This document shows, one piece after another, positions 1-32,000 of a DNA stretch of 32,000 nt. Origin of the DNA: Methanothermobacter sp. (GTDB taxonomy: Archaea; Methanobacteriota; Methanobacteria; Methanobacteriales; DSM-23052); assembly GCA_030055615.1 (NCBI GenBank), contig JASFYN010000001.1, positions 47,267 to 79,266 on the forward strand, in the 5' to 3' direction. The notes under the pieces were generated by a model. The model ran no database searches. It was given only the letters and a program-made list of their open reading frames with translations, and was not told the DNA's origin. Position numbers and translations under genes: made by a program. The stretch's first letter is position 1; the number at the start of each line of letters is the position of its first letter.

Positions 1-171
1 AACAGGATTCTTTTTTAATTTACTTGCAATTTCGAAAGATATTGTTGTCGCGAGATCCCCCAGTTCTGGACTGGGGGGTTCTTCAAATTTTATATCAACT
101 ATGGGATAATTGAGAGCTGAAAGGGCTTTTTTTAGCGATTTTCTTGCTAGATCTTCCACCGTTTTTATCAT
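1..171 (-). CDS. argS: arginyl-tRNA synthetase, N-terminal 57 codons (gene continues past the left edge)
   Basis: Not in the ORF track (<60 aa). Hand translation of the minus strand from ATG 171..169 gives [57 protein letters not shown], open to position 1. GGTGA SD lies at 176-180. The E.P.SPELGD...F.iA..LKK.P pattern matches the N-terminal additional domain of archaeal ArgRS as I recall it. Confidence 0.6.
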
Positions 172-188
172 TGCTTCACCACTGCCTT

Positions 189-611
189 CTATAATCCTTT
201 TATCCACAGGGTTATGTATCCTATCTTAGGTATTATAAGAAGGTGATTGTCTATTTTGATTACACGGGCTGTTACCTGTGATGGTCTTACTTTTTCAGGG
301 TCTGGAACAGGATTGTTATCACCCTTAGTTATATAATATACTCCATTCTCATCCTCCTTTATATCTATAATCCTGTGTATAACCGGCTCGGGGAACCAAT
401 TAGCATTATATATTATGATATCACCCTTTTTAACATCCAGAGGATTGAATTCTTGGATTCCGAGAAAGTCGCTTTTTTGGACTATAACAATGTCTCCACG
501 ATAAAATACAGGCTCCATGCTACCTGAAACAACCACGTTCATATGCTGTGAAAGTATCACTGCCACCAATAATATTACAATGTATGTTAATAGCTCTAGA
601 TGATCTTTCAA
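189..611 (-). CDS. signal peptidase I, archaeal/eukaryal Sec11-type (S26B)
   Basis: 140-aa ORF with an N-terminal TM helix followed by the conserved boxes SGSMEP (catalytic Ser), GDIV, VIHRI (His) and TKGDNN. Confidence 0.85.
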
Positions 612-627
612 TTTTTCACACTCCTCC

Positions 628-2280
628 TTAACCTCTTAATATAGCTCCTTTATCAGCTGAGGTTGCAAGTTTCTGGTATCTCCTAAGCCACCCTTTAACC
701 TTACGGGTTGGTGGTTCGACTTGGGCAAGTCTTTTTTCTATTTCATCATTTGAAAGTTTAACATCTAGCCTTCTTTTGGGAATGTTTATCTCTATTATAT
801 CCCCATCCTTTAGGGCGGCGATTGGACCGCCTTCAGCAGCCTCTGGTGATATATGTCCTATGCACGGTCCTCTGGTGCCTCCTGAAAATCTTCCATCTGT
901 TATGAGGGCCACTTTTTCAAGACCCATCCCTACTATGGCTGAGGTTGGATTGAGCATCTCTCTCATACCAGGACCGCCTTTAGGCCCCTCATATCTTATA
1001 ACTATAACGCATCCTTCTTCTATTTCACCATCAAAAATTGCCTCGACGCATTCTTCTTCACTGTCAAATACTTTCGCAGTTCCACTATAAGTTAACATAT
1101 CATCTTTGACAGCTGCTTGTTTAACCACCGACCCCCTAGGGGCTAGATTACCCTTAAGGACAGCTATACCACCCTGTCTGTGGATGGGATCATCTAATGG
1201 CCTGATAATATTCGGATCTTTCACCTTTGCATTTTTTATATTTTCTTTCAAAGTTTTACCAGTGCATGTAATCACATTTAAGTTTATCCTCTCTTCTAAG
1301 ACTTTCAGCACGGCCGGTATGCCTCCAGCTCTTTCAAGGTCTATCATATGATTTTCACTTGCAGGGGATATTGCAGCTATATGAGGTATTTTCTTGCTTA
1401 ATTCATCGAATAGATCCAAGTTTACATCAACATTATCAAGTTCGGCTGCGATTGCGGGCAGATGAAGTGTAGTATTTGTTGAACCTCCAAGCGCAACATC
1501 CACAGCAATTGCATTTTCAAAGGCCTCTTGGGTCATTATATCTGCTGGGCGAAGATCCTCCTTCACCATTTCAACAATCCTGGCACCTGAAAGGCGTGCA
1601 ATCTGTAATTTTTTGGACTCTACTGCATGGGCTGTGGCACAGCCAGGAAGGCTCATGCCGATGGCCTCGGTAAGACAAGCCATACTATTTGCAGTGAATA
1701 GACCAGCACATGATCCAGGCCCCGGACAAGCACACTTCTCCAACTCTTCAAGGTCCTTGGGATTTATTCTACCCTCTTTAAGGGCGCCCACACTCTCATA
1801 TACGTTTATAAGGTCGACATTCTTTCCTTGACATTCTCCTGGGAGCATGGGCCCTCCTGTAACAACTATGCTTGGAATGTTGAGTCTGGCTGCGGCCATT
1901 AACATACCAGGGACTATCTTGTCACAAGATGAAAGAAGTATTAGACCATCTAGGCAGTGTGCCTGGATCATGCTTTCAACGGTATCTGCTATTATCTCTC
2001 TTGAGGCGAGGGAATAGCGCATTCCTTCGTGGTTCATTGCTATACCATCACATATTGCCATGGTATGGAACTCAAATGGTATGCCACCTGCTTGGTTCAC
2101 ACCTGCTTTTACAGCTTCTGCTAAACTTTTAAGGTGGAGGTGTCCTGGCACTATGTTAGTGTAACTGTTCGCTATCCCAATGAAAGGTTTTTTGAAATCT
2201 TCATCTGTTAATCCGCAAGCCCTTAATAATGAACGGTGAGGGGCTCTTTCAAATCCTTTTTTAATCTCGTCACTTCTCAT
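628..2280 (-). CDS. ilvD: dihydroxy-acid dehydratase
   Basis: Full-length IlvD/Edd similarity: [46 protein letters not shown]. Start moved to ATG 2280..2278, which is preceded by AGGTGG (minus strand, 2288-2293). The track start at 2304 adds 8 non-conserved residues. Confidence 0.97.
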
Positions 2281-2322
2281 GAAAAACCCACCTGATGATA
2301 ACAAATTATGGGATTATTATGG

Positions 2323-2338
2323 ATTTATAGATATATAG
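2323..2338. promoter_or_regulatory. shared AT-rich TATA-like element between divergent ilvD and the MgtC-family gene
   Basis: TTTATAGATATATAG reads as a TATA-like box in both orientations. It lies about 25-35 nt from ATG 2361 on the + strand (near-leaderless) and about 45-55 nt from ilvD ATG 2280 on the - strand, whose leader carries the SD. Confidence 0.35.
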
Positions 2339-2360
2339 GATGTTGAAGTTATATTATTGT

Positions 2361-3605
2361 ATGGAGTCTTTGATTTTAAGGATCCTTATATCCCTTGGCA
2401 TAGGCGCCCTTATTGGTATTGAGAGGGAAAGACGTAGAAAAAATTCTGAATTTGCAGGTATAAGGACTTTCATGTTAATGGCTCTTCTGGGGACATTATC
2501 AGTTTATGTTTCAGAAATTTTTTCATATTTTTTGCTTGTGGCATTCATAGGACTTGTTGCTCTTATAGTTGTGAGTTATATTATGAGTACGAAGGATGAT
2601 GGTGATATTGGAATTACAAGTGAAGTTGCGGCGCTTTTGACATTCGTACTTGGCGCCATTTGTGCATGGGGTGATGGTTACAAGCTTGCACCTATAGTTG
2701 CGATTATCATAACAGTATTACTCGCCCTTAAAAAGTATTTACATTTATTCGCCAGGCGCATAAGTGAAAGGGAGATGATAGACACCCTAAAATTTCTAGT
2801 AGTTGCATTTGTGATACTACCATTACTTCCCAACACTTATATGGGTCCTTTTAATGTTTTTAATCCGTATCAGATATGGTTAATGGTTGTTTTTATTTCA
2901 GGTATAAGCTATGCAGGGTATATTGCCATGAAGATAATAGGCCCAGAGAAGGGTCTTAGTATTACAGGGATTATTGGGGGCTTGGTATCCAGCACGGCTG
3001 TTGTAACGGCTATGGCTGGACGCGTAAAAGAATCAGAGGGTGTCATGAAAGCTGCTGTGTTCGCATCTGTTGTTGCAAGTTCTATGATGTTTTTCAGGAT
3101 ATTATTCGAGGTCATGGTTATAAATCCGGGACTGTTAACATTCCTTTCATTACCACTTCTTACTATGGGTATTATCGGAATAGCCCTTGGTTTAGGTTTG
3201 CTTAGAACTCCAGATGAAAATGTGAAATCTGAGGTGAAATTGAAAAACCCATTCTCACTAAAACCGGCATTTATTTTTGGGGCCTTCTTTATGGTAATAC
3301 TTTTCACGGCAAAGGCTGCTAATATCTACATAGGAAATGTGGGAGTCTATTTGGCAGGTTTGATATCAGGTGTTGCCGATGTTGACGCCATCACAGTAAG
3401 CATGGCCATTTTATCCAAGAATAATGTGATATCACCATATACTGCGATAACTACAATAACACTCGCAAGCATCTCCAATACCCTTGTAAAACTTGGAATA
3501 GCCTTGTTAGTTGGTACAAAAAGTTTTGGAAAAAGAATAGGGGTAATATTCGCTACTATGATACTTGCAGGGTTAATTATAATCCTCTTAGTTGGTCTTC
3601 GCTAA
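2361..3605 (+). CDS. MgtC/SapB-family integral membrane protein with long C-terminal polytopic extension (DUF4010-like)
   Basis: N-terminal LGIGALIGIERERR motif typical of MgtC/SapB, followed by about 10 predicted TM helices. Start chosen at ATG 2361 (MESLILR) because of the TATA position. The track start at 2340 remains possible. Confidence 0.8.
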   Translation: MESLILRILISLGIGALIGIERERRRKNSEFAGIRTFMLMALLGTLSVYVSEIFSYFLLVAFIGLVALIVVSYIMSTKDDGDIGITSEVAALLTFVLGAICAWGDGYKLAPIVAIIITVLLALKKYLHLFARRISEREMIDTLKFLVVAFVILPLLPNTYMGPFNVFNPYQIWLMVVFISGISYAGYIAMKIIGPEKGLSITGIIGGLVSSTAVVTAMAGRVKESEGVMKAAVFASVVASSMMFFRILFEVMVINPGLLTFLSLPLLTMGIIGIALGLGLLRTPDENVKSEVKLKNPFSLKPAFIFGAFFMVILFTAKAANIYIGNVGVYLAGLISGVADVDAITVSMAILSKNNVISPYTAITTITLASISNTLVKLGIALLVGTKSFGKRIGVIFATMILAGLIIILLVGLR

Positions 3606-3611
3606 TAGGGG

Positions 3612-3941
3612 CTATGATTTTATCATGGTGAGTACCATCTTGTATGGTTCCTTTGCATATAATGCGTGTGGTTCGTTGGCTGGCATGATAATCATTTCCC
3701 CAGCTTCTAGCACATGTTTTTTGCCACTTATTGTTATCTCGGCTTTGCCGTCGATGATCTGGACTATAGCATCAAATGGTGCTGTATGCTCACTTAGACC
3801 TTGTCCTTTGTCGAAGGCGAATACTGTAACTGTACCTGTATCACGTCTTATGATCTCACGACTTACCACTGCACCCTCTTGATAATCTACTAGCTCCTTC
3901 AATTTCAGAACTTTTCCTTTCAAATCCTCCAATTGTATCAC
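3612..3941 (-). CDS. single-domain cupin protein
   Basis: 109 aa. The G.GLSEH...and ...[15 protein letters not shown] pattern fits the two cupin motifs, G(X)5HxH-like and PxxxxH. The GTG start overlaps the TGA stop of the upstream hcp-like gene (GTGA, 3938-3941). Confidence 0.75.
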
Positions 3942-5416
3942 CTTAACATTTCCTTCATGTCCTCTTCAGGACTGCTTATAAGTTTCAGATCATATTTTTC
4001 CACTAGGAATTTTATGATGTCATCGTTAGCCCAACCAGGGAGTATGGGACCTACATACATTCCTTTCATGTTTAGTGCGAATAAGCTCCAGAGTATGGCT
4101 GTTGCTTTTTGCTCCATCCAACTTAATACTATGCTAAGTGGTAGTTCATCTATTTCCATGTTGAATAATCTGCTGAGGGCTTCTACAATTTCTATTGCCA
4201 CTATGGCATCGTTACATTGTCCAAGGTCTATAAGACGTGGTATTCCCTCTATATCCCCAAGGTTCATGTCATTAAAACGATATTTTCCACAAGCAAGTGT
4301 CAATATAATGGTATCATCTGGAAGTTTACTTACAAATTCTCTATAATATTTTGCTTTGGGGAGTGGGGAGTCGCATCCACCAACCAAGAAAAATCTTCTG
4401 ATCTTACCATCCTCTACAAGCTCTTTTATTTTGTTAGATAATGATAGTATGGTTGAAGCGCCGAAACCAGTTGTAAATGTTTTCTTTTCCTCTTCTTCTT
4501 TTAGTGATGGTAATTCGAGGGCTTTATCGATTAATGGTGTGAAATCATAATCTTCGATGTACTCTACTCCTGGGAGTTTTGCAACGCCACATGTGAACAT
4601 TCTGTCCTTATACTCGTCCTTTGGGAAGAGTACGCAATTTGATGTTCCAAGTATTGCAACTTGATATTTTGAAAATGTTTCTTTTTGATCAAACCATGGG
4701 CCGCCAAGTTGTCCTTTCAAATGTTCATATTTTTTCAAGCCAGGATAACCATGGGCTGGTAAAAGCTCGGAATGGGTGTAGATGTTTACACCTGTATTTC
4801 TGGTTTGTTTTAGTAATTCTTCGAGCGCTTTTAAACTGTGACCTGTTACTATGATTCCTGGCCCGGATGATGCTCCGACTTCTACTATTGTAGGTTTTGG
4901 TTCGCCATAATTGTCTATGTGAGCCCTTTTTAAGAGCTTCATTGTTTTTATGTTCATCTCTCCCGCTTCAAGTGCAAGTTTTATGAATTCTTCTGAGTCG
5001 AAATTGACATTTGTTAGAGTAGAATAGAATCCTCTTTCAAGAAATGCGTCTATTTCATTGTTAGTATATCCTAGTTCACGTGCATGGTAAAGATAGGCGG
5101 ATATTCCTTTTATGACAAATAAGAGGTTGTCCTGTAGTCTTGCGACTGTTGGCTCTTTTCCACAAACTCCTCTTATTGTGCAAGCTTTCCCTTTTACTGT
5201 CTGGGAGCATTGGTAGCAGAACATTTGAATATCCCTTGCCTTTTGTGGGGGTCTTTCTTCCTTTAATGGCTCGAATTGATCTTTTCCAACTCCACAGATT
5301 GGACAAATCCAATCTTCTGGAAGATCCTCAAAAGGCGTTCCAGGTTTTATACCTTGGCTAGGATCGCCCTTCTCTGGATCATAGATATAGTCACATACTT
5401 TACAGCGATATTTCAT
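3938..5416 (-). CDS. hcp: rubredoxin domain fused to hybrid-cluster protein (HCP/prismane, hydroxylamine/NO reductase family)
   Basis: Residues 1-50 are rubredoxin-like: CKVC...YDP..G......[15 protein letters not shown]. From M65 the sequence reads [23 protein letters not shown], the canonical HCP N-terminus with Cx2Cx8Cx5C. The remainder is about 430 aa, a class-III-like length. Confidence 0.85.
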
Positions 5417-5847
5417 AATCTGTCACCGTTATTTATTTCGGTGTGCAAACTATAAGTAATTTTGTCACTAAATTGGTACAAAGTGTGGTTGATGATGGCA
5501 TGAATGTTGTAGAAGAAGCTATTGGAACAATTAGACCCCTACAATATGAATTAGTGGCTTATATGTTGTTTAGTTCATTCATATCGACAACAGCCACCCA
5601 GATAACTCACGCATAAACTTCTAAGGTTTAAAATTTATGGCACTTTAAAATTTTCAATAAAATTTTCATAAGAATTGAGAGAGAGTCAGACCCTAATATT
5701 AATATCATGCTTCTACAAAAGTATCAGTTTCAAAAAAGTGTGTTCAACAAAGCCGAAAAAGGACATAAAAGGTAAGGATGGATCTTTATTCTAAGGTTAA
5801 CTTGAAAAATTAACAGAAACCTTTAGAAAATTTGGGGGGTGAAGGTA

Positions 5848-6105
5848 ATGGCAAATGTTCACTTTATCAAAAAGTATAAAAATCAAATTTACACATGTTT
5901 CACCAAGATAATTGTTAGAAGCCCAGATGTAGGTATCTTCAAAATTTCAAGGAAAATATTCGCTCATAGAGAGTGCTATTGTTGGGGTCTGGAATCAATA
6001 CCAGGAATCGCCGAACTCAAATATTCTAATATCTTGAGGTCTTTGATCAAATTCGATAATCCCCCAAAATTTTATAATCTCAAAAAATTCAAACTAAATA
6101 GTTGA
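5848..6105 (+). CDS. hypothetical small basic protein (85 aa)
   Basis: ORF preceded by a strong SD (GGGGGGTGA at 5834-5842, 5-nt spacer to ATG 5848). It ends 36 nt before thrS. I recognise no motif, so this is supported only by the SD and the open frame. Confidence 0.3.
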   Translation: MANVHFIKKYKNQIYTCFTKIIVRSPDVGIFKISRKIFAHRECYCWGLESIPGIAELKYSNILRSLIKFDNPPKFYNLKKFKLNS

Positions 6106-6141
6106 AGTTTACTCCGCACTTGAAAGGCTTAGGTGATTTAG

Positions 6142-7968
6142 ATGAGGATACTTTTAATCCACGCAGATTATCTAAAATACAATGTACGGAATAAAACAAG
6201 TATAGCAGAGGATATACCAGAGAAGATGATGGAAGGATCCTTTAAAGAATCTTTAGTAGTTTTCACAGCAATTGAAAAAGAAGATGAAACTAATCCAAAG
6301 GCGGTGATCAAAAATGCCATCAAAGAGATAAAAGAGGTTTTTAACAAAGTTAAAGCCGAGAAGATTGTCATATACCCTTATGCTCACCTTAGTTCATCTT
6401 TAAGCTCGCCCGAAATGGCGAAAAAAATCCTAAAAAACATGGAAGCTGCCTTGGAAAATGAAGGATTCAATGTTTCAAGAGTACCATTCGGATGGTACAA
6501 GGCGTTCAAGATATCATGTAAAGGCCATCCACTCTCAGAACTTTCGAGGACAATAAAAGCAGAACCTAAAAGAGAAAAAATAGTTGAAGAAGAAATAGAA
6601 TCCAAATGGTTCATAATCAAAAATGGAAAACTTATAGATCCTAAAGATTTTGAATTCAAAAGCAAGAATTTCAAATCCCTTGTAGATTACGAGTTAGGGG
6701 TCTTGGAAAGTAAGGGTGGAGAACCGCCCCATGTTAAACTCATGAAGGAAAAAAACTTGGCTGATTATGAACCTTCTGCTGATATTGGACACCTCCGCTG
6801 GTACCCGAAAGGGCGTCTTATAAGGGATCTTCTAGCAGATTATGTATATACACTCGTAACATCAGAGGGCGCCATGCCAGTGGAAACACCAATAATGTAC
6901 GACCTTGAAGACAAAGCAATAAGAGTACATGCTGAGAAGTTTGGGGAAAGACAGTACAGGATGAAAAACAAAAAGGAATTAATGTTAAGATATGCTTGTT
7001 GCTTCGGGGCCTTCAGAATATTATCAGATTCGTTTTTAACATGGAAAAATCTCCCTGCACGCGTCTATGAACTTTCAACTTACAGTTTCAGACTAGAAAA
7101 GAAGGGGGAAGTTGTTGGCCTCAAGCGACTTAGAGGTTTCACCATGCCAGATCTTCACACAGTATGCAGAGACATGGGTCAAGCACTTGAAGAGTTTGAA
7201 AAGCAAGTTGAAATTTGTCTTAAAACTTCCAAGGATTTTGAAGTGGATTATGAGGTAATATTTAGGGCTACAGAGGATTTCTATAATCGGTATAAGGATT
7301 GGATATTCTCACTTGTGGAGAAGGTTGGCAAACCCATACTATTGGAACTTTTACCTGAAAGAAAGCATTATTGGATAGCTAAAATGGATTTTGCAGCGAT
7401 AGATTATCTCGGAAGGCCTATAGAGAATCCAACGGTCCAAATAGATGTTGAGAGCGGGGAGAGATTTGATATAACATTTCTTGAGGAAGATGGGACTGAT
7501 AAGAATCCTATAATACTCCATTGCAGTCCTACTGGGAGTATAGAAAGGGTAATATGTAGTTTGCTGGAGAAGGCGGCCATTGAAATGGAAGAGAGGCCTC
7601 CAATGTTTCCTGTGTGGCTTTCACCAACTCAAGTCAGGATAATAGCAGTTGCAGAAAGGCATGTCGATTATTCAATGAAGATTGCTGATAAGATAAGGGA
7701 TGAGGGTATCAGAGTCGATGTCGATGATAGGCCAGAGAGTGTTGGTAAAAAAATCAGGGACGCGGCCAAGGAATGGATACCATATGTTATAGTTGTGGGT
7801 GACAGAGAACTTGAAAGTGCTGAATTTTCAGTGAGTATTAGGAAAACCGGTGCGAAGAAGGTCTTGAAATTAGGAGATTTTATTTCAATGGTAAAAAATG
7901 AAGTAAAAGGGATGCCTTTCAGGCCACTTACTTTACCTGTGAGAGTTTCTGAGAGGATCAATTTCTGA
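6142..7968 (+). CDS. thrS: threonyl-tRNA synthetase, archaeal type with N-terminal DTD-like editing domain
   Basis: 608 aa. The N-terminus [10 protein letters not shown]... is typical of the archaeal ThrRS editing domain. Class II core motifs and a C-terminal anticodon-binding domain are present. AGGTGA SD lies upstream. Confidence 0.95.
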
Positions 7969-8004
7969 ATGTAGAAGTTCATGAGATTTTATATGAACCC
8001 CACA

Positions 8005-8032
8005 TTATAAGTTATAACTTATAAGTTATAAG
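8005..8032. repeat. 2 x 14-nt tandem repeat built from inverted AAGTTA/TAACTT half-sites; candidate operator/centromere-like site
   Basis: TTATAAGTTATAAC (8005-8018) plus TTATAAGTTATAAG (8019-8032). It contains the perfect 14-nt palindrome TAACTTATAAGTTA (8015-8028) and sits immediately upstream of the parA TATA-like box. Confidence 0.8.
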
Positions 8033-8038
8033 GTATAC

Positions 8039-8046
8039 TTTATAAA
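8039..8046 (+). promoter_or_regulatory. TATA-like box of the parA operon
   Basis: TTTATAAA lies about 45-50 nt upstream of ATG 8091, with a GGAGG SD at 8080-8084. Position and composition fit an archaeal TATA box. No experimental support. Confidence 0.4.
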
Positions 8047-8090
8047 TGATAATTTAGAACTTATTATAGTTAAATTCTTGGAGGTTTTCC

Positions 8091-8867
8091 ATGGGTGAAA
8101 TAATATCCATTATAAACCAAAAAGGAGGCTGTGGTAAAACAACCACAGCAGTAAATTTATCAAGTGCACTCGCAATCCTGGGCAAAAAGGTTCTAATAGT
8201 TGATATAGACCCCCAAGCAAATGCAACAACAGGCTTTGGAGTCAACAAGGCAGAATTAAATTCAACAATATACTCTATTATAAGCGGAGAAGCAGAAATA
8301 GAAGAAACGATCCAAGAGACAATGATACCCAACTTGTATATTATTCCAAGCAACCTTGCCCTCAGTGGCGCGGAAGTGGAACTCACCAGCCAAATAGGCT
8401 ATCACACCATACTCAAAGAAGCTATAGACCCCATCAAAAAAGATTTTGATTACATATTCATCGACGCCCCACCATCTCTTGGAATACTAACATTAAACGC
8501 CCTTGTTGCGGGTGATAGCATTATAATACCAATACAAGCAGAATATTACGCCCTTGAAGGCATGGCTGACCTCCTTAAAACCATGAAATTAGTCGAAAGC
8601 CGCTTAAAGAGTCCATGCCCAATAAAAGGCATACTATTAACACTCTATGATGGGAGAACTCGACTTGGAAGAGAGGTTTACCAGGAGATCAAAAACTTCT
8701 TCTCTCCACAAGAATACATATTCAAAACAATAATACCAAGGAATATTCGCTTAGCAGAAGCCCCAAGCCATGGAAAACCATGCATAATTTATGACAAAGA
8801 CTGTAAAGGTTCCAAAGCATACCTTAAGTTAGCAGAGGAACTAATCAGAATGGAGGACGAAAAATGA
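8091..8867 (+). CDS. parA: ParA/Soj-family partition ATPase
   Basis: Deviant Walker A NQKGGCGKTTTAVNL, DIDPQANAT, and the C-terminal IIPRNIRLAEAPSHGKP block typical of chromosomal Soj. Confidence 0.9.
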   Translation: MGEIISIINQKGGCGKTTTAVNLSSALAILGKKVLIVDIDPQANATTGFGVNKAELNSTIYSIISGEAEIEETIQETMIPNLYIIPSNLALSGAEVELTSQIGYHTILKEAIDPIKKDFDYIFIDAPPSLGILTLNALVAGDSIIIPIQAEYYALEGMADLLKTMKLVESRLKSPCPIKGILLTLYDGRTRLGREVYQEIKNFFSPQEYIFKTIIPRNIRLAEAPSHGKPCIIYDKDCKGSKAYLKLAEELIRMEDEK

Positions 8868-9187
8868 CAAGACAAAATAAAAGTCTTGGAAAAGGTCTCG
8901 ACGCTTTAATAAAAGCAAAATCAACACCCACTCCACGAAAGAAACCTACCAGGGACACATTAACACCCCCAATCACATATCCCAAAGATAAAGTCAAAGA
9001 AGTTTTAGAAGAAGTTAAAAAGAACCCTAGGATAACATTATGGTCCGCAAGATCAGCTGCAGTTTTAAGATACTTAAAGAAGACAAAACCAGAATTCAGC
9101 ATAAGCAAAGAGGCGTCTCTATTAATCGAAGAAGCTGTTAAAAACAAATACCCTGAAATATGGGCTCTATTCTCAGAACTCAAATAG
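8864..9187 (+). CDS. small ParB-like partner: ParB N-terminal LGKGLDAL peptide, disordered linker and predicted ribbon-helix-helix
   Basis: 107 aa. ATGA overlap with the parA stop and its own GGAGGA SD (8852-8857). KSLGKGLDALI matches the conserved ParB/Spo0J N-terminal motif. The C-terminal RITLWSARSAAVLRYLKK...SISKEASLLIEEAVKNKY has strand-helix-helix spacing. Confidence 0.6.
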   Translation: MTRQNKSLGKGLDALIKAKSTPTPRKKPTRDTLTPPITYPKDKVKEVLEEVKKNPRITLWSARSAAVLRYLKKTKPEFSISKEASLLIEEAVKNKYPEIWALFSELK

Positions 9188-9189
9188 GA

Positions 9190-10317
9190 TTATTGAAAAT
9201 TATCTAAACTGCTTTGATAACCATCAATGTATAAGAATTTTTCAGCACGTTTAATCCACACACCCATCCCCTTAAGTTCATCTAGACTATTTATTCTGCC
9301 TTCTCTCCTTTTTGAGATTATCCTCCTTGCTGATATGGGGCCGATGCCAGGTACTCGTATAAGTTCATCGTAAGTAGCAGTGTTAATATCTAATGGAAAC
9401 ATGTCACTTTTGAGCGCTGCCACATACTTTGGATCCATCTCCAAGTCCAAAAATCCTTCATTGAATTCAAATTCACTTAATTTAAAATTATAAGATTTTA
9501 CCAATGCATCAGCTTGATATAAACGTATTGAACGCCTGGGATCTGGTTCTGGTTTATTCTCTAATGGAGTGCCTTCCAATGCTTGGAAACTACTGAAATA
9601 TATTCTTTTAATATTTAATTTATCATAAAGCCATGATATCCTCTTCAGAATTTCCTGGTCGGTTTCTTCAATTGCGCCTACAATGAATTGGGTGCTTTGA
9701 CCAGAAGGGGTGAGATCAGGATTCTTGTCATGAATTTTTTTTATCCATTTCATTCTCCTTATAATATCTATTTTATAGTCCTTGGTTGATGAAAGAGCTG
9801 AAAGTCCATCTGCTGTTGCTGTTTCAAGGTTGATACTCACCCTATTTGACAATTCCATGGCTCTTTTAATCAGTTCCCTTGAGGTTCCTGGCAAGATTTT
9901 AAGGTGTATATAACCATCGTATCCTTTATCATGGCGTAGAATCCTCACTACTTCAACGAGTTTTTCCATGGTATTATCAACATCATCTATCGTGGCCGAA
10001 CTTAAGAATAAACCTTCCACGTACCTTTTTTCATAATAGTCCATGAAAACCTTTGATAATTCACCTGGTTCTAATTCAATGCGCGTGAATTCCCGTTTAC
10101 TACAATTTAGACAATATTTACAATCGTTGTAGCATTTATTGCTAAGCAGAACCTTAAATAAGGGAACTTTACAACCCTTCATGCTACTATAATATATTCC
10201 AGGAAGATTTACATTCTTTTGTTTTTCATCTGCACTATAATCGCATAAATCAAATTGTGCAGAATCACTTAATATTTGCAATTTTCTTTTACGCTCCAAC
10301 ATAACCTCATATCTCAA
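9190..10317 (-). CDS. radical SAM protein of the putative DNA modification/repair family, with C-terminal helix-hairpin-helix
   Basis: CYNDCKYC (Cx3Cx2C), LFKVLLSNKC and YVEGLFLSSA resemble the TIGR03916-type family as I recall it. The C-terminal ELIRVPGIGPISARRII is a helix-hairpin-helix motif. Confidence 0.85.
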   Translation of the reverse strand: MRYEVMLERKRKLQILSDSAQFDLCDYSADEKQKNVNLPGIYYSSMKGCKVPLFKVLLSNKCYNDCKYCLNCSKREFTRIELEPGELSKVFMDYYEKRYVEGLFLSSATIDDVDNTMEKLVEVVRILRHDKGYDGYIHLKILPGTSRELIKRAMELSNRVSINLETATADGLSALSSTKDYKIDIIRRMKWIKKIHDKNPDLTPSGQSTQFIVGAIEETDQEILKRISWLYDKLNIKRIYFSSFQALEGTPLENKPEPDPRRSIRLYQADALVKSYNFKLSEFEFNEGFLDLEMDPKYVAALKSDMFPLDINTATYDELIRVPGIGPISARRIISKRREGRINSLDELKGMGVWIKRAEKFLYIDGYQSSLDNFQ

Positions 10318-10366
10318 AAAAATTATTTAGTAAAGTTTATATTCCTTTCATTATATAATTTTTATT

Positions 10367-10620
10367 TGGTTTCTGCAGGGCGCTTAGAGAGAGGGGGTGG
10401 TACTGTGACAAAATGGTTACTTTACATAATTGGTATATTGTTAATAATAATGGGTATACTCGGTTTTGTTGGATTCCCATTTCCAAATCTCAAGGATCCG
10501 GTTTGGCATGCAGCATTGAAAATAATTGTTGGACTCATAGCAATATGGGGTGGCACCAAAGTAGAATAAAAAAGTAATTTATTGGCTGATTATAAATACC
10601 TTTAAGCCCTGCAGAAACCA
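10367..10620. repeat. perfect 15-bp inverted repeat pair bracketing a 224-bp segment
   Basis: TGGTTTCTGCAGGGC (10367-10381) and its exact reverse complement GCCCTGCAGAAACCA (10606-10620). The arms are GC-rich relative to the surrounding sequence. Confidence 0.85.
10405..10569 (+). CDS. hypothetical small membrane protein (54 aa, two predicted TM helices)
   Basis: GTG 10405 is preceded by GGGGGTGG (10393-10400). Product: VTKWLLYIIGILLIIMGILGFVGFPFPNLKDPVWHAALKIIVGLIAIWGGTKVE. The longer track ORF (from 10276) would overlap the radical SAM gene start and lacks an SD. Confidence 0.4.
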   Translation: MTKWLLYIIGILLIIMGILGFVGFPFPNLKDPVWHAALKIIVGLIAIWGGTKVE

Positions 10621-11119
10621 CAAATTGTTACACAGATTTACTTCTGTTTTCGAGGGATCTGCGATAAAAATTTTGACTTGCCTTTTTTAAGAAGGACATA
10701 TCTGTAGATGGAATATTATATATAATTTTTTTGATGATATTTTATGAGTATCGGATTGGAGACGAATTCCGGACGGCCATATCCTACCCCCACACAAAGG
10801 AAGTCAATAGGCTTTTGGTATTGTTAAAATTTATTTTTTCTTGTTAAGGTAAATTTGGACATAAAAGGATCCTTATAGTATACCTTGGCTTTCACTTCTC
10901 TATTAGATGGGTTCTTGCTTAGCTAAAGTACACGTCGGGCTTAAAATTTCCTCACTTAATGTGATACAAGAATATGATTCAATACTTTCGCATATTCCAT
11001 TTGCAGATAGGTTCTATAAAATGCGAATATAACAATTTATAACGATTTTTCTGACTTATTACTATGAACGAACCTTCTTGTCGAAGGAATTAAATAGAAG
11101 TTTTATTGGATTCTATATT

Positions 11120-12463
11120 ATGAGAGTTGTGCTTGCAGGTAGTGGTAGTGCTGTTGGTAAAACCACCATTTCTACCGGTATAATGAAGGCATTATCCAGT
11201 GAGGGTGTTCAACCCTTTAAGGTTGGCCCAGATTATATAGATCCATCTTATCATACTATGGCCACAGGTAATCCTTCACGTAATCTTGACTCGTTTTTCA
11301 TGTCAGATGGGCAGATTAGAGAAGCATTTATAAGGGGCATGGAAACATCTAATGCGCGAATGGCTATTATAGAAGGTGTTCGCGGTTTATATGAGGGTAT
11401 AAGTCCAATTGATGATGTTGGGAGTACAGCATCAATAGCGAAAGCTTTAAACGCTCCTGTTGTGTTGATAATTAATTCTAGAAGTCTGGTAAAAAGTGCA
11501 GCTGCAATAGTACTTGGTTTCAAAGCATTAGACCCAGAGGTTAAAATCGAAGGGGTGATCCTAAACCAAGTTAAAAATAAAAGACATTACCTCAAAACTA
11601 AAAAAGCCATTGAAGAACTTTCAGATACTAAAGTGATCGGTGGCATACCTAGAAGAAAAGATTTGAAGGTTGAACAGAGACATCTAGGATTGGTACCTGC
11701 AGTGGAACGTGAAAATCTAAAATTTTCAATAGAAAAGTGGGGAAATGTGGTAAAAGAATATATTGACCTTGATGAACTCAAAAATATAATGAAAAACGCT
11801 AAAAAAATAAAAGGCAAAAGAGAACCCCTCTGGCAAGTAAAAAACCATAAAAAGGTTAAAATAGGCATAGCATATGACGAAGCATTCAACTTTTACTACA
11901 TGGAAAACCTAGAAGCTTTAAAAGATAATAAAGCCAGTTTATGTTATTTCAGCCCTTTACATGACGAGGAGATTCCTGACGTCGACGGAATCTATATTGG
12001 CGGAGGATACCCAGAAATTTTCGCAAAACAACTCGAAAAAAATACTTCAATGAAAAATTCCATTAAAAAGTTCCATGAAGATGAAAAACCAATATTCGGA
12101 GAATGCGGAGGCCTATTATATCTTTCAAGATCCTTAGATGGACATGAAATGTGCAATATATTCCCTTACAAGTCTACAATGACGCGGAAAGTCCAAGGTT
12201 TAAGTTATGTAATAGCAAAATCAACAATGGACAACATAATATCTCCAAAAACTGAAATTTTCAAAGGACATGAATTTCATTACTCAAACATAAAAGTTAC
12301 AGGCAATCCACAATTTGCATTTAAAATACAAAGAGGAAAGGGCATAAAAAAAGGGATGGACGGTCTCACATCTAAAAAAACCCTCGCAAGTTATATTCAT
12401 ATACATGCAGCTTCATGTCCAAAATTTGCAGCAACACTAACATCCAATGCACTAGAACAGTAA
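11120..12463 (+). CDS. cobyrinate / Ni-sirohydrochlorin a,c-diamide synthase (CbiA/CfbB family; paralogue not resolvable by eye)
   Basis: N-terminal [19 protein letters not shown]-loop (CbiA/CobQ-type ATPase domain) and a C-terminal glutamine amidotransferase domain ([15 protein letters not shown]). Start moved to ATG 11120. The track start is a TTG with 14 extra residues. Confidence 0.85.
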
Positions 12464-12464
12464 G

Positions 12465-13562
12465 ATGATATCCATGTTTAAGAATAAGGACATTTTTTCA
12501 CCTTATATCATAATTGTTGCAATCATAGCATATCTCCTAATGGCATATGTAGCATTCCATTATAAAATCAGAGGCTTAAATTTCCCATCACCCATCTCCA
12601 TAATCTATATCAGTATAGGTTCACTATTCTACGCTTTAGGAGTTCTAACATCCTCAAATTTCAAATCATCCCCATCTAAGGTTAAAAGAGAATCTAACCA
12701 CATTTATGAGCCAATTTTATTAATTATCCTAATCATAAGTATAATATTAGCGGCATGGAACTTGTACAATGTTGGTGGTATACCATTATTTAGCGGATAC
12801 CTTAAAGCCAAGGCCCTAACCAAAATCTGGTTCATATCTTATCTTTTATTTTTGTTTTCCATAAACTTCTTATTGGCCAGATTTAAAAGAGACTCTTATT
12901 ATGGATTTTTCATCCTTGGACTGATTTTGTTCGCTTTAACAGGATACAGGACAACTACAGTGGTCATATTACTCAGTGTACTTATAAACTTATATTATAC
13001 AAGACACATTTCCATAAAAAAGCTTACCCTCATTGGAATCCTTATAATTTCCCTGACCATTGTCATAGGCTATGTCGCCGTTAAATCTATAGAATGGCAG
13101 CATTGGAATTTAAATCCTATAGAATTATTTTTTTATCGCGCAGGGTATACATTAACAGTTTTTGACCGTGTAATCCAATTTGAGGGCGCTACACATGGTA
13201 GATTATTATATTCTACTTTAACAGGATTTTTCACATCCACCGATCCTAGGATTATTGTGGGAACAACAGTCCTAGGATATAAACATTCAAGCACCTCAAC
13301 AATCTTTGGACCCGCAATTCTAGACTTCGGTTTTTTTGCCATGATACTACAAATGTTCATCATAGGCTTAATCCTTGGTTTACTCCATATAATCCAAAAG
13401 ATCAAAAAAGATTTCTTCACAGCTTTATACGCGATAATATTAGCTCACACTCTTGTATGGATTGAAACAGGCCCAACAGATCTTGTAGTATGGATATTCT
13501 ATTTAATGGCTGTGGCCGCGATAATAAAGGAGGCATATTATGAAAGTGGCCATCGCAGCTGA
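12465..13562 (+). CDS. polytopic membrane protein, Wzy-like oligosaccharide repeat-unit polymerase candidate
   Basis: 365 aa with about 10 predicted TM helices. The overall layout resembles archaeal oligosaccharide repeat-unit polymerase annotations. It starts 1 nt after the stop of the upstream gene. The functional call is weak because no catalytic motif is verifiable by eye. Confidence 0.5.
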   Translation: MISMFKNKDIFSPYIIIVAIIAYLLMAYVAFHYKIRGLNFPSPISIIYISIGSLFYALGVLTSSNFKSSPSKVKRESNHIYEPILLIILIISIILAAWNLYNVGGIPLFSGYLKAKALTKIWFISYLLFLFSINFLLARFKRDSYYGFFILGLILFALTGYRTTTVVILLSVLINLYYTRHISIKKLTLIGILIISLTIVIGYVAVKSIEWQHWNLNPIELFFYRAGYTLTVFDRVIQFEGATHGRLLYSTLTGFFTSTDPRIIVGTTVLGYKHSSTSTIFGPAILDFGFFAMILQMFIIGLILGLLHIIQKIKKDFFTALYAIILAHTLVWIETGPTDLVVWIFYLMAVAAIIKEAYYESGHRS

Positions 13563-14598
13563 ATTAGCACCCGCAAAGACATTCATACCATTAATGGAAA
13601 AATTTAACGCCAATTTCATCGCTTTATCACATGGAACAGGCGTTAAAGAACTTTTAGAACCTTATTGTCAAAGTATATATCCTATTGGGGAGAGTAGACG
13701 TTCTAATGGTAACAAGATCCTTATCACGGCTAGGATATTATCAGATATTAAAAAGGCTGTTAAAGCTTTAAGAGAAAGCAAGCCAGATATCCTTTTAACT
13801 TGTGGTAATGCAGGTGATGTGCGAAAGAGTATTGCAGCCGCCAAACTACTTAGAATACCCGTACTACATATTGAACAGGACATTTATAACCCTATTGAAA
13901 TGATAGCATTTGCCAACCTTGTAACAGCACCTTCCACTGAATACAAAGAATATCTTGAAAGAAATTACCATTTAAAGAACGTAGAAAACATAGGAGGCTA
14001 TCCCCACGCTATCTATGTCAAAAATTTAAAACTTGAAGATCCAGAGGCTGTTAAAGAAAAGTACAATCTTCAAGAATTCATACTTGCAGTACTTGGAGGC
14101 GATTTGAAAACCCATGATATTTCCCCTCTAATCAAGGCATTGGAAGCGTTAAGGGAAGATGTCTTATTGGCACCTTTCAGATTTGATAGGAAATTCATCA
14201 AAAAAAATATAACCTCAAAAAAAATCCACGTTCTAGAAGGTTTTGTTGACCTTCCAAGTTTAATGAAAGCTTCAAAGGCTATGATCTATGCTGCTGGTAT
14301 GGGAGTCACAATAGAAGCCGGCGTTCTCGGGGTTCCTTCAATCAAAATCGCAGGATTTCATCGTCAACATGCAAGCATCGACCTCTGTGAAAAAATAGGC
14401 ATACCAATAGCCAAAATAGAAGACATAAACCATTTAATATATGATTTAAAGCCTCCAGATTCAGCTTACCTCCTTTCAACTGCAGAGGAGTCTTTAGAGA
14501 AATTGATCAACTTACTGGAAAACTTCCAACCAGAAGGTTCATGCGGCGGTTTTAAAAGTTTCAAAAAAATATGGGGAGCCCGATCAAAATTTAGGTGA
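13540..14598 (+). CDS. GT-B-fold glycosyltransferase-like protein (MurG/DUF354-like)
   Basis: 352 aa with a GGAGG SD. It overlaps the upstream membrane gene by 23 nt. The C-terminal LMKASKAMIYAAGMGVTIEAGVLGVPSI resembles the nucleotide-sugar-binding helix region of MurG/GT28-type GT-B enzymes. Confidence 0.5.
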   Translation: MKVAIAAELAPAKTFIPLMEKFNANFIALSHGTGVKELLEPYCQSIYPIGESRRSNGNKILITARILSDIKKAVKALRESKPDILLTCGNAGDVRKSIAAAKLLRIPVLHIEQDIYNPIEMIAFANLVTAPSTEYKEYLERNYHLKNVENIGGYPHAIYVKNLKLEDPEAVKEKYNLQEFILAVLGGDLKTHDISPLIKALEALREDVLLAPFRFDRKFIKKNITSKKIHVLEGFVDLPSLMKASKAMIYAAGMGVTIEAGVLGVPSIKIAGFHRQHASIDLCEKIGIPIAKIEDINHLIYDLKPPDSAYLLSTAEESLEKLINLLENFQPEGSCGGFKSFKKIWGARSKFR

Positions 14599-14635
14599 AC
14601 TTATCTAACTTGGAGGATTATCCCCTCATATCATC

Positions 14636-14667
14636 CCATTTGTATTTTTACAAATGGAAGTTTTTTT
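14636..14667 (+). terminator. hairpin plus T7 run downstream of the GT-B-like gene
   Basis: CCATTTGTA (14636-14644) pairs with TACAAATGG (14649-14657) across a TTTT loop, followed by AAG and TTTTTTT (14661-14667). Confidence 0.55.
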
Positions 14668-14868
14668 ATAAGATAACGAAGGAAAAATAAATCCAGAATT
14701 ACCTACAAGCAGCTTTTAGTATAAGAGTCCTACATGATTGGGGCTTTAGAGGCAGAAAAAAATATTCACAATCACCTTTTTCATCTTACTGGTATAAAAA
14801 TTTAACTATAAATGTTAGATGAAAAAATACTTAATAAATACTGGAATAATAAAATTTGGTGATATAAA

Positions 14869-15699
14869 ATGGTTGCAAAGATCGGTGTACTAAAATGTGG
14901 AAACCTTGGAACATCCCCAGTGATCGACCTAGTACTTGATGAAAGAGCTGACAGACCAAATGTCGAGATCCGTGTAATGGGATCTGGAACAAAAATGAAC
15001 CCTGATGATATAGAATTTGTAGTCCCCAAAATGCTCGAACTAGACAGAGACTTTGTCATATTCATAAGCCCAAACCCAGCGGCACCGGGACCTGCAAGGG
15101 CAAGAGAACTACTCTCCGAAGCCGACGTACCCGCAATGATAGTGGGAGATGCTCCAGGACTTCGTGTGAAAGATGAAATCGAAGAACAAGGACTCGGTTA
15201 CATTATAGTCAAAGCAGACTCCATGATAGGTGCAAGAAGAGAATTCCTAGACCCAACTGAAATGGCAGCATTCAATGCAGACTTAATGAAAGTACTTGCA
15301 TTAACAGGAGCATACAGAGTAGTCCATGAGACCATCGACGCCATGATAGCTGATGTAGAAGCTGGAAAAGAAATTGAACTACCAAAACTCGTAATTACAA
15401 GAGACGTGGCAGTAGAAGCTGCAGGCTTCAAAAACCCATATGCAAAAGCAAAGGCCATGGCAGCATATGAAATAGCAACAAAAGTCGCTGACATTGACGT
15501 CGAAGGATGCTTCATGGTACAAGACCCAGAAAAATACATACCAATAGTAGCATCTGCACACGAAATGATGTCAACAGCCGCAAAACTAGCAGAAGAAGCA
15601 AGAGAAATAGAAAAATCCAACGATACCGTGAAGAGAACACCACACGGAAAAGAAGGAGAAACACTATCCAAGGAAAAACTACTCGAGAAACCTTCATAA
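14869..15699 (+). CDS. mtd: F420-dependent methylenetetrahydromethanopterin dehydrogenase
   Basis: Near full-length resemblance to Methanothermobacter Mtd as I recall it: MV.KIG..KCGN.GTSPV.DL.LDERADRPN..., FISPNP.APGP, GYIIVKAD.MIGARREFLDPTEMA. GGTGAT SD lies upstream. Confidence 0.97.
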   Translation: MVAKIGVLKCGNLGTSPVIDLVLDERADRPNVEIRVMGSGTKMNPDDIEFVVPKMLELDRDFVIFISPNPAAPGPARARELLSEADVPAMIVGDAPGLRVKDEIEEQGLGYIIVKADSMIGARREFLDPTEMAAFNADLMKVLALTGAYRVVHETIDAMIADVEAGKEIELPKLVITRDVAVEAAGFKNPYAKAKAMAAYEIATKVADIDVEGCFMVQDPEKYIPIVASAHEMMSTAAKLAEEAREIEKSNDTVKRTPHGKEGETLSKEKLLEKPS

Positions 15700-15705
15700 A
15701 ATCTA

Positions 15706-15728
15706 TTTTTTTATTTTACTCTTTTTTT
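15706..15728 (+). terminator. oligo-T termination tract after mtd
   Basis: T7 (15706-15712), T4 and T7 (15722-15728) lie within 30 nt of the mtd stop codon. Archaeal RNAP terminates at oligo-T runs. Confidence 0.5.
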
Positions 15729-15737
15729 GGTGTTTTC

Positions 15738-17123
15738 GTGTTTGATGTAATAATAGTCGGGGCAGGTCCCGGAGGTCTCATCGCCGCAGACAAACTAGCA
15801 GACCATTTAAAAGTTTTAGTGGTTGATAAAGGAAGGGACATGGACAAAAGATATTGTCCAGCCCTAAAAGATGGTATATGTAGAAAATGTTCGCCTTGTA
15901 ACATAATGTGTGGCCTTGGAGGGGCTGGTGGATTATCAGATGGGAAACTAAACTTAAGACCAGATATTGGAGGCGACTTAGAAGAATTTGTAGATAAAAA
16001 AAAGGCATGGGAGCTTGTAGAGGAAGTTGACAGTTTTTTCCTCAAACATGGAGCCCCAGAGGAATTATATTCACCCAAGGAAAAAGAAGTGGAAAAGATT
16101 TTGAAAAAATCAGCTGCAGCGGGTATAAATTTTATTCCCATCATTCAAAGACATATAGGGTCCGATAAGACGCCCATGGTCATAAAGTCTATAAAAGAAG
16201 ACCTTGAAAAAAGAGGTGTGGAATTTCTCCTAGAAACAAGGGCATTAGATATCATAACAAAAAATGGAAAAATAGAGGGGCTCAAAGTTAAGGATAAGAA
16301 TGGGAATGAGAACATAATAAAATGTAGATTTTTGATCCTTGCACCTGGCAGATCCGGTTCCATGTGGCTTGCAGAGCAAATGAGAAAACTTTCAATCCCT
16401 ATAAAGTACAATCCAGTGGATATTGGAGTAAGAGTTGAAGTCCCCAGTATTGTAATGGAGGATATTACAAGGATAAATTGGGATCCGAAATTCCATATTA
16501 TAACAAAAAGCTACGACGACTTTGTAAGAACGTTCTGCGTCTGCAACAGAGGTTTCGTGGTCGAGGAAGCCTATGACGATTTTAAAGGGGTTAATGGGCA
16601 TTCCATGCGCACAAAATCATCTGATAACACTAACTTTGCCTTTTTAGTCAAAGTTGAGCTTACAGAGCCGGTTGAAAATACATCTGCATATGCCCTTTCA
16701 ATCGCAAAAATTTCTAACACACTCGGTGGAGGCAAACCAATAATACAAAGATTAGGAGACCTTAGGAAAGGGAGAAGATCCACTTGGAAGAGATTAAAAA
16801 GGAGTCCAGTGAAGCCAACATTAAAGGATGTAACACCAGGAGACATCGCACTTGTCCTACCCTACAGGATAGTCCTTGATATAATAGAAGGCTTAGAAGC
16901 GCTTGATAAAGTCATACCAGGGGTGGCCTCAGATTCCACGCTTTTATATGCTCCCGAGATAAAACTTTATGCAATGAGAATAAAAGTGGACAAGCATATG
17001 AGAACCCCAATCAGCGGATTATATGCTGTAGGGGACGGTGCGGGAGTTTCAAGGGGTATTGTAGGCGCTGCCGCTACGGCACTTATAGCCGCCGAACATA
17101 TAAATAAATCTTCAAAGTCTTAA
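15738..17123 (+). CDS. FAD-dependent oxidoreductase (uncharacterised FAD-dependent dehydrogenase family, COG2509-like)
   Basis: Begins VFDVIIVGAGPGGLIAADKLA (Rossmann GxGxxG) and ends with AVGDGAG.SRGI. Start set at GTG 15738 after GGTG (15729-15732). The track ORF extends 77 codons upstream into mtd in another frame with a low-complexity K/R-rich sequence. Confidence 0.8.
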   Translation: MFDVIIVGAGPGGLIAADKLADHLKVLVVDKGRDMDKRYCPALKDGICRKCSPCNIMCGLGGAGGLSDGKLNLRPDIGGDLEEFVDKKKAWELVEEVDSFFLKHGAPEELYSPKEKEVEKILKKSAAAGINFIPIIQRHIGSDKTPMVIKSIKEDLEKRGVEFLLETRALDIITKNGKIEGLKVKDKNGNENIIKCRFLILAPGRSGSMWLAEQMRKLSIPIKYNPVDIGVRVEVPSIVMEDITRINWDPKFHIITKSYDDFVRTFCVCNRGFVVEEAYDDFKGVNGHSMRTKSSDNTNFAFLVKVELTEPVENTSAYALSIAKISNTLGGGKPIIQRLGDLRKGRRSTWKRLKRSPVKPTLKDVTPGDIALVLPYRIVLDIIEGLEALDKVIPGVASDSTLLYAPEIKLYAMRIKVDKHMRTPISGLYAVGDGAGVSRGIVGAAATALIAAEHINKSSKS

Positions 17124-17301
17124 ATTACCCCCCCAGATCAGCGTCAACAAATCCGTGCCTCCTCATTTACAATACCAATCTCTCATTTTTTATTCTCTAT
17201 GTCGAATTGTGATTATACAGTCCCCATTTTTTGTAACGAGATTCAAAAAAAAAACATTTATCATTTTTTTCTACAATTGTTATGACGGTTTCAGAAATGT
17301 G

Positions 17302-17324
17302 AAGGCTTCAATTTTTGAAGCCTT
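17302..17324. terminator. hairpin between convergent genes (FAD oxidoreductase / hisB)
   Basis: AAGGCTTCA (17302-17310) pairs with TGAAGCCTT (17316-17324). Flanking T6/T7 runs on the + strand (17199-17270) and A10 (17241-17250, which is T10 on the - strand) could serve both transcription directions. Confidence 0.35.
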
Positions 17325-17386
17325 AAAATATTATCTTATAATTTTGTAACATGCGCTTATTATGAAACAATCGTATGTGTTAAAAA

Positions 17387-17962
17387 TTATAAATCGCCTT
17401 TTGTACTCGGTATCTTTTGATGTTCGATTTTCACAGCACTTCTTAGCGCGATTGCAAATGCCTTGAAAAGAGCTTCTATCTTGTGGTGATCGTTTCTTCC
17501 ATTGACCTTTGCATGTATGTTAATTTCAGCATTTTTTGCGAATGATTCCATGAAATGTGGAATGTTTTCTGTTGAAACATCACCAACTTCATCCCTCTTA
17601 AATTCCATGTCAAGGACTGAATATGCCCTTCCTCCAAGGTCCACCGCCACCATCGCGAGCGATTCATCCATTGGTACTATTGCATGAGCCATTCTTTTTA
17701 TACCTTTTTTATCTGATAGGGCTTTTTTGAAGGCTTTGCCTAATGTTATGCTAACATCTTCGATGGTGTGGTGATCATCGACTTCTAAATCTCCCCTTAC
17801 TTTTATTTCAAGATCAAATAGTCCGTGTATAGCGAAGGATTCTAGCATATGGTCGAGGAATTTAAGTCCTGTGTCGATGATATAATTTCCCTCACCATCC
17901 AAGTTTATATCCACTTTAACCTCTGTTTCATGGGTTTTCCTCGATTTCTGGGCTTTTCTCAT
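17387..17962 (-). CDS. hisB: imidazoleglycerol-phosphate dehydratase
   Basis: RKTHETEVKVDINLDGEG, DHHTIEDVSITLG and NDHHKIEALFKAFA match the IGPD signature motifs. Start at ATG 17962 (MRKAQ). The track start is 3 codons upstream. Confidence 0.93.
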   Translation of the reverse strand: MRKAQKSRKTHETEVKVDINLDGEGNYIIDTGLKFLDHMLESFAIHGLFDLEIKVRGDLEVDDHHTIEDVSITLGKAFKKALSDKKGIKRMAHAIVPMDESLAMVAVDLGGRAYSVLDMEFKRDEVGDVSTENIPHFMESFAKNAEINIHAKVNGRNDHHKIEALFKAFAIALRSAVKIEHQKIPSTKGDL

Positions 17963-18161
17963 AATTATCATCCCTTATTATTCTTATAGCCTCCGCAGGG
18001 CATCTGCTTGCGCAGATAATGCAAAGATGGCAATATTCGAGATTGGATGGGATCGCTATTTTCCTTTTCCGATCTATCGTCCATATTTTACCGCCTTTGG
18101 GACATGATTCTTTACATTCCCCGCAACCTGTACATTTTTCATGATCTATGATTATTTTCAT
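17928..18161 (-). CDS. 2x[4Fe-4S] ferredoxin-domain protein
   Basis: 77 aa with CTGCGECKESCP and CHLCIICASRCP cluster motifs. Its 3' end overlaps the hisB start by about 35 nt. Confidence 0.8.
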   Translation of the reverse strand: MKIIIDHEKCTGCGECKESCPKGGKIWTIDRKRKIAIPSNLEYCHLCIICASRCPAEAIRIIRDDNYEKSPEIEENP

Positions 18162-18172
18162 ATAGTTACCTT

Positions 18173-18853
18173 TTACGGTTTTATGACTTCTATGGCTGTT
18201 GCCTTAAATCCTGCGAAGATTTCTTTGCCAATTTCTAGTTTCATGGCATCCCGGGCTTGTCTTGTTATATAACTTGTTAACTCTATATTATCCATTTTTA
18301 ATTTAACTTTGAGGATATTATAGCTAGGTTTGATGGATTTAATCCTGGCTTTTAAGAGGTTTCTTGCGCTTATCTTATATTTTTTGTCCATGAGTAATAT
18401 GTCTTCTGGATGTATTAGTAGAATCACCGTTTCCCCCTTTTCAAATCTTTCCTTTAATGGGGCTTTTATAATATTTTTCCCCACTTTGATTTCGATAATT
18501 TTATCTTCTAGGTTTATGTCTTTGATGATACCTTCAAGTTCATTAAATGTGCCTTGTCTTCTAAATAAGGCTTGCATTTTAAGGTATTCTTGTATTATAT
18601 TTCTACCAGTCTTTGTGAGTTGACTGCTTCCACCTCCACCAGCGCCGCCTCTTCTTGTTGAAACAATCTTTTCTCCGAGTGTATTTTCCATCCTCTTTAT
18701 ATATAGAAGTGCTGTTCTATATGGGATTTCTGATTTTTCAGAAGCCTTTCTTATCGAATTATATTCGTTTATCGATTGGAGTAATCTAAACCTTTTATTA
18801 TCGAGCCAGATGTTTTTTCCTTTTATTTTTAATTTGTAGTTTTCTTTTGACAT
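18173..18853 (-). CDS. ModE-like transcriptional regulator (N-terminal ModE-type HTH plus C-terminal TOBE domain)
   Basis: RLLQSINEYNSIRKASEKSEIPYRTALLYIKRMENTLGEKIVSTRRGGAGGGGSSQLTKTG matches the ModE N-terminal domain, including the GG.GGGG loop. The C-terminal ISARNLLKARIKSI...AGFKATAIEVI is TOBE-like. GGAGG SD present. Confidence 0.8.
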   Translation of the reverse strand: MSKENYKLKIKGKNIWLDNKRFRLLQSINEYNSIRKASEKSEIPYRTALLYIKRMENTLGEKIVSTRRGGAGGGGSSQLTKTGRNIIQEYLKMQALFRRQGTFNELEGIIKDINLEDKIIEIKVGKNIIKAPLKERFEKGETVILLIHPEDILLMDKKYKISARNLLKARIKSIKPSYNILKVKLKMDNIELTSYITRQARDAMKLEIGKEIFAGFKATAIEVIKP

Positions 18854-18866
18854 GTTATCCTCCCAA

Positions 18867-20429
18867 TTACCTGGGAGTGTATTTATCGATAAGGTCGATT
18901 AATTTGTTGATCGGCTTCTTTAAAGGCCCCATTTTTGAACTGAAACGTTTCATTAGACGTATATCTCTTTTTTCGAAGCCTTTCACGATTAATAGTGCTA
19001 TTACATATATTGGGGATGATATTATAAGTGCTATTATAAGTCCTGTTATTGTATTAGGTATTATGATGAGTGGAATGGCTGTTATAACGGATGCTAGTGT
19101 TATCTTCCAAAATGCGGTGTATGGTGGTCTCACATTGGTGATTTGGAATGTTTTCCATAAAGAGAGCACCATTATAATGAATGTTGCGATGGTTGTTGCA
19201 AGAGCACCCCCTTCAATGCCGTAGACTGGCACCATGATAATGTTAAGTATGAGGTTTATAGGAGTACCTATCAATAATATGTACATTGGAAGACGTGGGT
19301 AGCCTATTCCTTGGGTGATGCTTGCAGATACTGCGAAGAGTGTGTAAAATGTCATGCCAACCACAAGTATTGTAAGTGCACCGGCACCATAAATGAAAGC
19401 ACCCCCAAAGAGGAGTTCAAGTATAGGTTTTGAAAATATTGCGATACCAACACATAATGGTAGAACAAATAACATGACAAGTCTATAGGATTGTACTACA
19501 TAAGTTTCAAGCAAACTTTTGTCTTTAAGCGCTGAAGCTTCTGAAGCGGCTGGTAAAACAGCTGTAGCAACCGAAAGGGAGATTATAAGGGGTAATCTTG
19601 CGATTGGATCCGCTGCAGTATAATAACCAACTGCCTTGGTTGCTAGGAATATACCTATAGCAAAAACGCTTATATCATAAATGGCCATTTCAGATAATGC
19701 TGTTATAATTACTGGAATGGAAAAACTTAAAAGGACTTTCATTAATCCTAACTCTTCTTGGAAGTTCAATTTATTTTCAGGCTCCACTGGGGGCAGGTAA
19801 TCTTTAAGTAACTTTTTATAAATTACAAGTGCAGAAATGGCAGATGCTATAAAACCGAAACCTGTACCTATAACAGCCCCGGCCGCATAAAAGCCGATCA
19901 TTACAAATATGACTGCGAATATTATCATGAATATTTGTTCAATAGCCCGTGTCACAACAACATATTCCATTTTATAGATACCTTGGAAGGCACCCCTAAA
20001 TGCACCTACAATAACACTAAATGGTGTGATAAGCGAAACAGCCTGTATAGGATAAACTGAAAGGGGTTTATGGAAAACATCATTTGCAAGCCAAGGTGCC
20101 AAGAAGAATATTATAATAGAAAAACTGAGACCAAGGATGATCATCAGCTTCAAAGAAGTGTGAAGAACTTGTGTTGCCATCTGATCCTCATTGAGTGCCT
20201 TGTGTTGTGCGACATATTTAGCAATGGCTGGTGGCAGACCACCAGCTGAAAGTATTTGGAATATCCCTTGCAAGGGGAATGTTAAACCGAGAAGACCATA
20301 ACCTTCGGGTCCAAGCAATCTAGTCATGAATACTCTGTATATATATCCTCCAACTCTGAAAAGGAGGCTGCTGACCATTATAAGGAAGCTGCCTTTCACT
20401 AGTTTTGACGTGCTATTTGTCAAGCTCAT
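18867..20429 (-). CDS. MOP-superfamily flippase (Wzx/MurJ-like polysaccharide biosynthesis protein)
   Basis: 520 aa with about 14 TM helices. The N-terminal KGSFLIMVSSLLFRVGGYIYRVFMTRLLGPEGYGL is typical of polysaccharide-biosynthesis/MviN-like exporters. Start at ATG 20429 after GGGTGA. Confidence 0.8.
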   Translation of the reverse strand: MSLTNSTSKLVKGSFLIMVSSLLFRVGGYIYRVFMTRLLGPEGYGLLGLTFPLQGIFQILSAGGLPPAIAKYVAQHKALNEDQMATQVLHTSLKLMIILGLSFSIIIFFLAPWLANDVFHKPLSVYPIQAVSLITPFSVIVGAFRGAFQGIYKMEYVVVTRAIEQIFMIIFAVIFVMIGFYAAGAVIGTGFGFIASAISALVIYKKLLKDYLPPVEPENKLNFQEELGLMKVLLSFSIPVIITALSEMAIYDISVFAIGIFLATKAVGYYTAADPIARLPLIISLSVATAVLPAASEASALKDKSLLETYVVQSYRLVMLFVLPLCVGIAIFSKPILELLFGGAFIYGAGALTILVVGMTFYTLFAVSASITQGIGYPRLPMYILLIGTPINLILNIIMVPVYGIEGGALATTIATFIIMVLSLWKTFQITNVRPPYTAFWKITLASVITAIPLIIIPNTITGLIIALIISSPIYVIALLIVKGFEKRDIRLMKRFSSKMGPLKKPINKLIDLIDKYTPR

Positions 20430-20477
20430 TAAATCACCCAAGAAAAAATAAAAGATTCTTGGTCTTTATAAAAATTA

Positions 20478-21059
20478 TCATTCTTTTTTCAAGAATCTCA
20501 TGAACATCTTAAGGGTCTTATGGAGGCTTCTGAATCCTTCTTTATCTTTTTTAACACCCTCTAACGTGTCCTTTGACCAGAAACATGCGCCAAGATTTGC
20601 TCCGAATGATCCTCCGCTTATTGGTATCACGCCATTGGCTATATAAAAAGTGTGTATTTGTTGAATTGCAAGTTCTTGTCCTCCTGATCTGTCACCACCC
20701 ACGGCAATTGCCATTCCGATTTTCCCACGTAAAATATCATAATCCTTCATGTTGAGTGCTCGGCATCTGTCTATTATAATTTTTGTCTGGGCACTTAACC
20801 CACCATTGTAAACTGGTGTCGCCATTACTATGCCCTTTGCCCTTGGAAGGAGATCATAAAGGGTGTACATGTCATCTTTGTTTATGCATTCCTTTTTCTT
20901 TAGGCAATAATCGCAATGTTTACAAGGGTTCAAGTCTTTTCCTCTGACAGTGAAAAATTCTGTTTCATATCCTTCATCTTCTAGTCTGTTAAGCGCTTTT
21001 TTCAGAACGTATTCTGTGGCTTGTTTGCGGGGACTTCCGCATATGCCGATTACATCCAT
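20478..21059 (-). CDS. iron-sulfur flavoprotein (Isf / NADPH-dependent FMN reductase family)
   Basis: GICGSPRK flavodoxin-like N-terminus plus the compact Cys motif CKHCDYCLKKKEC (Cx2Cx2Cx5C) characteristic of methanogen Isf. Start at ATG 21059 after AGGTGA (21064-21069). A minus-strand TATA-like CTATAAATA at 21109-21117 disfavours the track start at 21098. Confidence 0.8.
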   Translation of the reverse strand: MDVIGICGSPRKQATEYVLKKALNRLEDEGYETEFFTVRGKDLNPCKHCDYCLKKKECINKDDMYTLYDLLPRAKGIVMATPVYNGGLSAQTKIIIDRCRALNMKDYDILRGKIGMAIAVGGDRSGGQELAIQQIHTFYIANGVIPISGGSFGANLGACFWSKDTLEGVKKDKEGFRSLHKTLKMFMRFLKKE

Positions 21060-21176
21060 TATTTCACCTGAATTCAAATCTTTTTTTAGAACAGCCATAT
21101 TCCTTTAATATTTATAGTTTTTGTGGTGTTGGATAGTTTTTTTTATTGTTTGTTGTGTACGGTTTTAAATTCACTG

Positions 21177-21212
21177 ATAACTTATAAATTATAACTTTTA
21201 ACTTATAAGTTA
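21177..21212. repeat. second cluster of TAACTT/AAGTTA half-sites, near-identical to the parA-upstream repeat
   Basis: ATAACTTATAAATTATAACTTTTAA (21177-21201) matches the reverse complement of 8005-8029 at 23/25 positions. The identical 14-nt palindrome TAACTTATAAGTTA lies at 21199-21212. Confidence 0.8.
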
Positions 21213-21236
21213 AAATCTTTGGATAATAAAAAAATG

Positions 21237-22430
21237 TTAAATGGCCTCGTCTTCTTCATGTGGTAGTCTCATAGTGTCAGGATCTGGTGGTAATTCCTCT
21301 AGGAAATCCTCTGCTGCTCTTCTCGGATCCTTGGACCCAGTTATATATCTTCCAACAACTATTATGTCAGCGCCACTTTCAAGGGCTCTTCTTGTCTTGG
21401 ATGGTGTTATCCCACCAGCCACAGCTACTAATCCTCTTTCACCTATGATCTTCTTTATTTCTGGGATGTTCCCCCATTCTGAAACTTCTGCTGTTCCAAC
21501 ATCAATATTCTTATGTAAAAGTACGATGTCAGGTTTGTATTTAAGTTCTTCAAGTTTTTCTTGGACGTTTTCAACATTCATCATGTCAAGGATAGAATAT
21601 ATGCCCTGTTTTTGTGCTTCATGGATAGCTTTCTCAATTGTTGCTTTTGTTGCAAGCCCTGATATGGCAACTGCATCTGCTGTTTCGTCAGCCGCCATCT
21701 TAACTTCCATCCTCCCCACATCTAAAGTTTTAAGATCTGCTATTATAAATGCATCCTTTCTTAATTCCCTTATCCTGTTTACAATCCCCACACCAAATTT
21801 TTTGACAAGTGGTGTGCCCGCCTCGAGCAATATCCTCTCACGTGGTGGAAGAACATCCACTACCCTTTCCATTTCTTCAATACTTTCAAGATCTAAGGCA
21901 ACTTGTAAATATGGTGGGTTCCATAATCTTATAGGCTTGAACCCCATGACTGGATGCACGCCCCTATCTTTTTCAGAAAGGATCTTTTCAATTGATGGAT
22001 AGTTTTCCATAGCCCTTCTTATTGCAAGTTTCGTCGCCCCATAATTATAATGGTAGATTTTCTGGTAGTCTTCCGCCTCGGGATGGATGAAAACACTCAC
22101 AATTATGACCAAGTCTTCGACCTTCTCCTTTGGTATTATTCCCTCTTCGACAGCATCTGCAACAGCTCTTGCAACAGCTGTCTGGGCAGGTCCGAATACT
22201 TTATTAGCATCTTCCAAATTTCCAATGGTCACCTTAGGTATCATTAATGTTGCAGGTTTTGTCATTAAATTAGGTCTTATAACAGAAAGCAAGGGCGTGT
22301 GGCCGATTGAAATATTTGTAAGTCCAGTTGCGAAGGCTGAGCCTACAATGCCTTCCTTATCCCCTATTATAAGATCTATATGGGCGACTTCGTTGCCTTT
22401 TCCTATAAGCGCTTCACCGATCCTATACAT
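21237..22430 (-). CDS. fae-hps: bifunctional formaldehyde-activating enzyme / 3-hexulose-6-phosphate synthase (Fae-Hps)
   Basis: N-terminal [27 protein letters not shown] (Fae) and a C-terminal OMPDC-fold Hps domain (LQVALDL...IIADLKTLD...VVGRYITGS). Start at ATG 22430 after GGAGGA. Confidence 0.93.
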
Positions 22431-22656
22431 TCGAATCCTCCAAGATTTGTTAATTTTATATATGATTTTTCTCATTTGTGATATTATTTTCTGCTTGTGG
22501 ACTGGAGACTCATATAATTTTTCAGATTCAGGTACTAAACAGGGAAATATGCATAGTGAGATTATATTGATTTTTTAATATTTTGTAATTTAAAATATAA
22601 AAAGTAGTGTAATTGGGAATATGAGGTTGCATTTTTTAGGGAAAAATTTAAAGCAT

Positions 22657-23958
22657 TTATTTGTTGTTTTCTGGTAGGGTGCCCATGAGGTAGTCTTCAT
22701 ATCCTTGGAGGTCTAATAATCCGTGCCCCGAAAAGTTGATTATTATTGTTTTTTCTTCGCCAGTTTTTTTACACTTTTTGGCCTCGTCAATTGCTACTTT
22801 TATCGCGTGGCATGTTTCTGGTGCTGGTATGACACCCTCTGCCTTTGCAAATGTCACACCACTTTCAAATACTGATTTTTGGCTAACAGCTCGCGCTTTT
22901 ACTATGTTTTCCTTTACTAGTAGTGCAATTTGTGGTGCCATTCCGTGATATCTCAAGCCGCCGGCGTGTACTGATGGAGGTATGAAGTCATGTCCTAGTG
23001 TGTACATTTTAAGTAGTGGTGTCATTCCTGCTGTGTCACCGTAATCGTAACGGTACTCTCCTTTGGTGAGAGTTGGGCAGGCTACGGGCTCTGATGCTAT
23101 GAATTCACAGTCGAGTTTTCCATCTATTTTATCTTTCACAAAAGGTAGTACCGTCCCACCAAAATTGCTTCCTCCACCCACACATCCAATTATAATGTCT
23201 GGTGTTTCTTCTGCGATTTCAAGTTGTTTTTTTAGTTCAAGTCCTATGACGGTCTGGTGTAAAAGTACATGGTTTAGTACACTTCCGAGCGAATAGTATG
23301 TTTTTTCATTTTGCAGCGCTTCTTCTATGGCCTCAGATATTGCTATTCCAAGGGATCCTGGGTGTTCTGGGTTTTCCTTCAATATTTTACGTCCGAATTC
23401 TGTATCTTTGCTTGGTGATGGTACGATTTCAGCCCCGTAGATTTGCATTATGGTTTTTCTATAGGGTTTTTGGTTATATGATACTCTTACCATGTATACT
23501 TTGCATTCTAGGCCCATTAGTGAACATGCGAGGGATAATGCACTCCCCCATTGTCCTGCACCTGTTTCTGTTGTAAGTCTTTCTGCACCGTCTTTTTTCG
23601 CATAATATGCTTGTGCTATTGCTGTGTTGAGTTTGTGGCTTCCTGTTGGTGAGTAATCTTCTCTTTTATAGTATATCTTGGCGGGTGTATCTAACATTTC
23701 TTCGAGGCCCTTAGCCCTGAATAGTGGTGTTGGCCTTCCTATTCTCTTGTAGATTTCTCTGATTTCTTTTGGGATTTTTATCCACCTTTCCATGGACATT
23801 TCTTGTTCTAGCACGCCACTTGAAAACATTTGGGGTAATTTACCTATGTTGTCTTTTTCTTCGGGGTTTTTTGGTTCTGGTAGTGGTGCTGGTAGGTCTG
23901 GGTTTATGTTATACCATTTTTTTGGTAATTCTTTTTCATCTAATATTATCTTGTTCAT
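22657..23958 (-). CDS. trpB2: TrpB2-type tryptophan synthase beta subunit homologue
   Basis: N-terminal [19 protein letters not shown] extension typical of TrpB2, PLP-lysine context TGSHKLNTA, and GGGSNFGG. Start at ATG 23958 after AGGTGA. Confidence 0.9.
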
Positions 23959-24075
23959 TTGATCACCTTTCATAAATTGGCATGATACCAAATTATCTAT
24001 AGAGTACTATTTAAAGCTTTGCTGTACAAAAATATACGTTTACATTTTTTACACATAACACCCTAATAATCTCCC

Positions 24076-25104
24076 ATGAAAATACTCGCAATCGATATAG
24101 GAGTAGGAACACAAGACATAATGTTATACAATTCAAAACATAATATAGAAAATTCAATCAAAATGGTACTACCATCCCCCACAAAAATCCTCGCCAACAA
24201 AATAAGAAAAACCAAACAAAACTTATTCCTAACAGGAAACACAATGGGTGGCGGGCCAATAACATTTGCAATCAAAGATCATCTCAAAGAAGGATACAAA
24301 ATAACAATGACACCAGAAGCAGCAAGAACAATAAAAGATAACCTCCAAAAAGTAAAAAAGATGGGTATAAAGATATCAAAAGAAAACCCGAAAGACTGGA
24401 AAACAATCAAACTCACAGACATCAACATAAAAGCACTAAAAACAGCCCTATCAAATCTAAACATCAAACTAGAATTTGACCACCTCGCAATCGCAGTCCA
24501 AGATCACGGACACTCAGAAAAAATGGGAGACAGGGACTTCAGATTCCATAAAATAAAAGAAAAACTCAAAAAACCCACATCACCTGAAGAATTCGCATAC
24601 CCAAATAAAATCCCCAAATACTTCACCAGGATGAACTCAATCAAAAAAAGTTTAAAAAAATACAATCCATTACTCATGGACTCAAAATTCGCAGCCATAA
24701 CAGGCGCACTCCAAGACACCAAAATCATAGAACATGAAAAACTTGTAGTACTAGATGTTGGCAACGGCCACACATTAGCTGCGACCATCAAAAACGGTAA
24801 AATCATGGGGCTTATGGAACACCACACAAAAATGTTAAACCCTGATAAAATCGAAAAACTCATCAAAAAATTAGTAAACGGAACCCTCACACACTCCCAA
24901 GTCCATGGAGACGGTGGCCATGGAGCACATATAATCAATGCCATAGAAACATTTGAAAAAGTGGTGGTAACAGGACCACAACGCAGATTACTTGACAAGA
25001 CGAATCTTCCAGTATATCATGCCACCCCTGCAGGAGACGTGATGATGACAGGACCGGTTGGACTCATAAAAAGTGTAATATATCATCGGGGAGAACATCC
25101 ATGA
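24076..25104 (+). CDS. uncharacterised ASKHA-fold (acetate/sugar kinase-Hsp70-actin) protein, DUF1786-like
   Basis: MKILAIDIGVGTQD (phosphate-1-like motif), VVLDVGNGHTLAA (phosphate-2-like) and VVVTGPQ (adenosine-like). No SD. A TATA-like AAAATATA at 24031-24038 suggests a near-leaderless mRNA. Confidence 0.6.
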   Translation: MKILAIDIGVGTQDIMLYNSKHNIENSIKMVLPSPTKILANKIRKTKQNLFLTGNTMGGGPITFAIKDHLKEGYKITMTPEAARTIKDNLQKVKKMGIKISKENPKDWKTIKLTDINIKALKTALSNLNIKLEFDHLAIAVQDHGHSEKMGDRDFRFHKIKEKLKKPTSPEEFAYPNKIPKYFTRMNSIKKSLKKYNPLLMDSKFAAITGALQDTKIIEHEKLVVLDVGNGHTLAATIKNGKIMGLMEHHTKMLNPDKIEKLIKKLVNGTLTHSQVHGDGGHGAHIINAIETFEKVVVTGPQRRLLDKTNLPVYHATPAGDVMMTGPVGLIKSVIYHRGEHP

Positions 25105-25748
25105 TACTTGACCCACATATCCATAGTATATATTCCGGTGATGCGAAGGGAACACCCAGACAGATAATCAAAAGAGCAAGGAGGATAGGCCTTGATGCGA
25201 TAGCAATCGCAGACCATGACACTATGCAAGGTTCAAGGGTCGCTGAAAAAGAAGCTAAAAATTTCAAGGACATCATAGTAGTGCCTGCAATGGAGATAAG
25301 CACATCTAAAGGTCATATTTTAGCCCTTGGCATCCAAGATGAAATAAAAAAGGGTGTTACACCCCAAGAAGCTGTTGATAGTATACATGAACAAGGGGCT
25401 ATTGTAATAATCCCTCACCCTTTTGTAAGATACAGAGAAGGCCTTTTTGTGAATGTCCAAGATTTAAAGTTTGATGCTATAGAAACTTTGAACTCCCGTT
25501 ATATTTTCGGTTATTCAAATTGGAGAGCTAGAAGACTCGCAAAGGAAAAGAACCTTCCAATGATAGGTTCAAGTGACGCCCATTTTATAGCGGCCATCGG
25601 AACTTGCTTCACACAAATAGATTCCGAGCCAAATATAGATGATATACTTACCGCCATATTAAAAGGGAGAACCAAGCCCATGGGGAGTAGAACACCTTTA
25701 CACCTCATATTAAAAGAAGTAATTAACAAAAAAATTAAAAGAATCTAA
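25101..25748 (+). CDS. PHP-domain metal-dependent phosphoesterase
   Basis: LDPHIHSIYSGD, AIAIADHDT, GHILALG, IIPHPF and GSSDAHF are the PHP motif series. ATGA overlap with the upstream gene. Confidence 0.85.
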   Translation: MILDPHIHSIYSGDAKGTPRQIIKRARRIGLDAIAIADHDTMQGSRVAEKEAKNFKDIIVVPAMEISTSKGHILALGIQDEIKKGVTPQEAVDSIHEQGAIVIIPHPFVRYREGLFVNVQDLKFDAIETLNSRYIFGYSNWRARRLAKEKNLPMIGSSDAHFIAAIGTCFTQIDSEPNIDDILTAILKGRTKPMGSRTPLHLILKEVINKKIKRI

Positions 25749-25750
25749 AA

Positions 25751-26557
25751 ATGTTAGCCCACAAAGACATTCTAGATCCTATTATAAAATTTTTACAGGA
25801 AAATTTTTTCTACCTTCATCCAGGTTATACCCTATTTAACACTATAGTATTTGGTCTGGTTCTTGGCCTGGTGGTATTAATTATAATAAGGATGTTTAAG
25901 TGGATTAAAAAAGATCCTAGGGATCTTTTTTTACCAATCATCCCCTTTATATTTTTAGGATCTGGTGCAAGGGCCTTGGTTGATAATGGTGTTTATCCAC
26001 TTACACTTTTTCTTGTCACGCCAGGAATTTATATTATAGTAGGTTTAACAGCGATAGTAACCCTGTTAGCATCTGTTAAACTCGAGGAGAAATTTGGATG
26101 GAATTATAAACATATAATATTCTTGACTGGCCTTATACTTTCAATCCCAAACATTATATACTTAAAACCATTTAATCTCACACCTTTCTTAAGTATATTG
26201 GCTATATGGTTGGCTTTCACAAGTATTTTCGCGATCTTGGGGTTGCGATGGGATCTTCTGAACGATAAGGACAATTTGGCTGTTTTATCAGTCCATTTAT
26301 TTGATGCTTCCACAACCTTTGTCGCTGTTGATTTTTATGGTTACTGGGAACAACATGTACTGCCAACCTTCCTTACAAACATTACCAACACAGCCTTTGT
26401 AATGTTCCCATTAAAAATATTAGTAATATTAACTGTGCTATATCTTATTGAAGGTTTCGAAGATAAATACGTGAAAAACACTTTGAAAATTAGTATATTC
26501 ATCTTGGGCCTCGCCCCTGGACTTAGAAATTTCCTAAGTCTTTGCATGGCAACATAA
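25751..26557 (+). CDS. archaeal polytopic membrane protein (DUF63-like)
   Basis: 268 aa with about 7-8 TM helices. It starts 2 nt after the PHP gene stop. The family assignment comes from size, topology and context, not a verifiable motif. Confidence 0.55.
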   Translation: MLAHKDILDPIIKFLQENFFYLHPGYTLFNTIVFGLVLGLVVLIIIRMFKWIKKDPRDLFLPIIPFIFLGSGARALVDNGVYPLTLFLVTPGIYIIVGLTAIVTLLASVKLEEKFGWNYKHIIFLTGLILSIPNIIYLKPFNLTPFLSILAIWLAFTSIFAILGLRWDLLNDKDNLAVLSVHLFDASTTFVAVDFYGYWEQHVLPTFLTNITNTAFVMFPLKILVILTVLYLIEGFEDKYVKNTLKISIFILGLAPGLRNFLSLCMAT

Positions 26558-26580
26558 TCTATCAATTATGGGAGAGGAAA

Positions 26581-26589
26581 CTTTATAAA
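26581..26589 (+). promoter_or_regulatory. TATA-like box upstream of the leuA-like gene
   Basis: CTTTATAAA is preceded by purine-rich GAGGAAA (BRE-like). It lies about 70 nt upstream of ATG 26656, whose SD GAGGA is at 26644-26648. Confidence 0.4.
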
Positions 26590-26655
26590 CATAATAAGAT
26601 AATAATAATCAATAATCTCCCCATATTATAATCCAGCTCCTTTTGAGGAATTGCC

Positions 26656-28191
26656 ATGTCCATAGAGGAAGTGAAATACATAGATGAAGTGAAAAATGAA
26701 ATGAAGCTCCCAGGAAAAGTTAGAATATTTGATACAACATTAAGAGATGGTGAACAAACACCTGGAGTAGCCCTTACAGTAGATGAAAAAATTAGTATAG
26801 CCAAGAAATTAGATCAGCTGGGAGTGAACATAATAGAAGCCGGTTTTCCAGCCGCTTCTCCAGGTGAAAAAAATGCTGTGAAAAATATCGCATCACTTTC
26901 ATTAGACGCGAACATCTGTGGCTTGGCAAGAGTATTAAAAAAGGATCTTGACGAGGCACTAGCTTGTGATGTGGACTACATCCACACATTCATTGGCACA
27001 TCACCCATCCATAGAAAATACAAACTCAAAATGGATAAAGAGGAAATCCTCCAAAAAGCAATATTTGCAGTTGAATACGCAAGAGATCATGGAGTTAAAG
27101 TAGAATTCTCAGCCGAAGATGCCACAAGAACAGAATTTGATTATCTGCTCAAAATTTACAAGGCTGTGGAAGACGCTGGAGCTCACATTATAAACGTCCC
27201 AGATACAGTAGGCGTCATGATACCACGCGCCATGGAACACCTTATAGGGAAACTAAATGAAAACCTTAAGGTACCATTAAGTGTCCACTGCCACAACGAT
27301 TTCGGACTCGCAGTCGCAAATTCACTCGCAGCAGTAGAAGCAGGGGCAACCCAAGTACATGTCACCATTAACGGACTAGGAGAAAGGGCGGGCAACGCAG
27401 CCCTAGAAGAGGTTGTCATGGCCCTAATCGTACACTATGGAATCCCAGTGGATATAAAGACCAAAAAACTTGTTGACATTTCAGAATTCGTTTCAAAGAT
27501 CACAGGAGTTAAAATGCCACCCAATAAGGCTATTACAGGTGAAAACGCATTTGCTCATGAAGCAGGGATCCACGTACATGGCGTGAAAGAAAAGGCCGAA
27601 ACATACGAGCCTATAAAACCAGAAATGGTAGGACATAAAAGGAGAATAGTCCTGGGCAAACATACGGGTACAAAGGCTATAAAATCAAAACTAGAAGAAC
27701 ATGGCATAGAAATGAACGATGAACAGATCCAAATGCTTTACGAACAAGTGAAAGAACTCGGTGATAAGGGTAAACGGGTGACAGACGCAGACCTTAAGGC
27801 AATGGCCATCACGATCTTAGGACGCGCACCAGAGGAAATAGTCAAACTAGAAGGTATAGCAGTGATGACAGGAGAAAGCGTGATGCCAACAGCGACAGTA
27901 AAACTCAGAATCAAAGACAAGATCAAAACAGCGGCAAAAACGGGGGTAGGACCAGTTGACGCGGCCATAAATGCCATTCACAGCTTAGTGAGTGAAACTG
28001 CTGATATAGAATTGGAAGAATATAATATAGAGGCCATAACAGGGGGCACAAATGCACTCGCAGAAGTTTTTGTGGTGATGAGTGACAAAGAAGGCAATAA
28101 AGCAACAGGAAGGTCAACGAGAGAAGATATTGTAATGGCTAGTGTAGAAGCAGTCCTAGACGCCATAAACAAAATACTCACCCTAAAATGA
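26656..28191 (+). CDS. leuA: 2-isopropylmalate synthase (LeuA/CimA family with C-terminal LeuA-dimer regulatory domain)
   Basis: [33 protein letters not shown] and a C-terminal regulatory domain ([11 protein letters not shown]). [12 protein letters not shown] looks more LeuA-like than CimA-like to me, but citramalate synthase cannot be excluded by eye. Confidence 0.85.
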
Positions 28192-28206
28192 CAGGTGGAC
28201 CTCCAG

Positions 28207-29397
28207 ATGGAACCAATGTCCACATGCAAACTCTTTGGAGCTATAAGAGCTCTTATAGGCATAAAGAATACCATACCAGTCATACATGGTCCAAGAGGCT
28301 GTGCATATCACATAAGATATCTCCTAAGCGTGAGAAGCGGTTCAAAGATACGAATATGTTCCACCGAATTATCACAAGAAGATATAGTCTTCGGAGCAGA
28401 AAATAAATTGGAAGAAACAATTATAACAGTGGACAGAACATACAAGCCCGATTTAATCCCCATTTTGACATCTTGTTCAACAAGTATAATTGGAGAAGAT
28501 ATCCAAAAAGTTGCAAGAGAATTAAAAGATGAGATAAACGCGGATATCATAACTATAAGTTCAGGGGGTTTTGAATCAGATCAAAGTGGAGGATACGAAG
28601 AGGTACTAGAAACACTTATAAAAGATATCACAATACCCAACCAAACTAATGAAAAAACAGAAAAACCGTCAATAAACCTTATAGGCGTCTTCAGAGGGGG
28701 TCCTGACCTTTTAAAACTTAAGAAAACTCTTAAGAAGATAGGTATAAATATAAACTGTGTGCTTACAAGTGGAAGCAGCCTAGAAGATATAAAAAATATC
28801 CCTCTGGCCCACTTAAATTATTCCTTTTGTGACATTTCAGGCATCATGCCTTGCGAAATACTCAAAGAAGAATTTGAAATGCCATTCATCTATTATCCAT
28901 TCCCCATGGGATTTTCAAATTCATTAAATTTTTTCAAAACACTCATAGACCATTTCAAATTAGATTATCCCCTCCAAAAAGAATATGATAAATTAAAACC
29001 CTCTATTGATTATTTCCACCAAAAACTCAATGGTTACAAGGCCGCTATAATCGCAGGACCCACAAGAGCCATAGCTTTAACCTCCTTTGTCAGAGAACTT
29101 GGAATGATACCCATATTAGTATCGATAGACTTGATCGGAAAATATACGCTAAAAGAACTTGAATGGGCTATCGGAGATGCAAAACCAAAGATACTCATCG
29201 AACCAGAGCTTAGAGAGATTGAAAAGTTTATAGAAAAGGAAAAACCCAACATAATTTTGGGAGGCTTAGGAGAATCATATTTTTCTTATAACTTTCAAAT
29301 TCCAGTTTTAGATGTAATGCACGGAAAAGAATTAACATTGGGCTTCCAAGGGGCCCTCAACATTTCACAAAAAATACTTGATTTAATTAAAAAATAA
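28207..29397 (+). CDS. cfbD: nitrogenase component-1-like protein, NflD/CfbD type (candidate Ni-sirohydrochlorin a,c-diamide reductive cyclase subunit)
   Basis: CKLFGAIRALIGIKNTIPVIHGPRGCAYH is the NifD/E/BchN-type N-terminal motif. The roughly 396-aa length, the absence of adjacent nifH/K/N and the methanogen context favour NflD. Start at ATG 28207, 7 nt after AGGTGGA (28193-28199), which abuts the leuA stop. Confidence 0.55.
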   Translation: MEPMSTCKLFGAIRALIGIKNTIPVIHGPRGCAYHIRYLLSVRSGSKIRICSTELSQEDIVFGAENKLEETIITVDRTYKPDLIPILTSCSTSIIGEDIQKVARELKDEINADIITISSGGFESDQSGGYEEVLETLIKDITIPNQTNEKTEKPSINLIGVFRGGPDLLKLKKTLKKIGININCVLTSGSSLEDIKNIPLAHLNYSFCDISGIMPCEILKEEFEMPFIYYPFPMGFSNSLNFFKTLIDHFKLDYPLQKEYDKLKPSIDYFHQKLNGYKAAIIAGPTRAIALTSFVRELGMIPILVSIDLIGKYTLKELEWAIGDAKPKILIEPELREIEKFIEKEKPNIILGGLGESYFSYNFQIPVLDVMHGKELTLGFQGALNISQKILDLIKK

Positions 29398-29502
29398 TAA
29401 TTTTAATAGATCAACTTCTTTTGAACCTGTGAGGAACAATATTACAAGGACTATAAAGATAGACAAAAAAATATTTAAATACTTTCTGTACATAATCATT
29501 TT

Positions 29503-29517
29503 CGAAAACTTTAAAAA
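29503..29517 (+). promoter_or_regulatory. BRE/TATA-like element (CGAAAACTTTAAAAA) upstream of the albA region
   Basis: A purine-rich CGAAAA followed by TTTAAAAA (29510-29517). A TSS about 25 nt downstream would fall at about 29538-29541, right on the ATG of the 54-codon ORF. Confidence 0.4.
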
Positions 29518-29537
29518 CCTTTAATCATAATAACATA

Positions 29538-29702
29538 ATGAATGTAATAGTTTCCGATATGTGGGGGAGAAGACAAACCCCGAATGGAAAAGCTTTCAAA
29601 TGGGACTTGAAAGACGTGGGGGTATTTCACCTCCTTGAAAGCCAGCCAATGAAAATAGGAGGCTGGAAGGTTATCCGTACATGTTCTAGAAGCAGCGGAT
29701 AA
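29538..29702 (+). CDS. candidate unannotated leaderless 54-codon ORF (alternative reading: structured albA leader/ncRNA)
   Basis: Below the track cutoff. Hand translation: MNVIVSDMWGRRQTPNGKAFKWDLKDVGVFHLLESQPMKIGGWKVIRTCSRSSG. The segment is GC-enriched relative to flanking spacer and open on both strands. There is no SD, but the predicted TSS coincides with the ATG. I recognise no homologue. Confidence 0.3.
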   Translation: MNVIVSDMWGRRQTPNGKAFKWDLKDVGVFHLLESQPMKIGGWKVIRTCSRSSG

Positions 29703-29764
29703 CCAGAAAAAATGAGAGTCCATGGACCGAAATGAGTTTAAGACATTCTATTGGAGGTTAAGTG

Positions 29765-30037
29765 ATGTCAGAGGAAAATGTTGTATACATTGGAAACAAA
29801 CCCGTCATGAACTATGTGTTGGCCGTTGTAACCCAAATGAACGGCGGAGCTGATGAGGTGATATTAAAAGCCCGAGGCAGGGCTATAAGCCGGGCTGTTG
29901 ATGTCGCCGAGATTGTGAAAAACCGTTTCATACCGGACATTGAAGTTGCCAACATTGATATTTCCACAGAGGAAATCATTGGTAACGAAGGAACAGCCAC
30001 CAACGTTTCAGCAATTGAAATCCAGTTAAGAAAATAG
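29765..30037 (+). CDS. albA: Alba (Sac10b-family) DNA/RNA-binding protein
   Basis: [20 protein letters not shown]...[24 protein letters not shown] is canonical Alba. ATG 29765 lies 7 nt after GGAGG (29753-29757). Confidence 0.93.
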
Positions 30038-30063
30038 AAAAATTTTGAAGTTTTTTAGGGAGT

Positions 30064-30108
30064 GTCGGGGATTATCCATACCATTTTACATTTTTTTTAA
30101 TCCCCGAC
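30064..30108. terminator. 11-bp perfect hairpin between convergent albA and the PQQ-repeat gene
   Basis: GTCGGGGATTA (30064-30074) pairs with TAATCCCCGAC (30098-30108). The 23-nt loop ends in a T8 run. A T6 run (30049-30054) follows the albA stop. Confidence 0.45.
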
Positions 30109-30135
30109 TTGTTCATAATTAGAGGATTTTATAGA

Positions 30136-31344
30136 TTATCTGCTCAATATTTTCACACATATTATGATTCCAATTATGATTATGAACATCCCAAGAATAT
30201 AATATGCGAATATTGGCGTTGGACCTTCCCTTTTTTCACTATCAAGAGAGTATAGGTATCCATTTTCTGATGCGAAATATATTGTCTTCCCATAAACTAT
30301 TGGGGAGGACCTTATTGGTGAATTAAACAGATAATAGCCTGGTGAATATTTCCATTCTTCTTTTCCACTATATTTATTCAAAACATATAGTGTGCCATCA
30401 TCCGAACCTAAAGTCACATAATCGTCAAAAAGGGCTGCTGTAGATTTTATAGAACCTCCAGCTTGGTATGACCACTTTAATCGCCCATCCCTAGTGTCAA
30501 GGCATGTGAAGTTTCCATTATCAGCTCCGATGAACAGGCTGTTATCCCTTTCATCTATGGTGGGAGATGAATAAACTTTATCGCCAATATTGTATTTCCA
30601 CTCTATCGTCCCATCAGTAGCATTAAAAGCATAGATGTGGCCGTCATTTGACGCGACGTAAACCGTCCCATTATAGAAAGCTGGAGTCGAATAGATAGCG
30701 TCTCCTGTAGTGTAATTCCATATTTCTGTTCCGTTTTCTGTCCCAATTGCATATAATCTCCCATTTGTAGCTGCGACGTATAATGTATCATTTACAAGTA
30801 AAGGTGAGGATTTTATAGAATCGCCAAGGTAGAGATCCCATTTTTTTGAACCAGTTTCCATGTCTATAGCATAAATACGACAATCGTCCGATCCAATATA
30901 GACAGTGTCATTTGAAACCGCTGGAGAAGATTCTATAGAATTGCCTGTTTTAAATTTCCATTTCAGTTCGCCAGTTTCTGTATCTATAGCATAAAGATAC
31001 CCGTCCTTCGAACCTACAAATAAAGTGTTATTTTTCACTGCTGGTGATGACACTATACTTGCCCCAGTTTTATAATCCCAGAGGATTATACCATCCTCAA
31101 GATCTATTGCATATATTTTACCATCTAAGGATCCGATATATGCTAGCTTATTAAATATTGCTAATGAAGCATTAACTGGTCCTATTTTTGCTGTCCATGG
31201 GTGAGGGGCGAAATCACTAGGTTCTTCTAAAAAACCTGTATGTTCGGGGTTACCATGGAACATAGGCCAATCAACAGCGGACACAGGACCAAGAACAACA
31301 CATGTTATTAGGAATCCTATGATTATTTCCTTGTTTTTCATCAT
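30136..31344 (-). CDS. secreted PQQ-like beta-propeller repeat protein with C-terminal membrane anchor
   Basis: N-terminal signal/TM segment, then about 8 copies of a roughly 40-aa repeat (..G.LYAID..TG...W.Y.TG..I.SSP.v.n.TvYvgs.dG). C-terminal TM helix IFAYYILGMFIIIIGIIICV. About 10 N-x-S/T sequons. Confidence 0.8.
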   Translation of the reverse strand: MMKNKEIIIGFLITCVVLGPVSAVDWPMFHGNPEHTGFLEEPSDFAPHPWTAKIGPVNASLAIFNKLAYIGSLDGKIYAIDLEDGIILWDYKTGASIVSSPAVKNNTLFVGSKDGYLYAIDTETGELKWKFKTGNSIESSPAVSNDTVYIGSDDCRIYAIDMETGSKKWDLYLGDSIKSSPLLVNDTLYVAATNGRLYAIGTENGTEIWNYTTGDAIYSTPAFYNGTVYVASNDGHIYAFNATDGTIEWKYNIGDKVYSSPTIDERDNSLFIGADNGNFTCLDTRDGRLKWSYQAGGSIKSTAALFDDYVTLGSDDGTLYVLNKYSGKEEWKYSPGYYLFNSPIRSSPIVYGKTIYFASENGYLYSLDSEKREGPTPIFAYYILGMFIIIIGIIICVKILSR

Positions 31345-31350
31345 ATCACC

Positions 31351-32000
31351 TCATATGTCTCTATTAAACCTTATAACACCCAATACGAAGAATATGAGAG
31401 TAAACGTGAGTAATATTATGATATCGGACCATATTTCAGTGATACCGGCTCCTTTTAGTATTACAGCCCTTAGGGCATTATTTGCGTAGGTTAATGGGAA
31501 TACATATGCTAGTTTCTGAAAGAACCATGGCATGGTTTCTATTGGGTAGAAGACTCCTGATACAAACATCATTGGCATTTGAAATGGCATTATCATTTGC
31601 ATGTAATCTTCTTGTGTTTCTGCCCTTGCAGATATCATTATACCGAAGCCCACAAAACATAGGGCAGTTAACACAAGTAAAAGGAGAGTTAAGAGCATGC
31701 TTCCTTTTATTGTTACACCGAAAAGTACCATGGCAACTATGAGCAATATTAGGGCTCTTCCTGTTTCCGTTATCAGTTTGGAGATGATTTTGCCACCAAC
31801 TACTGTCGCTATGCTTGTTGGCGTCATGAAAAGTCTTGCAAGTTCTCCTGTCTCTCTTTCACCGGCGATTGAGCGTCCCATACCGCCCATACATGCGAAC
31901 ATTACTGTCATTGCTAGTATACCCGGGATTAGAAAATCCATATATTTCACATCACCGTATATCTTATCAACTTCAAAATTAATGGTGTTAATGATGCTCT
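31351..32000 (-). CDS. ABC-2-type transporter permease (5' end beyond the right edge)
   Basis: FLIPGILAMTVMF...GERE.G....l.TP and multiple TM helices are typical of ABC-2 permeases. The frame stays open upstream of the track start (...NFEVDKIYGDVKYMDF) to position 32000, so the gene is truncated by the window. Confidence 0.7.
   Translation of the reverse strand, partial: SIINTINFEVDKIYGDVKYMDFLIPGILAMTVMFACMGGMGRSIAGERETGELARLFMTPTSIATVVGGKIISKLITETGRALILLIVAMVLFGVTIKGSMLLTLLLLVLTALCFVGFGIMISARAETQEDYMQMIMPFQMPMMFVSGVFYPIETMPWFFQKLAYVFPLTYANNALRAVILKGAGITEIWSDIIILLTFTLIFFVLGVIRFNRDI

Follow-up and report, generated by a model that had tools for sequence, protein, structure and literature searches.

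The two-gene cassette described here is, with a probability that we put at about 75%, a DNA partition module of segAB type on the chromosome of a Methanothermobacter related to M. tenebrarum, operating by the mechanism proposed below. It lies in a window of 32,000 nt, i.e., the whole stretch of DNA analyzed, and pairs a Soj-type ParA with a small SegB-family protein next to phased 7-bp repeats, which are probably the SegB centromere. This reading is based on protein homology, on the conservation of an N-terminal motif and of the ParA pocket that would receive it, and on the conservation and non-random phasing of the repeats by the operon. From these we infer DNA binding to the heptads, contact between peptide and pocket, ATPase stimulation, a role in segregation, and autoregulation. 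Overall, what the original prediction had noticed at this locus is real, and its interpretation as a partition cassette is supported, with the corrections given below.

Gene pair and ATPase

The first gene, parA (8091–8867, plus strand), encodes a ParA ATPase of 258 aa (Pfam AAA_31, 4.7e-66) with the deviant Walker A motif KGGCGKTT. Its product contains both NQKGGCGKTTT and IPRNIRLAEAPSHGKP, and the coordinates, Walker A motif, and second sequence block originally given for it were all verified in the sequence. A Shine-Dalgarno motif, GGAGG (8080–8084, plus strand), can be read upstream of the gene, as can a putative archaeal TATA box, TTTATAAAT (8039–8047, plus strand), whose inferred position is ~45–50 nt 5′ of the parA ATG. 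The second gene (8864–9187, plus strand) encodes a putative centromere-binding protein of 107 aa, its ATG overlapping the parA TGA as ATGA. This overlap had been predicted, together with a Shine-Dalgarno motif of the small gene's own, GGAGGA, and the latter is indeed found within the 3′ end of parA (8852–8857, plus strand). Within the 32-kb window, the neighbors of the pair are housekeeping genes only, with no integrase or other mobile-element gene among the open reading frames of ≥180 aa, and neither an origin nor a cdc6 gene was found there.

Judged from its closest relatives, the ATPase is a bacterial chromosomal Soj-type ParA rather than an ortholog of the 220-aa SegA. Among its PDB matches, bacterial ParA and Soj proteins rank ahead at 1e-57 to 1e-72, led by Myxococcus xanthus ParA (8RAY, 1.7e-72) and including Thermus thermophilus Soj (1e-59), while Sulfolobus SegA (7DUT) follows at rank 12 (5e-19). 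The alignments to bacterial proteins run near full length (residues 2–254 to 8RAY, 5–253 to 1WCV), and identity is 45% to M. xanthus ParA versus 33–36% to Sulfolobus SegA, in which a segment is missing. PADLOC produced no match for the 107-aa protein and, for ParA, only two weak ones in the P-loop region (best E = 3e-5).

SegB homology of the small protein

The 107-aa protein is, by homology, a true member of the SegB family. In phmmer searches of the PDB it matched the SegB crystal structures 7DUV (E = 3.1e-8) and 7DV2 (E = 2e-7), and a profile of the family, whose homologs form 1310 clusters, matched 7DUV at E = 7.7e-14 across SegB residues 4–100. The expected ribbon-helix-helix (RHH) character is supported by homology to a crystallized RHH protein, and the kinship to SegAB stands, although “SegAB-like” understated it (E = 3e-8 for the protein, 8e-14 for the profile). 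The accompanying label “mini-ParB” was wrong: no ParB match, whether to the ParB/Srx CTPase or the HTH domain, was found in Pfam or NCBIfam at E ≤ 1. Likewise, Pfam RHH, ParG, and omega gave no match at E ≤ 1, and ParG or omega chains were absent from the PDB matches of the protein and of the family profile (E ≤ 10).

Following the N-terminal motif discussed below, the protein continues with a flexible linker rich in P, T, and K (residues 20–40, codons 8921–8983, plus strand), which ranges from ~15 to >150 residues among homologs and has AF2 pLDDT values <50 at residues 21–36. The SegB DNA-binding domain, RHH by homology, occupies residues 41–103 (codons 8984–9172, plus strand), aligns with SegB-delta33 (7DV2), and is ordered as a helix, the beta-strand NPRITLWS, and three helices; the linker and C-terminal sequences were as originally quoted. 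Residues 53–63 (K-N-P-R-I-T-L-W-S-A-R) fit the SegB signature K/R-D/N-P-K/R-I-G/T-V/L-W-S-Y/P-P/E (Charles-Orszag et al. 2025) at the first 9 of its 11 positions and differ at the last two. The AF2 monomer was mediocre (pLDDT 67.5): it placed helices at residues 41–53, 62–70, 82–95, and 97–102, lacked the beta-strand, and yielded no Foldseek match.

A putative ParB-type peptide and the corresponding ParA pocket

Residues 6–16 read KSLGKGLDALI, as predicted, and within them lies a putative ParB-type ParA-binding motif, LGKGLDALI (residues 8–16, codons 8885–8911, plus strand). The motif L-G-[RK]-G-L-x-A-L-[LI] of ParB is matched by L8-G-K10-G-L12-D-A-L15-I16, G-x-G spacing and each of the four hydrophobic positions included, and AF2 places a helix at residues 10–17. 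Mutagenesis identified L11, R13, L15, L18, and I19 of M. xanthus ParB as ParA-binding residues, and the spacing in the methanogen protein is identical under the motif definition of that work (PMC12462528). When searched against the whole PDB, a profile of the motif region built from 33 sequences had as its top match residues 6–18 of T. thermophilus Spo0J (1VZ0, E = 0.045), i.e., the segment SGLGRGLEALLPK at the same N-terminal position. Only this profile was sensitive enough for detection; no matches came from tblastn searches of plasmids or from phmmer queries consisting of residues 1–25 or of an artificially concatenated peptide. The match is short and by itself marginally significant, and may fit convergence as well as common descent. 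Among homologs, the motif residues are invariant or near-invariant, and the motif was present in 120 of the 120 closest clusters and in 80 of 150 SegB-family representatives.

The pocket that would receive this peptide is also preserved. ParA residues V96, L130, I132, L135, L167, and L172 correspond to V116, L150, L152, L155, L187, and L192 of M. xanthus ParA, and Y61 and E97 to its Y81 and E117. Across 80 partner ParAs from Methanobacteriales, L130, L167, L172, Y61, and E97 are invariant, while positions 96, 132, and 135 are hydrophobic with one exception at 96. The resemblance to the ParB peptide originally pointed out is thus borne out by the best PDB match of the profile and by the conserved pocket. 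Two observations speak against the partition reading: S62 and A90 stand in place of E82 and D110, two of the four M. xanthus ParA residues for which contact with the central Arg has been proposed, and these positions are not conserved; and Met or Leu replaces the central Lys/Arg in the M. thermautotrophicus clade, at a position where the M. xanthus ParB substitution R13A nearly abolished ATPase stimulation. Acidic residues at ParA positions 62 and 90 occurred only with K/R partners, a covariation that is uninterpretable because the M/L cases number only 10 and come from related genomes.

Phased heptad arrays

Upstream of parA, nine 7-bp units of TTATAA plus a spacer, mostly G/C, form a phased array at 8005–8066, a candidate SegB-binding centromere or operator (segS-like). 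Tandem Repeats Finder reported 8005–8064 with a period of 7, 8.6 copies, and the unit TTATAAG, and when 8005–8066 is read in the 7-bp register, 8 of 9 hexamers equal TTATAA at ≤1 mismatch, 5 of them perfectly. The array covers the putative TATA box, which coincides with heptad 6 (8040–8045). A second phased array, of six consecutive TTATAA-like heptads, lies at 21175–21215 in the spacer between the Fae/Hps and flavoprotein genes, both on the minus strand; a close relative retains it despite divergence of the spacer around it, and Methanothermobacter sp. THM-2 lacks it. Since the longest in-register run was ≤3 in each of 200 order-3 Markov simulations and 200 local-composition shuffles, versus 4 + 4 and 6 in the window, these arrays are not due to chance. 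The repeat had originally been described as 2 × 14 nt: its palindrome TAACTTATAAGTTA is present at 8015–8028 and its degenerate copy at 8058–8072 was verified, but the full cis element consists of nine heptads, accompanied by another array at a distance of 13 kb.

The 12-bp palindrome AAGTTATAACTT occurs exactly once in the 32 kb and at two sites when ≤1 mismatch is allowed (0.15 expected), and the 220 nt 5′ of parA have 11.6 occurrences of the 13-mer per kb, compared with 0.5 per kb elsewhere. The Sulfolobus SegB motif TCTAGASTCTAGA is absent from the window. The parS 16-mer had three window matches at 3 mismatches, none near the operon, and 11 of 100 shuffles equaled this.

Conservation across Methanobacteriales

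A relative of the small protein is encoded in 239 species. Co-conservation of the two genes, which the original prediction had put up for checking, is extensive: the small gene directly follows parA, often overlapping it, in ~78 of 80 loci from Methanobacteriales GTDB species, and the order thrS-parA-segB-radical-SAM is kept in Methanothermobacter, Methanobacterium, and Methanosphaera. Arrays flank the pair in 72 of 78 Methanobacteriales loci (upstream of parA in 71, downstream of segB in 36) and persist from genus to genus in spacers that are otherwise not conserved. They reach 43–55 heptads in Methanobrevibacter, some sit between convergent gene ends (e.g., after segB in locus L008), and at locus L010 the array is retained without thrS and without the radical-SAM neighbor. 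Against the partition reading, no array was found within 4 kb of the gene pair of Methanothermus fervidus. None of the 120 contigs recovered in a metagenome scan for (TTATAAS)4 carried segB or parA, and nearly all of the repeats were (TTATAAC)n or (TTATAAG)n microsatellites of uniform sequence in unrelated, often GC-rich contigs; the scan is uninformative about SegB sites, and the bare TTATAAS repeat is not diagnostic of them.

Proposed mechanism and alternative explanations

In the mechanism that we propose, SegB-family dimers would bind through the RHH beta-ribbon to TTATAA hexamers spaced every 7 bp, coating the array at 8005–8066 and probably also that at 21175–21215 in a multivalent complex resembling that of Sulfolobus SegB on TCTAGA-S-TCTAGA. 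The flexible linker of each subunit would end in the amphipathic LGKGLDALI, which would fold into a short helix and dock in the hydrophobic pocket (V96/L130/I132/L135/L167/L172) at the interface of the ATP-bound, nucleoid-bound ParA dimer, with K10 near Y61 and E97. Once docked, the peptide would act as does the N-terminus of bacterial ParB, stimulating ATP hydrolysis and the release of ParA, after which the SegB–DNA complex would be moved along the ParA gradient. Occupancy by SegB should additionally repress the operon, given that the putative TATA box is itself a heptad of the array.

An interpretation of the repeats as common promoter elements (degenerate TATA/BRE sites for TBP and TFB) in an AT-rich spacer, with no specific relation to the small protein, was the refutation foreseen in the original prediction and appears very improbable. 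TTATAA does resemble the archaeal TATA consensus, one heptad is likely the TATA box itself, and the second array too is upstream of a gene. However, strict 7-bp phasing over nine units beats all 400 randomized sequences, the array tracks parA-segB across genera while its flanks diverge, and it persists at L010 with neither usual neighbor. Arrays of up to 55 heptads, some between convergent gene ends, are not just TATA boxes, and with arrays downstream of segB in 36 of 78 loci and arrays outside promoters, a TATA-box-only reading was rejected. Even less credible, to the point of being nearly negligible, is that the cassette serves an integrated plasmid or provirus instead of the chromosome. A related ParA with a long-linker SegB-like partner does occur on one IMG/VR contig, but only two matches were found in 2.9 million viral contigs, and a mobile-element origin was rejected given the conserved synteny across three genera and the housekeeping context free of mobile genes.

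Two further explanations concern what the proteins do and where the peptide comes from. The RHH protein might act mainly as an autorepressor or nucleoid organizer, with ParA positioning another cargo or regulating replication, and no segregation machine at all. Soj regulates replication with DnaA in Bacillus, and the RHH partition proteins omega and ParG double as repressors. The overlap of the array with the promoter and the lack of an origin or cdc6 gene in the window would suit such roles, and Sulfolobus SegB has been proposed to organize the chromosome too (PMC12284271). We nonetheless consider this explanation quite unlikely: the strict conservation of ParA-binding peptide and pocket argues for a working ParA–partner cycle, long arrays outside promoters suit a centromere, and segAB deletion or overexpression in Sulfolobus leads to segregation defects (PMC12139799, PMC12284271). 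Alternatively, the ParB resemblance could be coincidental or convergent, and the tail might work without docking in the ParB pocket, in the manner of an arginine finger of ParG type or of the N-terminus of Sulfolobus SegB (MSELDFLLKK...). The nine-residue length and E value of the motif leave room for this, as do the clades without a central basic residue and the non-acidic equivalents of E82 and D110, and the profile alignment pairs LDaLikkk with Sulfolobus LDFLLKKK, such that the motif may be a SegB-family feature. Yet every hydrophobic position and the glycine spacing of the bacterial motif are in place, and the partner is a Soj-type ParA whose experimentally mapped pocket is intact, whereas Sulfolobus has only half the motif alongside a divergent 220-aa SegA (Thr at the L152 position, L187/L192 segment unalignable), and this explanation seems unlikely.

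Going beyond the partition module as such, the ParB-type peptide may be an ancestral, exchangeable “plug” of the SegB family, with the methanogen/euryarchaeal system (Soj-type ParA, SegB RHH with the full LG[KR]GLxALI, TTATAA heptad centromeres) as the original form and Sulfolobus SegAB (half motif MSELDFLL, shortened SegA, TCTAGA sites) as a derived offshoot. This extension is tentative, and we would sooner bet against it than for it. If it is true, the direction of transfer in the published proposal, with Sulfolobaceae as donor and Euryarchaeota as recipient, would be reversed, SegB would no longer be tied to spherical cells as has been proposed, and one short peptide would couple unrelated scaffolds, the CTPase clamp of bacteria and the RHH filament of archaea, to the same ParA motor.

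Significance and relation to known partition systems

SegAB is the sole characterized archaeal chromosome-segregation system, and work on it is confined to the Sulfolobales. The original prediction took the architecture to be uncharacterized in methanogens, which holds insofar as the gene pair was never characterized, but segAB orthologs in Methanothermobacter and Methanobacteriales had already been listed, without characterization (PMC5120986, PMC12139799). The ParB-type peptide and the heptad arrays do not seem to have been described in the literature listing methanogen SegB orthologs. Among Euryarchaeota, no SegB sites were found near segAB in Thermococcus (Kabli et al. 2025). The (TTATAA-S)n arrays flanking parA-segB are a concrete and testable centromere candidate for an entire methanogen order. 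By sequence, the methanogen version would unite an archaeal RHH DNA binder with the bacterial interface of ParB peptide and Soj pocket, and knowledge of ParA activation from Myxococcus and Thermus could become directly testable in archaea. The family is represented by 57 clusters in Sulfolobales but shows far greater diversity in the rod-shaped Methanobacteriales (239 species, 1310 clusters), which bears on current ideas of its origin and of a link to cell shape.

The methanogen module shares with Sulfolobus/Saccharolobus SegAB-segS (7DUV, 7DV2, SegA 7DUT) the SegB homology, a segB gene overlapping the 3′ end of the ParA gene, and the order of a short N-terminal ATPase-interacting peptide, a variable linker, and an RHH with an xNP[RK]Ix[LV]WS strand. 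The layout of the candidate sites is also the same, with palindromic hexamers at 7 bp and a G/C spacer, by the operon and elsewhere on the chromosome. However, the hexamer is TTATAA instead of the TCTAGA of the Sulfolobus ChIP-seq motif TCTAGA-S-TCTAGA (PMC12284271), with 4–55 units per array instead of 2, and the DNA-reading Lys52 of Sulfolobus SegB is Arg. The partner is a 258-aa Soj-type ParA rather than the 220-aa SegA, the N-terminus carries the full ParB-type LG[KR]GLxALI rather than MSELDFLL, the upstream gene is thrS with no segC-like gene, and the host methanogen is rod-shaped and divides by means of FtsZ.

Bacterial ParABS (Soj/Spo0J of M. xanthus, T. thermophilus, and H. pylori) has the same ParA type, peptide pocket, and Y81/E117 equivalents, and its ParB motif sits at residues 8–16 in T. 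thermophilus and 11–19 in M. xanthus, versus 8–16 in methanogen SegB. Unlike ParB, the 107-aa protein has an RHH in place of the CTPase, HTH, and C-terminal dimerization domains, and the window lacks a parS-like 16-mer; CTP-driven clamp closure cannot be what brings the peptides together here, and the heptad array would provide multivalency.

Type Ib systems such as omega/delta (pSM19035) and ParG/ParF (TP228) likewise combine a small RHH protein bearing a flexible N-terminal tail with a Walker ParA partner and short 7-bp repeat arrays overlapping the operon promoter. Their RHH proteins are dimers that bind repeat arrays over their own promoter and whose tail activates the Walker ParA, and the 7-bp heptads recognized by omega, which lie in direct or inverted orientation, form arrays built much like those of the methanogen. 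This resemblance is functional only, with no detectable sequence homology: the methanogen module is chromosomal and vertically conserved, its tail is of ParB type instead of a ParG arginine finger, and its ParA belongs to the chromosomal Soj clade.

A SegB-family protein beside a Soj-type ParA

The 107-aa protein (ORF 8864–9187) matched no Pfam or NCBIfam family. Against the crystallised SegB of Sulfolobus solfataricus it aligned directly (7DUV, E = 3.1e-8; DNA-binding fragment 7DV2, 2e-7), and a profile of 42 homologues did so at 7.7e-14 over SegB residues 4–100. Because of these direct and profile matches we place it, on sequence grounds, within the SegB family rather than among mere analogues: the original prediction of a "SegAB-like" cassette holds, but "like" was too weak. 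SegB, a centromere-binding protein with the ribbon-helix-helix (RHH) fold, activates SegA by way of its unstructured N-terminus (PMC8682754). An AlphaFold2 monomer of the 107-aa protein (pLDDT 67.5) showed a short helix (10–17), disorder (21–36) and helices at 41–53, 62–70, 82–95 and 97–102, i.e., in SegB order; Foldseek against the PDB returned nothing significant, which we took as uninformative since the query is a monomer of an intertwined dimer. An identical protein is recorded from a Methanothermobacter sp. MAG, and the M. tenebrarum copy is 90% identical. A subfamily of 155–215-aa proteins (P0198, P0200, P0208, P0211, P0212, P0216, P0219, P0225, P0228, P0234) has two tandem SegB-like DNA-binding domains without the N-terminal ParA-binding peptide.

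The operon itself is as first described: parA (8091–8867, 258 aa) encodes a protein with KGGCGKTT and IPRNIRLAEAPSHGKP, and its stop codon shares an ATGA with the start codon of the 107-aa ORF. That ORF is preceded by GGAGGA, its product runs from MTRQNKSLGKGLDALI through a P/T/K-rich stretch to NPRITLWSARSAAVLRYLKKTKPEFSISKEAS, and the quoted palindromes lie in the spacer upstream of parA. ParA matched Pfam AAA_31 (4.7e-66), and its nearest PDB relatives were bacterial chromosomal ParA/Soj proteins (M. xanthus 8RAY, 1.7e-72; T. thermophilus Soj, 1e-59; H. pylori Soj, 2.5e-58), versus just 5e-19 for Sulfolobus SegA (7DUT). Identity was 45% to M. xanthus ParA and 33–36% to SegA, which at 220 aa is missing a segment. 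The gene at 9190–10317 (minus strand), whose end and the stop of segB are 2 nt apart in a convergent layout kept in several genera, encodes a radical-SAM protein with a helix-hairpin-helix (HhH) domain at its C-terminus (TIGR03916, putative DNA modification/repair radical SAM, 8.6e-94, slightly under the cut-off).

The ParB-type peptide and the ParA pocket

The likeness of the SegB N-terminus to the ParB peptide, also predicted originally, is supported by its best PDB match, its spacing and the kept ParA pocket. All 120 of the closest homologue clusters carry [A/S/G]LG[K/R/M/L]GL[D/E][A/S]L[I/L] near the N-terminus, with L8, G9, G11, L12 and L15 invariant. Short-peptide searches with the N-terminal peptide gave no matches; a 21-position profile searched against 177,635 distinct PDB sequences found as its best match the T. 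thermophilus Spo0J N-terminus (SGLGRGLEALLPK, residues 6–18, E = 0.045), which would be marginal alone yet falls at the correct place in the correct protein. The ParA-binding motif of M. xanthus ParB spans residues 11–19, where binding of ParA depends on L11, L15, L18 and I19, and stimulation of the ATPase on R13 (PMC12462528); L8, K10, L12, L15 and I16 of the window's SegB have the same spacing. The six mapped residues of the M. xanthus ParA pocket, V116, L150, L152, L155, L187 and L192 (PMC12462528), correspond to V96, L130, I132, L135, L167 and L172 here. Across 80 Methanobacteriales partner ParAs, residues L130, L167, L172, Y61 and E97 are invariant and pocket positions 96, 132 and 135 hydrophobic, with a single exception at 96; conservation does not extend to the equivalents of E82 and D110.

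Among 1.84 billion representative proteins, the SegB family had 293 members at E ≤ 1e-3. The ParB-type motif occurs in 80 of the 150 best (centre R in 36, K in 35), some of them from Archaeoglobales, which suggests that the full motif is the usual state of the family outside Sulfolobales. Sulfolobales SegBs differ in starting with MSELD[F/L][L/I][L/I]KK, which covers no more than the motif's second half; the profile pairs this stretch with LDALIKK. The central Lys/Arg, which M. xanthus ParB requires to stimulate the ATPase, is replaced by Met in the M. thermautotrophicus/marburgensis clade (LGMGLDALI) and by Leu in some other lineages (examples: segB of loci L003, L004 and L013; proteins P0012–P0034); the Met-variant clade has two Lys ahead of the motif (QKKGLGMGL).

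Heptad arrays in the window

The 2 × 14-nt repeat noted upstream of parA is present, but its extent had been set too small: it is part of a longer, phased 7-bp array (8005–8066). TRF reported 8005–8064 with period 7 and 8.6 copies, and units 1–9 read, in register, TTATAA-G, TTATAA-C, TTATAA-G, TTATAA-G, GTATAC-T, TTATAA-A, TGATAA-T, TTAGAA-C and TTATTA; unit 6 coincides with the likely TATA box. The sole other such run within 32 kb, six consecutive units at 21175–21215, lies 13 kb from the operon between a Fae/Hps gene and a flavoprotein gene, upstream of the latter; in 400 simulated or shuffled windows the longest in-register run was 3, and the window's runs were never reached. This second array is kept in a close relative in which the remaining spacer has diverged, and is absent from Methanothermobacter sp. 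THM-2. The ORF at 20478–21098 (minus strand) was called as 206 aa, with homologues of 193–194 aa; Met13 (about 21062) is probably where translation truly begins, and the second array would then lie about 113–153 nt upstream of the start codon. Neither parS nor the Sulfolobus SegB motif occurs in the window, which is an ordinary chromosomal context, with no origin genes and with no mobile-element gene among its ORFs of at least 180 aa.

Conservation across Methanobacteriales

The order thrS–parA–segB–(radical-SAM/HhH gene, opposite strand) is common to Methanothermobacter, Methanobacterium and Methanosphaera. Scanning one genome per GTDB species found a relative in 239 species; the best 80 are nearly all Methanobacteriales by record title, and in about 78 of these 80 loci segB carries the motif and follows a parA of 255–267 aa. 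Two have other labels, "Bacteroidaceae bacterium" (L079, CAVDAS010000003.1) and "Methanomicrobiales archaeon" (L015, JBNGDB010000022.1); both show typical Methanobacteriales parA-segB and heptad arrays, and their labels probably reflect mis-binning in the source MAGs. An IMG/VR contig classed as viral (L216:953–2468) encodes a Soj-type ParA, then a 258-aa SegB-like protein whose N-terminus reads MAKRSVMGKGMDALF and whose linker is long, repetitive and rich in Ser, Glu and Val; the module may also be carried by mobile elements.

The perfect palindrome AAGTTATAACTT occurs once each in seven of the first ten loci, always directly upstream of parA. The density of TTATAA-N-TTATAA 13-mers is 11.6 per kb over the 220 nt preceding parA and 0.5 per kb in the remaining sequence, where additional arrays just after segB or farther upstream account for most of the matches. 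In-register arrays lie upstream in 71 of 78 loci, downstream of segB in 36 and in either place in 72. For the downstream array of locus L008, a promoter role is ruled out because it sits between convergent gene ends. Locus L010 lacks the thrS and radical-SAM neighbours and retains the array. Methanothermus fervidus (L005/L006) has the parA-segB pair with no heptad array within 4 kb on either side; its parA begins 14 nt past an upstream radical-SAM gene. Arrays reach 18 units in Methanobacterium (12–18 heptads after segB) and 43–55 upstream of parA in Methanobrevibacter (300–385 bp, 7-bp register unbroken), and these long arrays look like expanded centromeres (expanded arrays: L079:703–1086; L076:1118–1417; L052:908–1151; L014:2977–3101). 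A metagenome scan for four perfect heptads matched only unrelated (TTATAAC)n microsatellites, and the heptad repeat alone is therefore not diagnostic. The uniform (TTATAAC)n or (TTATAAG)n microsatellites (L093–L212) lie on many unrelated contigs, GC-rich ones among them, that carry neither segB nor parA near the repeat.

Relation to SegAB and other known systems

Orthologues of segAB in Euryarchaeota, including M. thermautotrophicus, have been on record since 2012 (reviewed in PMC5120986). Charles-Orszag et al. (2025) listed 22 euryarchaeal SegBs, found the N-terminus poorly conserved in Euryarchaeota, tied SegB to spherical cells and proposed a transfer from Sulfolobaceae to the ancestor of Methanobacteriales (PMC12139799). 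The family comprises 1310 clusters (at 90% identity) in rod-shaped Methanobacteriales versus 57 clusters in Sulfolobales, a richness that would sit uneasily with this direction. Kabli et al. regarded euryarchaeal SegB sites as probably different and so far unidentified (PMC12284271); the accessible SegAB literature does not mention the ParB-type motif, the Soj-type partner or the heptad arrays.

ChIP-seq showed the SegB site of Sulfolobus to be TCTAGA-S-TCTAGA; such sites cluster close to segAB and also occur at other chromosomal positions (PMC12284271). The methanogen arrays are built in the same way, from palindromic hexamers repeated every 7 bp with a spacer that is mostly G or C (C 46%, G 26% in methanogens). 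The hexamer itself differs (TTATAA), consistent with Lys52 being replaced by Arg in the euryarchaeal proteins. Because of this shared architecture, we propose that SegB dimers would coat the arrays, hold out numerous flexible ParB-type peptides to ParA-ATP dimers bound to DNA, trigger ATP hydrolysis as ParB does and thereby be carried along a ParA gradient; occupation of the TATA heptad would repress the operon. Our observations are homologies and conservation patterns; binding, stimulation and segregation by the window's ParA and SegB are what we infer.

The omega/delta and ParG/ParF systems are functionally alike (RHH, activating tail, heptad repeats), with no relationship to the 107-aa protein detectable by Pfam search. 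The original finding is real and its interpretation correct in outline: the window encodes a version of the known SegAB system specific to its lineage, in which the interface between ParA and the peptide is of bacterial type and the heptad centromere is a new prediction.
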